NCBI GenBank assembly: GCA_016187835.1
Contig: JACPIY010000079.1
Location: 394-64,393, forward strand
Direction: 5' to 3'
Source: Deltaproteobacteria bacterium
GTDB taxonomy: Bacteria > Desulfobacterota_D > UBA1144 > Nemesobacterales > CSP1-2
Length of the DNA: 64,000 nt
Shown here: piece after piece, positions 1-64,000 of the stretch
Layout of the letters: each line of letters starts with the position of its first letter
How positions within the stretch are numbered: the stretch's first letter is position 1
Program-made: the position numbers and the translations under genes
Notes under the pieces: model-generated
Seen by the model: the letters and a program-made list of their open reading frames with translations, nothing else
Databases searched by the model: none
What the model was told of the DNA's origin: nothing

Positions 1-222
1 GTTCTTATTATTGCCATTAGCGGTAATGTGGCAGGCCATCAGACGGCTACTGATTACACTCTGAAGGACTGGCAAGCGAGTGGTTTGCAACGTCCCAGCG
101 TGGTAACCTCGTTCATCACGACGGTTGCACCTTCCGATATACGCCATACTATCGGACGGCTTTCAACCAATGACCTGAGGGAAGTTGATAAAAGACTACG
201 ATTATCATTGGACTTGTCCTAA
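1..222 (+). CDS. MazF/PemK-family endoribonuclease toxin, 3' portion (gene begins left of the window)
   Basis: Frame 1 is open from nt 1. Translation '...VLIIAISGNVAGHQTATDYTLKDWQASGLQRPSVVTSFITTVAPSDIRHTIGRLSTNDLREVDKRLRLSLDL' matches the PemK/MazF C-terminal pattern (SVV..dQIRTIDk.RL...iG.Ls...m..Vd.aL...LgL). Confidence 0.5.
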   Translation, partial: VLIIAISGNVAGHQTATDYTLKDWQASGLQRPSVVTSFITTVAPSDIRHTIGRLSTNDLREVDKRLRLSLDLS

Positions 223-250
223 GCATAGCTCAGGCCGAGCTGGGGGAGAT

Positions 251-504
251 ATGAAAATAAGTAAGGGTTCTATATCGAAGGCACGCTCTTATAAAGAAGT
301 TGGTGAGTTTTGGGGTTCAACGACCTCTCCGAATATTGGCACCAGACTCGACCCATTAAATTTGAAGTGTCTATTCAATCCGAGATAGCCTAATATCCAC
401 TGGCAAGTTCCTTATCAGAAAAGATTCGCTCCATAGCCAAGCAAAGAGGTATATCGCCGGAGACTCTTTTAAATCTATGGGTGCAGGAGAAGGTACAGAA
501 ATAG
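251..504 (+). pseudogene. Ribbon-helix-helix antitoxin-like gene (BrnA/CopG, DUF4415-type), frameshifted
   Basis: Frame 2 (251-388) encodes '...KEVGEFWGSTTSP...' (EFWDTHD-like motif) and stops at TAG 386-388. Frame 1 (394-504) encodes 'LSEKIRSIAKQRGISPETLLNLWVQEKVQK*', a typical C-terminus of this antitoxin family. The two halves are in different frames. Confidence 0.35.
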
Positions 505-540
505 AAAAATTAATTGGCTTAGGGCACAGATTAGAGAGTT

Positions 541-699
541 ATGAAAATTAGTTACACAGGTTCAGCTAAGGGTTGTATAAAGAGAATAGAGGAATATATA
601 GAGGCAGGGGTGAATCATTTCCTGATCCACAACTTCAGCGCTGACAGGGAATGGAGCTATAAGGTTTTGACTGAGGAAGTGATTCCGTATTTTAGGTGA
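541..699 (+). pseudogene. C-terminal fragment of an LLM-class flavin oxidoreductase (paralog of the intact gene at 18495-19550)
   Basis: 'MKISYTGSAKGCIKRIEEYIEAGVNHFLIHNFSADREWSYKVLTEEVIPYF' aligns to the last ~50 residues of the 18495-19550 protein ('GSKGDVIKRIEEYIEAGVNQFIFRDFSPDRKKSFRILSKEILPHF'). No upstream body is present. Confidence 0.5.
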
Positions 700-969
700 G
701 TTGGGTTTAATTAGGAAAGAAGTCCTTGTTGAAATTGTTGAGATGTTACTTATATTGTCTGCTCACAAAAGATTCTTGTGATACTAATAAGCAACAGTAT
801 TTAGATACCAAAGGCGCTTAGAATTAAAGTTTGGATAAACGAAGTAGTTCGGATTATTTTCTACTTAGCAGAGATAAGCAAACTAATATTCGGTTACTGC
901 ATTTTAGGCAGAAAATTAGTAACGACTTATTTACAAAATATAAGATTCTAAAGCAGAGAGGAGACTTCT

Positions 970-1464
970 ATGTTTACACGAGATATAGGTCAAAATTTTT
1001 CTAGGAAGTTAGTCAATCAAATTAGAGCAGAAGGGGTTGAAGTAGAAGTAATGGAACAGCGTTTATCGAGACCTATCCGTATTAAAATTGCAGATGTTTT
1101 GTTGTATGTAAAATATGCTAATCTAAACAAGGCTGGCAATTGGTATTTTGGTTTCTATCCAAAGGACTTAGCTGACGATACCTTCTGTCATTACGCTATT
1201 TTGCTTTGCGGTGAAAATGATGTTGTTAGAACTTATCTTATACCTTTTAAAGAGTTTTCAAGTTTTGTTCGTACCGGGACTCTTGTTGAAAGTAGCAAAC
1301 GGTCAGAACAATATCAATCACACATATTTCCTGATAGAAAATATGTGATGAAGATGATTGGGAATCCTCATTCCGAACTGCCAATGGCAGCTTTTCAATT
1401 ACATCACGGAAGTATAGATTCACATTTTGTAGAGGTATTACTCAACAAGGTCATTAGCCGCTAG
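970..1464 (+). CDS. Hypothetical protein (164 aa)
   Basis: Clean ATG ORF in an AT-rich accessory stretch. No recognisable motif. Confidence 0.35.
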   Translation: MFTRDIGQNFSRKLVNQIRAEGVEVEVMEQRLSRPIRIKIADVLLYVKYANLNKAGNWYFGFYPKDLADDTFCHYAILLCGENDVVRTYLIPFKEFSSFVRTGTLVESSKRSEQYQSHIFPDRKYVMKMIGNPHSELPMAAFQLHHGSIDSHFVEVLLNKVISR

Positions 1465-1598
1465 CTTCGCACAACATGTGATAAGGGTACGAAGTCGAGC
1501 AGTCTATTACTTAAGCTGCTGGCAAGCGGCTTTTGTTTTTATTCTCAGATTTGATTGACTTTAAACTTTTACTAAACTTCGGTAGATTTTAGATTCAG

Positions 1599-1916
1599 AT
1601 GAAAAAAAAGAAAGATTTATTAAAAAGTTTCATCGTGGGTGTTAATTATCCCAATGTAAGCGGTTTTGAGGTGTTGGAGCTACTTGATGCCAGAAGCACC
1701 ATCGCTGAGTTTGAGAGTAAACTGACCGAGGAGGAAAAGGCGGAGCTCGAGAAGGCCGATAGTTTATTCCTGTCTAACTTGGATAAGTTTTATAAAAGTG
1801 TTGCCCAGGTAGCCGACCTTCATGAGATGCGCAAACGTGTCGGAATCCCTCCCTCTCATTGGTGGTGGTATATTGAGAAACTTGTAAAAGCAAAAAAGGC
1901 AACTGTCGGTAAATAG
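1599..1916 (+). CDS. Hypothetical protein (105 aa)
   Basis: ORF with K-rich termini. No recognisable motif. Confidence 0.3.
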   Translation: MKKKKDLLKSFIVGVNYPNVSGFEVLELLDARSTIAEFESKLTEEEKAELEKADSLFLSNLDKFYKSVAQVADLHEMRKRVGIPPSHWWWYIEKLVKAKKATVGK

Positions 1917-1985
1917 GGTGAGATTACGCCTCATCCACCTTTTATATTGCTCCGTGTCTAGTTGATTGTTCTAAGAAGGAGTGGC

Positions 1986-4028
1986 CTACTTACTCCTCAA
2001 CTCAAACACCCCTTCCCAATCTTCGGGAGGAGGGGAATCTTGATACTCCTCACAACGCCTGATATATTCCTGAGAGGGTCTGTCTTTAGGGTTTAACTCC
2101 AGCGTTTTCTCAAAACACTCTCTGGCTTCATTCCACTTGCGTTTTCTGTAGAGATCAATTCCCAGCTGGAATTTCTCAAGAACCGTTTTCCTCTTATCAT
2201 CTAACTCATCTTTTTGTGTGATGAGTTCATAAACCCTTACGGGCTGATTCTTACCCACAACACGAATAATGTCTAATTCCCTCCCAACTATTTCTTCTTT
2301 TGCAAGCTCGTAAGTGTTCTCGGAAATAAGTATTTGTGTACCATAAATCTTATTTGCACCTTCGAGCCTGCTCGCAAGGTTTACCTCATCCCCAATTACC
2401 GTGTATTCAAAACGGGAAGATGAACCTATATTCCCAACCACCATCTCACCTGTGTTAATACCAAAGCGAAAACTTCTTGCAGGTATTCCTTGTGCTATCC
2501 ATCTTTCTTGTAAACTCTTTAAAAAATCCCGACATTTGAGCGCCGCAAAGCATGCAAGCACCGCGTGGTTTTCCTGCGGAACGGGTGCTCCCCAGAAAGC
2601 AACAATTGCGTCTCCCTGAAACTGATTGATCGTTCCGTTGAACTCTAGGATTGCTGAACTCATGCCTTCGAAATACTCGTTCAGATGTTTTACGATTTCT
2701 TCCGGCGGTAGGGTTTCAGACAAGCTGGTAAATCCACCGATATCAGAGAACATTACCGTAAGCTCTTTCTTTAATCCTCCCAGTCGCACCATATCAGGGT
2801 TTTTAATGATTTCTGAAGCTACCGCCTTTGAAACATAACGCTCAAAAGTACTTTTGATAAACTCCCTTTCTTTCAGACCCTCGGCCATCTCATTGAAGGC
2901 ACCGCCAAGCTGTTCGAGTTCATCACCAGTTCGAATGTCAACCTTTGTATCAAGCTCACCTTCTCCGATTTTTCTCGCGGCCGAGGCAAGAGCCCGGACT
3001 GGCTTTGTGACTCCACCTGCTAAAAGGAAGCTGAGCGCTATAGCTATAAGCAGAATGAGTCCACCTATCAAAAGCAGCGTGATTCGTAATTTCCTCAAGA
3101 AGCTAAGCTCCTCGGTTAGGGATTTTAAAACTATAAATCCACTTTCTTCTATCGGCTCACCGGGAAGAATCGAAGACCTCATAGCCATAAACCTCTCTCC
3201 GCCAATTGATACTTGACTAACAGAATCCTCGCTTTCCTTTTCTATTACGTTTGAACTAATGAGCTTTGATATTTCGTCCTCTTTTTCGGGTGGCAGAGTA
3301 GAAGCATTAATAATTTCTTTTGAATATAGAACTATATCCACGGACGAAATCTCTTTTATGCTCTCAAGGGTTTTTCTATCAATACGGCGACCCCATAGAA
3401 CTACACCGTGAATCTCCTCTCCAAACACAACCGGTTTTCCCACTATCTGGTATATTGCACCACGGTCTTCTGGAGGAAAAATCTTTATACCTATTTGGCT
3501 GCCAAGGCGGGAGTTCAATATGCCTACGGCTTCACCTTCTTCGAAAACTCTTCCGAAAATTGGAAGGTTGCTCAAGCTCTTGCCGAATTCCTCCGGGTCC
3601 GCCTTTGTAAAGAGAAGTTCTCCCTCGGCGTTTGTCACAAGAAAGACATCGCTCCTCTGGTAGATAGAGATAAATGGAAGAAGGGAGTTGAGCCTGAGGT
3701 TGGCGTCCTTTAAAATTTCGTTTTGATCTGTAGGCAAGCCAAACCCGAAGTCCTCGGTTCCGACAGATGCCGTCGAGAGTATCGTGCGAAATTGAGGATT
3801 GCTCATTGTAAGTGAGCTAATCTCATCCAATGCAAACTGAGTTCTAAGTTCCTGAAGCTGTCTGAAAGCATAGATAGCGCTTTCAAACCTTGTTTTTATA
3901 TTTTGCTTTATCGGATTTTTAGTCGCTTCCTGAAAGACAAGCAGAACTGTTGCGATTGAAAGGAAAACAACCACTCCAAGAACGATAAATATTTTACTTC
4001 GGAAGCTAAGGGGTATTTTGGAAAACAT
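1986..4028 (-). CDS. Membrane sensor adenylate/guanylate cyclase (class III) with HAMP domain and C-terminal TPR
   Basis: N-terminal TM helix, periplasmic region, second TM, HAMP-like segment, cyclase core 'FSDIGGFTSLSE...GDAIVAFWGAP...NTGEMVVGNIGS' and a TPR-like tail. Confidence 0.8.
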   Translation of the reverse strand: MFSKIPLSFRSKIFIVLGVVVFLSIATVLLVFQEATKNPIKQNIKTRFESAIYAFRQLQELRTQFALDEISSLTMSNPQFRTILSTASVGTEDFGFGLPTDQNEILKDANLRLNSLLPFISIYQRSDVFLVTNAEGELLFTKADPEEFGKSLSNLPIFGRVFEEGEAVGILNSRLGSQIGIKIFPPEDRGAIYQIVGKPVVFGEEIHGVVLWGRRIDRKTLESIKEISSVDIVLYSKEIINASTLPPEKEDEISKLISSNVIEKESEDSVSQVSIGGERFMAMRSSILPGEPIEESGFIVLKSLTEELSFLRKLRITLLLIGGLILLIAIALSFLLAGGVTKPVRALASAARKIGEGELDTKVDIRTGDELEQLGGAFNEMAEGLKEREFIKSTFERYVSKAVASEIIKNPDMVRLGGLKKELTVMFSDIGGFTSLSETLPPEEIVKHLNEYFEGMSSAILEFNGTINQFQGDAIVAFWGAPVPQENHAVLACFAALKCRDFLKSLQERWIAQGIPARSFRFGINTGEMVVGNIGSSSRFEYTVIGDEVNLASRLEGANKIYGTQILISENTYELAKEEIVGRELDIIRVVGKNQPVRVYELITQKDELDDKRKTVLEKFQLGIDLYRKRKWNEARECFEKTLELNPKDRPSQEYIRRCEEYQDSPPPEDWEGVFELRSK

Positions 4029-4079
4029 ATTAATATTTAGCCACAGATTAACACGAATTTACACCGATAAATGATGCAT

Positions 4080-4146
4080 GATGCACGATTCACGATACAT
4101 GATGGATCTTTTATCCTGCATCTTGTATCTTGCATCCTATTTATTT
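4080..4146. repeat. Dispersed heptamer-tandem intergenic element, copy A (inverted relative to copies B and C)
   Basis: 'atgatgc atgatgc acgattc acgatac atgatgg ... atcctgc atcttgt atcttgc atcc'. It is the reverse complement of the GATRCAR/CATGAAT arrays at 32587-32650 and 55364-55447. Confidence 0.6.
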
Positions 4147-4193
4147 CCATTCGTGCTTATCTGTGTCAATTTGTGGCTAATTCTTCAAAATAT

Positions 4194-4889
4194 TTAAGAT
4201 TCCCAGTCGTCCCCTCCCGGATAGTCGGAGCCGTCTTTTCGCTTGTGAGGTGGTATCTTTTCTATTTCTTTGAGTTCAAAGTTTGCTACTGTTTCCTGCC
4301 CTGGAAGAACTTCAATTTCAGAGTTAACCCTCTGAGTTTTGGGTTTCCAAGCGTTTATAGTATATCTTCCAGGAGGAACATCGGTTATAACAAACTTCCC
4401 ATCTTTTCCCACCTCCGCAAAGGCTTTATTCTCTAGGATAAGAACGAAAGAAATCATCTGCGGGTGAATATTACAGAAAACCGGCACAAGACCCGGCTTA
4501 TCGAACGTAACGTCCTTTGGCGGGTCGGTGGACTTGTATTGACCGAGGTCAAAGGACTTAATAGGTGAAACGGAAAAGACATTGTGATATATATTGTCAT
4601 AGTTCGGGAAGCTGACAGTTTGCCCGGCGACTACTGGAAGGAGCATAGGATGAAAGGTTTTATCTTCTTGAATTAGATTGGGAATCTCCTTCGGAGGCTC
4701 CGTTACAAGTCCCGTAAGATAAACAAGTACGCCACTCGTGTCATCTTTCTCTTTAAGTCCTCCCATAAGCTTCTTTTCAAGAACTTTTACCGTTCCGGTG
4801 ATACTGCCTTTGGTAGACTGGGAATATCCAACTGTAGAGAAAACAAAAGCCAAAATAAAGAAGACTAAAATATGAATCCCTGTCTTCAT
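4194..4889 (-). CDS. Secreted cupredoxin-domain protein (amicyanin/pseudoazurin-like type-1 Cu site) with a C-terminal carboxypeptidase-regulatory-like beta-sandwich
   Basis: Start ATG (revcomp of 4887-4889) with RBS GGAGGAGG. Signal peptide 'MKTGIHILVFFILAFVFSTVGYSQ'. 'YHNVFSV' (His ligand, HNV motif) and 'CNIHPQM' (Cys-x2-His-x2-Met) match type-1 copper ligands. The ORF-track N-terminal extension is not coding. Confidence 0.6.
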   Translation of the reverse strand: MKTGIHILVFFILAFVFSTVGYSQSTKGSITGTVKVLEKKLMGGLKEKDDTSGVLVYLTGLVTEPPKEIPNLIQEDKTFHPMLLPVVAGQTVSFPNYDNIYHNVFSVSPIKSFDLGQYKSTDPPKDVTFDKPGLVPVFCNIHPQMISFVLILENKAFAEVGKDGKFVITDVPPGRYTINAWKPKTQRVNSEIEVLPGQETVANFELKEIEKIPPHKRKDGSDYPGGDDWES

Positions 4890-4921
4890 AAAGAACCTCC
4901 TCCTAAGTAACGAACTCATCG

Positions 4922-4953
4922 CTGTAGAGACGCATTGCAATGCGTCTCTACAG
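4922..4953. promoter_or_regulatory. Perfect 32-bp palindrome (16+16, no loop), 33 bp upstream of the cupredoxin gene
   Basis: 'ctgtagagacgcattg|caatgcgtctctacag'. A GC hairpin follows at 4980-5001 (gggcagac-acgggg-gtctgccc), probably the porin terminator. Confidence 0.35.
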
Positions 4954-5054
4954 TAGTGGCAATCTCCAATAGTCACTCAGGGCAGACACGGGGGTCTGCC
5001 CCTACAATTGTAATACAATGATACAATCTTGTTTGTATAAAATACCCTTTCACT

Positions 5055-6421
5055 CTAAAAACTCACCGTAAATTGCGTCCTGAACCTGTTGGTATCAATA
5101 TCAATAAGCTCATTCCTAATAAAAGAGTAATCAAACTGAAGCTTCATGTTATGATTTTTCGTGAAATAAAAACTCAGCCCAGGCGTAACCTCCCAGATTT
5201 TGTCATCACCTGAGTCGTTATCCAGGCCTATAAGAACAAATCTTCCCGCAACCTCGACAAACTTGGGAATGAGAAACACGCCGGACTGAACCCTTATTCC
5301 CTGAGCGAGAACACTATCTATCCCAGTTTCCTCTGGATTTATGTTTCTGAGGTCATACTCCGCCTCAAATGAAAAGATCAGGTATTTAATCGTAAGGTCG
5401 GCAGAGAACTGAAAAATATCGCTTTCGGCTGAACCTAAAGCAGTAACCCTGTCGTTAATGAAAGCATTGTCGGGGCTTTTTTCAGCAGGCTTAAACCCTG
5501 GAAGATATGCCATAGCGGCGCTAAGAGCTATAAGCGGAATTTGAGGATTTCCGAATGTCCCCTGAGAATAGGTATAATCGCCAGAAACAGGGAAAGGATT
5601 AATTGAAGAATACCTAGGCTCCCCGGTCGGTGTGAACATAACTCTTCCTACGTATAGCAGATTTGAGTTTTCACTAAGGGAATCCCTTCCATTGCCGTTA
5701 AATACACCCAAGCTGTATGTGAAGAATCTACTTAAGACACCTCCAATAGAAGCGCCTACATCGCGACCTAATCTAAATTCTTGGTTCAGGATAGAGGTAT
5801 CCACAAATTGGAGGTTAAAGGGATCGGTTAGTTCCTCTCTGTTGAAGGGAACCCTGTACTGACCGAATCTAGGAACTGCCTGAATGAATCTTGCCAGGTC
5901 AATAGAATAGTCTAAAAGCTCCACATCACCGCTCGCTTCAAGTATGAGCAAATACTTAAGCCAGGGACGGAAAGCATTTCCCCTAAAGGTTATCCATAGC
6001 CTCGGTATGTCAAAACCGGTATCGGTATCACCTTCTCGGTCATCCACAGAGAATCGGAATTGGGAACGGAAGTCGGTTTTAAGTGAAAATAATCCGTCTT
6101 GCGTACTAAAGAAAAACCCATTACTGTAGCCGACTTCAATATTTCTCCACCACTCGGTAACGAAAGTTGTGGCCGAAGACTCTTCCTCTTTCTCCGGCAG
6201 TTTACTTGGTTCCTCGTATTCCTTCAGACCTTTATTCTTAGCTTCAAGGTCTTCAATACGTTTTTTTAACTCCTGAATCTGCTTTTCATTCTCTTCTTGA
6301 ATTCGCTGTATCTCGGATTTAAGCCTTCCAATTTCTGCGCTCGTTTCATCCTCGGTCGGCGTTTGTCCATAGGTTTCTGCAGGAATGGAAACAAATAAAG
6401 AAAAGAATAAAATCCAGATCA
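5055..6421 (-). CDS. Outer-membrane porin with N-terminal coiled coil (OprO/P- or DcaP-like beta-barrel)
   Basis: Signal peptide 'LIWILFFSLFVSIPAETYGQ', ~90 aa coiled-coil (EIGRLKSEIQRIQEENEKQIQELKKRIEDLEAKNKGLKE), then beta-strand-rich body ending in aromatic 'FTVSF'. Start is placed at TTG 6419-6421; the longer ORF-track start reads through non-coding DNA. Confidence 0.55.
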
Positions 6422-6900
6422 ATATTTGTAGGGGCGAACCTTGTATTCGCCCTGTGAGATAGCTTCCGACATCTAACAGGGTTCGCCCAGTATTTTGGCA
6501 ATCATGTAGTGTAAGGTGCTGTATTACCCGAACCTGCCTTATCTGGTGCGCAGTTTGCCCCAGATGGCAATAAAGAGCTTGGTTCGGGAGGTAATAAACA
6601 GTACGCACCAGATGGAAATAAAAAGACTTGTTCCCACAAGAGGAATTGGAAAATTTTAGCATTGGTGGCGACTTGATGTTTAACAATAAAACCTCATGAC
6701 TAAATCCCGGAGATAGATGAAAAGAATTGTAATACCATTTTAACAAACTATTAAGTTTCAATCACAAATCTTATTGTATACAATCTTATACAGCAAAGTA
6801 AATGGTATTATTTGATTCCATATTATTCGGTGCGCAGCATGCACCGAAGGTTAATAATATGAATCATATGGAAATAGATGGTATTTAAAGGAGAAAAATC

Positions 6901-8205
6901 ATGAACGTTCCAGAGGGTCTTAGCCTTGCACTAAACTTCGGGCTTCTAGATGCAATATTTACGAGACGATCAAGAAGGTTTGGTTTGGGAATGGAGATGA
7001 AAGAAGGGACATTAAAACACAAGTCCAGGTTTGAACCAATACCACTTACGGAGCTGGAAGAGGCTTTTCTAATCTGGGCAGGAACAGGAATGACTGGACT
7101 TTCGCTCGGCGACCTTCCCAGAACTGGAATCTCCTGGCTTTTTCAGTGGACTGGGCGCTCCTGGCCCTGTTCATGCAACTCACATTCAACTGAACTCTTC
7201 TACACAAATGACAATGGCGTGTATATGGTAAAGCTTTTTAACCTCATGCCGGAGCAAGGGGAGACATCAATTTTCCCCGGTAAAACGGAAGAGGAAAAAT
7301 TGGATAAGGTTTTACAGCTTTTTAGAAAGAGCTTAATAAAGCTTCAAGATGGAAGGGCAGATTTGCCAAAAGGCGAGCCGGGGCTTTTTGATTTTAATGC
7401 CTGGAATGCGAATAAGCCGGGAACAACGTTTTTCATTCCTGTAACTAACACGACGGTTGAATACATGGTCCTTCTTTTTATCTACTTTGGCTCAAGATAC
7501 GGATTCAACATAATTGACGAGCTAAACGGCGGAAGGTCATGCGGCCTGGATAAATGGATCAAGAAAGGTTATATAAAAAATGATGTCAGAATGTCTCTTT
7601 TTGACCTAGAGCTTCGAGTTCTTACTACACTGAATGTTGAACAGGCTTTTATATGTCAGAATATGAACCTCGCGCTTCAGGCCCTAGGGCTTGGCGGTTG
7701 GGCTTTTACAGGATTTCTCCCCCACTATGCTCTGGGAGTAAACCCATCTTACAAGGGACTCGGATTCAGGTTCATAACGCCTGATAAGAGTTTAAGAAGC
7801 ATGCTGAGTCCGGTTCCCGTGGGACGTGATGGTGCGTTTGAAGCTCTCTGTCCGCCCTACGTCAAGGATATGGGCGAAGCAGTGGATAAGTTCCTAAAAA
7901 TGAGGGGGGATTTCTGGAAAGAGGGAAACCCATATCCCTATCAGAACCCTCAGGGGATACTCGATGATGAATACCACCCGTCGGAAGAGAGAATAGAGAT
8001 TGTAACAGACTTCTGCACCTACGTTTATGAAAACTATGGGAGATTTCCTGCATTTCTCGATCCAATGTTTGTAAGACTCGTCTTTCAGGCTCACCATCTT
8101 GACCTGGAATTTTACGACAAGCACTACACAGAGGGAGCTTACACGGAGGTTCATAAAAATCACTTCAAACTCTGGCATCCAGAGATCGGCAATTCATTTG
8201 ATTAA
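6901..8205 (+). CDS. Large nitroreductase-superfamily-like protein (434 aa)
   Basis: N-terminal 'FTRRSRRFG' and C-terminal 'QNMNLALQALGLGGWAFTGF' resemble the two hallmark nitroreductase-fold motifs. Strong RBS AAAGGAG upstream. Confidence 0.45.
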   Translation: MNVPEGLSLALNFGLLDAIFTRRSRRFGLGMEMKEGTLKHKSRFEPIPLTELEEAFLIWAGTGMTGLSLGDLPRTGISWLFQWTGRSWPCSCNSHSTELFYTNDNGVYMVKLFNLMPEQGETSIFPGKTEEEKLDKVLQLFRKSLIKLQDGRADLPKGEPGLFDFNAWNANKPGTTFFIPVTNTTVEYMVLLFIYFGSRYGFNIIDELNGGRSCGLDKWIKKGYIKNDVRMSLFDLELRVLTTLNVEQAFICQNMNLALQALGLGGWAFTGFLPHYALGVNPSYKGLGFRFITPDKSLRSMLSPVPVGRDGAFEALCPPYVKDMGEAVDKFLKMRGDFWKEGNPYPYQNPQGILDDEYHPSEERIEIVTDFCTYVYENYGRFPAFLDPMFVRLVFQAHHLDLEFYDKHYTEGAYTEVHKNHFKLWHPEIGNSFD

Positions 8206-8334
8206 ATTCAATTATTTAAGCCAGGATAGTTGGAGCAGCGGGGCGGGCTCTCTAATGTTCAGTTTTATTAAGTATAGAAGCCAATTGAAGACCTGGAAAA
8301 AAGCAAATTATAACAAAAAGTTAATCAAAAGTAG

Positions 8335-8362
8335 TTGACATGATGGCAAGAGGTGTTATAAA
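8335..8362 (+). promoter_or_regulatory. Sigma70-like promoter for the globin gene
   Basis: TTGACA (8335-8340), 16-bp spacer, TATAAA (8357-8362). Downstream RBS AGGAGG precedes the ATG at 8420. Confidence 0.35.
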
Positions 8363-8419
8363 ATCCAAAATTAGTAATGACAACTAACTAGCAGGAAATA
8401 CCAGTTAGGAGGATATGTT

Positions 8420-8866
8420 ATGAAAAACTACAGAAAGTTTGTTTGGATTATTGCATTAGCACTTGCCTTGTCGGGATTAAATTTAGGCTGTGAACAAGCT
8501 CCCAAAGAGAAATCCCTATACGACCGGCTCGGTGGTAATGAGGCAATTACTGCAGTCGTTGATGACTTTACTTCCCGTGTCGCAGCAGACACACGTATTA
8601 ATGAGTTCTTTGTGAACATGGATATTCCACACTTCAAGCAATGCCTTGTGGATCAAATTTGCGAGGCAAGCGGGGGCCCATGTAAATACACTTGCAGAGA
8701 CATGAAATCCGCTCATGCCGGAATGGGCATCTCAAGCGCCGATTTTAACGCGCTCGTCGAGGACTTGGTTGCAACTTTGGATCAGTTCAAAGTTGGACAA
8801 AAGGAAAAAGACGAGCTTTTAGGTGTGCTCGGTCCGATGCAAAAGGACATAGTTGAAAAACCGTGA
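8420..8866 (+). CDS. Truncated-hemoglobin (group I trHb / cyanoglobin-like) lipoprotein
   Basis: Lipobox 'LSGLNLGC'. 'LYDRLGGNEAITAVVDDFTSRVAADTRINEFF' matches the trHb N-terminal signature. Confidence 0.6.
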   Translation: MKNYRKFVWIIALALALSGLNLGCEQAPKEKSLYDRLGGNEAITAVVDDFTSRVAADTRINEFFVNMDIPHFKQCLVDQICEASGGPCKYTCRDMKSAHAGMGISSADFNALVEDLVATLDQFKVGQKEKDELLGVLGPMQKDIVEKP

Positions 8867-8995
8867 CCTTGATTGTCCTTCTTGGACGAACTAAGGAGCT
8901 CACGGGATTTTGCATAACATTTCCAACGTCTTAAGCCTGTTTATTTTAACTTCTTTATAAACCGAGGAACGGGTTGTTTTACATCATTTCAGTTT

Positions 8996-9022
8996 GTAGG
9001 GAATGCAAATTGCATTCCCTAC
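8996..9022. other. Perfect stem-loop (12-bp stem, 3-nt loop) downstream of the globin gene
   Basis: 'gtagggaatgca aat tgcattccctac'. No U-tract follows. Confidence 0.3.
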
Positions 9023-9155
9023 ATCTTAACAAAAATTTCTGAATCTACTATTTTTTCAGATTATTCGGGTTATAATTTTTTGTATTCGAAAGAAACTAGC
9101 CGGCACGTGAAAACCTAAACATAGCTTTTAAGAATAAAATTAAAAGGAGCCTAGA

Positions 9156-9461
9156 ATGACAAAAGGGGAGCTTCTAGAGGAGTTTGAGCACGTTGTGAGT
9201 GATTTTATAAAGGCACATGCAGACGAGCTAAAGCAGAACGTTAATTGGGGGAAAATGCCAAACGGAATGCTTTTCGGTATTGCCGATATAAGTTCAAATG
9301 ATTTTGTTGTAACTCTGCTAAGAAGTTTTAGAGATAGCGGCGCGAGAATAATTGATAGCGGCCGCTGGGAACCATTTCCAAATTTTGGATTCCCTATTAA
9401 TTGGCCACTAGACAAACTCCATGCCGAAGAAATCGTTGATTGGAATGCCGAGCTAGGCTGA
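9156..9461 (+). CDS. Hypothetical protein (101 aa)
   Basis: ATG ORF with RBS AAAGGAG. No motif recognised. Confidence 0.3.
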   Translation: MTKGELLEEFEHVVSDFIKAHADELKQNVNWGKMPNGMLFGIADISSNDFVVTLLRSFRDSGARIIDSGRWEPFPNFGFPINWPLDKLHAEEIVDWNAELG

Positions 9462-9607
9462 AATTAGAAGAACCTGATTATTGTTTCTTCCTGATTTGGT
9501 CGATAATTAAAGAGCCAGTTATTAAGCTTTGGGTTTTTAAACCAATACCAGCACCTAAGGTCTAACACCAGAATTCAATATATTGTGCCATTTCGTGGCC
9601 GGGAAAT

Positions 9608-10180
9608 TTATTTCTTCTTTATCCTCTCTATATAAGTTCCCGTTCTCGTATCTACTTTTATCACATCTCCAACGTCAACAAAAAGAGGCACGGAGATCGT
9701 TGATCCGGTTTCAAGTGTTGCAGGCTTAGTTGTATTTGATACGGTATCACCTTTTATGCCAGGTTCAGTTTCGGTTACTTGAAGTTCTACAGTTGTGGGT
9801 AAATCAACGCCAATCGGCTCGTCTTTATAAAAAAAGATATTAACTTCCTGCTGCTCTTTCAGAAACCTTGCCACATCTCCAATCTGCTTTCCGTTAAAGC
9901 CAAGCTGTTCGTAGGTTTCCGAGTCCATAAAGTAATACCCTATTCTATCTTTGTAAAGAAACTGCATAGTTTTTCTCTCAATATCAGGTATGTTAAACGT
10001 CTCACCGGATCGAAAGTTCATTTCCTGAACTGCGCCTGTGATTACGTTTCTGAGCTTTGTCTTTACTACAGGGCCTCGCTGAGCAACCTTTGAATGATGG
10101 TATTCTATAACTTCCCAAATCTGCCCCTCAAGCTCAATTTTGAGTCCCTTATAAAAGCCACTCGTATCAACAACTGCCAT
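9608..10180 (-). CDS. efp: Translation elongation factor P
   Basis: 'MAVVDTSGFYKGLKIELEGQIWEVIEYHHSKVAQRGPVVKTKLRNVITG...' matches full-length EF-P. Confidence 0.9.
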   Translation of the reverse strand: MAVVDTSGFYKGLKIELEGQIWEVIEYHHSKVAQRGPVVKTKLRNVITGAVQEMNFRSGETFNIPDIERKTMQFLYKDRIGYYFMDSETYEQLGFNGKQIGDVARFLKEQQEVNIFFYKDEPIGVDLPTTVELQVTETEPGIKGDTVSNTTKPATLETGSTISVPLFVDVGDVIKVDTRTGTYIERIKKK

Positions 10181-10183
10181 TCG

Positions 10184-10615
10184 TTAATGCCTCCTCTCGG
10201 ATAATTTTCTTCTCCACCATTCGCTGTGTTTTTTTTCATCAAATATAATGAGATTCAATATCTCCTGGTCATCCCTATTTCTACAGACGGTGGATGCGGC
10301 CTTCAGGAATAATCTTTCCATTTCTTCTCCCATCTGCATGAAAAAACACGTTCCTCTCCACCCTAAAACTGTAGCCGCTTTACCAATGGTTTCACCAAAT
10401 CTCTCAGCTATTTCTCCACCCTTTTTAGGCGTCTCAATTCCCAATTCATCGAGCCTCTTTACAGTCATCATAGTGTGTTTCCCTTCTTCCCTCATAAACT
10501 CCTCTATCTTTATTAGTCTGTCCTGTACTAAATAGAGATTTGATACGGATTCGTAAACGCCTATTGTTACCCTTTTTGAAATATAGATGAGCTTGAGTAC
10601 ATACCCCTTCTTCAT
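10184..10615 (-). CDS. Hypothetical protein, co-oriented between yacG and efp
   Basis: 143-aa ORF overlapping yacG by 4 nt. No motif recognised. Confidence 0.35.
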
Positions 10616-10833
10616 TTTTCTTCATCTATTTCATTCAGTTGTTTTAGATTTTCATCTAATATTGGCTCTTCGGGAACCCTAAACCTCTCTGATGCCCAGG
10701 CACCGAGATCTAAGAGCTTGCATCTTTCTGAGCAAAAAGGTCTCCATTCCTTTCTTTCCCACTGGACTAATTTTGCGCATCTTGGGCACGTTACCTGCAT
10801 ATATCTTGAATTATGGCTAAGGCAATAGGACAA
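10612..10833 (-). CDS. yacG: DNA gyrase inhibitor YacG (zinc-ribbon)
   Basis: '[39 protein letters not shown]' is the four-Cys YacG motif. Confidence 0.7.
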
Positions 10834-10876
10834 ATCAAGTGGCGGTGAACCCCGGGCCCGTCTACGATGACTGGTC

Positions 10877-11530
10877 TTACTTCAGTGGCAATTTAATTTC
10901 ACTTAAATCCAATCCTGTGATTCTCTTAAGTTCCCTTTCCGCTTCTTTAAGTCTTTTTTCTCTGAGAAGCCGAGGGATACTAGACATTGCAACTTGAGTA
11001 TATATATGCTTTCTCTTCTCAGCAGAAATATCGCGGAACTTTTTTCTTATGCGCCCCAGGATTTCCGTAAAAGCCTCATACTCTTCTCCAAAAGCATTCT
11101 CAAGCTCTATACTCAGCCTCCGTGAAAGTGCGGGACTTTTTCCACTTGTAGAAACGGTGAGCATAAATTCCCCCCGTCTCAACACTCCGGGGACGGTAAA
11201 ATCAGAGAGGCCCGGAGCGCTCACAACATTCACCAGAATACCAAGTCTTCTTGCTTCTTCTCCAACCTGGCGGTTTACTTTGCGACTGCTTGTTGACGCT
11301 ACCACCAGGTATGCTCCTCTTAAGTCCCCAGGTTTATAAGCTCTTTTTATGTATTTGATAACTCTTTTATCAGAGAGTTCCTTTAGCGCGGGGACAAGCT
11401 GTGGACTAATAACTTTAACATTTGCACCGCATTCAAGAAGCCCCAGCACCTTCCTTTCTGCAACCCTTCCTCCCCCCACAACTACACATTTTTTCCCCTA
11501 TAAATTCAGATTGACAGGATATTGCTTCAT
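10877..11530 (-). CDS. Precorrin-2 dehydrogenase / sirohydrochlorin ferrochelatase (SirC / CysG N-domain-like); in-frame TAG at codon 11
   Basis: From ATG (revcomp 11528-11530, overlapping the gmhA stop as TAATG) the frame reads '[42 protein letters not shown]'. This aligns with CysG/SirC N-termini through the TAG at 11498-11500. The ORF track starts at GTG 11479 ('[10 protein letters not shown]...'), which would delete the Rossmann beta1 strand. Confidence 0.65.
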
Positions 11531-12120
11531 TATTTAGAGGTATCTTTCTTATTATTACAAACCGCATCCTCGATCAATTCACATATAATATGGGCAACCG
11601 TAATATGCAGCTCCTGAACCCTTGGCGTCGATGTAGAAGGCACGTTAATACAACAGTCAACAATCTTATTTATCTTTCCTGCATCCCCTCCGGTAAACCC
11701 TATGGTTTTAAGCCCCTCTGATTTTGCGAACTCAAGTGCCTTTACAATATTTGGGGATTTTGCGCTTGTTGAAATTCCCCATGCAACATCCACTTTTTTC
11801 CCAAGGGCTTCAATCTGTCTCAAGAATATATTATCAAAGGATGTATCGTTGCCTATTGATGTAAGAATTGAACTATCAGTAGTAAGTGCAATTGCAGGAA
11901 GTGCCTTACGCTCCTTCTGGTAGCGATTCACAAACTCCGCCGCAATGTGCTGGGCATCGGCCGCACTTCCACCGTTTCCAAAAATTAATATCTTCCCGCC
12001 TGCTTTGAGTGATTTATGGATAATATTTGTTGCTTCTGCTATTTCTTTTATAGACTCTTTTGCAAATCGAAGTTTTAGCTCCGCACTCTCCCTCAGTTTT
12101 GAAATTATTTGCTCTTTCAT
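11530..12120 (-). CDS. gmhA: SIS-domain phosphoheptose isomerase (GmhA/DiaA-like)
   Basis: 'ILIFGNGGSAADAQHIAAEFVNRY' SIS motif. Length 196 aa. Confidence 0.7.
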   Translation of the reverse strand: MKEQIISKLRESAELKLRFAKESIKEIAEATNIIHKSLKAGGKILIFGNGGSAADAQHIAAEFVNRYQKERKALPAIALTTDSSILTSIGNDTSFDNIFLRQIEALGKKVDVAWGISTSAKSPNIVKALEFAKSEGLKTIGFTGGDAGKINKIVDCCINVPSTSTPRVQELHITVAHIICELIEDAVCNNKKDTSK

Positions 12121-12123
12121 AGA

Positions 12124-13947
12124 CTATGATCTCTTAAACATTTTCTCGAGTGCCTGAAACGTAATTTCGCTTGCCACTGGCCTTCCATGAGGACAGGAAT
12201 GTGGAAACTCGGCGCGGTCTAGCTCTTCTAAAAGTGCCCTCATTTTTTCCTGATTGAGTTCCTGACTTGCCCGAACCGAGGAATGACAGGCAATTGTGCA
12301 AATTACATGATCAATATCCTCTTCAAGACTCTTTCCCTCGCCCAGCATTACAATCTCTCCTAACACATCCTTTACAAGCCTTTCTACATCCGCATTCTTA
12401 AGTATCGAAGGAATTGATCTTATAAGGAATGAATCCTTTCCAAATTCTTCAAGCTTTATTCCCAGATTTTCTATCTCCTGCTTATGCTTCTCCAGCAGCT
12501 TGGCTTCATAAGGGGATAGTTCGATCGTTAGTGGAATAAGGAGTTCCTGTTTCACAAGACCGTCCTGTTTTGCATAAGCGTTTTTTAGTTTCTCGTAATT
12601 GACCCTTTCGTGTGCAGCATGCTGGTCAATAAGAATCATGCCCTTTTTTGATGCACAGATTATATAAAGCTTTCCTAGTTGTCCAATTATCTCGAGCTCG
12701 GAGAAAAAGCCCTCTTTTTTGAAAAGATAAGGAGATGTCGTCTCGTGTGAATCAGAAAGGCTCTCAACAATTGTGGAGGATGGTTCATCCACTCGTAATT
12801 CGCTAGTAGTTATGTTTTTTAAAGGTTCATTTTCTTGTTCGTATGAATAATGAGATGAGAAAGAAGCCTTCTTTGGTCCGTCTAAGCGTATAGGCTCAAA
12901 AGATGCCCTTCTTTCAAAAAACCCCTGGACTGCATTTTCAATCCTTTGATGATAGCCTTTTATCCAGGGAGACTGTCTTAACATATCAAACACCGAAGCT
13001 TTTATCAAATCCCCTACGAGTTTAGTTCTTTTAAACCTCACCTCGTTTTTTGTTGGATGGACGTTTACGTCAACTTCCTCGGATGGGATATCTATAAAGA
13101 GAACTCCCTGTGGAAATTTCCCCCTTTCAATTAACTTTCCGTATGAATCGATCATCATCCGTGTAAGAAACCTGTCCCTTACCGCCCTCAAATTAACGTA
13201 GGCGTAGAGCTTCTGCGTGGTGGATCTTGTATCCCCAGGATTGCTCATAAATCCGTAAACCTTAATTCCCTCGGATTCCGCCTCAACTTCAAAAAGCTCT
13301 ACGTCAGGGAAAATTCCAGATAACCTTTCCTCGATTGCCTTCCTCTGGGGTAATTGAATTAAGGTCTCTCCTTCGTGTAATACTTCAAATCCCACACCGG
13401 GACGAGAGAGGGCTTCTCTTTGAACAATATCAAGGACGTTTGTAAGCTCGGTTTCCGTTGTTTTCATAAATTTTAGCCTAGCAGGAGTATTATAGAAAAG
13501 ATTCCCTACCTCAACGGTTGTTCCCTGAGGACACCCTGTTTCTTCGACGCCTTTTATTGTTCCGCCCTCCACTAAAATCCTGACTCCAGCGATTTCGTCT
13601 TTTGTCCTTGTTGTAAGTCTAAACCTGGAAACGCTCGCAATGCTTGGAAGCGCCTCCCCCCGAAACCCAAGCGTTCTTATTGAAAAAAGATCCTTTATAT
13701 CTCTGATTCTGCTAGTGGCGTGACGTTCAAGAGAAAGAAGCGCATCGTCCCTTGTCATACCATCACCATTATCTGAAACGCCTATCAGTTTTTTCCCGCC
13801 TGTTCTAAGTTCTATCTGTATCAATGTGCTTCCTGCATCAAGAGAGTTTTCAAGAAGTTCTTTTACGACAGATGCGGGTCTTTCCACTATTTCCCCGGCC
13901 GCGATTTTGGAGACAAGTTGATCAGTAAGAATTCTAATCTTTCCCAT
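12124..13947 (-). CDS. mutL: DNA mismatch repair protein MutL
   Basis: GHKL ATPase N-terminus 'IAAGEIVERPASVVKELLENSLDAG' and C-terminal 'CPHGRP' endonuclease motif. Confidence 0.9.
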   Translation of the reverse strand: MGKIRILTDQLVSKIAAGEIVERPASVVKELLENSLDAGSTLIQIELRTGGKKLIGVSDNGDGMTRDDALLSLERHATSRIRDIKDLFSIRTLGFRGEALPSIASVSRFRLTTRTKDEIAGVRILVEGGTIKGVEETGCPQGTTVEVGNLFYNTPARLKFMKTTETELTNVLDIVQREALSRPGVGFEVLHEGETLIQLPQRKAIEERLSGIFPDVELFEVEAESEGIKVYGFMSNPGDTRSTTQKLYAYVNLRAVRDRFLTRMMIDSYGKLIERGKFPQGVLFIDIPSEEVDVNVHPTKNEVRFKRTKLVGDLIKASVFDMLRQSPWIKGYHQRIENAVQGFFERRASFEPIRLDGPKKASFSSHYSYEQENEPLKNITTSELRVDEPSSTIVESLSDSHETTSPYLFKKEGFFSELEIIGQLGKLYIICASKKGMILIDQHAAHERVNYEKLKNAYAKQDGLVKQELLIPLTIELSPYEAKLLEKHKQEIENLGIKLEEFGKDSFLIRSIPSILKNADVERLVKDVLGEIVMLGEGKSLEEDIDHVICTIACHSSVRASQELNQEKMRALLEELDRAEFPHSCPHGRPVASEITFQALEKMFKRS

Positions 13948-14056
13948 TTCTCAAGAAGCCAGTTTACATAAAGGGAGAAGCGGAGTCAAAATGGGATTTG
14001 AGCGGCTATATTTCTGTTTACGACTACAGAAGGTTATACAGTTAAGCACACATTGA

Positions 14057-14405
14057 CTATGTTTTCTTCTGGGCTTTCCCCTTTGCAGGTTTAGATTTCT
14101 TAGCTCTGCTCTTTGTTCCGGTTTTGAGCGCTGATATGAATGAATCTATAGAAATCGCTGCGAGCGTCATTATCTCCACCGTGCCTCGGGAACATAAATC
14201 CACAGAGACCTTGCTTATGGTTTCGTTATCCGGTGCATCAACTATGTTTATGAAATCGTAGAGACCGAGCGTTGCATATTGGTCAATCACCTTTACACCC
14301 ATTTTTTTCCAATTCCTTATCTACCTCTTTTATTCTTCCCGGCCTCTCCTTTATTGTTTTTCTTCCATCGGGTGTAAGTTTACTTAGTAATATATAAGTA
14401 CCCAT
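14057..14405 (-). pseudogene. GYD-domain protein gene with a frameshift in an A7 homopolymer
   Basis: Upstream part (ATG revcomp 14403-14405) reads 'MGTYILLSKLTPDGRKTIKERPGRIKEVDKELEKNGCKGD*'. Downstream ORF 14057-14302 reads 'MGVKVIDQYATLGLYDFINIVDAPDNETISKVSVDLCSRGTVEIMTLAA...'. Together they form a canonical GYD protein. An A run of 6 instead of 7 (plus-strand T7 at ~14305-14311) would fuse them. Confidence 0.5.
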
Positions 14406-14594
14406 AATATCCCTCCTTAAAATCTATATTTAGCCCTTAATTACTCTTATACCATTTTTTATCACTATTAATCAAGAGCTTTTAAGTATTAATAATGCTA
14501 ATTAATACAAAGCATGAGGAAATAATGGACAGAGCGCTACTATTTTAACTCCTATAATGTATAATCTTATTCAAATCCAGATGGGGGAGCAACG

Positions 14595-16229
14595 ATGAAG
14601 TATAAATTACTATGGGACAATATCACTCTCGGAATTAACAAGTTGCCAAATAACTCCTTAGTTGTTTTATTTGCCGCTTTTTGTTTAGTTGGGGGGTTTA
14701 CATTATTCGCAGATGCTTTGCCTAAAGCTGAATCTCCCAAGGATGTAATTGAGGTTAAGGATTTTAAGTGGAGATCGGGCGGTATGGGTATGGCTGGCAT
14801 AATTAAAGAGATAACTCTCGACAACAAAGGTAAGATGACATACAAAAACATAGAGATAGAAGTAGAGCTATACACGAATAACGATATACCGCTTGGCTCT
14901 TTAAGGTCTACTATTCACAACGTTCTTGAAGGTGGGAGCGAGAAAACCTTTTATAACGTTAACTTTGGAATCATGCATTCGGAGCTAGAAAAAACCGCCT
15001 TTAGAGTGACTGGAGCAGAGTTAGTGGAAAAGGGACCTCCCAGTCTTCCAAAAGACCTAATTCTCGTAAAAAACTGGGAGTGGTCAGGTGCTCAATACGG
15101 TACCGAAGGTATCCTCAAAGAAATCACTCTCGAGAATAGAAGTGATAGGAATTATAAAGACATAAAAATAATGGTAGGAAATTTAGGCGTGGGCGATTCC
15201 AATAAAGTTGGTTATGATGGTTACACCAGTAGAGCCGTAATCCACGATGTCCTTCCTGCAAAGAGTACAAAAACGTTTAAAGATATAAACGTTGGATTCA
15301 AACACCCTGCCACGAAGGAAAGCTATATCAGTGTTATAGATGCAAAACTCATATCCGCTAAAGAGCTCAGATACCGCCTGTCCGAAAAGGGTGTACGGGT
15401 AAAAAAGAAAACAAAGAAGGTAGCCAAGAAAACCGGTGGAGAAACAAGTGGTGAGACTGCTGAAAATGAATCCCAACTATCAGAAAAGACAGTTAGCGAG
15501 GAAGAGTCAAAGCTAACGCTTGCTGAGAGATATAGACAGAAGCTCTCTCAAAAGACGGAAGAAACATCAACACCTCAATCTCCTGAAACTGCCGAATCTT
15601 CCGGTGAGATACCCAAAGAAACCGAGTCTCAAGAGAAAGAAGTTCCCTCTACATCCTCTGAGAAAGAAACTGCCGAAGATATCGAATCCGAGGAAGGGTC
15701 CTCTTCCGAAGATGGAATTATCGGGAAAGTCTCTAAATTGGGAAAGAGCATAGTAGGAATATTTAAAGACGATTCCGAGGAAATCGAAGAAGAAGCAGAA
15801 GAAGCCGAAACTTCCACTTCAGAGAGAGAAGAGTCCTCTCGAGGAGATGCCGAGGTTTCATCTACTGAGGGAGAAACAACTACAGTTCTTGAAATTCCTG
15901 AAGAGGAAGAAGAGGAAGAGGTTGCCATTCCTAAGGACGACATTATTGTAAAGGACTTTAAGTGGGGAGGGGGTGTGACCGGAACTATAGGTACACTCGA
16001 GGAGATCACGCTTGAAAATAGAAGTGGTATTAATTATAGAAACATTCAACTTGCTGTAGAATTCTTTGGGGGATCAGATAGAAGGCCTCTCGGTTCCAAC
16101 AAGATTACAATCTACGGTTCTCTTCCTGCAAATAGCGAAAAGGTATTTCGGAACGTAAAGATTGGGTTTTTAAATTCTATTCCTGAAGATGTAGTCATAA
16201 GAGCTGTAGATGCTACCGCTGTAATGTGA
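14595..16229 (+). CDS. Membrane-anchored secreted protein with three ~95-aa internal repeats and a long acidic Ser/Glu/Thr-rich spacer
   Basis: N-terminal TM/signal anchor. Repeats begin 'VKDFKWRSGGMGMAGIIKEITLDNKG', 'VKNWEWSGAQYGTEGILKEITLENRS' and 'VKDFKWGGGVTGTIGTLEEITLENRS'. Low-complexity E/S/T region at aa ~270-440. Confidence 0.6.
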   Translation: MKYKLLWDNITLGINKLPNNSLVVLFAAFCLVGGFTLFADALPKAESPKDVIEVKDFKWRSGGMGMAGIIKEITLDNKGKMTYKNIEIEVELYTNNDIPLGSLRSTIHNVLEGGSEKTFYNVNFGIMHSELEKTAFRVTGAELVEKGPPSLPKDLILVKNWEWSGAQYGTEGILKEITLENRSDRNYKDIKIMVGNLGVGDSNKVGYDGYTSRAVIHDVLPAKSTKTFKDINVGFKHPATKESYISVIDAKLISAKELRYRLSEKGVRVKKKTKKVAKKTGGETSGETAENESQLSEKTVSEEESKLTLAERYRQKLSQKTEETSTPQSPETAESSGEIPKETESQEKEVPSTSSEKETAEDIESEEGSSSEDGIIGKVSKLGKSIVGIFKDDSEEIEEEAEEAETSTSEREESSRGDAEVSSTEGETTTVLEIPEEEEEEEVAIPKDDIIVKDFKWGGGVTGTIGTLEEITLENRSGINYRNIQLAVEFFGGSDRRPLGSNKITIYGSLPANSEKVFRNVKIGFLNSIPEDVVIRAVDATAVM

Positions 16230-16256
16230 CAACTTAATGATATTGATCTATTTTAT

Positions 16257-17909
16257 ATGGAGAAAAGAAAAGAGAATAAAAAGCTCGATTTCCTGAGCGA
16301 CTTATTCGAGTACTCACTAAGAAATGACTTTGTGGATACCATAAGTTATCTAGGTATCAACTCAGACTGTTTAATCCCCAACTTGTCTCTTTTTGTTTCG
16401 GTGGATTTAGAGGCCGAAGAGTGTCTTGTATTTGCGCATAGAAAAGTCAAAAAGAGCTATTTATCATCCATTTTAGAGAACATCAGAGAAGTCGCATTAA
16501 ATAACTCGTTGGTTTTAGAATTGTCGGAATACAAAACAAGGATTCTACCTCAAGAAGAATTTATAGGCACGGAGGGTCCCAATCAGCCAAACTTCACCTT
16601 TACAGTCCCAATATTTGCAGGAGGCAAATCAAGGGCATTTCTCAGCTTCTCAAAAAGTGGCTACCTCGGTCCTGACACGAACGACGTTTCTTATATCAAC
16701 TTGATAGTGGATTTCCTTTCCGCACTTTGGGAGCGTGAAGCAAAGGAAATCTTGGAGAGACAAAATATCGAAAAACTCGCACTTGTAGACCCTCTTACAG
16801 GGGTTTTCAACCGTCGTGCTTTTCAGAAATTGTTTTCTCAAGACTTATCAGAAGCAAAAAGAAACGGCACCCCACTTAGCCTCGTAGTGTTTGACATAGA
16901 TGGATTCAAAGAAATAAACGATTCTCATGGTCACTCTTTTGGCGATATGATCCTCAAGCGAATAACGTCTGAGTTTAAAAAGCTGCTAAGAGAAGAGGAT
17001 AAAATGTTTAGACTCGGCGGAGATGAATTCGCAGTACTTATGAAAGCGGATAAAGAAGTGACATATTCAGTAATCCACAGAATTGTAAAGGGAATCTCAA
17101 ATATTAGAACTATTAGAATTACTCTAAGCGGAGGCATCGTTGAGATAAATCCTTATAATGGAGTCAGTGTTGATGATTTGATGAGACAGGCTGACAAGAC
17201 TCTATATCTTGCAAAGGAAAGCGGTAGGAATCAGATTCTATTCTATGAGGATGAGAAATCAAAAATCAAATCTGATGGACTTCTTTTGGATAAAACGGTT
17301 GAACGTCTTTCAGACGATATTAATCTCAAGCTCAAAGAGCTTGCCACTGAGCAACTAGCCTCTATTTATTCATCTCTGACTAAAATAGATAAATCCATTT
17401 ATGAAAAACCTAACAGTGTTTCAAAATATGCAATCAGCTTGGGAAAAGAATTAAACCTACCTGAAAATAGGCTTCAAAATCTCAAACTAGGTGCTTTCCT
17501 TTACGATATTGGCATGATAACTGTACCGGAGAGTATAATACTTAAAAATACGAATCTCTCTCACGAAGAATACGAGTTAATCAGACATCATACAATAATA
17601 GGAGGAAGAATGATCCAGCGATTCCCAATTCTGCGTGAAGTTCTTGCCATAGCGCTCTACCACCACGAATGGATCAACGGCAAAGGATATCCCTTTGGAC
17701 TCACTGGAGATTATATACCGCTTGAAGCAAGGGTAATTGCTGTAGCAGATGCCTTTTATGCTATGCATAGCAACCGCCCCTACCGCTCTGCCCTTTCAAA
17801 AGAGGAGTCAATTTCAGAAATAATAAAAGGGAGAGGTATAAAATACGACTCCCTAGTGGTTGAAGCATTTCTTGCATTGATTGAAAGAAAAATAATAGCC
17901 CCAGATTAA
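16257..17909 (+). CDS. GGDEF diguanylate cyclase fused to an HD-GYP phosphodiesterase, with an uncharacterised N-terminal domain
   Basis: 'RLGGDEFAVL' GGDEF motif. C-terminal 'HHEWINGKGYPFGL' HD-GYP motif. Confidence 0.8.
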   Translation: MEKRKENKKLDFLSDLFEYSLRNDFVDTISYLGINSDCLIPNLSLFVSVDLEAEECLVFAHRKVKKSYLSSILENIREVALNNSLVLELSEYKTRILPQEEFIGTEGPNQPNFTFTVPIFAGGKSRAFLSFSKSGYLGPDTNDVSYINLIVDFLSALWEREAKEILERQNIEKLALVDPLTGVFNRRAFQKLFSQDLSEAKRNGTPLSLVVFDIDGFKEINDSHGHSFGDMILKRITSEFKKLLREEDKMFRLGGDEFAVLMKADKEVTYSVIHRIVKGISNIRTIRITLSGGIVEINPYNGVSVDDLMRQADKTLYLAKESGRNQILFYEDEKSKIKSDGLLLDKTVERLSDDINLKLKELATEQLASIYSSLTKIDKSIYEKPNSVSKYAISLGKELNLPENRLQNLKLGAFLYDIGMITVPESIILKNTNLSHEEYELIRHHTIIGGRMIQRFPILREVLAIALYHHEWINGKGYPFGLTGDYIPLEARVIAVADAFYAMHSNRPYRSALSKEESISEIIKGRGIKYDSLVVEAFLALIERKIIAPD

Positions 17910-17962
17910 TGCTACTAAATATTAACCGAAATAGACTGCCACTCGCTGCAATCGAGCTTCAA

Positions 17963-18037
17963 TGGTGGGCGGTACTGGATTTGAACCAGCGACTTCCACC
18001 GTGTGAGGATGGCACTCTACCGCTGAGTTAACCGCCC
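17963..18037 (-). tRNA. tRNA-Val (anticodon CAC)
   Basis: Minus strand folds as a 75-nt cloverleaf: acceptor GGGCGGT/ACCGCCC, D-stem ACTC/GAGT, anticodon stem CCATC/GGTGG with loop CUCACAC (U33, CAC, A37), T-loop TTCAAAT, encoded 3' CCA. Confidence 0.85.
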
Positions 18038-18105
18038 TGATTCCTATTTATATTTGAGAAAAATAATTACAAACCCTTTCCGCTTCCCCATCCCAGGGAT
18101 AAATC

Positions 18106-18336
18106 TCAAAACTCTTCTTCAACAGTAATAAGCTTTTCGGCCTCTTCTATAATTTCACCTAGCCTTTCTCTAAAAAGCTTGATTCCACCAAGCGGAATTA
18201 CAATGCAGGATCTTCCACCACTCAGTTCCGTTATTCTGAGGTACTTTCCTTTGTGGTTTTCTTTTACATCAAAGAAAAACCTCTTAGACTCGATATCCAC
18301 GTGTTTACTTACGTGCTCTTTCTCTGGCTTTTCCAT
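18106..18336 (-). CDS. PUR-alpha-like (DUF3276-type) nucleic-acid-binding protein
   Basis: 'SKRFFFDVKENHKGKYLRITELSGGRSCIVIPLGGIKLFRERLGEII' matches the PUR repeat consensus (KRFy.DVK.N.RG.fLrIsE...R..I.iP..g...Fr..L). Confidence 0.55.
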   Translation of the reverse strand: MEKPEKEHVSKHVDIESKRFFFDVKENHKGKYLRITELSGGRSCIVIPLGGIKLFRERLGEIIEEAEKLITVEEEF

Positions 18337-18494
18337 CTTTAATTCTACCTCCGCCTCTTTCCTTCTTTCAGGGGATTCTATCCTTCTGGGTAGGAAATAA
18401 TAACCCTATGCTCTGAAAAAATCAAGAAAAAAAAGCAATCATGATTTATATTATGTATAATAGCAATTAACCGAAGAAAAAAGGAGGTAAAGAG

Positions 18495-19550
18495 ATGGGT
18501 GGAAAACTCAAATTCGGAATAGCTGGCTCTGTGCCAGGGGAATCCACCGATAATTTAATTAAACAAACAAAACTATGTGAAAGGAGTGGTCTTGATACGG
18601 TGTGGTTTCCCGACCACGTGGTCTTTATGGCAAAAACCATAACACCTGAGGTCTGGTCTGTTATCACAGCCGCATCCACTCAAACAAAAAAGATTGAGAT
18701 GGGAACTATTGGCGATGCCCACCGAATTCATCCCGCGATTTTTGCCCATCGCCTTGCAACGGTTGATCACATATCAGGCGGTAGAATCTTTGTCTGCGTT
18801 GGATATGGAGAAAAGATGAATCTCGACCCTTACGGCATAAAATGGGACAAACCCCTAAGACGCGTCGTAGAATCCATAAAAATCATGCGTGCCCTTTGGA
18901 AAGGAGAACCAGTGGATTTTGACGGAGAGTTTTACAAACTGTCCGGGGCAGAGCTTAGAATAAAGCCTGCAAGAGAAAATGGTATTCCAATCTATGTAGC
19001 CGCAACAGCACCAAGAGCGCTTAGAATCGCCGGAGAGTATGGAGACGGATGGGTTACAAATGCGATGCCCTCAAAGCTCTTCATTGAAAAATCAAGAGTG
19101 GTCGAAGAAGGTGTAAAAGCTAGAAAGCAGAGCTTAGACGAGATAGAAAAGTGCATATATATATTCGTGTCAATGGCTCAGAATCAAGACGAAGCCTACA
19201 AAACGCTTGAGCCTATAAAACACGCCCTTATCTGGCCCGAGCTACTTAGCGAGGCTGGATACAATATAGAAATTGCAGACGAATACAAGGGGCTTCAATA
19301 CACAAAAATCATGCCCAATGATTCTGAGATGCTGAGAAAATTTAGAGAAATGGGAGCAAAATACTATTCAAGGGAAATTGTGCTGGATTTTGTTATTGCT
19401 GGTTCAAAGGGAGACGTGATAAAGAGAATAGAAGAATACATCGAAGCTGGGGTGAACCAATTCATCTTTAGAGATTTTAGCCCGGACCGCAAGAAATCCT
19501 TCAGGATTTTGTCTAAAGAAATCCTACCACACTTCCGGTGTAGTGGTTGA
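18495..19550 (+). CDS. LLM-class flavin-dependent oxidoreductase (luciferase-like monooxygenase family, possibly F420-dependent)
   Basis: 'KFGIAGSVPGE...LDTVWFPDHV' TIM-barrel LLM signature. Full length, with RBS AAGGAGG. Confidence 0.8.
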   Translation: MGGKLKFGIAGSVPGESTDNLIKQTKLCERSGLDTVWFPDHVVFMAKTITPEVWSVITAASTQTKKIEMGTIGDAHRIHPAIFAHRLATVDHISGGRIFVCVGYGEKMNLDPYGIKWDKPLRRVVESIKIMRALWKGEPVDFDGEFYKLSGAELRIKPARENGIPIYVAATAPRALRIAGEYGDGWVTNAMPSKLFIEKSRVVEEGVKARKQSLDEIEKCIYIFVSMAQNQDEAYKTLEPIKHALIWPELLSEAGYNIEIADEYKGLQYTKIMPNDSEMLRKFREMGAKYYSREIVLDFVIAGSKGDVIKRIEEYIEAGVNQFIFRDFSPDRKKSFRILSKEILPHFRCSG

Positions 19551-19571
19551 GTTAAAATATGGAGAGTTTGG

Positions 19572-20033
19572 ATGGCTTCACGAAAACGGGGGAACAAAAG
19601 AAGAGCAAGGGCATCAATAGGACTTAATTTATTTATGTTCCTTATCGGCTTTATTGTCGGAGTTTATTTAAGCCCTAAAATTATCAAAACCATCCCTCAA
19701 AAAATTCTTACGCATCTTGGTGTCGAAAAAACAGAACCCGTACCTCAGAGGAAAACCCTAATCAACAAACCAGCAAGTGAAAAAATCGAGGTTGAAAAGA
19801 GAATTTATTCCCTAGAGATTGCCGTTTTTAAAGATATAGAAAGCGCTCTAGGACTTCTTGATACCCTAAACACGCGCGGCTATTCCACCAATATAGAAAC
19901 CACTAACGACGGAGAGAAAATTTTATATAAAGTAAGATTAGGTTTTTGGACATCTGAAGAGGAAGCAGAGAGGTTTGCCCGGACTTTTGAGACAAAAGAA
20001 GAGATGAAGGTTAAAGTAGTCCGGCTTGAATAG
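19572..20033 (+). CDS. SPOR-domain (peptidoglycan-binding) membrane protein
   Basis: N-terminal TM helix. C-terminal 'YSLEIAVFKDIESALGLLDTLNTRGYSTNIET...YKVRLGFWTSEEEAERFARTF' is a SPOR fold pattern. Confidence 0.6.
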   Translation: MASRKRGNKRRARASIGLNLFMFLIGFIVGVYLSPKIIKTIPQKILTHLGVEKTEPVPQRKTLINKPASEKIEVEKRIYSLEIAVFKDIESALGLLDTLNTRGYSTNIETTNDGEKILYKVRLGFWTSEEEAERFARTFETKEEMKVKVVRLE

Positions 20034-20040
20034 AAGTTCT

Positions 20041-20592
20041 TTAATGCCTTATCCTTGAGATTTGATGAACAAAATCCGAGAATGGATCTCCTGAAGTCCC
20101 AGCCTGGAAATAAACCTTTCTCATGTAGTCGAGGGCGCCTGAATAGAATTCAAAATCATGTGAGAGCTTACTAAACATAATTGGGTCCCCCTTTCCCGTC
20201 TCAAGGTCAAACCTTGAGACTAAGAAATATGATCTCGTCCCCTCATTTAAGTAATAGCGGAGGTATGAATCTCTAACCACATAATCTCTAAAAATACCTG
20301 TCATAAAGAGAGTAAAGTCGCCTACGTATTTCCTCAGCTCCCTTTCCCAGTCCGATGTTTCTTGAGGATTAGTTTTGGTCTCAAGAATCATCTCTACAAT
20401 TGTTTCTACCCTTCTGCCTTCCGAATCCCTCATTCTATAAAGCCTCTCGGTCTCAGTAAAGTCAGCAAGCATATCTGTCAAGTACGATGCGACTTGGGTA
20501 TCCTTTTCCTTACCCAGATCATAAAAACTCATTCGTATAAGTTTTCCAAAAAAAGCTTTTAAGGAGGTTAAATTCATTCTCTCAATCTTCAT
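20041..20592 (-). CDS. Hypothetical protein (183 aa)
   Basis: ORF with RBS. No motif recognised. Confidence 0.4.
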   Translation of the reverse strand: MKIERMNLTSLKAFFGKLIRMSFYDLGKEKDTQVASYLTDMLADFTETERLYRMRDSEGRRVETIVEMILETKTNPQETSDWERELRKYVGDFTLFMTGIFRDYVVRDSYLRYYLNEGTRSYFLVSRFDLETGKGDPIMFSKLSHDFEFYSGALDYMRKVYFQAGTSGDPFSDFVHQISRIRH

Positions 20593-20892
20593 GGTTTCCT
20601 GTTTCCCCCTAGTTCTTTATGCACTTATTATAATACTAAATTTAACAAAGAGCCTTTAGAAATGTCAATTAGGAATTTTCTTTCCCGAGTTAGACGCGGG
20701 ACCTGATGTCTCTAGCAGAATTTTAAGATATAACGATAGGGACGGCTTTCAAAATCTGTCTAGCGTGTAGGTGAGTATAGTTATGCTCTCCTGCTTGATC
20801 CTTGGTCATAATTGCTAATCAGGTTATAATTTAGCGACTTTTGAATTTTTAGTAAAGTTAATTCCGTATGAATTGATATGAAAGGATAGAAT

Positions 20893-21324
20893 ATGGCCAG
20901 AGTTAAACTGGATTTACCCGAAAGATTTGATTTTTCTACGGAAATTTCCCTGCGCGTGAGCGACATAAACTATGGCGGTCATCTCGGACACGACTCGATA
21001 CTTTCCTTGACACATGAAGCTCGCGTCAGACTGCTCCGAAAATATGGTTTTACGGAAATAAATATTGACGGTCCTGGGCTAATCATCTATGACGCTGTTA
21101 TAGTTTATAAATCCGAAGCTTTCTACGGCGAAACTGTGAAAATTGAAGTAGCTATTTGTGATTTTAGCAAGTACGGGTGTGACTTTGTTTATAAAATAAC
21201 TGAAAAAGAAACAGGACGGGAAGTTGCAAGAGCAAAAACCGGTATCGTGTTTTTTGATTATAGAGAAAGAAAAGTGACCTATGTGCCGGAGAAATTCAGA
21301 GCGATTTTTGTTACGGAGAGTTAA
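20893..21324 (+). CDS. Hotdog-fold acyl-CoA thioesterase (4HBT/YbgC-like)
   Basis: 'RVSDINYGGHLGHDSILSLTHEARVRLL' is a typical 4HBT-family motif. Confidence 0.7.
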   Translation: MARVKLDLPERFDFSTEISLRVSDINYGGHLGHDSILSLTHEARVRLLRKYGFTEINIDGPGLIIYDAVIVYKSEAFYGETVKIEVAICDFSKYGCDFVYKITEKETGREVARAKTGIVFFDYRERKVTYVPEKFRAIFVTES

Positions 21325-21356
21325 TAGGGGCGGTTTTAAACCGCCCCAAGAGCTTC

Positions 21357-22544
21357 TTAAGCCTTTTCAACCACCATCGCTATTCCCATACCGCCGCCAA
21401 TGCAAAGCGAAGCAAGACCGCGTTTAGCTTTTCTTTTCTTCATCTCGTGGAGGAGTTTTGTCAGAATAACAGCGCCGGAAGCTCCAATCGGATGACCAAG
21501 GGCAATAGCGCCGCCATTTACATTTATTTTTTCCTCAGGAATTGGTAAATCCCTAAGAACTGCCAAGGACTGAACAGCAAAAGCCTCGTTTAGCTCGAAG
21601 AGGTCAATGTCATCTATTGAGAGCCCCGCCTTATCCAAAACCTTTTGAATAGCCGGTACAGGACCGATTCCCATAATGGATGGCTCAACTCCTGCAACTG
21701 CATAGGCAACTATAGCTCCCATTGGTTTAAGCCCGAGAGTCTTTGCCTTCTCCGCACTTGCTACAAGCATAGCTGCCGCACCGTCATTGATTCCCGATGC
21801 GTTTCCTGCGGTCACAGTTCCGCCTGCTTTAAAAACAGGACGTAATCCCGCAAGGCTTTGCGGCGTTGTGTCTCCTCTTGGGTGTTCATCCTTTTCAAAG
21901 GGGATCGGGTCGCCCTTTCTCTGAGGTATCATAACAGGAACGATTTCGTCTTTAAACTTTCCGTTCTCCATCGCCTCTTTTGCCTTCATCTGGCTCTTAT
22001 AAGAAAATTCATCCTGCTCTTCCCTTGAAATGTTGTAGACTTCTGCAAGATTTTCTGCAGTTACTCCCATGTGATAGTTATTGAAAATGTCCCAGAGACC
22101 ATCGTAGACCATTCCGTCAACTATCTCATCCTTTGGCATAGCCATCCTGTAACCATAACGGGCTTTACTAAGATAAAAAGGAGCAGCACTCATATTCTCA
22201 ATACCACCTGCTATAATAAGCTCAGAATCTCCGGCCTTAATCGCCTGTGCTGCAAGAGCAACTGACTGTAGTCCTGAACCACAAACCCTGTTAATGGTGA
22301 ATGCAGGGGTTTGGACATTAAGTCCGGCGCCCAGGGCAACCTGTCTTGAAGGGTTCATCCCCAGCCCGGCTGAGAGAATATTTCCCAATATACAGTCATC
22401 AACTTCTTTCGGGTCAATTTCAGTACGGTTTAAAATCTCCTTCACAACGGTAGACCCCAGAGTAGTAGCAGGGAAATCCTTAAGGGTTCCGCTAAACGTT
22501 CCAATTGCCGTTCTTAAAGGTTCGCAAATTACGACTTTCTGCAT
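21357..22544 (-). CDS. Acetyl-CoA C-acetyltransferase (thiolase II)
   Basis: '[11 protein letters not shown]' active-site Cys region and C-terminal '[17 protein letters not shown] ... CIGGGMGIA'. Confidence 0.9.
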
Positions 22545-22697
22545 GACAATTAGCCTCCTTAAATTTTGTAAATTTCAGGTCTTTCTGGGATTGTACCCAA
22601 GAAAGGACGGGTTTGCAAAGATTGGTTAACACCCTTCTTGACAATCCACCAGCGTTTGGGTAACCCATTAGCAAATAATTTATGGGAGCAAAACTAA

Positions 22698-23804
22698 TTG
22701 CCTAAAATAACAGTTGGAGTTGTTTTTGGAGGAAAGTCAGTTGAGCATGAAATTTCACTCCTTTCGGCAAAATCAATTCTAAGAAATTTAAACTCGAATA
22801 AGTACTTAGTCTTCCCGATCTTCATCGAAAAAAACGGAACATGGCGAAAAGCCTCGGTTGAAGACTGGCTAAGGGATGGAGGGCTGGAAATATTCAGCAA
22901 CTCTTTTCTTTCGCCGTCACTAAACCCAGAAAAACCAGTATTTTACGAAATCAGAGCAAACAGAGTTGAAAGAGAGCATAAGGTTGATGTCCTCTTTCCC
23001 GTACTCCACGGAACCTACGGGGAAGACGGGACAGTTCAAGGGCTGTTCGAACTCATGGGAGTTCCCTTCGTCGGAGCTTCGGTTCTTGGTTCTTCAGTCG
23101 GCATGGATAAGATTGTAATGAAAACAATGTTTAAGGAATCTGGCCTTCCTGTAGTGAATTTCATCGGGTTCTACAGCTATGAATGGGAATCGAGAAAAGA
23201 TGAAATAAAAAAACGGCTTCTTGATGAAATCACAGTACCATGCTTTGTCAAATCGGCAAACCTCGGCTCAAGCGTCGGTATAACAAAAGTGAAATCAAAA
23301 GATAAATTAGAAGAAGCTGTAGACTATGCCTGTAATTTTTCACATAGAATAATAGTTGAAAAAGCCGTTCAAAACCCGAGAGAGATTGAAGTAAGTGTTT
23401 TGGGAAATGAAGCCCCGATTGCCTCACTTCCTGGTGAAATCGTTCCGAAGAGGGAATTTTACGACTACATCGCAAAGTACTTGGAAGAAAGCACCGAGCT
23501 TATCGCTCCGGCTAAGCTTGATAAAGAAACAGTAGAAGAACTACAGGAATATGCAATTAAAGCTTTTAAGGCTATAGACTGTGAGGGGATGGGAAGAGTG
23601 GATTTCCTATTGGAAAAAACAACTGGCGAGATTTTTGTAAGCGAGATCAATACAATTCCTGGCTTTACTCAGATAAGTATGTATCCGAAACTATGGGAAG
23701 TAAGCGGAATAACATACCCGGAGCTTATCTCAAAGCTGATTGACCTGGCGATTGAAAGGCATGAAATGAAGAAGAAATTGAGGACCGATATAGAACTGAG
23801 GTAG
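22698..23804 (+). CDS. ddl: D-alanine--D-alanine ligase
   Basis: 'KITVGVVFGGKSVEHEISLLSAKSI' N-terminus and ATP-grasp body. Confidence 0.9.
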   Translation: MPKITVGVVFGGKSVEHEISLLSAKSILRNLNSNKYLVFPIFIEKNGTWRKASVEDWLRDGGLEIFSNSFLSPSLNPEKPVFYEIRANRVEREHKVDVLFPVLHGTYGEDGTVQGLFELMGVPFVGASVLGSSVGMDKIVMKTMFKESGLPVVNFIGFYSYEWESRKDEIKKRLLDEITVPCFVKSANLGSSVGITKVKSKDKLEEAVDYACNFSHRIIVEKAVQNPREIEVSVLGNEAPIASLPGEIVPKREFYDYIAKYLEESTELIAPAKLDKETVEELQEYAIKAFKAIDCEGMGRVDFLLEKTTGEIFVSEINTIPGFTQISMYPKLWEVSGITYPELISKLIDLAIERHEMKKKLRTDIELR

Positions 23805-23808
23805 ACAT

Positions 23809-24231
23809 CTATTCTAAATTTAAAAATCTTTCCGAAATTTCAATAAAATCCTTTATATCTTGAAGCTTATTCCTGAGGATATCATAAAGAATTTCGTAGT
23901 TTAACTCTTCATATTCATGCGTTAAAACATTTCTAAACCCAACCAGCTTAGTCATCTTATCTTTCATTTCAGTCTTAATAACATTTTCTTCAGCCAATAT
24001 GACGAAGGATTCGCTCATAGTAGTTGGCTTGCGGAATCCAGAAATTGATATTATTACCTCTGCCAAATCAATTGCTGCTTGACAAACCAAGTACAAATAC
24101 CTCTCTACCGCTCCTCTCAATGTAGCATCTGTTCTTATCTCTTCTATGGAGTAATCTTGATATGACTTGAGTATGGACAAGTATTTTCTGACTAAACTTA
24201 TTTTATTTTCTGCAACGGAAAGATTTGTCAT
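23809..24231 (-). CDS. hepT: HepT-like (HEPN, DUF86) toxin
   Basis: 'RNVLTHEYEELNYEILYDIL' is the HEPN R-x4-6-H motif near the C-terminus. Confidence 0.75.
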   Translation of the reverse strand: MTNLSVAENKISLVRKYLSILKSYQDYSIEEIRTDATLRGAVERYLYLVCQAAIDLAEVIISISGFRKPTTMSESFVILAEENVIKTEMKDKMTKLVGFRNVLTHEYEELNYEILYDILRNKLQDIKDFIEISERFLNLE

Positions 24232-24234
24232 ATT

Positions 24235-24627
24235 TCAGGCTTTGGTCAAACCGTACCTGTCAAGAAGTAATTTAAAATCAAAATACTCATTCAGAATCTT
24301 CGGCTCCACTATAGCCCTAAACGGCTCCTCTTCGTAAATTAAGTGACCCTCACTTATAACATTGAATTTAAACTCCGGCATCTCTGATAAATTCAAAATA
24401 GCAATTTCAACTTTATCCGTGCCTAAAATCCTGCTCAGTTGATCCATCAACTCCAGTTTAATATCAAACATATTCTTTGGATCTTTTTCATCAAAGTAGA
24501 TCGCAAAATCATAATCGCTTAAAGGACCCGCCTCCCCTTTTGCTTGGGAGCCGAACAAGTAGACAAGCTTTATTTCGGGATGGTTTTGAAATACCTTTTT
24601 TAATCTCTTCCTTAATACTTCATTCAT
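24235..24627 (-). CDS. mntA: MntA-type minimal nucleotidyltransferase antitoxin
   Basis: 'LFGSQAKGEAGPLSDYDFAIYF' (GS...DxD NTase motif). Lies upstream of and co-oriented with hepT, with a 3-nt gap. Confidence 0.75.
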   Translation of the reverse strand: MNEVLRKRLKKVFQNHPEIKLVYLFGSQAKGEAGPLSDYDFAIYFDEKDPKNMFDIKLELMDQLSRILGTDKVEIAILNLSEMPEFKFNVISEGHLIYEEEPFRAIVEPKILNEYFDFKLLLDRYGLTKA

Positions 24628-24847
24628 ACCTTAATGATATAAGATTGAAACTTAAAAATCAAAAGATAGTCTGATTGATTTCCTTTAGGAGTTATCTTAA
24701 AATTTCTCGACAAGTAAATTCTACTTAAATACTAGAGCACTAAGGTATATAATGCTTATATGAGGGAGGATGGAAGGTTGAATGTTCCGAGGTTCGAACC
24801 CAATCTAACGACAAGAACTAAATATCACAAATAGTTAGGATACACTT

Positions 24848-25354
24848 ATGGAGAAATCAACGGCAGAGTCTCGTGTGAGACGATACATTGAAGAATGGAA
24901 GCAGAAGCTCGTTGACCTCACACGAAGAAATCGTCTCATCTATTTTAAGCGAACCAAAGGTTCAACTCTGATAATCACGCAACCCGATGTCCAGACCGTT
25001 TTTGAGCGGTTAGTAATCAAGGAGGCCAATTGGGAATTCTGGTTTCCACCATCGGAAGAAAAGGATACTGACGAAGATTCTATCCTTGATCCGTCAAATC
25101 CAAGTGAGAAAGGACAAGAATCTCAGTCTCAATCAATATTTCCAGAACAAGAAGCTACTTTCAAAGAACCTATTGTTGAAGTTTATGACCTTGTCCCTAA
25201 AAAGCCCTCCACTTCATCCAAACCCATTAGAATCAATGAACTGGTGATCGAGGGTTTGGGTAGAGAAGAACTCGAAAAAGTCATAAAGAATCTCTACAGG
25301 CGTTCCAGTTCGGACTATGAAGAGCGAGGTGTCAGAATTTCTATCTTGCACTAG
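24848..25354 (+). pseudogene. Fragment 1 of the giant helicase gene (DUF4011 N-terminus)
   Basis: See the parent entry. Ends at a TAG created by the frameshift. Confidence 0.55.
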
Positions 25355-25503
25355 GAATTTGGGAATGGAAGGAAAGTAACTCATCTGAAGTTATTCGATC
25401 TCCCTTAGTTTTAGTACCAGTAGAATTAAGTCGCGAATCTGCTCGTGAACCATTTCGCCTCTCACCTGTAAGTGAGGATGTCATCCTAAATCCTGCTCTG
25501 CAA

Positions 25504-27900
25504 GTGAAGTTACGAAAGGATTTCAATATTGAACTGCCTCCACTGCCTGACGACTGGGAAGAGGTTAGTCTTTATAAGTATTTTAATTCCGTTGCTAATG
25601 CCGGTGGAAAACTTAACTGGTCGGTAAAGTTTTTAGCACTAATAGGGCTTTTTTCATTTTACAAGATAGTAATGCATCAAGACCTAGAAGCGAATGAGCC
25701 TGTGATATCTAAACATCCCATAATTTCAGCCCTCGCTGGAGAACCCCCAGAACAAGGCATTGTCGTAGGTAGTCCTATAGATGAAAAAGAACTGGACTCC
25801 ATTCGAGAACCAGATAGGATGTTCCATATTTTGGATGCCGACAGCAGTGAGCAAGTCTGCATTGAACTTGCTCGTCAGGGACAGAGCTTTGTTTTGCATG
25901 GACCTCCCGGCACTGGGAAAAGCCAAACCATTAGCAACATCATAGCCGAGTTTATAGAATCGGGCAAAATAGTTCTTTTCATCAGTGAGAAAATGGCTGC
26001 TCTAGAAGTTGTATTTAAAAGACTGCGTGAGGCTGGACTTGGAGATTTCTGCTTGGAACTCCATAGCCATAAAACAAATAAAAGGGAAGTTATTAAAGAG
26101 CTCAACCGTAGTCTCGAAGAACGAATTGTACCAAAGAAATCAATATCAGAAATCGAATTCCAAAGACTGCTTCAGTTAAGAGATAAACTCAATAATTATG
26201 TTACTGCCCTACATAAAATTCGTGAGCCATTAGGAATAAGCGTATTTAACGCGCTTAGCAAGCTTGTTAGTCTTAGGAATGTTCAATTCGTCTCGGTCAA
26301 TATTCCAAACATTGATGCGCTAACCCCCGGAAGAATCGTGGAATTTGAAGAGTTAGTAGCACAGTTAAAAAACGTCTGGGGGGTTGCCGAAGAAGGAAAA
26401 AACTTTCCTTGGTATGGATATCAAGAATCCAGAATCACTCTTGAGTTAAAATCGGAATTGTCATCTCTTCTGGAACGGCTTTTGAACCTGGTTGAACATT
26501 TAAAGTCACTTTCAAATCAATACGCATCGTCTGTAGGACTTGACTCCGTACTAAGTCTTTCTGAGGTTGAATGGCTGGTGAAAATTGGAAATCTCCTTTC
26601 CCAAAGCCCAGAGACTAGTCCAAAATGGCTTATTGGTGAAGAACTCGATAATCTAATAAAGGAAGCTACTCAATACCAAGAATTATTCAACTCATACCAA
26701 ATAACCCTAAATTCACTCCAGAAAAAGTACGACAGCAGGTTCTTCGAGCTACCAGTTGATTTTACTTCTCATATTGAGGAAGCCTGGTCTCAAACCTCTA
26801 ACTTATTTACAACTTTTGATTTTAATGGAGCAGAGTTACTCACCCACCATGCAATAATCCTAGAATTTGTTAAAGACACGAAAACCTGTATTAAGCAATG
26901 GCTAAATGATGTCAGAAATTTAGCACGATACCTAGGTTTCGAAATTGATAATCTTAGCTTGGAACGCATAAAACAAATCGGGAAGCTTTCTTTACTTTGT
27001 TGTTCGCATACTCGACCCGAAACAAATTGGTTTGACCCTATTTTTCTTCAAAATGTTAAGAATATTTTGCCAAAGGCCCGTGAGTCCTACGTAGAATATA
27101 AACATAAGAAACAAAGTATAATGGAGCAATACTATGAAACGATTTTTGAATTGGACCTGGATAGGCTTGCACAGTGTTACAGTGGCAATTATCGAACTTT
27201 ATTTGATCTGCTAATGCCTGCCTTCTTTCACCCTTCTAAGCAAGATGCAAAAACAATAACTACTTATCATAAAACAGAACAAAATTATACTGCAGCAATG
27301 TTTTCTGCTCCCCAGTCTTATAAGGAAGATACCTATAGAAAAGGTATAGAGTTTCTACAAGTTTTTGAAAGATTCCAACAGTTGTCACGAGATTTGCTAG
27401 TAAGCGCATATGAACTCCTACAAATATTAGGCGTACAAGTAGATCACACAAATCTGGAAAAGATACGAGACTTGGCACGGTTAGTGATACAAACTGGAGA
27501 GGTAAGTTGTGAAGCAGAATGGTTAGACCCTGTCAGGTTAAAGCAAGTGGGAGCTCTTCTTCCAACCATCAAGAATGACTATCTTGATTTTAAAAAATCT
27601 AAAGAGAAATTGATGGAGAACTATGATGAGAGTTTTCTCGAAATGGATCTCGATACACTTATAGAAAAGTATAATAGTGCCTATAAAAGACTATTTCGCT
27701 TGTTAAAACCCTCCTATTACAAAGATCAAAAAGCTATAGCTCGTACAACCCGTAGCGGTAACATTCCCACATCTTTAAAGAAAGACCTTTTAGCTGCTCG
27801 CGAGCTAAAGCGACATGCAATAAGACTCGAAAAAGAACGCGAGCAAACAGCTCAAATATTAGGTCGTCTATTCCAGGGCATATTACAAACTTCGAACTGA
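25504..27900 (+). pseudogene. Fragment 2 (rest of DUF4011, Walker A, first half of the repetitive insert)
   Basis: The frame is open upstream to 25321 without an ATG. Internal ~150-aa tandem modules ('LERIKQIGKLSLLCC...NWFDP' and 'LEKIRDLARLVIQTG...EWLDP'). Confidence 0.55.
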
Positions 27901-27932
27901 TAGAGCTTGCATACAATTTAGCTTTAGAAGGT

Positions 27933-29252
27933 GTGAAAATTACTGGTTTTCCAGTTCCGCATGAATTAATAAAAGTTCTATCTTTTGACACCCAGTCTAA
28001 CCGCGAAATTATTAATCTTGGACATAAACTTATTCGCTTATTTCAAGACTGGAGCGAATCGGTACAGAATTTTACATACCTCTCTTCATATGAGCAGACA
28101 ACCATTACTGAGTCCTCTATCTTGCGAAGCTCGCTTCCGATATTTGAGCAGTGGTTGTTTAGTCTTGAGCTTCCACTTTCCGATTTAAAAGCCATAGCCA
28201 AGACAAACCATGGAGAGTCTATACCATCAACGGTACGAGAGGATCTATTAAGAGCTTATGAAGTAAAGCAGATTCAAGTTCAACTAAAAAACGAAACCGA
28301 AAATTTAAATCTTCTACTAGGGCAGTATTTCAAAGGGGAGGATACAGATTTTGATTTAATAGAAAAAGCTCTTAACATTGCAAGTGAAGCTTTGCTTCTA
28401 ATCAGACAGCCAAACATACCAAAGGAACTTGTAAATGCTATCTCATTGGGAACGATTCCCTCTCCAGAATTACAAACCGTAGGATCACGCATATTAAATT
28501 CCTTGGAGGCTTGGGAAAAATCAGCCCATGATTTAAGCCACCTAATTCCAGTAGACCGTCTACCCGGATCCGAAGCATCTATGTGGTTAAGCCCTATACA
28601 AAATTTAGAGCAGTGGGTTGACGATATCGAAACACCTCTATCCAATTTATCCTCTCAAATAGTCAATATTCTTAAAACCTGCTTCCAATTCAATCCACCT
28701 GACTTAGCAACTTTAGTTCGTGATTTACAAGCTTTAGATAACTTAAGAGATTTTGAATCCCTTATTACGAGAGAATCGGAACGCCTTCAATCGCTTTATG
28801 ATTCTTGGTTCCTAGGTGTCAATACTAAATGGAGTGAAATTGTATCAGCTCTCAATTGGACAAGAGAAATTCGTTTTTTGTTCGGCAATCGCTCTATGCC
28901 TGCTTTCTTTGTTGATCTTGCATCTCAAGGGGCAAGATCCGCCCCTAACTCGCAAGAATTAACTAAGATTTACCAAATTACTATAGAGCTTTTTCAATCT
29001 CTTCAAAGTCGGTTTGATTTACAAGAACTCGACTATAATGGAATTCCGCTCCGCGAACTAGAACTTGACCAGTTACTACAAAGACTTATCCAACTTCGTA
29101 CCAGGATTGATGAGCTACAAGACTGGATAGCATTCAAAGTACTTGAAAAACGATTTGTTGAAGTTGGATTATTCAGTTTTCTCCAACAGCTCACTGGTAA
29201 TCCCCCTCCAGCCCATCAATTATTGGATATCTTTCGAAGAGGAATCTACTAG
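27933..29252 (+). pseudogene. Fragment 3 (second half of the repetitive insert)
   Basis: The frame is open from 27762 and overlaps fragment 2's frame. Ends at in-frame TAG 29250. Confidence 0.5.
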
Positions 29253-29273
29253 GCTTGGGTTGATAGGTTCTAC

Positions 29274-31523
29274 ATGTTAGACCAAAATCTTGGAGACTTC
29301 AGAGGGCAAAACCATGAACAAGCAGTTGCTGAATTCCGTGAACTAGACCAGAAATTAAATCGTCTATCCGCATATCTAGTAATTGAGAAAGCAAATTTAC
29401 GCAAACCACGAGACCTTTTCATACAGGCGCGCGATACTGAAGTAGCCGTTCTCAAACAAGAAGGCGCGAAGAGAAGGCGCCATTTGCCTATCCGCCGTCT
29501 TTTCGAGAGGATTCCAAATCTATTAACTCGCCTTAAACCATGCTTGTTCATGAGCCCACTTTCAGTAAGTCAATTTCTCCCCTCAACAGTGCTTAAGTTT
29601 GATCTAGTAGTCTTTGATGAGGCTTCTCAGATTTGTACAGAGGACGCTGTAGGATCCATCTACCGCGGACATCAACTAGTCGTTGCCGGAGATAACAAAC
29701 AATTACCGCCTACTGCTTTTTTCCAACAGGGAATCGCAGAAGAGTACGATTGGGATGATATTGGTGATGAAGAATTTGCAATCTTTGAAAGCATTCTCGA
29801 CCAATGTAAATCGATAGGTCTACCTGAAAAGATGCTCAGGTGGCACTATCGCAGTAAACATGAGTCTTTAATCGCCTTTTCCAATAGACGATTTTACTTA
29901 GATAGGTTGATTACATTCCCATCTTGCCGACTTAGGCATGAAACTCTGGGTATCAAGTTTTATTATGTTCCTGATGGCGTATATGACAGGGGTGTTAAAA
30001 GAAACAACCCTCGGGAAGCACAAGTCGTTACAGACTTGGTCTTTGATCATTTGCGTCAATACCCAACTAAAACACTCGGAATTGTAGCTTTTAACTTACA
30101 ACAAATGACTACTATAGAAGATGAGATTGAGCTACGCCTAAGGGCTCAGCCTGAATTCGAACAATTTTTTAAGGAGGATCGACTTGAGGGGTTTTTTGTT
30201 AAGAATTTGGAGAACGTGCAAGGTGACGAACGGGATGTCATCATCTTCAGTATAGGGTATGGATATGACCAGAATAAACGAATCACCATGAATTTTGGTC
30301 CACTGAATAAAGCTGGGGGGGAGCGTAGGCTTAATGTTGCCGTAACCCGTGCACGTGAGAAGGTTAAACTTGTCAGTTCAATCAGGGCATCAGATATTGA
30401 CTTGAACGCTACTCAAGCTGCTGGTGTACTAAATCTATATCACTATTTGGATTATGCTGAACGAGGATTATCAGCACTGGAACTTTCGCACCCTCAGGGC
30501 TCAGGTGAGTACGAATCACCACTTGAGGAGGACATTGCTAATGAAATTAGGCAATTGGGCTATCAAGTTATACCCCAAGTGGGTTGTAGTGGCTACCGAA
30601 TTGATTTAGGTGTAATTAATCCAACTGAACCAGGCCACTTTTTATTAGGAGTGGAATGCGATGGAGCAACCTATCACTCCGCTTACACCGCGAGAGACCG
30701 AGATCGGCTTAGACAACAAGTGCTAGAAGCGTTTGGCTGGCGCATACATAGGATATGGTCACCCGATTGGATAAGCAAACGAGACTCAGAGTTAAAAAAA
30801 CTCAAGCAAGCTATTGAGGATGCGAGACAGCATATTTTACATCATTTCAAAAGTGAAAATCCTGACTCGGAATACAGAGCAATCCAAACCTTTAACTTCC
30901 AAATAGAAACGCAGATAGTTAAGCTTCAACCCGATGAGAAAACCGGAATTCTGGCTGAAACGATTCCATATAAAGTTTGTAAACTTAAACCCAGTAGCAA
31001 GATTGGGTCAGAATTTCACCTTCCTCAACATAGACAAGAGCAAAGCCAACTCATCGCAAAGTTGGTAGAACAAGAGGGACCAGTTCATATCCAATACGCG
31101 GCACGTAGGTTAATTAGTGCATGGGGATTAGGACGGATGGGCCCGCGAGTTGTGAAAGCTATCAAAGAAGCTGTGAAACTCTGCCAGAAAGAAGGTACCT
31201 TGAAAAGAGAAGGAAAGTTTTTATGGCCACCGCACGTTACAAAGGTATCTGTACGAGTTCCAGTTGACGGCGTTCCAGAGACGTTTAGAGCGATTGAGCA
31301 CATCCCCACCGAAGAGATTAAAGATGCGATGCTTATTATAATTCGGCATGGCCTTAGTATTAGCGTTGAATCCCTTCTAATAGAAACAGCGAGAATCTTT
31401 GGGTTTAACAGAACCGGAGACAACATTAGAAAGGAATTACTAAAGGTATTCAAAGAATTACTGGAAGAAGGTATGATCGTCCAGAGTGGCGGTTTCGTAG
31501 CTCTAAGAACAAACAAGACATAG
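29274..31523 (+). pseudogene. Fragment 4 (helicase motifs II-VI, Vsr/DUF559-like nuclease, DUF3320)
   Basis: Same frame as fragment 3. 'GIY*AWVDRFYMLDQNLGDF' reads through the TAG. Confidence 0.55.
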
Positions 31524-31624
31524 AATTTATGAAACATTACCTTGCTTGACAACTTACTTACAACTAGCAGTCCATTACCAACTTATACCGTAATTAGTTC
31601 AGCACTTTTTTGCAATAGTTAAAT

Positions 31625-32545
31625 TCACTTTCCAAGCACATCATTCCTTTCTCCACGGAATAAGACCAGGAAAACAACACCGATTATTATCCCTGCTCCT
31701 CCGATCAATTTTATAAAAGATGGCAGGTCGTCAAAGATGAAAAAGGAGAAAAGAATTACGAAAAGAGATTCCATAGGCATCACCGCAGTTGAACGGGAAA
31801 CATCGAGAAGCTTGATTGACTGAAACTGGCATGCCTTTGCGATATACGCCCCAGTTAGACCTCCGAAAGCCATTAGCACCAGGTCCGTTAATCCAGGAAT
31901 CTGAAATCTTCCGGTTATTACTAAATATATGAAAGCTACTATCGCTACTCCAAGGGCCCTTAAATTGGCGACGGTCAGCATATTCAGGTCCTGAGCGATT
32001 TTTTTAACAAGGAAAGACAGGAGCGAGTAGAAAAAAGCAGAAAGAAGAGCCATTAGCGTTCCAAAAATCAAATAACCTTCTCTCTGATAGGCAACAATTA
32101 TACCACCTGCAATCGTAACTATTATTCCCACAGTTTCTCCTTTATTTAATCTCTCACCCAGGAAAATAATTCCTAATAACAACGAAAAAAGGGTTTGAGA
32201 TTTCATAAGAAATGAGGTGAGAGGAGGGCCTATAGTTCTCAGAGAGAAAATCCAGAGAGCGGCGCCTACGGCGGTTACTATAGAGCTGAGGATAAATATA
32301 GTTGTGTATTTTTTTAGTTGTCTTAGCTCACTTCTCTGCGAGCGAAACATCATTACTGCGAATATCGAAAAAAAGAATGCCCCAAAGAACCAGTAAAAGG
32401 TCACAGTCTCAGGGTTTAGATCTTTGTTTACTGCCTTCCCAAACACATAAGAGAGAGCAGTAAAGAAGGCAGTGCTCACCAAAAACAAATAACCTTTTAG
32501 AGGAAATTTGTTTGTTTTTACCCCCAGCTTTAGTAATTCACTCAT
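31625..32545 (-). CDS. DMT-superfamily (EamA-like) transporter
   Basis: Ten predicted TM helices with the two-EamA-repeat pattern. Confidence 0.7.
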   Translation of the reverse strand: MSELLKLGVKTNKFPLKGYLFLVSTAFFTALSYVFGKAVNKDLNPETVTFYWFFGAFFFSIFAVMMFRSQRSELRQLKKYTTIFILSSIVTAVGAALWIFSLRTIGPPLTSFLMKSQTLFSLLLGIIFLGERLNKGETVGIIVTIAGGIIVAYQREGYLIFGTLMALLSAFFYSLLSFLVKKIAQDLNMLTVANLRALGVAIVAFIYLVITGRFQIPGLTDLVLMAFGGLTGAYIAKACQFQSIKLLDVSRSTAVMPMESLFVILFSFFIFDDLPSFIKLIGGAGIIIGVVFLVLFRGERNDVLGK

Positions 32546-32586
32546 GTATAGTTTGCCGTTTATGAGTATTTAGCTACAGATAAAAC

Positions 32587-32650
32587 GATGCAAGATGCAG
32601 GATGCAAGATACAGGATAAATCGTGCATCATGAATCATGAATCATGAATC
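32587..32650. repeat. Dispersed heptamer-tandem intergenic element, copy B
   Basis: 'gatgcaa gatgcag gatgcaa gatacag gat aaatcgtg catcatg aatcatg aatcatg aatc'. Its 3' part supplies the last codons and stop of the BASS gene. Confidence 0.6.
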
Positions 32651-33579
32651 CGAGTATTGTCACTCTTTCTCCACCACCACGCCAACACCGAGCCTGATAT
32701 GTTATGCCATACACTAAACATAGCAGACGGGAGTGCCGCAAGCGCTCCGAAATGCGCTTTCGCAAGTGCCACACCAAGCCCTGAGTTCTGCATCCCGACC
32801 TCTATTGATACTGCCCTAGCCTTGAAATCATCCATCCCCAATAGCTTTGCAATATAAAAACCGAGAGCAAGCCCTATCACGTTATGAAGCATAACTGCAA
32901 GGCCAGTTTTGAGACCGACTTTTCCAATCGTCCCGGCGTTTGACGCAACTATTACCCCCACAATAAAGATAATGGTAACCGAAGAAACCATGGGAAGAAT
33001 CTCGATTGCGGTTTTAACCTTCTCTTTAAACAAGCTTCTTACGCCAAGCCCAAGCGCCACGGGAATAAGGATAATTTCGAATGTAGAAATAAACAGCTTT
33101 AGAACAGGCACAGGAATCCAATGCCCGGCAAGAATATAGGTAAGGAGGGGAGTGAGAACTGGAGAAAGTATCGTAGATACGGATGTCATGGTTACTGAAA
33201 GAGCAACATCTCCTCTTGCCAGATAAGTTATTACATTCGAAGCAGTACCTCCCGGACACGAACCCACAAGCACAACACCGGCTGCAATAAGGGGTTCAAG
33301 CCCCAGAACCTTTGCAAGAGCAAAACCTGTAAAAGGCATAATCCCATACTGAGCCACAAAACCTGCCGCCACGTCCTGGGGCCTTAAGATCACCCTTTTA
33401 AAGTCCGCTCCGGTAAGGGTTATTCCCATACCGAACATTATTACCCCTAGGGCAGGAGTGATGAGATAAGCTAATTTTGCAAAAGTTTCAGGATACGTAT
33501 AGGCAAGAATTGAAAATCCAATTATCCAGAATGTGAAATAATTTGTAAAGACGGTGTTTAGGGACTTGAGAGCTTTCAA
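32635..33579 (-). CDS. Bile acid:sodium symporter (BASS/SBF) family transporter
   Basis: 'LGVIMFGMGITLTGADF...LVGSCPGGTASNVITYLARGDVALSV' is an SBF signature. Confidence 0.7.
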   Translation of the reverse strand: MKALKSLNTVFTNYFTFWIIGFSILAYTYPETFAKLAYLITPALGVIMFGMGITLTGADFKRVILRPQDVAAGFVAQYGIMPFTGFALAKVLGLEPLIAAGVVLVGSCPGGTASNVITYLARGDVALSVTMTSVSTILSPVLTPLLTYILAGHWIPVPVLKLFISTFEIILIPVALGLGVRSLFKEKVKTAIEILPMVSSVTIIFIVGVIVASNAGTIGKVGLKTGLAVMLHNVIGLALGFYIAKLLGMDDFKARAVSIEVGMQNSGLGVALAKAHFGALAALPSAMFSVWHNISGSVLAWWWRKSDNTRIHDS

Positions 33580-33689
33580 GATTTTCTTTTTAGGGACGAA
33601 TTTCTATTGAAGCGAAAAACTACATAAGATTTTACGGGGTGTCAATCAGTTTGGTCGGATTTATTGGGACACAAGAAGCTAAAAACAAA

Positions 33690-34112
33690 TCACTTCTTCT
33701 CTGGAGGAGGTTGCACTACGGCTATTGCGAGTTTGGAAAAGCCATGGGTTCTTACTGTATCCATTAACTCAACTACTTTGCCATGCGGGACGGAATCATC
33801 AGCCCGGATTATTACGAGGGATTCCTTATTCTGATTTTTTCTCAGGGTCTCAGAAAGTCCTTCCAAAGTGGTGGTTTTGTCATTAAGATATAGTTTCCCG
33901 TCTTTTGTTAGATTAATAGTAAGTTGCTCAGTTTTTACAGGTTCGGCAGAAGCAGCCTTTGGAAGTTTTATGTTTATACCGCCCGAGGTTGCCGCAAAGC
34001 TCAGAGAAAGGGCAAAAAATATAAGAAGATTAAAGACCGTATCAACTATTGGTGTAATATCAAGCGCTGCACCTAACCCGCTTTTATTTCCATTCTCTTT
34101 TCTAAACCTCAT
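33690..34112 (-). CDS. exbD: ExbD/TolR biopolymer transport protein
   Basis: Single TM and periplasmic domain. 'INLTKDGKLYLNDK...LVIIRADDSVPHGKVVELMDTV'. Confidence 0.75.
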   Translation of the reverse strand: MRFRKENGNKSGLGAALDITPIVDTVFNLLIFFALSLSFAATSGGINIKLPKAASAEPVKTEQLTINLTKDGKLYLNDKTTTLEGLSETLRKNQNKESLVIIRADDSVPHGKVVELMDTVRTHGFSKLAIAVVQPPPEKK

Positions 34113-34765
34113 CTTGCAATATCCCTCGGTTTCTCTTTTTTATCGCTGACAAGAAGCACCTCTTCCATTATTCTTCTTCCTTCTTCTTCCATTTCAGATA
34201 TAAGATTATCTGCTTTTCCCAATGTGTACTTATATGCTATATAGGCGGGAATTGCGACCAAAAGTCCAAATGCCGTTGTGTAAAGCGCCTCGGATATCCC
34301 GCCGGCAAGGCTGGGTGGATTTACTATTGTCTGTTCGGATATAACTTTAAATATCTTTATCATTCCAGAGATCGTTCCGAGGAGTCCAAGGAGGGTGCTC
34401 ACGTTGCTTATAGCACCTAGTCCTTCTATATACCGTCCGACCTCTTGTGCCTCCTTTCGACCTACAACTTCTATTTCTTCTTTCAGTTCTTCCTTAAATT
34501 TATTCGAGTTTTCTATTGCGGCAAGTGCGATTCTTGCAATCGAAGAACCATTTGTACGAGAAATGACCGTGGCCTCTGGGATCTTTCCCTGAGAAAGAAA
34601 CCCATAAAGATCATTAAGAAATTGCTCCGGAATTATTCTTTGAACCCTGAGCGTCCACATTTTCTGGAGAAATATCGAAAGCCCTACGACAGAGCAGAGA
34701 AGGATAGGATACATAAAAACCCCACCCTTTTTCATAAATTCAACAACACTGCTGTCCCAAATCAT
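34109..34765 (-). CDS. exbB: MotA/TolQ/ExbB proton-channel protein
   Basis: Three TM segments. 'LGLLGTISGMIKIF' motif. 4-nt overlap with exbD. Confidence 0.75.
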   Translation of the reverse strand: MIWDSSVVEFMKKGGVFMYPILLCSVVGLSIFLQKMWTLRVQRIIPEQFLNDLYGFLSQGKIPEATVISRTNGSSIARIALAAIENSNKFKEELKEEIEVVGRKEAQEVGRYIEGLGAISNVSTLLGLLGTISGMIKIFKVISEQTIVNPPSLAGGISEALYTTAFGLLVAIPAYIAYKYTLGKADNLISEMEEEGRRIMEEVLLVSDKKEKPRDIAR

Positions 34766-34950
34766 TAAAGCCTCCGCTTCTAAACGAAAATGAAATACTA
34801 TGCAAGTTCAATCGAACAAAACATAAGTTTCCTATTTGATTAAATAGAATATACGTGGTGTGTAACCAGGTCAACAAATTATTACTTTGACTATTTCTTT
34901 TAGCAGGTTCTTTAAAACAGTTAAATAGGGTATTTAAAAAGTATTAGTCT

Positions 34951-36210
34951 TTATCTTAAGCGATCGGGAATAACTTCACCCCGAATCAAATCCTCATATT
35001 TTTCCCTTTCCCTTACTACAAAAAATTCCCCTCCTCTTACTATGACCTCAGGAACCCGAGGACGGGTGTTATAGTTAGAAGACATGACAAACCCATAAGC
35101 GCCGGCACTCAGAATTACAAGATGGTCATCCTTTTTTACCTTAGGAAGACGCCTATCTTTTGCAAAAAAATCTCCTGACTCACAAATGGGTCCCACTATA
35201 TCCACAATTTCATCATCCCCAAGGCTCTTATCCACTGTAAGGATCTCATGGTAAGAATCGTAGAATGCGGGGCGGATTAAATCATTCATCGCAGCATCCA
35301 CTACGACAAAATTCTTAGACTTTCCTCCTTTTAGATAAAGCACTTTTGTTAGAAGGGCTCCCGCATTTCCCACAAGCGACCTTCCAGGTTCTAGGATGAG
35401 TCCGTATGAGTTATCCATTTCTTTCATTATGATATCCGCATACCCCTTTGGATGGGGTGGACTATCCTCTTTCTTATACTTTATTCCGAGTCCTCCTCCA
35501 ATATCAATATATTGGATGTTTATCCCTTCTTTCCTTAGAACGTCGGCGAGTTTAACCAGTTTCCTCACGGATTCCATAAAAGGCGAGAGATCAAAAATCT
35601 GAGAACCTATGTGAGCGTCTAACCCTACAATCTCAATTCCCTCCATGCCCGCGGCCTTTTTATAAACTTCTACCGCCCTGTCAATTTCAATGCCAAATTT
35701 GCTTTTCTTAAGTCCAGTAGAAATGTAAGGGTGAGTTTTTGGGTCAATATCTGGATTTACTCTAAGTGCGATCCTCGCCTTTTTGCCTAATCCTTTTGCA
35801 ACCCCATTTAGCACATAAAGCTCCTCTATAGACTCTATATTAAAGAACAGAATTTCTGCCTCAATTGCGGCTTTCATTTCTTCTTCCGTTTTACCAACTC
35901 CTGAGAAGACAATCTTTGACGGGTCTCCATCAGCACGCAAGACTCGGATTAATTCTCCACCTGAGACAATATCAAATCCGGCTCCCAGCTTTGCAAAGGT
36001 CTTTAAAACTGAAAGGTTTGAATTTGCCTTTACCGAGTAGCATATGAGAGGGTCTATTCTGGAAAATGCATCACGCAAAACGTTAAAATTCTCGACTAAA
36101 GTCGAATAACTGTAGATATAACAAGGAGTACCAACAGCTTGCGCAATTTCTTTTAACGAAACATCTTCTACGTAGAAATCGTTATCCTTGTACCCAAAAC
36201 GATACTGCAT
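34951..36210 (-). CDS. lysA: Diaminopimelate decarboxylase
   Basis: PLP-dependent fold III. 'YSVKANSNLSVL', 'HIGSQI', 'ESGD' motifs. Confidence 0.9.
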   Translation of the reverse strand: MQYRFGYKDNDFYVEDVSLKEIAQAVGTPCYIYSYSTLVENFNVLRDAFSRIDPLICYSVKANSNLSVLKTFAKLGAGFDIVSGGELIRVLRADGDPSKIVFSGVGKTEEEMKAAIEAEILFFNIESIEELYVLNGVAKGLGKKARIALRVNPDIDPKTHPYISTGLKKSKFGIEIDRAVEVYKKAAGMEGIEIVGLDAHIGSQIFDLSPFMESVRKLVKLADVLRKEGINIQYIDIGGGLGIKYKKEDSPPHPKGYADIIMKEMDNSYGLILEPGRSLVGNAGALLTKVLYLKGGKSKNFVVVDAAMNDLIRPAFYDSYHEILTVDKSLGDDEIVDIVGPICESGDFFAKDRRLPKVKKDDHLVILSAGAYGFVMSSNYNTRPRVPEVIVRGGEFFVVREREKYEDLIRGEVIPDRLR

Positions 36211-36527
36211 TTTTAACGTTCTCCTTTTGCAGCTTAACTATTTGACCGCTAATAGACAGGACTAGGTATTAGGTTTTCAGTGACAACAATTAAGTTAAAA
36301 CCTAACAGGCAACACCTCAAACCTAATCCAACAATGTCAATTGGCTTCGTGTTGTGGTTCCTGCAATCCCCCTCTTAAACGCTATAACAAATCCTAGCAC
36401 CTGGCCTCTCAGTGAACTCACGACGAAAACCGACTATAGCCTGCGATTTCGCGGCTTAAGACCTTCGAATTATATTATATTTATCAGAAAAGTTAAACAA
36501 AGGGAATCTATATAATAAAAAAGAATC

Positions 36528-36642
36528 GGGGCAGCTACCTACTTTCCCACTCCCGTACGGGAGCAGTATCATGGGCCTTGAAGAGCTTAACTTCCGGGTT
36601 CGGAATGGGACCGGGTGTTTCCTCTTCAGTATAGCCACCCAG
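36528..36642 (-). rRNA. rrf: 5S ribosomal RNA (stand-alone copy)
   Basis: Minus strand 'UCUGGGUGGCUAUACUGAAGAGGAAACACCCGGUCCCAUUCCGAACCCGGAAGUUAAGCUCUUCAAGGCCCAUGAUACUGCUCCCGUACGGGAGUGGGAAAGUAGGUAGCUGCCCC' matches the bacterial 5S consensus: helix I ends pair, 'CCGAAC...GGAAGUUAAG' loop, 'GGGAGUGGGAAAGUAGG'. Confidence 0.75.
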
Positions 36643-36731
36643 ATTCGGGTATAAAATTTAACTGAGTGTAAAAATATGTCAAGCCCCATTACAGTTGAAA
36701 TATATTCTTAAAAATGCTTTAATTTACCCTT

Positions 36732-37598
36732 ATGGAAGAACTTATAAACAAATTTATTGGAGCACTTGACAGAAGAGAAACAACCAAAGAGACTTATCTC
36801 AAAGCCCTTCGAGAGTTTGCCAAGTGGCTGGGAAAAAGCACTCCTTTAATACTGACCTCCCACGATATTCAACTTTATAAGGAATTTCTGGCTTCTAAGA
36901 ATCTATCTCCAACCTCGCTTTCCACCTACCTTACGGCTGTTAGGAGATTCTACTACTATCTAATTTCAGTAGATATGGTCACCGAAAACCCCGCGAAGAA
37001 AATTAGAGGAAGCGGAAGACCACAAAGGCATCTTAGAGATCCACTATCTCATGATGAAGTAAAAAATCTGCTGGATGCGATTGATCCGTCCTCTTCAGTA
37101 GGACTCAGAGACTGGGCAATGGTAAACTTTATGGTAAGGTGTGGCCTTAGCGAAATAGAAATCGTAAGGGCAAATGCTGGCGATATAAAAGTTAAGGGGG
37201 GTAAGCAGGTGATCTTTGTTCAGGGAAAAAGCAAAGATAAGAAAGACGAATATGTAATACTTACACCTTCCGCACGAGAAGCACTTGAAAAATATCTTGA
37301 AGGCAGAGGGAAAACCAATGAAGATGAACCATTATTTTGTGGTGTAGGAAATAGGGCGAAAGGAGAAAGAATAACAACCCGTGCGATAAGGGAGAGGGTG
37401 AATTATTATCTTAACCTTGCGGGACTTAAAAGAAAGGGGATAACTCCATATAGCCTTCGACACACAGCAGCACTTCTTGCAATCGAAAGCGGAGCAGCAG
37501 TTTCAGAAGTAAAACAAATGCTTCGTCATAAAACAATTGATTCTACTCTAGTTTACTTTGAAGAATCAGAGGAATTAAAGAGAAAAGATAAAATATAA
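36732..37598 (+). CDS. Tyrosine site-specific recombinase (XerC/XerD-like)
   Basis: SAM-like N-domain ('TKETYLKALREFAKWL'). Catalytic domain with 'R...HTAALLAIESGA...LRHKTIDSTLVY' (R-H-R-Y residues). Confidence 0.75.
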   Translation: MEELINKFIGALDRRETTKETYLKALREFAKWLGKSTPLILTSHDIQLYKEFLASKNLSPTSLSTYLTAVRRFYYYLISVDMVTENPAKKIRGSGRPQRHLRDPLSHDEVKNLLDAIDPSSSVGLRDWAMVNFMVRCGLSEIEIVRANAGDIKVKGGKQVIFVQGKSKDKKDEYVILTPSAREALEKYLEGRGKTNEDEPLFCGVGNRAKGERITTRAIRERVNYYLNLAGLKRKGITPYSLRHTAALLAIESGAAVSEVKQMLRHKTIDSTLVYFEESEELKRKDKI

Positions 37599-37687
37599 AA
37601 ATCTATTCGGCTATTTGCTTTGATTCAGAAAACTGACAAGCCAGCTAAAGAAGAGAAGATTAAATCCGAAATTTAGCTATTCTTCTT

Positions 37688-39274
37688 CTAAACAAAACTC
37701 TTTATTGGATAAACTCTACCTGCGCGTTTTAACTTTTTTATTGCTTTTACTTCGATTTGCCTGATTCTTTCTCTCGTCACCTGAAATTCCTGACCCACTT
37801 CTTCAAGTGTATGCTCTCTTTCCCTATCTATGCCAAAGCGAAGCCTTACTATACTCTCCTCCCTGGTGTTAAGAACCGAATAGAGGGCATCTTTTATTAT
37901 CTGCTTGAGTTCTTTCATTTCAAGAACTTGAAGCGGGGATGTCGTGTTTATATCCTGTATAAAATCAATAAGTTTACTATCTTCCTCATCCCCGATCGGA
38001 GTCTCTAGAGAAATCGGATCCTTTGCAATTCTAAGAATCCTTGTAACTTTGTCAATCGGCATACCAACTCTCTTCGCTATTTCTTCAGGGAAAGGCTCAC
38101 GCCCCAGTTCTTGTACAAGAAGCCTCGATACTCTTATAAGTCTGTTTATAGTCTCTGTCATATGAACTGGAATTCTTATTATTCTTGACTGATCCGCAAG
38201 AGACCGGGTTATCGCCTGCCTTATCCACCATGTAGCATAGGTAGAAAACTTGTATCCTCTGTTATATTCAAACTTATCAACAGCACGCATAAGCCCCATG
38301 TTTCCCTCCTGAATCAAATCCAAAAAAGGAAGACCACGGTTAATATATCTTCTTGCTATGCTAACAACGAGCCGCAGATTAGATTCAATCAATCTCTTTC
38401 TCGCTCTGTAAGCTCTCTCCTCTCCAGCCTCGATTTTATCTAGAGACTTTTTAAGTTTCTGAACATTATCTCCAGCTTCTTTTATAAGACCATGGAGTTT
38501 CTTTTTTAGACTACTTCCTGTTTCCAGCGTTGCAGATCTACCATGCTTTTGAGATTCCTTAAATTCTTTTCGGATTTCGCTTATCTGGTTTATGTAACTT
38601 TTAACAACAGAAAGAATTTTATCCATCTGATTTTTATTTAGATTTATTTGTTCTAAAGAAGAAATAATCTTTTCGTTGTTTTCCTTTATCTTTTGTCTTA
38701 GAGATACTCTGCTTTCCATTGGTGACTTGCTAAGATTTTTCTTTATTTTTCCGTTAGCCAGATATAGTTTTTTAATCTCATTTATAGACCGCTTTATTCC
38801 GAGAAGTACTTCCTCCTCTCCTACATCATCCGACTCGTCATCAAGGGTGTTTGTTATATCTCTTACGTTGAGTGTGCCCTTTTTTAATTTTTCACCAAGA
38901 TTAATCACCTCTCTAAGCATTAAAGAGGAACTAAGTATCGCTCTTGCCACCATCATTTTTCCTATCTCAATCTCTTTTGCTATCTGAATCTCTTCTTCTC
39001 TCGTTAGAAGTGAATGACAAGCTATTTCATGGAGATAGTATCTTATTAAATCATATTCACTCAGGCTCTGACCGTTTGTATTAAAATCCTTTGGGGGAGA
39101 CAGTGTCTCTTCCGCTTTATCGTCTTGGTCATAATCCTTTTCATATATTCTCTCTTCAGGAAACTCCTCTTTTTCTTCTTCGTCCCCGAAAGAATCGCTA
39201 AGCAATGGGTCTGCAATGCTATCTTCTTCTCCCTCAGTTTCAAAGTGATACTCATCTTTTTTCTTAATCTTCAT
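37688..39274 (-). CDS. rpoD: RNA polymerase sigma-70 factor RpoD
   Basis: Acidic region 1.1. Region 2 '[13 protein letters not shown]'. Region 4 helix-turn-helix. Overlaps the dnaG stop (ATGA). Confidence 0.9.
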
Positions 39275-41028
39275 GAGCTTCCCCCTTTTATACTTTTCTC
39301 TTGTTCAACTAAGTCCCTGTATTCCTTAATTAGTTCCTTTTCTAGGATAAAATTCTTCATCGCTAAGGCCTGATCTATTTTAAGTCTTAAGAGTCTTAAG
39401 CTATCCTCCAATCTCCTGAGTTTTAAAGTTCGAATACAATCCCTTAGCATCTTCCACGCAGTCGCTTCATCAGGAACATCGTCAGAGAAAAAAACGGTCT
39501 CAGATATAATCTCTTGAACGGACCCGCTGCTAAATCTTATTAGAAGGGAAGGTACATCATCAAAACCGTTTAAAATAAGTTCTTTCAAAACAGTTTTGAT
39601 ATCGTTTTCAGAAATGAAATCAATTAAGTTTTCTTCACGCAAGTAGTTTAAATATTCCGGGAACTTAAGAACAATTTTAAGAATAAGTCGCTCTTGTGTA
39701 TCGGCAGCCTTTTTAGTCTTAAACCTCTCTTTTTCCAATTTTTCGCTATACTTCATCAGAGATAAAAGCTCATTTTCCCTAACGCCGAAACTCTCCCCAG
39801 TCTTTTTTATATAATGGCTTTTTTCAATACTATCTTTAATCTTCTTAAGAACATCAGCTACTTCTTGAACTGCTCTACTCCTCGTTATTTTTCCTTCTTG
39901 AAAATCCCTTATATTTTTTTCTATGAAGATATCTAGAAGCGGTGCTGCACCTTCAACCAACCTTTGAAATTCATCTTGTCTGCCAGCAGAAATAAATGAC
40001 GAGGGATCGTCTCCTTTAGGTAAAACAACCATAAGAGGTGATACTCCCTCCTCGAGAAAAACCTGAAGAACCCTAAGTGAAGCTTTTATCCCAGCTTCAT
40101 CTCCATCAAACACAACTACTACTTTATCAGTGTACCGCTTAAGGAGCATTGCGTGGTCGCGTGTTAAAGAAGTTCCTAACGTGGCAACAGCATTTTTTAT
40201 TCCCGTAAAGTAAAGAGAAAGAAAATCCATGTAGCCTTCTACGACTAATGCCTTGTCAAATTTTCTTATAAAATCCCTGGATTTATCAAGCCCGAATAAG
40301 ACGCTTTTTTTGTGATAAATTTCCGACTCAGGGGAGTTCATATACTTAGGCTCATCTCCGTCTAGAGTCCTCCCTCCAAACCCAACCACCTTGCCATCAA
40401 TGTCTTTTATTGGAAACATTATCCTCTTTCTAAACCTATCATAGTAGCCGTCTTTATTATTTCTTTTAATTACAAGCCCGAGTCTCTCAGCTACACTAAG
40501 TGGAATGTTTTTAGCCGTTAAAAATTGAACTAAAGTATCCCATTCATCAGGAGCATATCCCAGTTGAAATTCTTTTATTATCTCTAATGAGATCCCCCTT
40601 CCTGCTAAATAGTCTATAACCTCTTTGCTCCGTTTGCTCCTACGGAGGAATTCGTGGTAAAAACTACAAACCAAAGAATTTGTCTTGAATAAAATATCTC
40701 TCTTAGATCTATTCTTTACACTTATAGAGGATTTTTCAAGTTTAACATCAGCTCGCCTAGCAAGTTCCTTTACAGATTCGGAAAATGTAAGGTTGTTATA
40801 ACGCATTATAAATCCGAATATATCCCCTCCCGCCCCACAGGCAAAGCAGTGAAAGACCCCTTTTTCTTCATTTACATGAAGAGACGGATTCTTATCGTCA
40901 TGAAATGGGCAAAGACCCACATAACTTTTCCCCGACCTTCTGAGGGACAGGTAATTTTCTATGAGGTTTACAATACTTAACCTCCTTTTTATCTCCTTAA
41001 TAACTGATTCATACGCTAAATTTTCCAT
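39271..41028 (-). CDS. dnaG: DNA primase
   Basis: Zinc ribbon '[30 protein letters not shown]' and TOPRIM domain. Confidence 0.9.
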
Positions 41029-41170
41029 GCAAAAAAACAGATTTTAAAGAAGTTTCAATAACCGGTTTTAACGAAGAATGGAATAGAACAAAACAGTCTA
41101 GGAAAAACAACTTCAAAATGTTGGCCCCCCTTCCGGTGTTAAAATTCAGGCAGCACTAGTTTCTGAGGTT

Positions 41171-41362
41171 TTAGTTTCTTCCAGCCTTTTCTACAAAACG
41201 CTTTTTTGAGGTAAATAATCTTTTTTCCTTTCTTTCACTTGGCTTTTCATAGAACTCTCTCTTTCTTACTTCGGAGAAAACTCCTCCTTTTTCCACCTGC
41301 TTCTTGAATCTCTTAAGCGCGCTGTCAATACTCTCATTGTATCCAACTACAATTCCCGGCAG
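41171..41362 (-). CDS. rpsU: 30S ribosomal protein S21, apparent non-ATG (CTG) start
   Basis: Minus-strand frame encodes '(L)[62 protein letters not shown]', a clear S21. TAA lies immediately upstream in frame. GGAGGG sits 6 nt before CTG. It completes the rpsU-dnaG-rpoD operon and is absent from the ATG-based ORF track. Confidence 0.7.
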
Positions 41363-41736
41363 TTATAACCCTCCAAGAGCTTGGAAAGATTTGTCTTACA
41401 CCCTAAAGTATTAGAATTGTCTTGTCAAGTACAGCTAAGAACTGTACTTTTTAATATTTTAACAAAGACCTTTGTTCACGTAAAATGGAACCCAAACACA
41501 ATTTTAATTTTTTACAGCCGTATTTTTATATCAAATCATTGACGTTAAATCAATAGTACTTTAGTGGTATCCAGTACTAGTACTAGATTTATAAAAACTG
41601 AACGTTTCAATTGGGAAAGTAGCCTCTGGGGTAGTGTATATTGCGCGTATCTTAGATGACACTGGAAGGGCAAAGCTAAAAACCATTTTATGAGCTAAAC
41701 AAAAAGAATTGAGCATTCGATAAACTGCTACTCTTT

Positions 41737-41910
41737 TTACTCCTTTCTAGGAAAAACTCCAACCATTTTCCGGTTTCTTAAGATCTCCTCTTCTTCTTTT
41801 TCTCTATCAACACTAGAGTAATCGTCTGGTTCATCTTTATCCTGACGGTGTTCTTCAAACCTTGCCATCCAAGAATCCTTTTTTTTTCTTATATCATCAA
41901 TAAGGCCCAT
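41737..41910 (-). CDS. Small acidic hypothetical protein (57 aa)
   Basis: ATG with RBS AAGGAGG. 'MGLIDDIRKKKDSWMARFEEHRQDKDEPDDYSSVDREKEEEEILRNRKMVGVFPRKE'. Below the ORF-track size cutoff. Confidence 0.25.
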   Translation of the reverse strand: MGLIDDIRKKKDSWMARFEEHRQDKDEPDDYSSVDREKEEEEILRNRKMVGVFPRKE

Positions 41911-41971
41911 TCTCAGCCTCCTTAATAACTATAATATTAAAAAATACTCTTATGTTTTTCCAAAACAGTTC

Positions 41972-43279
41972 TCAGTTCACTGCTCTAGAGGCGGGTATTA
42001 TATCAACTTCTTCTTTTATTTTAGGTATCATATCAGAGAGTACAATAAGTGTATCAGGATAGGGGTGACAGATTCCTACAGCATGTCCTTTCTCCTTCGA
42101 GATGCTTATAAGTTTTTCAATTTGAGACCTTATGTAATTTACACCCTGTGAACCTTGGTCAAGAAAAACGTCTCTTTGTGCAGTTTTTATCTTCAATTTC
42201 TTTGCTATCTCATATCCGGTTGTATTTTTAGAGGTTTTACTGTCAATAAAAAAGAGCCCCTCGTTTTGTATCCTCTCAAGAACCAAGCCCATAAGTTCAC
42301 TATTCTCCATAAATTTCGACCCCATATGGTTATTCACACCTTTTATGTGAGGAACGGAAGCCAGATTCCTTTCAAGTTTGGCTAAAATCTCTTTTTTCGA
42401 TAAGCCCACAAGAAGCACACCATCCCCGGCATCAACACCAGAATAGCCAGAGGAATCATTGGGTTCCATAGGGAGATGAAGTATAACATCCCATCCCTTT
42501 CTATGAGCCATCTCAGCGGCATATCGAGAATACGGAAGATTGGGTAGGACAGCAAAGTTAAGTGGGGCAGGCAACTTAATAAGCTCATCAATAGGCTCTC
42601 TATTTAACCCCAAGTCATCAACAATGATAACCACTTTAGGCCTTTCTTCTCTGAATATTTTCGTTTCAGGTTTTCTAATACTTGTTTCTTGTTGTATTAT
42701 TTTTGCTTGTTCTATTGAAGAAGTAGAAACTTTTTCCTCCTTAACCGTTTCCTTGGATTCTTTGGCTGGTACTTTAGCATAGAAAACTAATCGGAGTTTA
42801 TGCGTTGGAATATCATGGATTTCTATTTCTGATATAAGAGAACCGTCGCTCTTTTTGAATCTCTGATGAACATAAGGCTCGGAAAGAGATTTTGTAAGAG
42901 TTTCTTGAACTTTCTTCTTGGTAATACCCTCAGGAATATCAATTCTAATATCTTTAAATTCCCAGGTAATTCCGCGTTCGTGTATTTTCGAAACATTCTG
43001 AGATCTAACCTCTTTTATAGAAACATCCAGATTAAATAGCGCATACGCAACACGTCTATCAACGTCCTCTACAAGCTCAGCAAGATCCAAAGAAGAAAAA
43101 CGTTTTTCAGGAACTTCTTGGTAAAGCTTTTTTTTAATATAAGAGAGACCATATAGGCTAAGTACAACAAATATAATAAAACCCAGAGTAAAAATAAAAA
43201 CTCTGCCCCCACTTGTTCCCTTCGCTCTATATCTCTTTCTTGTTTTTATTCTAGCATATGTTCTTAGCCTTCTACTCAA
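41972..43279 (-). CDS. Divergent polysaccharide deacetylase family protein (YibQ-like) with N-terminal TM
   Basis: 'VVIIVDDLGLN...LNFAVLPNLPYSRYAAEMAHRKGWDVILHLPMEP' matches the YibQ-type deacetylase fold. Confidence 0.6.
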   Translation of the reverse strand: MSRRLRTYARIKTRKRYRAKGTSGGRVFIFTLGFIIFVVLSLYGLSYIKKKLYQEVPEKRFSSLDLAELVEDVDRRVAYALFNLDVSIKEVRSQNVSKIHERGITWEFKDIRIDIPEGITKKKVQETLTKSLSEPYVHQRFKKSDGSLISEIEIHDIPTHKLRLVFYAKVPAKESKETVKEEKVSTSSIEQAKIIQQETSIRKPETKIFREERPKVVIIVDDLGLNREPIDELIKLPAPLNFAVLPNLPYSRYAAEMAHRKGWDVILHLPMEPNDSSGYSGVDAGDGVLLVGLSKKEILAKLERNLASVPHIKGVNNHMGSKFMENSELMGLVLERIQNEGLFFIDSKTSKNTTGYEIAKKLKIKTAQRDVFLDQGSQGVNYIRSQIEKLISISKEKGHAVGICHPYPDTLIVLSDMIPKIKEEVDIIPASRAVN

Positions 43280-43294
43280 AAAGAAAAGTCTCCT

Positions 43295-44512
43295 CTAGCC
43301 TTTTGGGAAAGCCTCGGTGAGTTTGTAAGCTTTAATGACCTCTAACGCTCTCTCAAGCTGTATATCCCTATCCTTGTCATTTTCAACAATTATATCCGGC
43401 ATTACACCAACTTCATTAATAGACCTTCCGCTCGGAGCATAAAATTTAGCCGTAGTAAGCTTAAGACCAGATCCGTTTTCTAACCTTATTATGGTCTGAA
43501 CCGACCCTTTACCGAATGTTTTTGTGCCAAGAATAGGTGCCCTTTGACTGTCTTGAAGTGCCTCTGCAACAACTTCAGAAGCACTGGCACTTCCCTTATT
43601 AACGATCACTATAAGGGGATAGTTCTGTAATTTTCCATTTTTTGTAGCGTAGTATTCAGTAGGTTGTGTCCCTGATTTTCCCCTAACGCTAACTATAAGT
43701 CCCCTATCCATAAATTCATCCGCTACCTCCACGGCTTGGGTAAGCAAACCACCTGGGTTATTTCTTAAATCAAGAACAATCCCTTTGAGTTTTCCTCCGT
43801 TTGCAGCTTCCAGTTTTAGTAGGGCGTCCCTTAACTCCTCCGATGTTTTTTCTTGAAACTGAGATAGCTGTATGTATCCAATATGATTATCTACTAATTT
43901 GGATTTAACGCTTTCTACACGGATAATGTCTCTAATTAAAGTTACCTGTCTGGGATTCTCAGTTCCTTTACTTTTTACAGTAACTCTTACGGAACTTCCC
44001 TTAAGACCACGAAGCAGAATTACAGCTTCGTACACAGTCATTCCTCGAGTTGATTTTCCATCAATTGCAATTATCTGATCTTCTGGTTTAATACCCGCCT
44101 TTGCAGCAGGTGTACCATCAATAGGAGTTATCACCGTAAGTACGTCGTTTTCAAGTGTAATCTCCATTCCCACACCCCCGAACTCGCCTGTAGTTCCTAT
44201 CTCAATCTCTTTGTATCGTTCAGGCGTAAGATATACCGAATAGGGATCAAGCGTCTTTAACATTCCTTCTATTGCGCCAGTAGTAAGCTTTCCGGGATTA
44301 ACTTCTTCGACGTAATTTCTTTCGATTAAATCCAGCACTCTTGTAAAATCAGAAAGCCCTTTATATGCGGACTCATCCTGAGCTAAAGTATTTACCGTGG
44401 AAATGACAAGAAATAGAGGCAAAAGAATTATGGAAAACCTTTTCATATTACCCCCCACTTTAAAGTAATGGTTAACGTTAAAAAACCCAATATTCCTATA
44501 AATACTACTCAA
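43295..44512 (-). CDS. ctpA: Carboxyl-terminal processing protease (S41) with PDZ domain
   Basis: 'GGVGMEI', PDZ segment, and catalytic 'NKGSASASEVVAEALQD' region. Signal peptide. Confidence 0.85.
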   Translation of the reverse strand: MSSIYRNIGFFNVNHYFKVGGNMKRFSIILLPLFLVISTVNTLAQDESAYKGLSDFTRVLDLIERNYVEEVNPGKLTTGAIEGMLKTLDPYSVYLTPERYKEIEIGTTGEFGGVGMEITLENDVLTVITPIDGTPAAKAGIKPEDQIIAIDGKSTRGMTVYEAVILLRGLKGSSVRVTVKSKGTENPRQVTLIRDIIRVESVKSKLVDNHIGYIQLSQFQEKTSEELRDALLKLEAANGGKLKGIVLDLRNNPGGLLTQAVEVADEFMDRGLIVSVRGKSGTQPTEYYATKNGKLQNYPLIVIVNKGSASASEVVAEALQDSQRAPILGTKTFGKGSVQTIIRLENGSGLKLTTAKFYAPSGRSINEVGVMPDIIVENDKDRDIQLERALEVIKAYKLTEAFPKG

Positions 44513-44559
44513 AGTAGTTTAAAGATAATTTTAAACCTTTTGTAATTCTAATTATAACA

Positions 44560-45561
44560 CTATAATCCTACTGACTTTCTATTGGAATTAAATTCCAGAA
44601 GTTCGTGCACCGCTTGGACTATGTTTTTAGCCTTAAGGCCAAAGTATTCTAGAAGCTTCATTCCATCGCCCGATGTTCCAAATCTGTCTTTCATACCTAT
44701 TCTTTTCATCGGTGTGGGACAGTACTCTCCAAGAACCTCGGCAACGGCTCCTCCCAACCCTCCGATTATGCTATGATCCTCTGCCGTAACTACAGCCCCG
44801 GTCAGTCTCGCAATTTCAACTATCGTTTGGACATCAATAGGTTTCACAGTAGAGACATTAACCACACTGGCACTGATTCCCTCTTTCTCCAGAATCTTTG
44901 CCGCCTGAAGTGACTCGTATACCATAATGCCTAAAGCGAAAATCCCCACATGTTTCCCTTCTCTGAGAACAGGAGCCTTTCCAACTTCAAATCCATAAGA
45001 TTTCTTAAAAATTGTTGGAAACTTAGGTCTTGCAAGACGCACGTAGGTCGGCCCTTTGTGTTCTATAATCGTTTTTATCACTTTTTCGGTTTCCACGGAG
45101 TCAGCAGGAACTATCACGGTCATATTAGGAAGAACCCGCATGAGAGCAATATCTTCTAGCGCCTGATGTGTAGCTCCATCTTCTCCTACCGTAACGCCAG
45201 CATGAGTTGAGACTATTTTTACATTGAGCTTTGGAAATGCAATTGACTGCCTGATATGTTCCCACGCACGCCCCGTAGCAAAGACGGCAAATGTACTTGC
45301 GAAAGGGATTTTCCCATAAAGGGCAAAACCCGCAGCTGTTGCCATCATATCCTGCTCAGAAACACCCATTGAAAAGAATCTATGTGGAAACTCTTTCCCA
45401 AAAAGATTAGTCTTGGTTGAAACCGTAAGGTCAGCATCGAGAACAACCAAATCAGGATACTTACTTCCCAGTTCCACAAGGGTTTTTCCATAAACCTCTC
45501 TTATATAAACATGTTCAGTGACCTCATCCAATACGAAGTCGCTGACTTTCGATCTACTCAT
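44560..45561 (-). CDS. Transketolase, C-terminal (pyrimidine-binding) subunit
   Basis: Split transketolase part B. 4-nt overlap with part A. Confidence 0.85.
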   Translation of the reverse strand: MSRSKVSDFVLDEVTEHVYIREVYGKTLVELGSKYPDLVVLDADLTVSTKTNLFGKEFPHRFFSMGVSEQDMMATAAGFALYGKIPFASTFAVFATGRAWEHIRQSIAFPKLNVKIVSTHAGVTVGEDGATHQALEDIALMRVLPNMTVIVPADSVETEKVIKTIIEHKGPTYVRLARPKFPTIFKKSYGFEVGKAPVLREGKHVGIFALGIMVYESLQAAKILEKEGISASVVNVSTVKPIDVQTIVEIARLTGAVVTAEDHSIIGGLGGAVAEVLGEYCPTPMKRIGMKDRFGTSGDGMKLLEYFGLKAKNIVQAVHELLEFNSNRKSVGL

Positions 45562-46394
45562 GCCGCTTCTCCTAATTCATTTAATGCTATTTCAAGCTCG
45601 TCATCGGTGGGTGCGACACCATGATATTTACCCTGGTTTTCAAATATAGAAACCCCTTTTCCTTTAATCGTATTTGCAATTATTACAAAAGGTTTTCCCT
45701 TTGTTCGCCTTGCCCTGTCAAATGCCCCAAGAAGACTGGAAAAGTCGTGTCCGTCAGGGAGGACTTCCACCTCCCAGCCAAAGGCAAGCCACTTATCAGC
45801 AACCGGCTCTATATCTTTAATCTTATCCATAGCACCGTCATTCTGAAACCTGTTTCTATCAACAATTGCACAAAGGTTATCTAATTTTCTATAAGCCGAT
45901 GTCGTAATCGCCTCCCATGTCGCCCCTTCTTGCAGTTCACCGTCGCTTAGGAGAGCATAGACCCTTATATTTTTCCCATCCATTTTGGCCGCAAGAGCTA
46001 TTCCGTTTGAAGCAGAAAGCCCATGTCCCAAGGAACCCGTTGTTGCTTCAATTCCAATATCTAGGTCGTATTCCGGATGTCCTTGAAGTCGGCTTCCCGG
46101 TTTTCTCAGAGTCATAAGGTCTTCACGGGGAAAATAGCCCGCATTAGCAAGCACACTGTAGAGCGCGGGAACACCATGCCCTTTTGATAAAATAAACCTG
46201 TCTCTATCCTCCCAGCGAGGATGTGTTGGGTCATGTCTAAGTTCAGAAAAATACAAAGTTACAAGAATCTCAACTGAAGAAAGCGAACCGCCTGTATGAC
46301 CGGATTTTGCATGATGAAGTGCTCTTAGAAGATCTATTCGTACATTTCTTGCTACTTCTTTTAGCACACTAATTTCTTTTGTTTTTTCAAACAT
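45558..46394 (-). CDS. Transketolase, N-terminal (TPP-binding) subunit
   Basis: 'GHTGGSLSSVEIL', 'GSLGHGLSASNGIA' TPP motifs. Confidence 0.85.
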   Translation of the reverse strand: MFEKTKEISVLKEVARNVRIDLLRALHHAKSGHTGGSLSSVEILVTLYFSELRHDPTHPRWEDRDRFILSKGHGVPALYSVLANAGYFPREDLMTLRKPGSRLQGHPEYDLDIGIEATTGSLGHGLSASNGIALAAKMDGKNIRVYALLSDGELQEGATWEAITTSAYRKLDNLCAIVDRNRFQNDGAMDKIKDIEPVADKWLAFGWEVEVLPDGHDFSSLLGAFDRARRTKGKPFVIIANTIKGKGVSIFENQGKYHGVAPTDDELEIALNELGEAA

Positions 46395-46586
46395 TTTTTA
46401 TCGCTTTATTCTTGAATAAACTCATACTTGAAAGTCACTATAATATAATCTTACACGCCAAGTTGTCAAACAGACTAAGATGAAATCATAGGTCTTATAA
46501 ATTAATCCCACAAGCATCTATTACGCTTCTTGAACTCACTTTTAAAATCAGCTACTTTATTAACCTTAAAGAGAAGAAAGGCTGAA

Positions 46587-46826
46587 ATGAAAAAAACAAT
46601 TACAGGCATTTTTGAAAGGTTCTTTGGAAGTTATGGAGAGATTTGTATTCAGTTCTCAAAAAACCGGTTTATTCTTTTTAGAGTTTTGCTTATCCCCGTC
46701 TTAGTATTTATATATGCACTCACTTTTCTTGTCATTTTAACCGTAGTTTTGATTGTGTTAGTTATTGTATTGCCAATTTCAATGATTTCTGAATTAAAAA
46801 CCTTTAGCTTTTTCGGTAGGCAGTAG
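46587..46826 (+). CDS. Possible small hydrophobic membrane protein
   Basis: Internal ATG (MKKTITG...) followed by two hydrophobic helices. Lies in the divergent promoter region and could be spurious. Confidence 0.2.
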   Translation: MKKTITGIFERFFGSYGEICIQFSKNRFILFRVLLIPVLVFIYALTFLVILTVVLIVLVIVLPISMISELKTFSFFGRQ

Positions 46827-46900
46827 ATAGTGAGCTGGAATTCTGGAAAACTTCCTACTAGTATTTTTAACGAATCCATAGTGTTATAATTACATAAACT

Positions 46901-47650
46901 ATGAAAGGGAAACTGGAATCGCTTCTCAATAATAACAACCTTCCGAGACACATAGTAATCATAATGGATGGAAACGGAAGATGGGCAAGGAGAAAGGAGC
47001 TTGACCGAATAAGCGGCCATAGAGAAGGAATGAGATCCGTTAAGTCAGTGGTAAAAGCCGCAAAGGAATTAGGAATAAAAGCAGTTACGCTTTATGCCTT
47101 TTCCGCGCAGAACTGGAGAAGACCAAAGGATGAGGTAGATGCCCTTATGGAACTCCTAAAGCAGTATCTTATCAAAGAGGCCAACACGCTAGTTGAAAAG
47201 GGAATCAAGCTAAACGCAATTGGAAGACTCTGGGAACTTCCCCCCGATGTCTACCAAGTACTCATAGAAACGACTGAAAAAACCGTGGACTGCAGGGAAA
47301 TGACTCTTACACTCGCTCTCAGCTACGGCGGAAGGGAAGAGATAGTTGACGCTATAAAAAAAATAATTTCAAGCGATATCTCAATAGAAGAGTTAAACGA
47401 AGAGAACTTCTCCAAGTTTCTCTATACCGCAGACCTTTTAGAGCCCGATCTTCTTATTCGGACAAGCGGTGAGATGAGGCTTTCTAATTTTCTTCTCTGG
47501 CAGCTTGCGTACACAGAAATTTATGTCACGAAGACCCTGTGGCCCGATTTTAGAAAAAGGCACCTTATAAAGGCAATTCTTAATTACCAAAACCGAGAGA
47601 GGAGATTCGGACTTACGAGTGATCAAATAAGAAAAAGGAAAGTGCAGTGA
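46901..47650 (+). CDS. uppS: Isoprenyl transferase (undecaprenyl-diphosphate synthase)
   Basis: 'IMDGNGRWA' and 'SYGGREE' motifs. Confidence 0.9.
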   Translation: MKGKLESLLNNNNLPRHIVIIMDGNGRWARRKELDRISGHREGMRSVKSVVKAAKELGIKAVTLYAFSAQNWRRPKDEVDALMELLKQYLIKEANTLVEKGIKLNAIGRLWELPPDVYQVLIETTEKTVDCREMTLTLALSYGGREEIVDAIKKIISSDISIEELNEENFSKFLYTADLLEPDLLIRTSGEMRLSNFLLWQLAYTEIYVTKTLWPDFRKRHLIKAILNYQNRERRFGLTSDQIRKRKVQ

Positions 47651-48846
47651 AAAACATTTCGATTCTTGGTTCGACAGGTTCAATAGGGTGCCAGACACTT
47701 GAAGTTATATCTCGATTTCCCCATAGATTTTGTATAAAAGGACTTGCCGCAGGGAAAAACATCAATCTTCTTAAAGAACAGATTTCAAAATTTAGCCCTA
47801 AGATAGTGTCCGTTCAGGAAGAAAAAGATGCGTATATGCTCTCAAAGGAATTGCCTCCGGGGTCAGTTGAGATTTTATGGGGGGAGAATGGTGCAGGCGC
47901 TGTTGCTTCTTACGCCGAAGCGGACTTGGTCGTTTCCTCAATGGTTGGAGCATCGGGGTTAAAACCAACCTTATCAGCAATAAAAGCTGGGAAAAATATA
48001 GCTCTTGCGAATAAAGAAGCCCTCGTAATGGCAGGCAGTATTCTAATAAAAGAATCTCAAATATACGAAATCAAACTAATTCCTGTTGACAGCGAACATA
48101 GTGCACTGTTTCAGGCTCTAAACTGCGGCGAGAAAGAGTTTGTAAAGAGGCTTATTTTGACCGCTTCAGGAGGTCCGTTTCTAAAAGTTCCTAAGGAGAA
48201 AATGGGTGATGTCACCGTAGAGGTTGCATTAAATCATCCCACATGGAAAATGGGAAAGAAAATAACAATAGACTCAGCTACTCTCATGAATAAGGGATTC
48301 GAGGTAATCGAAGCAAGGTGGCTCTTTGGAATTCCGCCAGAAAGCATCTCCGTGTGGATTCATCCGCAGAGCATAGTCCACTCAATGGTAGAATACGTTG
48401 ATGGTTCGATTATCGCGCAGATGAGCATTCCGGATATGAAAATTCCCATTGCTTTTGCGCTATCTTATCCCGAGAGAATCCCTATGGATAGAGACGAGGT
48501 TTTCCCGGTAACCTTTAGCGAACTCACTTTTGAGGAGGCTGATTTTGAGAAGTTTCCTGCACTTTGCCTTGCCTACAGAGCACTTGAAGAAGGCGGAACG
48601 ATGCCAGCCGTAATGAATGCTGCAAATGAAATAGCGGTTGCCGCTTTTCTTCAGGGGAGGTTAAAATTCATAGAAATTGTGAAAGTGGTTATGCAGACGA
48701 TGGAAATTCATAAAACCCTTCCGGGGGATACTATTGAGCAGATTCTTGAAAGTGATTCCTGGGCAAGAAAAACCGCAGAGTCATTAACAAGGAAAGGTAT
48801 CGAACACCGAATTAACGTAAGAGACGGGGTTTCAGGTGTTAGGTGA
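47647..48846 (+). CDS. dxr: 1-deoxy-D-xylulose 5-phosphate reductoisomerase
   Basis: 'ILGSTGSIG' NADPH motif and 'LANKEALV' motif. Overlaps uppS by 4 nt. Confidence 0.9.
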   Translation: MKNISILGSTGSIGCQTLEVISRFPHRFCIKGLAAGKNINLLKEQISKFSPKIVSVQEEKDAYMLSKELPPGSVEILWGENGAGAVASYAEADLVVSSMVGASGLKPTLSAIKAGKNIALANKEALVMAGSILIKESQIYEIKLIPVDSEHSALFQALNCGEKEFVKRLILTASGGPFLKVPKEKMGDVTVEVALNHPTWKMGKKITIDSATLMNKGFEVIEARWLFGIPPESISVWIHPQSIVHSMVEYVDGSIIAQMSIPDMKIPIAFALSYPERIPMDRDEVFPVTFSELTFEEADFEKFPALCLAYRALEEGGTMPAVMNAANEIAVAAFLQGRLKFIEIVKVVMQTMEIHKTLPGDTIEQILESDSWARKTAESLTRKGIEHRINVRDGVSGVR

Positions 48847-48929
48847 CAATTACTTGTCAATAAATAACAAACAAGACTTAAGCAACCCATTTGTTTTGTT
48901 TAAATAATTTGCATGGGAGAGAAATAACA

Positions 48930-50528
48930 ATGTACACAATTTTAGCTTTTCTCTTTGTGATAGGAATCTTAGTATTTATACATGAACTTGGACATTTCCT
49001 CATAGCAAAATGGTGCGGAGTAAGGGTGGAGAAATTCTCTCTGGGATTTGGAAAGAAAATCTTTGGATTTAAAAGCGGAGAGACCGAGTATCTAGTTTCC
49101 ATGCTTCCTCTGGGTGGTTATGTAAAAATGTACGGTGAAGGTGGAGAGGGAAATCTTATCGTGGATCATGTAGAAACTGGCTCAAAAGCCGAGAAAGCCG
49201 GATTTAAATCAGGGGATAAAATAACCGGCATCTATGGAATAGATCTTGTCTCTTTTTCAAGATGGAGCGAGCTGGAATACAGTTTAAGAAAAGTTCCTGA
49301 AAGAGAGTATGTATTTTCTATAGAAAGGGATGAAAAAAAACTAACTCTTAAATCCAAATTAGAAAACTTAGATGGAATAAAAGCGTTCTCAGAAAAAGAG
49401 TATGGTAGGAGTTTTTCTAATCAGTCTATATTAGAAAGATTAGGCATTGTTATTGCTGGTCCCTTTATGAATTTCCTACTTCCATTTCTCTTTTTCCCCA
49501 TAATTTTCATGCTTGGCATTGGTGTTTCAGCTTACCTAGAACAAACCCCTGTTATCGGTTATGTTGAGCCAAGCTCTCCAGCAAGCGAGGGAGGATTCAA
49601 GAAAGGAGATACAATCCTCCAAATAGATGGCAAAGATGTAAGAACCTGGAGGGACGCAAATATAGCTTTTCAATCAAATCCAGATGCCATCTTAAATGTA
49701 AAAGCTAAAAGAAACGGAGAGATAAAAACGTTTCAAGTTAAAGCAGCTTCCTCTCCGGAAGGAATTGTAGCTGTAGGTATCGCGGAACATCTTGATGCCA
49801 AGGTCGGAAGCGTAATGGTCGGAACCCCTGCAGATAGGGCGAGACTTAAAAAGGGAGACCAAATACTTTCTGTAAACGATACTAAAATTTCAGACTGGTA
49901 CCAGATGGCATCCATTATTAGAGGGAAAGTCAATGAAGAGATCACACTTCTTGTCAAGAGAGGAGATAATCAAATTGAAACTAAAATCTCTCCAGAACCA
50001 CTACAGGAAACCGGACAGGGAGCGATTGGAATTACCCCATATAGAGAAGAGATAGTAAAGAAGTACGGTTTTTTTGAATCTATTTTTCAAGGAATAAAAG
50101 AAGCAGCCGAAATGATAGTCGAAGTTACGGTACTGCTTTTTTCATTCATCTACAAGCTTATCACCGGCAAAATAGCTCTCGGAACTGCGGGAAAAAGCAT
50201 TGCCGGACCTCTTCTTATTGCTCAGGTTTCAGGCACGGCAGCAGAAAGCGGACTCGCTTCGCTTCTTCAGTTCACCTGTTTCATCAGCATCAACCTTGCT
50301 CTCATTAATCTCTTCCCCATTCCAATGCTAGATGGCGGACACGTGCTTTACCTTACAATAGAATCAATAAAGAAACGCCCGCTCAGTCAAAGAACACTTG
50401 AAATCAGCCAGCGTATAGGCTTTACCTTCTTAATCTTCATAATGTTTCTTGCTATTTACAATGATATTTCGAGGCTTAAAGGTACGATTATTGAATCTGT
50501 AAGCCGATTGATTGATGTGTTTAATTAG
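48930..50528 (+). CDS. rseP: RIP metalloprotease RseP (site-2 protease) with PDZ domains
   Basis: 'HELGHFL' zinc motif in TM1, PDZ segments, C-terminal 'LFPIPMLDGGH'. Start placed at ATG 48930 (RBS GGGAGAG). Confidence 0.85.
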   Translation: MYTILAFLFVIGILVFIHELGHFLIAKWCGVRVEKFSLGFGKKIFGFKSGETEYLVSMLPLGGYVKMYGEGGEGNLIVDHVETGSKAEKAGFKSGDKITGIYGIDLVSFSRWSELEYSLRKVPEREYVFSIERDEKKLTLKSKLENLDGIKAFSEKEYGRSFSNQSILERLGIVIAGPFMNFLLPFLFFPIIFMLGIGVSAYLEQTPVIGYVEPSSPASEGGFKKGDTILQIDGKDVRTWRDANIAFQSNPDAILNVKAKRNGEIKTFQVKAASSPEGIVAVGIAEHLDAKVGSVMVGTPADRARLKKGDQILSVNDTKISDWYQMASIIRGKVNEEITLLVKRGDNQIETKISPEPLQETGQGAIGITPYREEIVKKYGFFESIFQGIKEAAEMIVEVTVLLFSFIYKLITGKIALGTAGKSIAGPLLIAQVSGTAAESGLASLLQFTCFISINLALINLFPIPMLDGGHVLYLTIESIKKRPLSQRTLEISQRIGFTFLIFIMFLAIYNDISRLKGTIIESVSRLIDVFN

Positions 50529-50677
50529 CTGCCCAAACGTGGATTAAAGCATTATAATTAACGGATGATTAAGCGAGTAGACGCGTTTGTAAGGGAGTAT
50601 AGCAATAGTTCTCATCATAAGTTGACAAATTTTTGTGACTCGCCACTATTCCGAGCTTCTGTTAATTTCCTCCAAAA

Positions 50678-51580
50678 ATGAGAATCCTTCAACTTGGAAA
50701 AGACAACTGGGCGAGAACTCGTCCTACAAAAGAAGGCCTTACTTTTCTGATGCTTAGCTTGTTTGTAGGGTTTGCAGCCCTAAATACCGGGAATAATTTG
50801 CTCTATCTGACCTTTGGGATGATGCTTAGCTTCATCGCCGCTTCTGGAATCATATCCGTGATAAACCTTTCAAAGATTGAAGTAAAATTCGATCCCCCCG
50901 AAGACGTTTTTGCGTTAACTCCAGAACCGCTTAAGTTTTCTGTTAAAAACCTTAAAACCCTTATCCCATCCTACTCGCTGACAATTGATATAGAGGGGAA
51001 AAAAGCATTTCTTTCTCATCTTCCTCCTAAAGTTACAAAGACCACAGCAGTGGAATTTATTTTCAAACGCCGAGGATGGAACAAGGTTCCTGAGGCTGTA
51101 ATTTTCACAAGATTTCCTTTTGGTTTTTTTAAGAAATGGATAAGAGTTGACCTGGGCGATGAAGAAATTCTCGTCTATCCGAAGGTTGAAAAAATAGGCG
51201 TTGAAAAGGCCAAGTTCAAAGAGAGATTCGGCGAAATGGAATCGGACAGAAAAGGATTCGGTGACGATTTAAGGTCGCTTAGAATCTATAATGAAGGCGA
51301 TAATCCAAAACTCATCCACTGGAAAACTTCGGCTAAAATTGGAAAGCTAATGCTTCGAGAACTCCAGGATAATGAAACAAAAAGGGTTTTAATTCACTTC
51401 AACCCCACAAAAAGTGAAAGCGAGCTTGAACGTCAAATAACTCATACAGCTTCAACTATTTTAGAGCTACTAGAACGCAACTATGAAGTAGAGTTTATCG
51501 CTCCGGATAGGACGTTTTCTCCATCAGAAATTGACAGATTCCCAAGACCCGTTCTTAGATACCTTGCGCTTTTTACTTGA
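50678..51580 (+). CDS. DUF58-family protein
   Basis: Two N-terminal TM helices with 'NTGNNLLYL'. 'LRSLRIYNEGDNPKLIHWKTSAKIGKLMLRELQDNE' is a DUF58 signature. Confidence 0.6.
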   Translation: MRILQLGKDNWARTRPTKEGLTFLMLSLFVGFAALNTGNNLLYLTFGMMLSFIAASGIISVINLSKIEVKFDPPEDVFALTPEPLKFSVKNLKTLIPSYSLTIDIEGKKAFLSHLPPKVTKTTAVEFIFKRRGWNKVPEAVIFTRFPFGFFKKWIRVDLGDEEILVYPKVEKIGVEKAKFKERFGEMESDRKGFGDDLRSLRIYNEGDNPKLIHWKTSAKIGKLMLRELQDNETKRVLIHFNPTKSESELERQITHTASTILELLERNYEVEFIAPDRTFSPSEIDRFPRPVLRYLALFT

Positions 51581-51856
51581 TAAGTTGGTGAAGGCACTCG
51601 TCACATGCTCTGAGCTTTGCTCCAATAACATTGGCGGAGTAGAAGATAATAACGGGACTTTTGTGATAAAAAAACACCCCGATATGGCTTGGCATGAGCA
51701 TCCAACCGCCCCACAGCATTAAGGCGGCGGCAATGAAGACCATCCGGTCAAGTTTATTGCGAAGTCTCTTTTCATGCGGTTCTCCATGCTAAATGCTCAA
51801 CGGAGGAGTTCACATGCCGGTAGCCCAGAAAACATCTGACAAGATGGCCTGCCGTC

Positions 51857-52738
51857 CTAAATTGCTTCGAGAATGATACTGACCTTTGCTTTCCCTCTTG
51901 GGAACTGTGCCAACTCCACCAGACGCTCGGGTATTTGAATTCTTCGGCCATAACCAAAAGAGCCGACTACAGTGGGCCTATGTTTGTAGTCTTCGTGAAT
52001 CTGCTTATATGAACTCTGGAAAGACTTGAGGCTTTCCTCTTTCTCAATTTGATGAATGAGGCTAAACACCCACTTAGGTATAGATCCTCTCATTACTCTA
52101 TCCATCTCGCGTATTGCGTGAGCGCGATAGGTGGGTAAGTCAGCACAATTAACAAGCGCCTGGTTTCTGTGATTGTATGCCTGAGCATCATGGCAAACCA
52201 GAACCATAGTTGTGCCGAGAGATGTAGCCACTATTCTTGGCGATTGCCTCCCTTTGCGAGTGCTGAATCCTGCAAGCCAGTTCTGTTCTTCAAGAACTGG
52301 AAAGCTCTTCCATGCTACAGTTTTGATTTCTCCGCTGTTTAGAACTACTGCGAACTGGCCGCCACCTATTTCGTTCTTGTCGAACACATCTACGCCAATC
52401 ACGTAATCTCGCATTGAGCCTTTCAGTGTTTCGGCAACGGGCTTAACTCTCTCGCTGACAAGATTCGTTAGCTTGTCCAGAGTTCCTTTGGATTTCCACG
52501 ATTTTCTGGTGAAATGCTCATTGAGGCAGATTTCGATAAATCCACCACCACTGACTACAAGTCTTACCTTAGGTAGCATGGACACTTCGTCGTCGATGGC
52601 TTTGAGGATATTGCCCATCAATGGAATATCATCGCGGGGTATCCAAAGCGGATGTAGTAACTGAGCCACTGGGCCAGAATTTCCGACGATGCGAAACCTT
52701 AGTTTTGCATTGATGCGTTTACCAGCTTTAGCACCCAT
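51857..52738 (-). CDS. Hypothetical protein (293 aa), family not recognised
   Basis: Long ORF with no recognisable signature. Motifs 'VVSGGGFIEI' and 'VLVCHDAQAYNHRNQ'. Confidence 0.4.
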   Translation of the reverse strand: MGAKAGKRINAKLRFRIVGNSGPVAQLLHPLWIPRDDIPLMGNILKAIDDEVSMLPKVRLVVSGGGFIEICLNEHFTRKSWKSKGTLDKLTNLVSERVKPVAETLKGSMRDYVIGVDVFDKNEIGGGQFAVVLNSGEIKTVAWKSFPVLEEQNWLAGFSTRKGRQSPRIVATSLGTTMVLVCHDAQAYNHRNQALVNCADLPTYRAHAIREMDRVMRGSIPKWVFSLIHQIEKEESLKSFQSSYKQIHEDYKHRPTVVGSFGYGRRIQIPERLVELAQFPRGKAKVSIILEAI

Positions 52739-52879
52739 GAGTTGGTGATCCCCAGGAGTTTCCCGCTATGTGCTACCGATAGCACTCTAACTAATAATTC
52801 GCCTGCATAAATGCAGTATAACATCCGAAACGGCACGTTATACTGCAAACCGTTGCTTTACACAATTCACGAGCGGATT

Positions 52880-53599
52880 CTAACTCAACGTCTCTCCCGG
52901 CTTAAGAGCTATGATCTCCATGTCCTTCATGTCTTTTGTAAGCTCTCTAAGCTGCTCAGGAGTTCCTGTAAGCAGCGGGAACGTGGCGTAGTGCATGGGA
53001 ATTACGTACTTGGGATTAAGGAAACGACATGCGTATGAGGCTTCCTGCGGAGACATAGTAAAAAGATCTCCAATCGGAATCATGACAAGCTCAGGTTTAT
53101 AGATTTCTGCAATTAGCTTCATGTCGCTAAATACTGCGGTGTCTCCAGAATGGTATGCTCTAAATCCGTTTTCAAACTCTATGACATAACCCACAGCTTC
53201 TCCGCCATAGATGATTTTTCCGTCATCGTCCTGTATGCCGCAGCTATGGTCTGCATGAACCATCGCGAATTTAATCCCGTCCACCGCCTGCGTGCCGCCC
53301 TTATTCATTGGCATGATCCCTTCAACACCCTTTGAGTTGACCCAGACGCAGGTCTCATAAATCCCGACCACTTTGGGATTGTGCTCTTTCCCTAGAGCTA
53401 CTGCATCGCCGATGTGGTCGAAGTGGGCATGTGTTATTGCCATGATGTCAATCTTATCGAATTTCTTATGATTCTCGGGGCATGCTGGGTTTCCCTGAAC
53501 CCAGGGGTCTATAACTATGGTTTTACCCACAGGGGATTTTATCTTAAAAGTAGAATGCCCCAAGTATGTAATTTCAACACCTCGATTGAGTTTTTTCAT
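52880..53599 (-). CDS. MBL-fold metal-dependent hydrolase (UPF0173-like)
   Basis: 'ITHAHFDHIGD' zinc motif. Start set at the internal ATG with RBS GGAGGGAG (MKKLNRGVEITYLGHSTF...). Confidence 0.8.
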   Translation of the reverse strand: MKKLNRGVEITYLGHSTFKIKSPVGKTIVIDPWVQGNPACPENHKKFDKIDIMAITHAHFDHIGDAVALGKEHNPKVVGIYETCVWVNSKGVEGIMPMNKGGTQAVDGIKFAMVHADHSCGIQDDDGKIIYGGEAVGYVIEFENGFRAYHSGDTAVFSDMKLIAEIYKPELVMIPIGDLFTMSPQEASYACRFLNPKYVIPMHYATFPLLTGTPEQLRELTKDMKDMEIIALKPGETLS

Positions 53600-53856
53600 T
53601 TTCTCCCTCCGTACTGTTTGATTTTCAGAGTATTTTAAATTAACCACATTGATAGAAACATTGCAACCTAAGTTTTTCGGCATTCAGCGCTTTATATTTA
53701 GAAATTCCATTTGCTGATTTCCAGATTTTTGATTTACCTTTTAGACAAGATAGGTATTAGAATACATAATCCGAGACTCGCAATCTCTTAAATTTCACTT
53801 GAACTCTTACTAGCTAAAGCTTACTATTTAATTAATCGAATCCGTGCCGAGACAAA

Positions 53857-54735
53857 ATGAAGGGTAAAGAAAAATACTTACTTATACTTGTAGAAGTATT
53901 GATTTTGCTTCTCATAACTTACTCACACATACCAGCATGGATAGATAAAGGATACGCAGATATAGAATCCTGTTCTTCTGTAAAATTAGAGACAATCACT
54001 CCAGATACTCTTCGTTCTCTCAGCTTCAATGAGCGTATCAAATGGTACGAAAATAGGCTTTCACCCTGCAGACTGCCACTAAAAGAGAGCTCAGCGCGCA
54101 ATAATATACCAACGATTCTTCTTTCTACGATAATACTCAATGAGCTTGCCGATATAAACCTTCTTGATCTTGGTCAGGAATGGATTGGTGTGGAAAAGGG
54201 CTCGGTAGGAATTGCCCAAATTCAGATTGATACTGCGATGTTTCACAAACTGGTTGACGTCAGAGAGGAAGAAATTGATAAATATCAAAACTCAACCGAA
54301 GCCACACAAAGATTCGGAGGGAAGAAACCATCAAGGAATCAGGCACTAAGGATTCTCATTGCCCAAAAACTCATGCATCCCGAGATCGCAATCGAAGCAG
54401 CGGCAAGAGAAATTAAAAAAATACTCGAAAACATCAAAGCCTGCTCTCCTAGTCCATGGATAAATAACTTCCTCACAGGAAAAATCAATCTTACGAATCA
54501 CAATCCAAACCAAATCTATAAATTCATAAAAGGTAAGACTCAAAGAGAAAAAAATATTAATCTCGCACGAATGATTGCCGCTCCTTACAACTCCTCAGGA
54601 ATTGAGTGCGTGGAGAATCCGGGAAATCCTTTTTCTCCAGACGATAGTGGTCCATTTGCAAACCCAAGAAAACGTAGCGACGCAGCAGCCCTTATAGCCA
54701 GTGATTTATTCGACGGTAATTTGTTTAATAATTAG
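53857..54735 (+). CDS. Membrane-anchored protein, possibly lytic-transglycosylase (SLT)-like
   Basis: N-terminal TM. 'EKGSVGIAQIQIDTA' resembles the SLT motif ES...GLMQI...TA. Weak. Confidence 0.35.
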   Translation: MKGKEKYLLILVEVLILLLITYSHIPAWIDKGYADIESCSSVKLETITPDTLRSLSFNERIKWYENRLSPCRLPLKESSARNNIPTILLSTIILNELADINLLDLGQEWIGVEKGSVGIAQIQIDTAMFHKLVDVREEEIDKYQNSTEATQRFGGKKPSRNQALRILIAQKLMHPEIAIEAAAREIKKILENIKACSPSPWINNFLTGKINLTNHNPNQIYKFIKGKTQREKNINLARMIAAPYNSSGIECVENPGNPFSPDDSGPFANPRKRSDAAALIASDLFDGNLFNN

Positions 54736-54886
54736 GACTTCTACTTATTACAACTTTTGTGAATCCATACATTGAATGCCTTAACCATTCTAAACTCTAT
54801 TGAAAATAACTTACTTTAAAAGGAAATGAATCTTTTCAGCTTATATTTCATAATCTTTTAATGCAAAGTTAAACTAAACTTTAGTT

Positions 54887-55300
54887 ATGAACTACGAAAT
54901 ACTCGACCACACTGCAGATGTATGTGTCAGGGTTTACGGAAAATCCTTTGACGAGCTCCTTAGAAACGCTGCATACGCCATGATGGAGTTGATTACGGAT
55001 AGAGAAAAAATAATCCCGTCTCAAAAAATAGAGATCAAAACCAAAGGAGAAACAAAAGAGGAACTCCTGGTTCATTGGCTTGGAGACATCCTATATCTTC
55101 ATCAAGCAAAGAAAATGGTTTTTAGAGATTTTGAGGTACATATAATCAGTGAGACTCAAGTAAAAGGAAAAGCCTTCGGTGAAAAAATTGATTTAGAAAA
55201 ACATGAGCTCTCTTCAGATATTAAAGCTGTCACCTATCATAATTTGAAAATAGAGACTCTGGATAATGGACTAAAAGTAGATATAGTATTTGATATATAG
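54887..55300 (+). CDS. Archease (RtcB activator)
   Basis: 'MNYEILDHTADVCVRVYGKSFDELLRNAAYAMMELI' archease N-terminus. Length 137 aa. Confidence 0.8.
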   Translation: MNYEILDHTADVCVRVYGKSFDELLRNAAYAMMELITDREKIIPSQKIEIKTKGETKEELLVHWLGDILYLHQAKKMVFRDFEVHIISETQVKGKAFGEKIDLEKHELSSDIKAVTYHNLKIETLDNGLKVDIVFDI

Positions 55301-55363
55301 TAAGTATTCAGCCACGAAAATGCGGGGTTGTAGGTCGGGCATTTCGGCGAAGCCAATTGACAC

Positions 55364-55447
55364 AGATACAGGATCCAGGATACAAGATGCATGTAAAAAC
55401 TTTCGTGAATTATGCATCATACATCGTGCATCATGAATCTTGCATCA
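55364..55447. repeat. Dispersed heptamer-tandem intergenic element, copy C
   Basis: 'gatacag gatccag gatacaa gatgcat g...atcgtg catcatg aatcttg catca', same orientation as copy B. Confidence 0.55.
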
Positions 55448-55474
55448 ATATCTTAACATGGGGCGATCAGGGTT

Positions 55475-56920
55475 ATGAACGAAGAAATAAAGCTTGAAAA
55501 AATACACGACTATCTCTGGGAAATACCACAAAAAGGCGGGATGAGGGTACCGGGAAGGGTATATACAAACGAAAAGATGCTAAGAGACATTCGACAGGAT
55601 AAATCGCTTGAACAAGTAGTGAATGTGGCGCATCTGCCGGGAATTCAAAAATATTCAATTGCTATGCCCGATATTCACTGGGGGTACGGGTTTCCAATAG
55701 GAGGAATTGCCGCAATGAATGTCGAAGAGGGAGTAATTTCTCCGGGAGGTGTCGGTTATGACATAAACTGCGGTGTAAGACTCATGGCGACAAATCTAAC
55801 GGAAGAAGAAGTAAGACCAAAACTGAGAGACCTTGTGACAGAACTCTTTAGTTGCGTCCCATGCGGGGTTGGTGTAAGCGGTAAGATAAAGCTGTCCAAT
55901 AAAGATTACAAAGAGCTTATAGAAAAAGGAGCGAAATGGGCAATCGAAAGAGGATGGGGAGATAGAGAGGATTTGGAAAGGATTGAGGATCATGGATCGT
56001 TTCGAGGGGGAGACGTGGACACTATCAGCAAAAAAGCCCTTGAAAGAGGAAAGGACGCGATAGGAACGCTGGGCTCTGGTAATCATTTTCTTGAGGTTGA
56101 CGTCGTAGATCAAATCTATAAACCCGGAGTTGCCGATGCCTTCGGACTTTTTAAAGACCAAGTATGCGTTCAGATTCACTGTGGCTCTAGGGGATTTGGC
56201 CATCAAATATGCACGGATTACATAGACATAATGCTCTCCTATATGAGAAAAGAAGGAATTAATCTCCCAGATAAACAACTAGCCTGCGCTCATATTAAAT
56301 CGGAAGAAGGAAGGGATTATCTTTCGGCTTTCGCAGCGGCTGTTAACTACGCATGGGCAAACAGACAGATCATCATGGCTTTTGCCAGAGATGCGTTCTA
56401 CAGTGTATTTCGGATAGGACCAAGGGAACTAGGAGGACATCTTGTCTATGATGTAAGCCACAACATTGCAAAGTTTGAAGAACATAAAATCAATGGAAAG
56501 ACCAAAAAGGTATGCGTTCATAGAAAAGGAGCAACAAGGGCTTTCCCTAAAAATCATCCGTTAATACCAGAAATCTATAGAGAAGTGGGACAGCCGGTGT
56601 TTATCCCCGGAGATATGGGAAGGGCTTCTTTTGTCCTTGTAGGAACTGAGGCAACACTTGATGAAACGTTTGGATCATGCTGTCATGGAGCAGGAAGAGT
56701 GCTCTCAAGGAAAAAAGCCTTAAAAAGCGGAAAAGGTAGAAACCTTTTTGCCGAACTTGAGGGGAAGGGTATTATTGCTATGGCAAGAGGAAAAAGAACT
56801 GTGGCTGAAGAAATGCCTGAGGCCTATAAAGAGGTAGAAGACGTTTGCGATGTTGTGCAGAATGCTGGGATCGCCGAAAAGGTGGCAAGACTAAGACCCA
56901 TAGGAGTCATAAAGGGATAA
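55475..56920 (+). CDS. rtcB: RNA-splicing ligase RtcB
   Basis: 'DIHWGYGFPIGG', 'NCGVR', 'HCGSRGFGHQ', 'HNH/HN' metal-binding motifs. 481 aa. Confidence 0.9.
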   Translation: MNEEIKLEKIHDYLWEIPQKGGMRVPGRVYTNEKMLRDIRQDKSLEQVVNVAHLPGIQKYSIAMPDIHWGYGFPIGGIAAMNVEEGVISPGGVGYDINCGVRLMATNLTEEEVRPKLRDLVTELFSCVPCGVGVSGKIKLSNKDYKELIEKGAKWAIERGWGDREDLERIEDHGSFRGGDVDTISKKALERGKDAIGTLGSGNHFLEVDVVDQIYKPGVADAFGLFKDQVCVQIHCGSRGFGHQICTDYIDIMLSYMRKEGINLPDKQLACAHIKSEEGRDYLSAFAAAVNYAWANRQIIMAFARDAFYSVFRIGPRELGGHLVYDVSHNIAKFEEHKINGKTKKVCVHRKGATRAFPKNHPLIPEIYREVGQPVFIPGDMGRASFVLVGTEATLDETFGSCCHGAGRVLSRKKALKSGKGRNLFAELEGKGIIAMARGKRTVAEEMPEAYKEVEDVCDVVQNAGIAEKVARLRPIGVIKG

Positions 56921-56926
56921 AAAATC

Positions 56927-58204
56927 ATGCTCGATGCAAAATTTATACGGGAGAATCTAGATTATGTAAAGAAAAAAATAGAGGAGCGCGGAACTCGGAT
57001 AGATCTCGACAAATTCTTAATACTCGATGAAGAGAGAAGGAGGATAATACAAGAGGTCGAAGAGCTTGAGCATAAAAGGAACAGGGGTTCAAAGAAGGTA
57101 GGAGAACTAAAAAGACAAAGAAAAGACGATGAATCCGAATGGCTTCAGATGGAGCTTAAGGGAATCTCGGAAAAGATCAAAGAATTCGGCGAAAAAAGAA
57201 ACCAGGTTGAAGAAGACTTTAAGGACTTTCTTTTGAATGTTCCCAATATACCAAATGATTCCGTTCCTTATGGTAAAGACTCCTCAGATAATCTTGAGAT
57301 AAGACGGTGGAGCCGCCCAAGGGAGTTTGATTTCAACCCGATAGACCACGTAGAGATTGGTAAGAAGCTGGATATTCTTGATCTGGAAAGAGCTTCAAAG
57401 ATTGCAGGGGCGAGATTTGCCCTTTATAAAGGTCTTGGTGCCAGGCTTGAAAGGGCACTTATCAATTTCATGCTTGATCTCCACATAAATGAACACGGCT
57501 ACACCGAAGTCCTGCCGCCTTTTATGGCGAATCGGGATAGCTTCATCGGAACAGGAAACCTTCCTAAATTTGAAGAGGAATTATTCAAAATAGAAGAGAC
57601 GGAACTCTTTTTGGTTCCCACGGCCGAAGTACCGGTAACAAATATTCACAGAGATGAGATATTAAGTGAGGAAGAGCTTACTAAAAAATACGTGGCGTAC
57701 ACGCCCTGCTTTAGAAAAGAAGCCGGCTCTTATGGAAAAGACGTGAGAGGTATTATAAGACAACACCAGTTCAATAAAGTCGAGCTGGTAAAATTCGCAA
57801 CCCCGGAAAGTTCCTACGATGAGCTTGAATCCCTGACGAAAGATGCCGCTATTGTTCTTGAACTTCTTGAACTCCCTCATCGAATCGCGCTGCTATGCAC
57901 TGGTGATATGGGATTTTCGTCCGCAAAAACCTACGATATAGAAGTCTGGATTCCAAGTGAAAACACGTATAGGGAAATTTCTTCTTGCAGCAATTGTGAA
58001 GATTTTCAGGCAAGAAGAGCTGGCATTAGATATCGGCCAAAAGAGGGCGGGAAACCGAGATTCCTCCACACACTAAACGGCTCAGGGCTTGCCGTGGGAA
58101 GAGCCGTTGTTGCAATACTTGAAAATTACCAAGAGTCCGATGTTTCGGTCAAAATACCAAAAGTTCTCGTTCCCTATATGGGCGGTGTGGAGAGAATCTC
58201 ATAA
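56927..58204 (+). CDS. serS: Serine--tRNA ligase
   Basis: N-terminal coiled-coil arm and class II core ('[28 protein letters not shown]'). Confidence 0.9.
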
Positions 58205-58331
58205 TCGTTTTGCTACTAAGGCACAAAAGCATATAGGAGTGAGGAGTAAAATTTAAAGATCTCTATTCTACTTCCTGATTTCTATCTTCCTGTCTTAGTG
58301 TCTTTGTGGCCGAGAATCTATTAAACCTACT

Positions 58332-59477
58332 TTGATGAATAAGTCACACACTGACTATGACGTAATTATCGTAGGAGCGGGTCCCGCAGGCGGGATGTGT
58401 GCCTATGAACTCTCAAAGAGAAATTTAAGCATACTTATACTGGACAAAGAGAAACTTCCGAGATACAAAGTCTGCGCAGGCGGACTGACAAAAAAAGCAG
58501 TTGACCTTTTGCCGGAGGACTTGCAGGACATAGCAGAAAACCACACTTATAACGTCCTTTTAACCCTTAATCACAGATGGGGATTCTCAAAGACAACCTC
58601 TTTTCCCATAGTAACTATGGTAATGAGAGAAAAGTTCGATTACTTTCTAGTCCAAAAATCTGTAGATAATGGCGCTCGCCTTCTCGATCAGACAAAAATC
58701 ATTTTAGCGGAAGAACTTTCGGATTGCGTCCTTGTAAAGACGGAGAAAGGAAATTTTAAATCAAAGGTAATTGTTGGGGCGGATGGTGTTACTAGCTCTG
58801 TTGGGCGCTGCCTTGGACTCAGAAAAAAACCAAGGCTCGGCGTTGCCATAGAGGGAGAGATTTTTCCAAATAACAATGCCAACGATCTATCCAAATACAA
58901 TAGGTCTCTCCACCTTGATTTTAATGTCATCCCCAAAGGTTACGGCTGGATCTTTCCCAAAAAAGACCACCTTTCTGTTGGAGTGTTTACAACTCTGCAA
59001 AAAATCAAAGATATAAAAAAATATTTTTCTCTTTACATAGATAGAAAGGGCCTTACTAAAAACTACTCCTGTCGGTCCCTTATAGGACACCAGATTCCAA
59101 TAGGAGGAAGGTCTGAGATTCTAAACACGAAAAGAGGACTACTCATAGGAGATGCCGCAGGACTTGCCGATCCGATAACAGGGGAAGGTATATACTTTGG
59201 GCTCAGAAGCGGGCAAATAGCGGCAGAAGCAATTCATAAAAGCTTGACGAGATACTCTTTCAGCCTGGATGTATATACAAAAACGGTTAAGGATGAAATT
59301 ATAAACAACTTTAGGTACGGAGGTTATTTGGCAATACTTCTTTATACCCTGAGCTTTATCGCATACAACTTAGGAAGAAAGAGTGACCTAATAATTGCAA
59401 CCTTCATCAAGACTGTCACAGGTGAACTTTCATACACAGATATCTTTACAAAATACCTGAAAAAATATTTAAGTTAG
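58332..59477 (+). CDS. FAD-dependent geranylgeranyl reductase family oxidoreductase
   Basis: 'YDVIIVGAGPAGGMCA' dinucleotide motif. 'CAGGL' and 'GDAAGLADPITGEGI' are typical of GGR-family enzymes. Confidence 0.7.
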   Translation: MMNKSHTDYDVIIVGAGPAGGMCAYELSKRNLSILILDKEKLPRYKVCAGGLTKKAVDLLPEDLQDIAENHTYNVLLTLNHRWGFSKTTSFPIVTMVMREKFDYFLVQKSVDNGARLLDQTKIILAEELSDCVLVKTEKGNFKSKVIVGADGVTSSVGRCLGLRKKPRLGVAIEGEIFPNNNANDLSKYNRSLHLDFNVIPKGYGWIFPKKDHLSVGVFTTLQKIKDIKKYFSLYIDRKGLTKNYSCRSLIGHQIPIGGRSEILNTKRGLLIGDAAGLADPITGEGIYFGLRSGQIAAEAIHKSLTRYSFSLDVYTKTVKDEIINNFRYGGYLAILLYTLSFIAYNLGRKSDLIIATFIKTVTGELSYTDIFTKYLKKYLS

Positions 59478-59553
59478 CTCTCCCAGCAGGACAGATCATT
59501 AGATAATATTCCTTTGTGCAAAAGAGGCGCTGCACTATTTCGATGAATTTTGA

Positions 59554-62307
59554 TTAGCCAATTTCATTAACTATTGGCAATTCAATAAAAAACGTTGCAC
59601 CTTCCCCTTCCCTGCTGATGACGTAGATATCACCACCATGTTCTTTGATAATCCCATAAGAAACAGAAAGCCCAAGTCCTGTACCTCTTCCTACAGGTTT
59701 GGTCGTAAAGAAGGGGTCAAATATCTTTTTTAGATTTTTCTCGGCGATTCCCGGACCACAGTCGCAAAACGAAATCTCTATTATTTTATCCCCGTCTATC
59801 ATAAGCTTGCTTCGTCCGTTTTTCACCCTGCTTTCTATCACAATCTGCCTCTTACTCTCCTCACTCTCAACCATAGCCTGCTCTGCGTTGATTATTAGGT
59901 TCAGAAACACCTGTTGAAGTTGATTCGGGTCTGCCATAGAAACGGGCAACTCAGGATCGAGTTTTTTTATAAGCTCAATATTATTTTTTCTAAGGTCATA
60001 TTCTTTAAGGCTCAATGTTCTTTCTAAAATTTCATTTATACTGGTGTACTGTTTCTCAGGACTGTGCTTGCGTGCAAAGGAAAGGAGGTTTTGAATCACT
60101 TTCCTAGCCCTATTTGCCTCATTGTAAATTACATCTATAGGTCTTCGAAGCTGTTCGTCCAGATTTTCCTCTCCAAGAATCATCTCGGAATATCCCATGA
60201 CGACAGCAAGCGGATTATTAACCTCATGGGCAACTCCGGCAATAAGTTCTCCCACCGCCGCCAACTTTGCTGATTGGACGAGCTGTTCATGTAGATTTTC
60301 CCTTTCTGTAATGTCGAACATAATAGCTGTGAGAATCTGTCGTCCACCGATCTTACAGGCAGAAAGGGAAACCTCAATTGGAAATTCATCTCCCCCTTTT
60401 TTGATCCCTGCAACTTCAATGGTTTTCCCCAAAAGACTCGAAATATCAGTTCCCAAATTGTTACCTAATCTTATTTTATAAAAATCCCTAAACTTCTCGG
60501 ATATAAGAACATTTAGTTCTTTATCTTCGATTTCCTTTTTTGCATATCCAAAAAGTTCCTCCGCTGAAGGATTAAAGAGGACGATCTTGCCGGCTTCGTC
60601 AATTGCAATAATGGCGCTCTTTGCAGTCTCAACAAGTGTCCTATATCGCTCTTCCGATTCCTTTAAAGCCTGCTCAAGCCTCTTTCTTAAGGTAATATCC
60701 TCGACTACAGATACAATTCCAATCTGCCTTCCATCCTTGTCTTTAACGACGGATGTCTTTTCATAAACGGGAAACACCTCCCCGTTTTTTCTCATCCCAA
60801 GCCGTTCGCCTTCCCATCCTACTATGAGAATCGCCTCATAAATCTTCTTGCTCACCCCGGATGGATCGTCAAACGGATAGAGAATACTGCTCTGTCTTCC
60901 CATAAGCTCTTCAAGTTCATATCCAAATACCTTCTTGTGGACAGGATTGATGTATATAATGTTTCTTTTCATGTCCGTGATTGTTACGGCAGAATTTAAA
61001 CTCCTTACCGCGGCGGCAAGTCTAAGCATTTCTTTATCGGCTTTTCTCCTGTCAGTTATATCTCTTGCAATAATCTGAATAGCAGGTTTTTGCTCATACT
61101 CGGTTAAAACTCCATTAACATCCAAAATCACCTCTTCCTGGTTTTTGTTGATTAATACGACCTCGTAATTTGAGATTTCTTCCCCTTTAAGTTTCTTGTT
61201 AATATTCTCCACGAAAACATCCCGAGAACGAGAAGATATAATATCCACAACCTTCAAACCATAGAACTCATCAGGCGTATACAAAAGGATATTAAAAGCC
61301 TTTCTATTTACGTACTTGAACCTGTTGTTCTGAATTATAAAAATTAAGTCGGGAGAATTCTCAACTAAAGCCCTATACTTCTGCTCCGACTCTTTGAGCT
61401 GGTCGGATTTTAATTTCGTATACTCATAAAGCTTGGCATTTTCAATAGCTATGGCCGCAGTCCGAGCCAAACCTTCAAGGAGTTGTGCACCATCATCTTG
61501 ACTAAAATCTTCTTGCTTTTTATTGCAGACCTCAATAACTCCTAAGAAATCCCCTTTTCTGCCAACTATCGGCACACAAATATAAGAATTGACCCAGGGA
61601 AGTGGTAAAAAGAAAGTATCTAATTTGTCGTTATCTTCTGAATCATCGGAAGTATATATATTTCTATCTTTCCAGAACTGCTCTAAGGTCCCTATTTCAA
61701 GGTCATTAGAATTAGATATATCTTGCCAATTTTTTCCATCCCAGAACTCCCGCATCATTACCTTATCATTTCCAAAAAGTGCAATAGAACCACATTCGCT
61801 CTCAGTAATAACCAAGCTCCTCTTAACAAGCTGCCTAAGAAGCTGCTTCATATTGAGCTGGGAATTTATATCTTCCGTCGCATTTAGAAGAGAATGAATC
61901 TGATCAAGCCTTCTGTCGCTCTGGATTTTCAGTCGTTGCTTTTCTAAAGCCTTTAGAACAAGCGCTTTTACATACTCAACATTAAATGGCTTCTCAAGAT
62001 AAGCAAACGCATCTTCTTTCATAGCTTGCACAGATATATCGGAAAGGGAATCAGAGTCGGCAAATAAAATAACTTCGGTACTTGGAGAAATAGACTTAAT
62101 CTGCCTCAAGATTTCTACACCAGAATTATCAGATAAAGAAATATCAACAAAAATCACGTGAAAAAATTTCCTACTGATAATGTCAATAACTTCATGCCCC
62201 GTATCCACAAGAGAGAAATTGAACTCCTCGCCTTTTAGAGACGTAACAAATTCCTCAGCCAAATTTTTATCGCTGAATCCAATCAAAATAGATGGATTGA
62301 TCTTCAA
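59554..62307 (-). CDS. Hybrid sensor histidine kinase: REC – GAF – three PAS – HisKA – HATPase
   Basis: N-terminal receiver (D in 'VIFVDISL'). GAF. PAS modules. 'HEVNNPL' H-box. 'GTGLGLS' G2 box. Confidence 0.8.
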   Translation of the reverse strand: MKINPSILIGFSDKNLAEEFVTSLKGEEFNFSLVDTGHEVIDIISRKFFHVIFVDISLSDNSGVEILRQIKSISPSTEVILFADSDSLSDISVQAMKEDAFAYLEKPFNVEYVKALVLKALEKQRLKIQSDRRLDQIHSLLNATEDINSQLNMKQLLRQLVKRSLVITESECGSIALFGNDKVMMREFWDGKNWQDISNSNDLEIGTLEQFWKDRNIYTSDDSEDNDKLDTFFLPLPWVNSYICVPIVGRKGDFLGVIEVCNKKQEDFSQDDGAQLLEGLARTAAIAIENAKLYEYTKLKSDQLKESEQKYRALVENSPDLIFIIQNNRFKYVNRKAFNILLYTPDEFYGLKVVDIISSRSRDVFVENINKKLKGEEISNYEVVLINKNQEEVILDVNGVLTEYEQKPAIQIIARDITDRRKADKEMLRLAAAVRSLNSAVTITDMKRNIIYINPVHKKVFGYELEELMGRQSSILYPFDDPSGVSKKIYEAILIVGWEGERLGMRKNGEVFPVYEKTSVVKDKDGRQIGIVSVVEDITLRKRLEQALKESEERYRTLVETAKSAIIAIDEAGKIVLFNPSAEELFGYAKKEIEDKELNVLISEKFRDFYKIRLGNNLGTDISSLLGKTIEVAGIKKGGDEFPIEVSLSACKIGGRQILTAIMFDITERENLHEQLVQSAKLAAVGELIAGVAHEVNNPLAVVMGYSEMILGEENLDEQLRRPIDVIYNEANRARKVIQNLLSFARKHSPEKQYTSINEILERTLSLKEYDLRKNNIELIKKLDPELPVSMADPNQLQQVFLNLIINAEQAMVESEESKRQIVIESRVKNGRSKLMIDGDKIIEISFCDCGPGIAEKNLKKIFDPFFTTKPVGRGTGLGLSVSYGIIKEHGGDIYVISREGEGATFFIELPIVNEIG

Positions 62308-62501
62308 TATCTACATCCTCCCCACGATAGAAATTATATATCAAAATCGCGAACTTAACTATCGCTTTAGGCGCTGAGGATAAGAGCCTGTCTTTCCTTT
62401 CTATTCTTATAAAATACTTCACACCAATTTTAGAGTGAAAGTAAAGTTACTAAAATATGTCCTCCGATTCCCAGAAGCCACTTCCATGAGGATAAAGCAC
62501 T

Positions 62502-62747
62502 TCAGATTTCGTCTCTCTGCCCGCTAACCCTTCCTAACTTACTGGAAATATATAGCGATATGGGAGCACAGCTGATAGAAACAACAAGAATTATAAAAAA
62601 ATAGTAGGCAATTTCTTCCTCCGATCTGCCTGAAGCGCCGGAAAAATACCTAAGAAGAATGACAACCAAAATTAAGGCGGAAATTAAACATACAAAAACC
62701 GACGCCATAAAAAGATAAGAAAAAAAGCTGGCAAGAGAACTTTTCAT
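62502..62747 (-). CDS. Possible small membrane protein (81 aa)
   Basis: Two hydrophobic helices. No homology recognised. Confidence 0.2.
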   Translation of the reverse strand: MKSSLASFFSYLFMASVFVCLISALILVVILLRYFSGASGRSEEEIAYYFFIILVVSISCAPISLYISSKLGRVSGQRDEI

Positions 62748-62855
62748 CTTTACCCTCGGCTTTTTTTATTAATTTTAGCACAAAATATGAAAACCAGCTC
62801 TTGTAGAAAAATAAAACTGTACACTCAGGAGGCAACCAGTTGATATGAAAGGTTG

Positions 62856-63428
62856 TTAAAACTCCATGATCTCCTTTTCTTTTCTTTCCAGGGTCACATT
62901 TATATCCTTTATAAAGCTATCTGTAACCTCCTGAATCTTGGAAAGGGTTCTTTTTACCTGATCCTCGGGTATCTTTTTTTCTTTTTCCACCTCTTTAGCG
63001 AGATTATTTGTTTCTTTCCTTATCTGCCTAACCGCAACCCTATACTCTTCAGCGAGCTTTCCCACAAACTTTACAAGTTCTTTCCTTCTTTCCTCAGTTA
63101 GGACGGGAACAACTATTCTTATCACCTTGCCATCATTTGAAGGATTTATGCTGAGATCAGATTGCCTGATTGCTTTTTCTATTTTGGCAATCGCACCTGT
63201 ATCCCAAGGTTGAATCACTATTGTCCTAGACTCCGGGACTGAAATTGTAGCGAGTTGATTTATAGGAGTTTGCGTTCCATAGTAATCCACTTTTATATGT
63301 TCGACAAGCGATGTAGAAGCTCTTCCCGTTCTCACTTTTCCAAGCTCCGCCTCAAATACACTAACTGACTTACTCATCCTCTTTTTAGCGTCTTCTAGAA
63401 TGTCATTTAAGCTTTTATCTTCACTCAT
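62856..63428 (-). CDS. frr: Ribosome recycling factor
   Basis: 'RTGRASTSLVEHIKVDYYGTQTPINQLATISVPE' is a canonical Frr motif. Confidence 0.85.
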   Translation of the reverse strand: MSEDKSLNDILEDAKKRMSKSVSVFEAELGKVRTGRASTSLVEHIKVDYYGTQTPINQLATISVPESRTIVIQPWDTGAIAKIEKAIRQSDLSINPSNDGKVIRIVVPVLTEERRKELVKFVGKLAEEYRVAVRQIRKETNNLAKEVEKEKKIPEDQVKRTLSKIQEVTDSFIKDINVTLERKEKEIMEF

Positions 63429-63431
63429 CCC

Positions 63432-64000
<569 letters not shown>

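Follow-up and report, generated by a model that had tools for sequence, protein, structure and literature searches.

A single base separates an interrupted sirC-like gene from its intact counterparts in other assemblies of the same organism. We put the probability at roughly 0.93–0.95 that the in-frame TAG at 11500-11498 of the window (the whole 64-kb stretch of DNA analysed here) is an unprogrammed single-base substitution, an ordinary point lesion that may be an error or a real null allele. Nothing new is indicated, and the window is without evidence of altered decoding. The result is mainly a quality flag: the GenBank protein MBI2487552.1 (200 aa, GTG start) is a shortened model that goes back to one doubtful base, and the normal gene of the organism encodes a 217-aa SirC-like enzyme. 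This codon and a second amber codon in a helicase gene are not to be taken as signs of stop-codon reassignment or suppression in the lineage.

Layout and family of the sirC-like gene

The gene lies in a tightly packed mutL-gmhA-sirC string. The features around the stop codon, all on the minus strand, are as follows.

10877..11530, minus strand: sirC / cysG-N-terminal-type gene (precorrin-2 dehydrogenase / sirohydrochlorin ferrochelatase family), assigned from its translation, Pfam, TIGR01470 and PDB matches, and the intact version in other assemblies
11477..11479, minus strand: GTG at which GenBank starts the 200-aa MBI2487552.1
11498..11500, minus strand: in-frame TAG at codon 11, where the population has GAG; the substitution at 11500 is G>T (plus strand: C>A)
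11528..11532, minus strand: TAATG, in which the native ATG of sirC (11530-11528) overlaps the stop of gmhA
11530..12120, minus strand: SIS-domain gene (gmhA-like) upstream of sirC, PF13580 SIS_2

The sirC-type gene comprises 217 codons and a stop, and is broken at codon 11 in this assembly. Read from 11530, the minus strand begins ATG AAG CAA TAT CCT, continues GTC AAT CTG AAT TTA up to the TAG, and resumes with GGG AAA AAA TGT and GTA GTT GTG GGG GGA GGA, just as the first-pass annotation had described an ATG overlapping the gmhA stop and a minus-strand frame with a TAG at 11498-11500. By its sequence, the TAATG arrangement of gmhA and sirC is typical of translational coupling. The first in-frame start past the TAG is the GTG at 11479-11477, 18 nt downstream of it, and the annotated MBI2487552.1 begins there; its contig, 66,299 bp long, belongs to a GenBank MAG with the label "Deltaproteobacteria bacterium".

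Profile searches with the 217-aa form place the residues upstream of the TAG within the protein domain. Pfam NAD_binding_7 matches residues 7-114 (E = 1.5e-31, 109 bits against a cut-off of 22.1), and its alignment begins at residue 7 with profile position 2. Sirohm_synth_M gives a weak Pfam match. TIGR01470 (cysG_Nterm) reaches 136.2 bits, where the cut-off is 62.3, and spans profile positions 1-202 of 205. Alignments to structures in the PDB start from residue 3, with 3DFZ (Bacillus megaterium SirC, 3e-22) and 1PJQ (Salmonella CysG, 2e-20). The resemblance to a CysG/SirC N-terminus that had been noticed at first pass is upheld by these matches, the ten residues before the TAG lying in the conserved N-terminus. 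The reading frame also holds the Rossmann β1 strand and glycine-rich loop (C-V-V-V-G-G-G-x-V-A-x-R-K).

The SirC of B. megaterium, the CysGB module of Salmonella and yeast Met8p are NAD-dependent precorrin-2 dehydrogenases / sirohydrochlorin ferrochelatases. The window gene has in common with them NAD_binding_7, Sirohm_synth_M, a helical C-terminus, a similar size of about 217 aa and the N-terminus YP-x-x-L-x-L-x-G-K-x-C-x-VVGGG-x-VA-x-RK. It differs at codon 11, where TAG occurs in this assembly only and 3DFZ has Lys and 1PJQ Arg. Scores against NCBIfam equivalog models were under their cut-offs (147 against 204; 105 against 223). At the family level, the gene is a regular SirC / CysG-N / Met8p member, with a predicted dehydrogenase and/or ferrochelatase activity.

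Codon 11 in other assemblies: error or strain-specific allele

Contigs of the same organism were found through exact-protein look-ups of the neighbouring genes; they had been assembled separately (Logan) from runs with nearby accession numbers. Three contigs crossing the site, from SRR12113422 (L001, 13 kb), SRR12113428 (L002) and SRR12113426 (L003), match the window at 99.85–99.97% identity, and on the coding strand each of them shows G at 11500. On a contig of SRR12113432 (L019), the identical intact 217-aa protein is encoded with GAG at codon 11. Codon 11 is GAG (Glu) in all four other runs covering the site (SRR12113422, -426, -428 and -432). The gene was called intact, at 217 aa, in two of these four runs, and in the other two the contig ends within the gene. 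L001 is one of those with an intact call, a 217-aa NAD_binding_7 protein; the intact product is recorded on three contigs, including one further contig of 10-20 kb. An uninterrupted frame from the native start, absent in the window, is present in the assemblies of SRR12113422 and SRR12113432. The resemblance to sirC is not due to chance, because the surrounding DNA is identical to the intact genes of other assemblies but for one base. A TAG allele would be expected to yield products of 200 and 190 aa, and exact-product look-ups found neither of them on record. Since the other runs read GAG and the products of the TAG allele are not on record, the TAG is, at the level of the assembled sequences, a single G>T difference private to the assembly of this MAG.

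The window differs from the other contigs at five positions in 24,133 compared bases, four of them besides 11500.

11500: nonsense change; G in each of the three contigs covering it
12691: GAG/GAA, synonymous; L002 has the window allele
25848-25849, plus strand: TG in the window against CC in three other assemblies; DSSQ (a conserved family motif) to DSSE, inside a pseudogene
33259: TCG/TCA, synonymous

Two of the four additional differences are synonymous third-position transitions and look like real polymorphisms. Going by these positions, the MAG is a genuinely, if slightly, distinct haplotype, which makes a real private SNV at 11500 plausible. A contig of SRR12113428 (L016) ends exactly at 25847, at the MAG-private site 25848-25849, suggesting that both haplotypes coexist in that sample. 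L002, from the same run, carries the window allele at 12691, yet has GAG at codon 11. It dead-ends at 11495, five bases past the site, and a further G>T discrepancy lies at 11497, within the same run of G; if that change is real, a Gly that is mostly conserved would there become Trp. Its end and the discrepancy at 11497 would reflect either a local miscall hotspot or an assembly-graph branch at the G-run.

For the T at 11500, we consider a consensus error slightly likelier than a real strain-specific null allele, and a little better than an even bet. The T would then be a base-call or consensus error in the G-rich, homopolymer-rich stretch TTTAGAGGGGAAAAAATGTGTAGTTGTGGGGGGAGG, the true codon 11 would be GAG, and translation from the ATG at the end of gmhA would give the organism its normal enzyme of 217 aa. 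By our computation, a random single-base change in this gene has a 4.6% chance of creating a stop. Real polymorphisms at the consensus level are rarely nonsense, and G>T / C>A is a typical class of Illumina or oxidative-damage artefacts. The G>T at 11497 and the dead end of L002 suggest local G>T miscalls and error-prone calling in this G-/A-homopolymer stretch. Against an error, besides the plausible private SNV of a distinct haplotype, a contig of 66 kb suggests that read depth was reasonable, and well-covered positions seldom end up with an erroneous consensus base. The break of the SRR12113428 contig near 11500 could also stem from a genuine G/T polymorphism within the sample.

A real strain-specific nonsense allele (GAG>TAG) is a serious, if less probable, contender. 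Translation would stop after ten codons in what would be a recent loss-of-function variant that segregates in the population; reinitiation at the GTG would at best yield a protein lacking the Rossmann β1 strand, and the copy would be null or strongly hypomorphic. The haplotype of the MAG, with four further differences that include two synonymous transitions and a dinucleotide change, is in keeping with such an allele, as are the ends of SRR12113428 contigs at or near two MAG-private sites (L016 and L002), which fit coexisting haplotypes. Decay is moreover tolerated elsewhere in the same genome, in the helicase pseudogene described below. However, the TAG was found in no other assembly, and almost all of 40 relatives compared, down to 40% identity, keep the gene conserved and its N-terminus intact. 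L002 combines the MAG allele at 12691 with GAG, and a polymorphism at 11500 leaves the extra G>T at 11497 unexplained. If the T is real, it would represent a single strain-level knockout allele of modest population-genetics interest. We regard it as very improbable that a real allele in one strain of this groundwater-type Desulfobacterota has cost it the siroheme-branch enzyme, or left a trickle of it through near-cognate UAG readthrough or GTG reinitiation. Such a strain would carry a naturally segregating hypomorph of tetrapyrrole synthesis, and nothing points to a dedicated decoding mechanism.

Possible decoding of UAG and the helicase pseudogene

If UAG were decoded, by a suppressor tRNA, as pyrrolysine, or through programmed or leaky readthrough, the full-length enzyme would be made and the helicase UAG would be read likewise. 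Two in-frame TAGs in conserved contexts within one 64-kb window might invite this explanation, and a tRNA-CUA could lie in the genome beyond the window. Still, UAG is not conserved at the site: the same population has GAG, and in an alignment of 40 orthologues (40–93% identity) all 40 have a sense residue at codon 11 (E14, R8, K7, Q3, G2, N2, A2, H1, T1), which makes residue 11 a variable polar position. The 90% cluster of the gene has seven further members of 217 aa, mostly from JGI/IMG and some also from Logan or ENA; six of them are about 93% identical to the window gene, with the same ATG start and Gly at position 11. Scans of contigs from genomes and metagenomes with the 217-aa protein gave, among the matches listed, relatives at 41%, 38%, 86% and 47%, and the relative at 86% has GAG at the site. 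It further argues against decoding that TAG is the most used terminator in the window, ending 19 of its 51 long ORFs (TAA 17, TGA 15), including housekeeping genes such as mutL at the normal end; the first-pass annotation had rightly called it a frequent genuine terminator. The two frameshifts of the helicase gene would be beyond rescue by suppression. We conclude that the sirC TAG is most probably not decoded as an amino acid, amber suppression being without support. Of the three origins proposed at first pass, a nonsense lesion and a sequencing error are both still live, while suppression has lost its place to the GAG in four runs, the sense residues of the orthologues and the stop usage. 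The sense codon at 11498-11500 that had been sought in the reads is seen, as GAG, in the assemblies of other runs.

No tRNA-CUA was found within the 64-kb window, where the only tRNA is Val-CAC. As for a stimulatory RNA structure, the 100 nt past the sirC TAG fold no better than shuffled sequences (z = 0.53). The sirC case resembles pyrrolysine (pylTSBCD) and suppressor tRNA-CUA systems in its bare in-frame UAG within a conserved gene. Unlike in those systems, the UAG is unconserved at its site, TAG is not depleted as a terminator, the window lacks a tRNA-CUA, and relatives have a variable polar residue at the position.

A third interrupted gene was sought among in-frame ORF pairs with one stop between them, and by domain search the checked pairs were separate genes. 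The rejected candidates were an S41 peptidase / polysaccharide deacetylase, RtcB / SerRS, RRF / an amino-acid-kinase-family protein, an unassigned 544-aa ORF / a GGDEF-HD protein, and a luciferase-like protein / SPOR. The TAG-separated in-frame pair across 43295 likewise consists of two unrelated genes.

Among the RNA genes, a full-length 5S rRNA gene (36526-36642, minus strand, 97 bits) is isolated, with a lysA-like gene on one side and an unrelated plus-strand ORF on the other. Neither 23S nor 16S rRNA had a match anywhere in the 64-kb window, so that this gene does not seem to be linked to the remainder of an rRNA operon.

The second amber codon lies in a decayed gene on the plus strand, whose breaks were mapped by tblastn with its closest relative, P0141 (59–65% identity).

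24848..31523, plus strand: decayed DUF4011 / AAA_11 / AAA_12 / MTES_1575 / DUF3320 helicase-nuclease, from Pfam domains over four ORFs and tblastn in three frames
25339..25348, plus strand: first frameshift, frame +2 to +1 (tblastn with P0141)
27876..27885, plus strand: second frameshift, frame +1 to +3 (tblastn with P0141)
29250..29252, plus strand: in-frame TAG (GIY*AWV), aligned to Gln in the closest relative

At the TAG, RRGICQAW of P0141 aligns with RRGIY*AW of the window, and the codon probably arose by CAG>TAG. The 168-aa first fragment, which results from the first frameshift, is identical in four other runs. Three other runs share the identical 439-aa fragment between the second frameshift and the TAG, with the flanking ORFs at the spacing of the window. 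For the 798-aa helicase fragment of the window, an exact-product look-up gave no record. The TAG itself recurs in four other assemblies: SRR12113422, where contig L004 matches the window through the TAG, and SRR12113429, -401 and -428. Because the TAG is reproduced in other assemblies and is accompanied by two frameshifts, the comparison marks the helicase gene as a pseudogene that is fixed and disabled several times over. Its two frameshifts and its single CAG>TAG, each seen in three or four other assemblies, fit the classic pattern of bacterial nonsense and frameshift pseudogenes; sirC, in contrast, has a single lesion that is reproduced nowhere else. The first-pass annotation had seen the same situation in both genes. 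The GIY*AWV stop is indeed there, but the two are not one phenomenon, as the helicase TAG is fixed and the sirC TAG belongs to this assembly only. The helicase TAG is silent on suppression and does not corroborate the sirC case.

GenBank annotates the last helicase fragment as a normal DUF3320 protein (MBI2487569.1). Between the Walker A and motif II of the helicase, a long insert (27019-28484, plus strand) includes a segment of about 250 residues that is duplicated internally; residues 459-925 of P0141 give a second alignment, at roughly 29–31% identity, and the window copy is longer than P0141. Directly upstream of the decayed gene is a HepT-like / MntA-like (NTP_transf_2, Polbeta) toxin-antitoxin pair (23809-24627, minus strand).

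The native start and the annotated GTG

At least 17 residues precede the GGG motif in 38 of the 40 orthologues, with the N-terminus M-[KR]-[QY]-Y-P-[VI]-N-L-[ND]-L-x-G-K-K-C. Because this N-terminus is conserved in the orthologues, the ATG at 11530-11528 is, on alignment evidence, the native start, so that the TAG falls inside the gene and interrupts it. A GTG start without conserved sequence upstream in relatives would have been the other outcome of this alignment, and the opposite was seen. The KKCVVV β1 strand precedes the GGGxVAxRK loop, and its role is that of a standard Rossmann fold. The expectation that a GTG start would delete this strand was correct: the GTG-start form still scores 117.8 bits against TIGR01470, above the cut-off, and matches only from profile position 15.

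That the GTG-start 200-aa protein is the genuine product, with the upstream frame as a short leader, is the least probable explanation of all: the annotation pipeline called it and it passes the TIGR01470 cut-off, but it begins without β1, the upstream residues of 38 orthologues have the same M-[KR]-YYP-x-NL-x-L-x-GKKC, no Shine-Dalgarno-like sequence can be read at a normal distance before the GTG, and identical DNA elsewhere is read as 217 aa. The GTG start is an artefact of the upstream TAG and removes β1.

Downstream of sirC, the interval 10184-10833 (minus strand) holds two ORFs: a small one with a zinc ribbon that by eye resembles YacG, and one of 143 aa, which has no Pfam match and is conserved beside efp in all sister contigs.

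Follow-up and report, generated by a model that had tools for sequence, protein, structure and literature searches.

The analyzed window (i.e., the whole stretch of 64,000 nucleotides) carries four collinear plus-strand open reading frames (ORFs) at 24848–31523, which raises the question whether they are parts of a split but working system or the remains of one inactivated gene. In the first-pass annotation they were read as a single DUF4011-helicase-nuclease-DUF3320 gene with three lesions, for which three alternatives were offered: a recently inactivated defense gene, a split functional system, or an error-prone repetitive assembly region. The analyses described here favor, with a probability of about 0.85, a recently inactivated copy of a helicase-nuclease in the DUF4011/PDC-S37/ProA/Hhe group, a candidate anti-phage system encoded by a single gene.

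The ORFs were found as described, and their conceptual fusion gives a protein of 2,225 aa (2,225 codons), whose repaired frame has no stops besides the lesions. The profile search of this fusion placed all fragments in one DUF4011-helicase architecture (1535 bits with PDC-S37, 1422.5 with ProA, and 924 with Hhe), with the domain order DUF4011, Upf1-like SF1B helicase, MTES_1575 (Vsr-like) nuclease, and DUF3320. The Pfam DUF4011 profile is divided exactly at its position 99 between fragment 1 (positions 1–99 of 158; RRNRLIYF motif at 24923–24946, genuine coding sequence up to ~25339) and fragment 2 (99–158), and AAA_11 runs from fragment 2 (positions 4–75) to fragment 4 (212–255), the latter also containing AAA_12 (1e-17), MTES_1575 REase, and DUF3320. 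In the PADLOC search, the four fragments collinearly covered positions 4–1544 of the 1550 in the PDC-S37 profile, including positions 125–601 (446 bits) in fragment 2 and 635–825 in fragment 3, while fragment 4 scored 913 bits. Since the Pfam profiles run on across the fragment boundaries, the PDC-S37 profile is covered collinearly, and the repaired fusion scores highly, the four ORFs are confirmed as pieces of a single gene. For fragment 3, a Pfam search gave no domain, and its AlphaFold2 model was all helical at low confidence (pLDDT 63.8, pTM 0.26). The coordinates of all features are presented in Table 1.

Table 1. Features of the helicase-nuclease locus and its surroundings (positions in the window).
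Feature	Position	Strand	Description
Accessory segment	23794–31626		7,833 bp; hepT, mntA, and helicase-nuclease pseudogene only
hepT	23809–24231	-	HEPN RNase toxin, type VII toxin-antitoxin; intact, RNVLTH (Rx4H) present
mntA	24235–24627	-	Nucleotidyltransferase antitoxin; intact, GS...SDYD motif present
Intergenic region mntA-helicase	24628–24847		220 bp, divergent; last 75 nt (from 24773) conserved with L015 (blastn)
Fragment 1	24848–25354	+ (frame 2)	168-aa ORF; N-terminal two-thirds of DUF4011; NCBI annotation MBI2487566
Fragment 2	25321–27900 open, first start codon 25504	+ (frame 1)	End of DUF4011, Walker A, motif Ia-like stretch, first part of helical insert
Lesion 1	25337–25341 (~25339/40)	+	1-nt deletion at ATT-[C]TC, in conserved ERGVRIL(Y/H) motif of DUF4011
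TG/CC population polymorphism	25848–25849	+	Window allele TG, Glu335; CC allele, Gln335
Walker A (GPPGTGKS)	25900–25923	+	Fragment 2, N-terminal part of AAA_11
Motif Ia-like stretch	25978–26007	+	Fragment 2
Tandem duplication A	26920–27747	+	A1 26920–27255, A2 27415–27747; period 165 aa, 34% identity
Tandem duplication B	27691–28598	+	B1 27691–28154, B2 28155–28598; period 154 aa, 27–41% identity
Fragment 3	27762–29252 open, annotated ORF 27933–29252	+ (frame 0)	Rest of all-alpha insert; MBI2487568 'hypothetical'
Lesion 2	27876–27879 (~27878/9)	+	1-nt deletion at GGG-[A]CAT, inside helical module
Lesion 3	29250–29252	+	In-frame TAG for conserved Gln codon (CAG to TAG)
Fragment 4	29253–31523, annotated ORF 29274–31523	+ (frame 0)	Helicase motifs II, III, V, VI, nuclease, and wHTH; MBI2487569
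Helicase motif II (VVFDEASQ)	29607–29630	+	Fragment 4, C-terminal part of AAA_11
Helicase motif III	29688–29714	+	Fragment 4
Helicase motif V	30213–30236	+	Fragment 4
Helicase motif VI	30336–30362	+	Fragment 4
MTES_1575-type (Vsr-like) endonuclease domain	30525–30815	+	Pfam PF18741 6e-36; DUF559 weaker, 0.003
DUF3320	31011–31154	+	Pfam PF11784 4e-13

Nucleotide and protein alignments with relatives defined each lesion. At lesion 1, the window reads AGAATT-TCTATC and the relatives AGGATTCTCTATC and AGGATCCTCTATC; at lesion 2, it reads CAGGG-CAT versus CAGGGACAT in the relative L015, giving LFQGHDTNFELIE. The amber codon reported earlier was verified: it replaces a Gln kept in 10 of the 11 aligned relatives and encoded by CAA in L015 and L018. 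Both previously proposed frameshifts are also present, not as +1 shifts but as 1-nt deletions, and therefore the reading frame has to step back by one. As the intact relatives run uninterrupted through all three sites, the lesions are derived.

The possibility that the organism has an unbroken gene and that the lesions are consensus errors had to be considered, since the source is a metagenome-assembled genome, two lesions are single-base deletions beside short runs (TTT, GGG), and Logan contigs end within the gene. Nevertheless, Logan per-run assemblies of five runs were gap-free across the lesions at 99.88–100% identity, these being independently assembled contigs rather than mapped reads and the runs probably coming from one study, so that one population was sampled, not five. 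Lesion 1 recurs in SRR12113422, SRR12113390, SRR12113428, and SRR12113401; lesion 2 in SRR12113429, SRR12113428, and SRR12113401; lesion 3 in SRR12113422, SRR12113429, SRR12113428, and SRR12113401. Two of the contig breaks (25847/25850) match the real TG/CC polymorphism, one of the three lesions is a substitution, and the gene lacks nucleotide repeats above 30 nt, contrary to the suggested error-prone repetitive region. In ~12 kb of flank aligned to the sister lineage, the compared genes equal their counterparts in length and have no lesions. The gap-free independent assemblies, the unchanged flanking gene lengths, and the lack of long nucleotide repeats show that the lesions are real, and the artefact explanation, already largely refuted, is very improbable.

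Programmed recoding, in which two -1 ribosomal frameshifts and an amber read-through would restore the full-length protein, could draw on the identical direction (-1) of both shifts. However, neither site has an X XXY YYZ slippery heptamer (AGA ATT TCT; CAG GGC ATA), at these unconserved sites relatives simply continue in frame and encode Gln in place of the amber codon, and three independent recoding events within one gene are, to our knowledge, without precedent, which leaves this explanation a vanishingly small probability.

Another reading is that of separately translated fragments coming together as a working helicase-nuclease complex. The window copy retains undamaged helicase and nuclease motifs throughout, including GVECDGATYH (30648–30677), RDRDR, and RIHRIW of the nuclease, and the closest relative, the L015 lineage (L015–L017, L019, and L020), has a single frameshift, fixed in five samples, in the poorly conserved DUF4011-helicase linker, dividing the gene into a 290-aa ORF and a 1,920-aa ORF (ATG 38 nt downstream), an arrangement that could be tolerated. 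The breaks in the window, however, hit the conserved ERGVRIL motif of DUF4011, a helical module, and a conserved Gln, they are common to no relative, and fragment 2 offers no start codon before codon 61 of its open frame. Over 100 members of the family are encoded as one polypeptide. Moreover, the breaks part ATPase motifs I and Ia (fragment 2) from motifs II–VI and the nuclease (fragment 4); because no ORF has a complete ATPase core, the broken protein would almost certainly be non-working, and we regard a split functional system as unlikely.

The inactivation would be recent, judging from the intact motifs, the repaired frame without further stops, the low dN/dS to relatives (0.13–0.16, about 0.15), and the single stop-creating substitution observed, where 5.1% of random substitutions would give a stop; together with the derived lesions, this fits the recently inactivated defense gene among the alternatives proposed earlier. 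The polymorphic derived change at residue 335, whose Gln (DADSSQ motif) at least 95% of 118 family homologs retain, would fit relaxed constraint. The two closest relatives, the L015 lineage and L018, each have their own frameshift. Every one of the three lineages known in the subclade (at least 65% identity) has an independent 1-nt deletion within the first 290 codons (at codon 162 of the window gene, ~289 of L015, and ~31 of L018), while the next-closest relatives beyond it are intact and the remainder of the gene is under purifying selection in all three. Such a pattern might be expected of a costly or autoimmune gene in which frameshifts are repeatedly favored or serve as an on/off switch. 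Against this, only three lineages were sampled, at 2–4 nt the runs are much too short to support efficient phase variation by slippage, revertant alleles occur in no contig, loss of defense genes is common, and the two further lesions of the window copy are what plain neutral decay predicts; selected or switchable inactivation is therefore decidedly unlikely.

The distance between Walker A and Walker B, previously estimated at ~1,100 aa and taken as a peculiarity of this gene, was measured as 1,236 aa versus a family median of 916 aa (107 of 116 hits). The long spacing is thus a family trait; in the first RecA domain, an all-alpha insertion of at least 900 aa separates motif Ia from motif II, and the extra part is only ~320 aa and shared by the closest relative. 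The proposed tandem modules of ~150 aa are real, although visible only at the protein level, with no nucleotide-level repetition found in the gene, and they are old. In masked self-BLAST, duplication A pairs residues 692–803 with 857–967 (E 9e-21), and duplication B, which contains lesion 2, pairs 949–1200 with 1104–1360 (E 3e-18). Both are common to the closest relative; A was found in P0001 and is missing from the 1,880-aa relatives. The two duplications together make up the extra 320 aa and hence the 1,236-aa spacing.

The accessory segment that carries the gene is inserted between ddl and eamA, two housekeeping genes transcribed toward each other. In eight sister-lineage JGI contigs (L021–L028; blastn versus the window, flanks 91–96% identical, break at 23793 and 31627) the segment is missing, and the ddl stop codon is followed by 2 nt and the eamA stop codon. 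Neither flanking direct repeats nor an integrase or tRNA were found at its borders. The HepT/MntA pair adjoins the helicase gene, as first annotated, but is divergent from it on the minus strand, so the helicase gene is not transcriptionally downstream; in the 220-bp region between them a promoter scan gave no more sites than in shuffled sequence. The pair is the only defense-like neighbor, and because the flanking genes are housekeeping, the locus is not the defense island that had been suggested. One speculation is that the toxin-antitoxin pair may protect the segment against being deleted. A broken copy of a defense-family gene, standing with this pair on a segment absent from sister populations, is therefore an ordinary decaying defense gene, i.e., a recent pseudogene of an already known kind, belonging to a family with a known or suspected role against phages.

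According to the profile matches, the intact ancestor combined DUF4011, an SF1B helicase of the Upf1 type carrying the all-alpha insertion, a Vsr-like MTES_1575 endonuclease, and a DUF3320 winged helix, with the two old duplications of ~155–165-aa helical modules stretching the Walker A–B distance in this lineage. By analogy with E. coli Hhe, the protein may have recognized invading nucleic acid, translocated along it at the expense of ATP, and cut it with its C-terminal nuclease. The gene came with, or persists within, the 7.8-kb segment beside the intact divergent HepT/MntA pair, and it is now split into four ORFs by two single-nucleotide deletions and the change of one Gln codon to amber.

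Among known systems, HepT/MntA is recognizable as type VII toxin-antitoxin, both genes exceeding the NCBIfam equivalog cut-offs of 60 bits (HepT_toxin 120; MntA_antitoxin 79.9; Pfam HepT-like 4e-31 and Polbeta 7e-24) and keeping the Rx4H and GS..D.D motifs. It lies outside the conserved neighborhood of the helicase family (adjacent in none of nine related loci by homology search or gene-call annotation). With the Upf1-like SF1B helicases, i.e., Sen1 and IGHMBP2/SMUBP-2 (no other PDB entries matched in sequence; E 1e-8) and MkoA/MkoC of Mokosh (weak PADLOC matches), the window protein has the helicase motifs and AAA_11/AAA_12 core in common. They have short 1B/1C insertions, in contrast to more than 1,200 aa interrupting RecA1 here, and no DUF4011, Vsr-like nuclease, or DUF3320. 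The MTES_1575-type endonuclease domain and DUF3320 (a winged helix-turn-helix domain) are as defined in PMC3710099.

The helicase-nuclease family is present on 560 plasmid records, in line with a defense role of its members. A DUF4011 gene of Pseudomonas aeruginosa, however, belongs to the conserved core genes and borders a defense hotspot (PMC10250203), and therefore not every member need be a defense gene. The sequence-based assignment of the ancestor as an anti-phage candidate rests on homology, the scores for ProA and Hhe lying below their NCBIfam equivalog cut-offs (1500 and 2000). PDC-S37 matches over the full length with the same domain order, although three lesions interrupt the window copy and the profile leaves ~690 aa unmodelled (the helical insert of the family and two additional copies of the module). 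NF058533 ('anti-phage protein ProA') is the best NCBIfam match, collinear over profile positions 350–1903, its first ~350 positions having no counterpart. The initial statement that the role of the family is not established holds for PDC-S37, a single-gene phage defense candidate without experimental validation (Payne et al., bioRxiv 10.1101/2024.01.29.577857), and not for Hhe of E. coli (NF042953, PDLC02194), which is much more distant than ProA (617 bits in PADLOC; mid-profile positions ~846–1171 and the C-terminus unmatched, and DUF3320 of the window protein outside the aligned stretch). Hhe, also a single-gene system with DUF4011, helicase, and Vsr-like nuclease, is experimentally validated (Gao et al. 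2020, as cited in bioRxiv 10.1101/2022.06.16.496414) and acts against lambda, T3, T7, and PhiV-1; this activity is abolished by the nuclease mutation E1731A (same preprint), and in the alignment the corresponding ExDG glutamate is conserved in the window protein.

The plus strand between positions 24848 and 31523 carries four successive ORFs (fragments 1 to 4, in frames 2, 1, 0, and 0), which, when their frames are joined, encode a protein of 2,225 aa (hereafter, the fusion). The first-pass annotation regarded these ORFs as remnants of a single gene, and this was borne out with minor corrections, since the DUF4011 and AAA_11 profiles run on across the fragment borders. In the Pfam search, positions 1-99 of the DUF4011 profile (PF13195) were matched within fragment 1 and positions 99-158 within the start of the open frame of fragment 2, and AAA_11 was divided between fragment 2 (positions 4-75, with Walker A) and fragment 4 (positions 212-255, with the DEAS box). 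These are followed by AAA_12, an MTES_1575 Vsr-like nuclease (PF18741, 6e-36), and DUF3320 (PF11784, 4e-13). The SF1 core motifs I to VI (Walker A, DEAS, GDNKQLPPT, NVQGDERD, and VAVTRAR) are all present and conserved, some lying in fragment 2 and the others in fragment 4. The reading frame is interrupted by two frameshifts and an amber codon, which were seen again across five sequencing runs, and in the NCBI MAG "Deltaproteobacteria bacterium" (66-kb contig, proteins MBI2487563-69) each fragment has been given a CDS of its own. MBI2487566, an unnamed CDS, MBI2487568 ("hypothetical"), and MBI2487569 should be merged as one PDC-S37/ProA-like helicase-nuclease pseudogene.

The lesions were located by nucleotide alignment to the two closest relatives (the P0001 and P0002 lineages) and are listed in the table together with the other features of the locus. 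Lesions 1 and 2 are deletions of one nucleotide each, the former breaking the DUF4011 domain, and the glutamine lost at lesion 3 is kept in 10 of the 11 aligned family members. As intact relatives read through all three sites, the lesions are derived. Programmed frameshifting was considered and rejected, since slippery heptamers are absent and the sites are not conserved.

Features of the helicase-nuclease locus (window positions, or residues of the fusion where indicated)
Feature	Position	Strand	Details
hepT	23809-24231	-	NCBIfam equivalog, 120 bits (cut-off 60)
mntA	24235-24627	-	NCBIfam equivalog, 79.9 bits (cut-off 60)
Lesion 1	25337-25341	+	within the conserved ERGVRIL motif; window AGAATT-TCTATC, relatives AGGATTCTCTATC, AGGATCCTCTATC
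Lesion 2	27876-27879	+	window CAGGG-CAT, relatives CAGGGACAT
Lesion 3	29250	+	window TAG, relatives CAA (Gln)
Tandem duplication 1	residues 692-803 and 857-967		period 165 aa; 34% identity, E 9e-21
Tandem duplication 2	residues 949-1200 and 1104-1360		period 154 aa

It had also been proposed that the interruptions mark an error-prone repetitive assembly region, which was not confirmed. Logan contigs, found by exact-protein look-up and each assembled independently from a single run, span lesion 1 (SRR12113422, SRR12113390, SRR12113428, and SRR12113401), lesion 2 (SRR12113429, SRR12113428, and SRR12113401), and lesion 3 (SRR12113422, SRR12113429, SRR12113428, and SRR12113401). All of them align with the window with zero gaps and 99.88-100% identity, and the sole difference within the gene is a TG/CC dinucleotide at 25848-25849, a polymorphism that accounts for the contig breaks at 25847/25850. 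Repeat-driven misassembly was rejected, because nucleotide repeats longer than 30 nt are absent from the gene (a search for direct and inverted repeats gave chance-level matches of ≤30 nt); the "repetitive" modules are repeats at the protein level only. The flanking genes are equal in length to their sister-lineage counterparts. As far as contigs, rather than reads, show, and with the five runs probably representing one population, the assembly-error explanation is essentially refuted.

The helicase and nuclease motifs of the window gene are all intact, and the fragments might be imagined to act together as a functional enzyme. Such a split system is unlikely, and the broken gene would be inactive, because Walker A never occurs in the same fragment as motifs II to VI. 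Inactivation of the gene appears to be recent. The repaired frame contains no further stop, and comparison with the two closest relatives gave a dN/dS of 0.13-0.16 for the whole gene and 0.08 for the helicase-nuclease part. Since 5.1% of random substitutions in the repaired ORF would give a stop and one stop was observed, the gene has probably gained no more than a few tens of neutral substitutions, far below the 4-9% divergence from the sister lineage with the empty site. At the polymorphic dinucleotide, the MAG allele encodes Glu335 and the Logan allele (three runs) encodes Gln335, which is at least 95% conserved in the family homologs (DADSSQ). At columns conserved to at least 95%, the window protein has 33 mismatches (two being junction artefacts) vs. 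18-26 in the relatives. A recent loss of constraint fits these observations, and the intact motifs, the single stop, the low dN/dS, and the reproduced lesions support the initial view that a defence gene was recently inactivated.

The closest relatives are broken as well. In the P0001 lineage, the closest one (69% aa identity), a 1-nt deletion (GCTAA-CAT) at codon ~289 (L015:2560-2640; also in L016, L017, L019, and L020) parts a 290-aa DUF4011 ORF from a 1,920-aa ORF, and all five contigs (three from ENA and two from JGI, representing five samples and 99.6-99.9% identical to each other) show the same split. In the second-closest lineage, P0002 (L018:9440-9470), a 1-nt deletion shortens T4 to T3 (CTA-TTTAGG) at codon ~31, due to which the public gene call begins at an internal TTG and is devoid of the conserved RRNRLLYF motif. 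Of the more distant relatives, those at L002-L006 are intact, and the ortholog at L007 (6599-12271, Bathyarchaeota MAG, MFD05377) is broken twice into three ORFs (frames 2, 3, and 2), either because it is a pseudogene or, possibly, through sequencing errors.

All three known lineages of this subclade of long-form DUF4011 helicase-nucleases (the window, L015-L020, and L018) thus carry independent 1-nt deletions in the N-terminal/DUF4011 region, and the rest of the gene is under purifying selection in each of them. This recurrence is suggestive of a cost, and the frameshifts in the two nearest relatives give a small hint that the gene is costly to keep. However, the sample comprises three lineages only, phase variation would require longer nucleotide runs than those at the deletions, and defence genes are often lost anyway; we thus regard it as improbable that the frameshifts are non-neutral in this sense. 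Equally doubtful are the readings that, in a costly or self-toxic defence enzyme, selection has repeatedly favoured the switching off or uncoupling of the N-terminal domain, or that a two-piece form of the enzyme is tolerated.

The recently inactivated gene is located on an accessory segment. Both of its flanks are collinear between the window and eight JGI contigs of a sister lineage (L021-L028; Ddl at least 90% identical), with 91-96% nucleotide identity and a shared gene order, namely thioesterase, thiolase, and ddl to one side and eamA, SBF, exbD, exbB, Orn decarboxylase, xerC/D-like, rpoD, and dnaG to the other. The eight contigs are without window positions 23794-31626, and in them the ddl stop is followed by 2 nt and then by the eamA stop. 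The 7,833 bp absent from them hold hepT, mntA, and the helicase pseudogene and no other gene. At the left border (window 23780-23808, L021:3920-3945), ddl differs in its last four codons, ending in …DIELR* in the window but in …DIGKG* in the empty-site lineage, so that the breakpoint of the insertion or deletion falls inside the 3' end of this gene.

As regards mobility signals of the segment, flanking direct repeats, an integrase, and a tRNA at the borders are all absent. The gene of a XerC/D-like tyrosine recombinase (36732-37598, +, 5 kb off) was considered as the integrase and rejected, as it occupies the same place in the empty-site lineage. The sole tRNA gene in the window, tRNA-Val (CAC) at 17963-18037 (-), lies 5.8 kb from the segment, away from its border. 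Between the Orn/DAP decarboxylase and XerC/D-like recombinase genes, there is a lone 5S rRNA gene (36526-36642, -, Rfam 97 bits), and with neither 16S nor 23S within the 64-kb window, the rRNA genes of the source organism are apparently unlinked. Scans for promoters and terminators gave counts no higher than in shuffled sequence.

The hepT and mntA genes show the features of a type VII toxin-antitoxin (TA) system, being adjacent and on the same strand, with mntA upstream of hepT and a 3-nt gap between them; the pair is divergent from the helicase gene, with a spacer of 220 bp. A conserved linkage of the pair with the helicase gene was rejected, since HepT/MntA is missing at all nine related helicase loci checked, six of them (L002-L007) by tblastn with the HepT and MntA of the window and the three closest by gene-call annotation and Pfam on a few unannotated neighbours. 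The TA adjacency is thus no conserved trait of the helicase family. Moreover, the window and the closest helicase relative resemble each other only within the gene itself (24773-31522, 74% at the nucleotide level), with unlike neighbours. The earlier framing as a defence island, i.e., several clustered defence systems, was overstated: HepT/MntA alone adjoins the gene, and the nearest neighbours (from the thioesterase to Ddl and from EamA to the Orn decarboxylase) are housekeeping. Gene content and neighbours indicate that the segment is small and accessory and lies among housekeeping genes. The locus has little importance beyond annotation. It is, at the same time, a clean natural case of defence-gene turnover, in which a 7.8-kb segment is present or absent between sister populations and its large gene has decayed very recently next to a still intact TA pair. 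Speculatively, this pair might aid the persistence of the segment.

The giant insert between Walker A and Walker B, previously presented as expanded, turned out to be a family trait, modestly enlarged here and no peculiarity of the window locus. Among the 116 best family matches with recognisable motifs, the distance between the two motifs is 913-950 aa in 107 (median 916), and that in the window gene, 1,236 aa, is the same as in the closest relative, P0001. The additional 320 aa consist of two tandem duplications; in tblastn searches, residues 807-1112 had no primary counterpart in the 1,880-aa relatives and aligned secondarily to the adjoining module. Since other long forms (P0009, P0010, P0023, P0058, and P0119; 2,109-2,176 aa) carry duplications of different periods, module gain seems to be recurrent, the insert of the family growing via duplicated helical modules. 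The AlphaFold2 model of fragment 3 (21-sequence alignment) is wholly helical, with low confidence (pLDDT 63.8, pTM 0.26). A relative, P0003, carries a zinc-ribbon-like insertion (CPNCG…CGSC) at residues ~1015-1050 of the helical insert, which indicates that the insert tolerates foreign modules.

The window gene is a degraded copy of a known, partly characterised helicase-nuclease family. This family is large (>7,600 matches at E ≤ 1e-20, many from Bathyarchaeia, with a usual length of ~1,880 aa) and present on 560 PLSDB plasmid records. A phage origin of the window gene was rejected as unsupported, since a scan of IMG/VR for close relatives was empty. A scan of GTDB genomes found no close relative, the best match being a Thermodesulfovibrionales MAG (63%). 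In P. aeruginosa, a defence hotspot is bordered by a DUF4011 gene that belongs to the core genome (PMC10250203).

Comparison with known systems placed the fusion closest to PADLOC PDC-S37 (1535 bits), with a collinear match over the full length of the profile (positions 4-1544 of 1550); the match to PADLOC Hhe was weaker (617 bits). The top NCBIfam model was "anti-phage protein ProA" (NF058533), for which the fusion (1422.5 bits) narrowly missed the equivalog cut-off of 1500 bits, leaving the first ~350 profile positions without a match; the intact relatives P0009 (1490.8) and P0016 (1366.9) likewise score under it. In the literature searched, no primary description of "ProA" or "PDC-S37" was found, and hence ProA is treated here only as an NCBIfam label. 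The PDC systems, including PDC-S37, are "guilt-by-embedding" candidates, experimentally unproven (bioRxiv 10.1101/2024.01.29.577857), and the anti-phage role of the intact form of the window gene is a predicted one.

The solved structures matching by sequence are only those of Sen1 and IGHMBP2, which defines the motor as a Upf1-like SF1B helicase. MTES_1575 is an REase of the Vsr fold, and DUF3320 is a winged HTH (PMC3710099). By analogy, the intact enzyme would be Hhe-like, i.e., an ATP-driven 5'-3' translocase bringing the Vsr-like nuclease to foreign nucleic acid, with DUF4011 and the helical insert possibly serving in sensing or regulation. With the NCBIfam Hhe model (Hhe_antiphage, NF042953), the fusion scored 923.8 bits, below the equivalog cut-off of 2000 bits. 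In bioRxiv 10.1101/2022.06.16.496414, citing Gao et al. 2020, Hhe is described as a validated single-gene defence of E. coli that acts on lambda, T3, T7, and PhiV-1 and whose activity is abolished by E1731A, a point mutation in the Vsr-type nuclease. Judging from the motif, the putative equivalent of this catalytic glutamate is present in the GVECDG motif, which is kept in the window gene and in all aligned relatives.

Follow-up and report, generated by a model that had tools for sequence, protein, structure and literature searches.

The 64-kb stretch of DNA analysed here (hereafter, the window) carries tandem heptamers at three sites, A (4066-4136), B (32587-32650) and C (55365-55446), each of which fills a short spacer between two co-directional genes. 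Site A separates the stop codon of a CarboxypepD_reg-like ORF from the start of a HAMP-cyclase gene, site B lies between the stop of an SBF transporter gene and the start of EamA, and site C between archease and rtcB. At site B the SBF reading frame extends 16 nt into the element, so that its stop codon (32635-32637) overlaps one of the heptamer arms (the pyrimidine-type arm, see below). An initial annotation of this DNA had listed copies at 32587-32650 and 55364-55447, whose sequences are as described, and a third at 4080-4146, which is actually positioned at 4066-4136. The dispersed, intergenic family with a strict 7-nt periodicity that it reported was borne out: Tandem Repeats Finder detected period-7 arrays at sites A, B and C, with essentially none in the rest of the window, and the pattern GATNCANGATNCA has 17 exact matches in the window against 0.08 expected from shuffles, 16 of them within the three sites (30 matches against 4.15 expected when one mismatch is allowed).

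The heptamers had been assigned to two distinct blocks, GATRCAR and CATGAAT. While the heptamers themselves stand, the two blocks are a single unit family, GATNCAN, read on opposite strands, which makes every site an inverted repeat. Five of the seven positions of the unit (GAT and CA) are constant and positions 4 and 7 are freely variable. At site A, the inner left arm (4066-4103, forward strand; GATAAAT GATGCAT GATGCAC GATTCAC GATACAT GAT) has pyrimidines at position 7, and the inner right arm (4106-4136, reverse strand; the reverse complement of GATGCAA GATACAA GATGCAG GATAAAA GAT) has purines. The corresponding inverted repeat (I2) pairs 4073-4103 with 4106-4136 at 77% complementarity; the inverted orientation of copy A with respect to copy B is confirmed, but the 20-bp insert attributed to copy A is absent, the arms being only 2 nt apart. 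Site B combines a purine-type arm (32587-32621, forward strand; GATGCAA GATGCAG GATGCAA GATACAG GATAAAT) with a pyrimidine-type arm (32616-32650, reverse strand; the reverse complement of three GATTCAT units, GATGCAC and GATTTAT). Site C has a left arm at 55365-55392 (forward strand; GATACAG GATCCAG GATACAA GATGCAT) and a right arm at 55405-55446 (reverse strand; the reverse complement of GATGCAA GATTCAT GATGCAC GATGTAT GATGCAT AATTCAC), with a gap of 12-19 nt rather than the insert of ~30 bp described initially. Overall, the elements are non-coding, 64-150 nt in size and equipped with terminal inverted repeats, and the arms of each site are 71-83% complementary, forming imperfect hairpins. 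Each arm is homogeneous within itself, either pyrimidine-type or purine-type, and GATGCA tends to be the outermost unit at both ends of the arrays.

The heptamer hairpin of this lineage lies within, or has fused with, a palindrome of another very abundant family, which has 10-nt units. Site A is embedded in such a palindrome of ~150 nt (4032-4185), built from units of ~10 nt (TTAGCCACRGAT and following). The left outer arm (4032-4065), a terminal inverted repeat of the decamer type, is made of TTAGCCACAGAT, TAACACGAAT and TTACACCGAT units, and the right outer arm (4137-4185) of the reverse complement of TTAGCCACAAAT, TGACACAGAT, AAGCACGAAT and further units. Inverted repeat I4 joins 4032-4054 to 4163-4185 with 83% complementarity, and the pattern AGCCACRRATNNACACRRAT matches 4039-4058 on the forward strand and 4159-4178 on the reverse strand. 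Remnants of the decamer arms are kept at the two other sites: site B retains TTTAGCTACAGATAAAAC (32569-32586, forward strand), the opposite outer arm being missing, and site C a disrupted arm (55306-55364, forward strand) in which an insert separates ATTCAGCCACGAA from CCAATTGACACAGAT. Both outer arms are kept in the site-B orthologous elements of two relatives, L255 and L258, and they are intact at the orthologue of the site C spacer in a third, L127. The surrounding palindrome is conserved, with termini common to different loci and genomes. The decamer motif AGCCACRRATNNACACRRAT is very abundant in metagenomes; a literature search with the decamer strings returned primers only.

All three copies had been placed in promoter or 5' regions. 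They lie instead in operon spacers, promoter-like and terminator-like matches at sites A-C were at or below shuffle expectation, and the T-runs that precede and the A-runs that follow the outer palindromes are in the wrong order for a terminator. The orientation of the element relative to transcription also varies among the three sites. A similar placement was found for hairpins across phyla: with a crude ORF caller, 14 of the 17 classifiable intergenic ones sit between co-directional genes, two between convergent and one between divergent genes, often just 5-40 nt from both neighbours.

Orthologous spacers in relatives allowed slippage in unit number, inversion, core replacement and loss to be observed. 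The archease-rtcB spacer holds 4+5 units in the window, 2+3 units in L127, only a remnant in L124 and no element in L121 and L122. In the SBF-EamA spacer, L249 (EamA 97% identical) has two units where the pyrimidine-type arm of site B has four, an instance of the variation in heptamer copy number that the initial annotation had proposed to look for; the element is in inverted orientation in L255, and L258 combines matching outer arms with a different 7-mer core. This spacer is occupied in all four lineages examined, down to ~85% protein identity, and such persistence could mean that the element is useful there. The neighbouring rtcB-serS spacer measures 172 nt in L127, where it contains an extra hairpin, and 6 nt in the window. 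The elements explain why close relatives differ in the length of operon spacers and in the C-terminus of the SBF transporter. A target-site duplication could not be defined, as the filled and empty archease-rtcB and SBF-EamA spacers are too diverged to fix the ends of the element.

When the search was carried beyond the three sites, the family was also recovered from relatives and from many other genomes. Among the matches listed in a genome scan, GATNCAN arrays are found in many genomes of many phyla. In viral contigs, four tandem GATNCAN units occur at 74 loci and three composition-matched control heptamers at 64, at least 120 and at least 120 loci. Given that the controls are as common or commoner, the cross-phylum spread of GATNCAN is by itself no evidence of one family, and we rejected the idea of a specially conserved cross-phylum motif. 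Tandem heptamers are a known and common class of repeats, as the control patterns and previous work (PMC4679880) indicate, and the same paper cites Mrazek (2007) for heptanucleotide repeats being in excess in prokaryotes.

The arrays also occur around genes. Inverted GATNCAN arrays bracket small genes of PF05635, the family of the '23S rRNA intervening-sequence protein', an Avd-like four-helix bundle (~125 aa in these full-length relatives), at four independent operon spacers of Nitrospirota, Brocadia-type Planctomycetes and Thermodesulfobacteriota: (i), at L112, a PF05635 ORF has inverted arrays on both sides; (ii), in the arrangement cusB-IVP-cusA, the gene is surrounded by 2+4 units in L260 and 3+4 units in L270; (iii), in the neighbourhood of ppa, L280 has 9+4 units, and L281 only four units in the left array; and (iv), in ligA-IVP-nfo (L287), the bracketing is weak. 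L112 was found through the DNA pattern and the other loci were fetched by protein identity; the bracketing rests on these four independent loci, one of them weak and one pattern-selected. The PF05635 clade is 75-87% identical across the three phyla, which suggests horizontal mobility; a search of viral contigs for this clade found none. Clustering of the ORFs in the flanks of ~240 element-bearing loci identified PF05635 and PF13366 as the element-adjacent families and no recurrent transposase-like family. Longer relatives encode PF05635 when the arms are heptameric and PF13366 when they are decameric, with no known transposase, and none is associated with the heptamer elements.

When the left and right ends of L112 are joined, they align end to end with site B (forward strand) and site A (reverse strand) with scores of 69 and 57 (32 and 37 when the orientation is reversed), and the alignment includes an identical 17-mer, ATCGTGCATCATGAATC. 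The arms are of low complexity and just four variable positions agree, and a common unit consensus alone could produce both the alignment and the 17-mer. The orientation of the pyrimidine- and purine-type arms relative to the PF05635 ORF differs between L112 and L260/L270. Since neither the window nor the ~150 kb of close relatives examined contains a PF05635 gene, derivation from a PF05635 cassette in this lineage is something that we infer.

On balance, we lean towards the view that sites A-C are ORF-less, MITE- or REP-like miniatures of a selfish-looking palindromic family with relatives of the intervening-sequence (IVS) type, whose ends are inverted GATNCAN arrays. They resemble gene-less copies of a widespread, little-studied repeat that carries PF05635 in its full-length form, and genomic passengers are therefore likelier than regulator sites; the heptamer elements of this genome are probably ordinary passengers. 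Full-length relatives in other genomes carry the PF05635 gene between the same arrays, in tight operon spacers, and in the mechanism that we propose the window copies would derive from such cassettes or represent preferred landing sites, their arms evolving through slippage of units. The elements would share a transcript with the genes on either side, and their arms may pair into a long, mismatched stem, a plausible substrate of RNase III by analogy with the stems of 23S rRNA IVSs. Instead of regulating the two cistrons specifically, cutting by RNase III would uncouple them or give them different stabilities. In practice, such elements are better masked as repeats than annotated as operators or small RNAs. 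The observation made in the initial annotation is confirmed, and neither of the two functions that it proposed, a repeat-binding regulator and a small structured RNA, is supported (see below).

The analogy with 23S rRNA IVSs goes beyond the stem. In Leptospira and Coxiella, these sequences contain an S23p (PF05635) ORF and their stem is cut by RNase III (PMC4990558); the Coxiella IVS has been characterised as selfish and as carrying an ORF of the PF05635 type. Like the IVSs, the elements studied here are small and of a selfish type, with terminal inverted repeats and a long, slightly mismatched stem. In L112, L260, L270 and L280, GATNCAN arrays enclose an ORF of the same family as in the IVSs, and the PF05635 clade shares their sporadic distribution, which has the appearance of horizontal transfer. 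In contrast with the IVSs, the window copies have no ORF and occupy mRNA spacers instead of helix 25 or 45 of 23S rRNA, and the window contains no 23S gene. As MITEs do, they combine terminal inverted repeats, a small size and the lack of an ORF, whereas the longer relatives that share their ends code for PF05635 or PF13366 and not for a known transposase. A known REP or MITE family, which the initial annotation had named as one finding that would count against it, is nearly what emerged, except that the family is known only descriptively.

A more ambitious proposal, possible if doubtful, is that inverted arrays of short phased units are the functional ends of a large class of tiny mobile cassettes spread across phyla, whose sole cargo, PF05635 for the 7-nt units and PF13366 (GxxExxY) for the 10-nt units, recognises the arrays. 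The window hairpins would then be the MITEs of these cassettes, the 23S IVSs their landings in rRNA, and the excess of heptanucleotides in part their debris. On this cassette reading, the cargo would be a small, nucleic-acid-binding or nuclease-like protein; PF05635 has been likened to Avd (PMC10053308). If the bracketing is general, it would provide a testable origin for the 23S rRNA intervening sequences, a function to test for two large, uncharacterised families of small proteins (PF05635 and PF13366) and one source of the bacterial heptanucleotide-repeat excess.

An alternative that we regard as unlikely is that the arrays are heptad sites in double-stranded DNA for an IHF/HU-type or ribbon-helix-helix (omega-like) protein that organises or regulates the adjacent genes, close to the regulator initially suggested. 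The omega repressor of pSM19035 recognises WATCACW heptads that adjoin one another in direct and inverted arrays; in the operators of the inc18 plasmids each 7-bp unit is read by one protein dimer. These operators, however, are WATCACW arrays, plasmid-borne, located at promoters and linked to an RHH gene, and none of this holds for the window elements. Five fixed positions out of seven, with no covariation between the arms, would be expected of units read by a protein rather than of a selected helix, and the occupancy of the SBF-EamA spacer in four of four lineages also speaks for a protein site. In Geobacter metallireducens, paired inverted arrays of about five heptanucleotides (Gmet_I301-I308) were reported in 2009 as 'class 3 putative global regulator binding sites' (Aklujkar et al., PMC2700814); together with the general abundance of heptamer repeats (PMC4679880), this precedent means that the novelty first claimed for the window elements was overstated. 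The Geobacter arrays are similar in that about five tandem heptamers are paired on opposite strands with variable spacing, in multiple intergenic copies, some of them within operons (proB-proA) just as the window elements occupy operon spacers. Their consensus, MTYCTGA, overlaps the window unit in another register (ATCCTGA, which agrees with the consensus as written, is the reverse complement of GATTCAG once the register is shifted), but the units listed are ATTCTGA and CTCCTGA, and those of the window are NTGNATC with other variable bases. No outer decamer arms were described and no link with PF05635 was reported for class 3, which was read as putative IHF/HU sites (PMC2700814). Against such a protein, the sites are intercistronic with a promoter signal not above chance, the orientation flips both between copies and at the SBF-EamA orthologous locus, the number of units differs in a 97%-identical relative and the heptamer itself in L258, the orthologous archease-rtcB spacer has no element in the closest relatives, and the 64-kb stretch contains no linked candidate binding protein.

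We find it improbable that the sites are ordinary 7-nt microsatellites generated by slippage and inverted by chance, with no identity as elements, no mobility and no function. STRR units in heterocystous cyanobacteria are CCCCAGT, TTGGTCA or CAACAGT. Like the window elements, the STRRs, the TAACTGA repeats of Beggiatoaceae (PMC4679880) and the Nostoc recF/recO heptamers (bioRxiv 10.1101/2022.06.06.494920) have a period of 7 and are intergenic; they are often near start codons, variable in unit number and phylogenetically scattered, but mostly one-directional and made of other units, with one inverted TAACTGA case reported. A direct assignment to the cyanobacterial STRR/SDR repeats was rejected, as the units differ and the host is a Dadabacteria-related Thermodesulfobacteriota MAG. 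An exact look-up of the RtcB protein encoded in the window gave no entry. Slippage would readily account for the polymorphism in unit number and for the homogeneity inside each arm, and heptamer arrays are generically common (control patterns; PMC4679880). Against this reading speak the same two-arm inverted architecture occurring three times in 64 kb against 0.08 expected, the tendency of the outermost units to be GATGCA at both ends, the nesting in a second conserved palindrome with common termini across loci and genomes, and the independent loci at which the same arrays flank PF05635 genes.

Even less credible is that these are REP/BIME or REPIN elements maintained by a RAYT (a Y1 HUH transposase) encoded elsewhere. 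The ecology is indeed typical of REPs, and of the REP/BIME/REPIN/MITE class as a whole: short, non-coding, imperfect palindromes, extragenic and mostly located between co-directional genes, in either orientation, with mosaic nesting of two palindrome types and turnover between relatives. Persistent occupancy of a spacer while the sequence turns over, as in the SBF-EamA relatives, is known for BIMEs. What separates the window elements from REPs and BIMEs is (i), the lack of a GTAG-type tetranucleotide at the hairpin base, outer arms that begin with TTAGCCAC, (ii), arms made of phased tandem 7-nt and 10-nt units rather than a single palindrome of 20-40 nt, and (iii), the lack of a recurrent transposase-like family in the flanks of the ~240 loci.

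The stems at sites A-C fold better than shuffles on the better strand (z = -2.6 to -8). For the site A palindrome (4032-4185), minimum free energies of -47 and -52 kcal/mol are predicted for its two strands, with z = -7 and -8. One strand is favoured by G.U-compatible substitutions. Only at one of the three sites does the sense strand fold better than its complement. Rfam 15 contains no family matching the elements at the gathering threshold or at E values up to 10. Between arms, position 4 is complementary in 37 of 103 cases against 32.5 +/- 4.4 in shuffles, and position 7 in 26 of 103 against 26.8. A functional structured RNA, be it a cis-regulatory hairpin, a small RNA as the initial annotation suggested or a CsrA-type sponge, is thus very improbable: the predicted stability and the strand preference speak for it, but there is no Rfam match, complementarity at the variable positions of the arms does not exceed that of shuffled units, the sense strand is the better one at a single site of three, promoter- and terminator-like features are lacking, and presence varies among close relatives. 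The sponge was considered as (GATGCAG)n can be derived from CAGGAUG, the CsrB repeat, by cyclic permutation and CAGGAT units are present in the purine-type arms; it was rejected on account of the inconsistent orientation, of GGA occurring in a minority of units and inside the stem rather than in loops, and of the lack of a promoter or terminator. At position 7, 12 of 26 arm pairings are pyrimidine|purine, 6 of 26 purine|purine and none pyrimidine|pyrimidine, which is not significantly off random by a rough estimate from arm counts. A functional meaning of this pyrimidine/purine asymmetry, such as a strand-specific hairpin, was likewise set aside, as the homogeneity within each arm explains it.

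Tandem heptamers occur at three intergenic sites of the window, A (4066-4136), B (32587-32650) and C (55365-55446). Site B reads GATGCAA GATGCAG GATGCAA GATACAG GATAAATCG TGCATC ATGAATC ATGAATC ATGAATC, and similar arrays are found at A and C. Besides two trivial A-rich runs, Tandem Repeats Finder detected period-7 arrays in the window at these sites only. Exact matches to the degenerate two-unit pattern GATNCANGATNCA number 17 in the window, 16 of them inside the three sites, against 0.08 expected from dinucleotide-preserving shuffles (30 against 4.15 with one mismatch allowed), and the arrays noticed in the initial annotation are thus real and far beyond chance. A lone two-unit match, GATACAAGATCCA at 13221-13233 (-) within a 607-aa ORF (12124-13947), is most likely fortuitous. 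The two blocks of each site had been taken for different repeats, but the first matches on the plus strand and the second on the minus strand, which makes every site an inverted repeat of one unit family, GATNCAN. Between the arms lie 2 nt at A, about 9 nt at B and 12-19 nt at C, and arm complementarity, 71-83%, is at the level expected when five of the seven unit positions are fixed. Site A is moreover the centre of a 150-nt palindrome (4032-4185) whose outer arms (TTAGCCACAGAT TAACACGAAT TTACACCGAT; other strand TTAGCCACAAAT TGACACAGAT AAGCACGAAT) consist of units of about 10 nt with the core CAC..RAT; the predicted folding energy of the whole is -47 kcal/mol on one strand and -52 kcal/mol on the other (z = -7 and -8). 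Site B keeps one outer-arm remnant, TTTAGCTACAGAT, and site C an outer arm in disrupted form. The evidence best supports viewing the three sites as miniature members, devoid of an ORF, of a family of short palindromes that end in inverted heptamer arrays; on this reading they are related to cassettes bearing a PF05635 gene of the 23S rRNA intervening sequence (IVS) type and are nested here in a decamer-type palindrome.

The RtcB encoded in the window is identical to a protein from a 'Deltaproteobacteria bacterium' MAG, and the source organism has Thermodesulfobacteriota and Candidatus Dadabacteria as its closest named relatives. Each site lies between co-directional genes, namely a CarboxypepD_reg-like ORF and a HAMP-adenylate/guanylate cyclase gene (A), an SBF-family and an EamA/DMT transporter (B), and archease and rtcB (C), and the elements almost fill these spacers. 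The SBF ORF ends within element B (32635-32660, -; C-terminus ...RKSDNTRIHDS) but just ahead of the element in two relatives, L255 (...RRKDANN) and L258 (...RRKDTNN), indicating that the repeat rewrote the C-terminus. Matches to promoter-like and terminator-like consensus sequences are at or below shuffle expectation. The window elements have no Rfam match at gathering threshold; permissive E-values return just generic long-hairpin miRNA models, far under their cut-offs.

Orthologous spacers in relatives differ widely. The archease-rtcB spacer, 174 nt with 4+5 units in the window, is 171 nt in L127 (RtcB identity 86%), with both outer decamer arms intact and only 2+3 heptamers; it is 87 nt with a remnant of the element in L124-126 (85%), measures 125 nt without heptamers in L121 (94%) and is empty (31 nt) in L122-123 (89%). 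Between the SBF and EamA genes, L249 (EamA identity 97%) has the window's element with two units instead of four in one arm, a 14-nt difference; L255 (88%) has both outer arms around an oppositely oriented heptamer core; and L258 (9725-9950, Dadabacteria CSP1-2; 85%) has the same outer arms enclosing about 200 nt of CCAAATN-like 7-mers (or their complement) in place of GATNCAN. L127 also carries an additional GATNCAN hairpin (11531-11600) in its 172-nt rtcB-serS spacer, which is 6 nt long in the window (56921-56926), and L122 has a further composite copy elsewhere. These differences imply gain or loss of units, inversion, core swap and gain or loss of copies; turnover of this kind at orthologous loci marks a repeat element rather than a conserved operator or RNA.

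The structured RNA proposed in the initial annotation finds no support in covariation between the arms. Across 26 hairpins (103 unit pairs), arm complementarity at the variable positions matched that of shuffled units, both at position 4 (37 against 32.5 +/- 4.4) and at position 7 (26 against 26.8), so that there is no covariation and arm complementarity is due solely to the fixed GAT and CA. At position 7, the window arrays have pyrimidines in one arm and purines in the other, giving a Y.Y or R.R mismatch every 7 nt; the contrast recurs in Nitrospirota and relatives and arises because units are homogeneous within each arm. Of the two strands, the one that folds better is mRNA-sense at just one of the three sites. 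Together, these results speak against both a specific structured RNA and a CsrA sponge; the latter had been considered since a shift of register turns (GATGCAG)n into (CAGGAUG)n. Heptad arrays read by a protein are possible: the pattern of fixed and variable unit positions would fit, as would the lack of covariation and the conserved occupancy of the SBF-EamA spacer. However, location, orientation and turnover all speak against a regulatory role, including the regulator-binding array also suggested initially. On present evidence, the heptamer element is neither a regulator site nor a structured RNA; it is a real dispersed repeat, a variant of REP/MITE/IVS-like palindromes and paired heptamer arrays.

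Four consecutive GATNCAN units were found at at least 120 loci in a scan of 185,579 species genomes. About a fifth of the matches listed have the two-arm inverted architecture of the window, in Nitrospirota/Thermodesulfovibrionales, Deltaproteobacteria, Armatimonadetes, Bacteroidota, WOR-3, Roizmanbacteria, Alloalcanivorax and others. In viral contigs, the pattern matched 74 loci and three composition-matched permuted heptamers 64, at least 120 and at least 120; arrays of heptamers are thus common whatever their sequence, as already reported (PMC4679880), and breadth alone does not define a family. Of 17 intergenic hairpins that could be classified with a crude ORF caller, 14 are flanked by co-directional genes, in many cases 5-40 nt from both. 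One deltaproteobacterial hairpin (L003, 2636-2817) has near-identical CTCTAAGGAGG / CTCTAAAGGAGG, a stop codon plus Shine-Dalgarno sequence, 7-10 nt outside the arrays on either side, which may be a duplication made at insertion.

Clustering of ORFs within 300 nt of arrays across about 240 loci yielded two element-adjacent families, PF05635 at heptamer arrays and PF13366 at decamer arms. PF05635 is the IVS protein (IVP), a four-helix bundle resembling the DGR protein Avd (PMC10053308). In the Nitrospirae locus L112, the order GATGCAA GATGCAC GATGCGT GATGCAT GATAAAAG-ATG, PF05635 ORF, CATCG TGCATC A TGAATC G TGAATC G TGTATC means that the gene is bracketed by inverted arrays. Its clade (P0241-P0360) keeps 75-87% identity across Nitrospirota, Planctomycetes (Brocadia), Thermodesulfobacteriota and Syntrophaceae, far above expectation for vertical descent. 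PF05635 genes retrieved through protein identity, independently of the DNA pattern, lie in operon spacers, as the window hairpins do, at a distance of just 17-50 nt from the adjacent genes. Those in cusB-IVP-cusA (L260, L270) have 2-3 GATNCAN units upstream and four NTGNATC units downstream, those adjoining ppa have nine units upstream and four downstream (L280) or only four upstream (L281), and the arrays of ligA-IVP-nfo (L287) are degenerate. Other PF05635 genes have long GGTCTGT-type arrays on either side (L093, 3856-4600) or long CCGTCAT/CCATCAT/CCTGCAT arrays downstream (L022, 479-617); since these heptamers differ, the association may be with 7-nt periodicity rather than with a single unit sequence. 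When joined, the left and right ends of L112 align over their full length with site B(+) and site A(-), scoring 69 and 57, whereas the opposite orientation scores 32 and 37, and L112 shares with the window an identical 17-mer, ATCGTGCATCATGAATC, spanning its ORF's stop codon; the arms being of low complexity, the alignment is no more than suggestive. Neither PF05635 nor PF13366 genes occur in the window or in its relatives examined.

The outer-arm pattern AGCCACRRATNNACACRRAT has at least 120 metagenome loci and marks out small palindromes of a very abundant family (median about 97 nt among the matches listed) with the layout TTTT-AGCCAC-RGAT-(NNACACRGAT)2 ... mirror ... GTGGCT-AAAA. None of the matches listed contains GATNCAN arrays, so the composite in the window lineage combines two palindrome types, nested or fused, neither of which is covered by an Rfam family. 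Among 120 metagenome loci listed, chosen solely by arm motif, four have a PF13366 gene (a GxxExxY PD-(D/E)XK protein, here about 130 aa) between or beside inverted decamer arms (AGCCACRGATNNACACRGAT): L187 (6293-6755), L150 (963-1425), L136 (91-737) and L215 (1462-1901). Plain microsatellites lacking element identity would account for slippage but not for the recurrence of the two-arm architecture, the common termini, the nesting or the bracketing of PF05635 genes. REP/RAYT elements share the ecology of the window elements, but their defining GTAG motif is not present in these and no RAYT was seen.

The closest prior description is in the Geobacter metallireducens genome, where eight pairs of about five tandem heptanucleotides on opposite strands (consensus MTYCTGA), one between proB and proA, were proposed to bind IHF/HU (PMC2700814); these units are similar to GATNCAN, not the same. 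The Coxiella 23S rRNA IVS was described as a selfish element with a PF05635-type ORF, whose terminal inverted repeats pair into a 28-bp stem that RNase III cleaves (PMC4990558). By analogy, if transcribed along with their operons, the window elements would form long mismatched stems that RNase III could cut. They may be derivatives of PF05635 cassettes or landing sites for them, and would presumably be mobile. More generally, tiny cassettes encoding PF05635 and PF13366 proteins may have inverted arrays of period 7 and period 10 as their ends, a lead beyond the window that we consider more interesting than the repeat itself.

Other features of the window deserve mention. An MNT (Polbeta/NTP_transf_2) and HepT toxin-antitoxin pair lies at 23809-24627 (-). 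L255 has a pair with matching Pfam families and product lengths (130 and 140 aa) directly after EamA (3246-4063), where nothing is found in the window; were the two pairs homologous, the pair would have moved. A lone 5S rRNA gene (36526-36642, -), with no adjoining 23S gene, is directly followed by a tyrosine recombinase (Phage_integrase) gene (36732-37598, +) and then by about 6 kb (37600-44000) of lower G+C (0.38) and strongly negative GC skew; the recombinase and this stretch may constitute an island that integrated next to the 5S gene.
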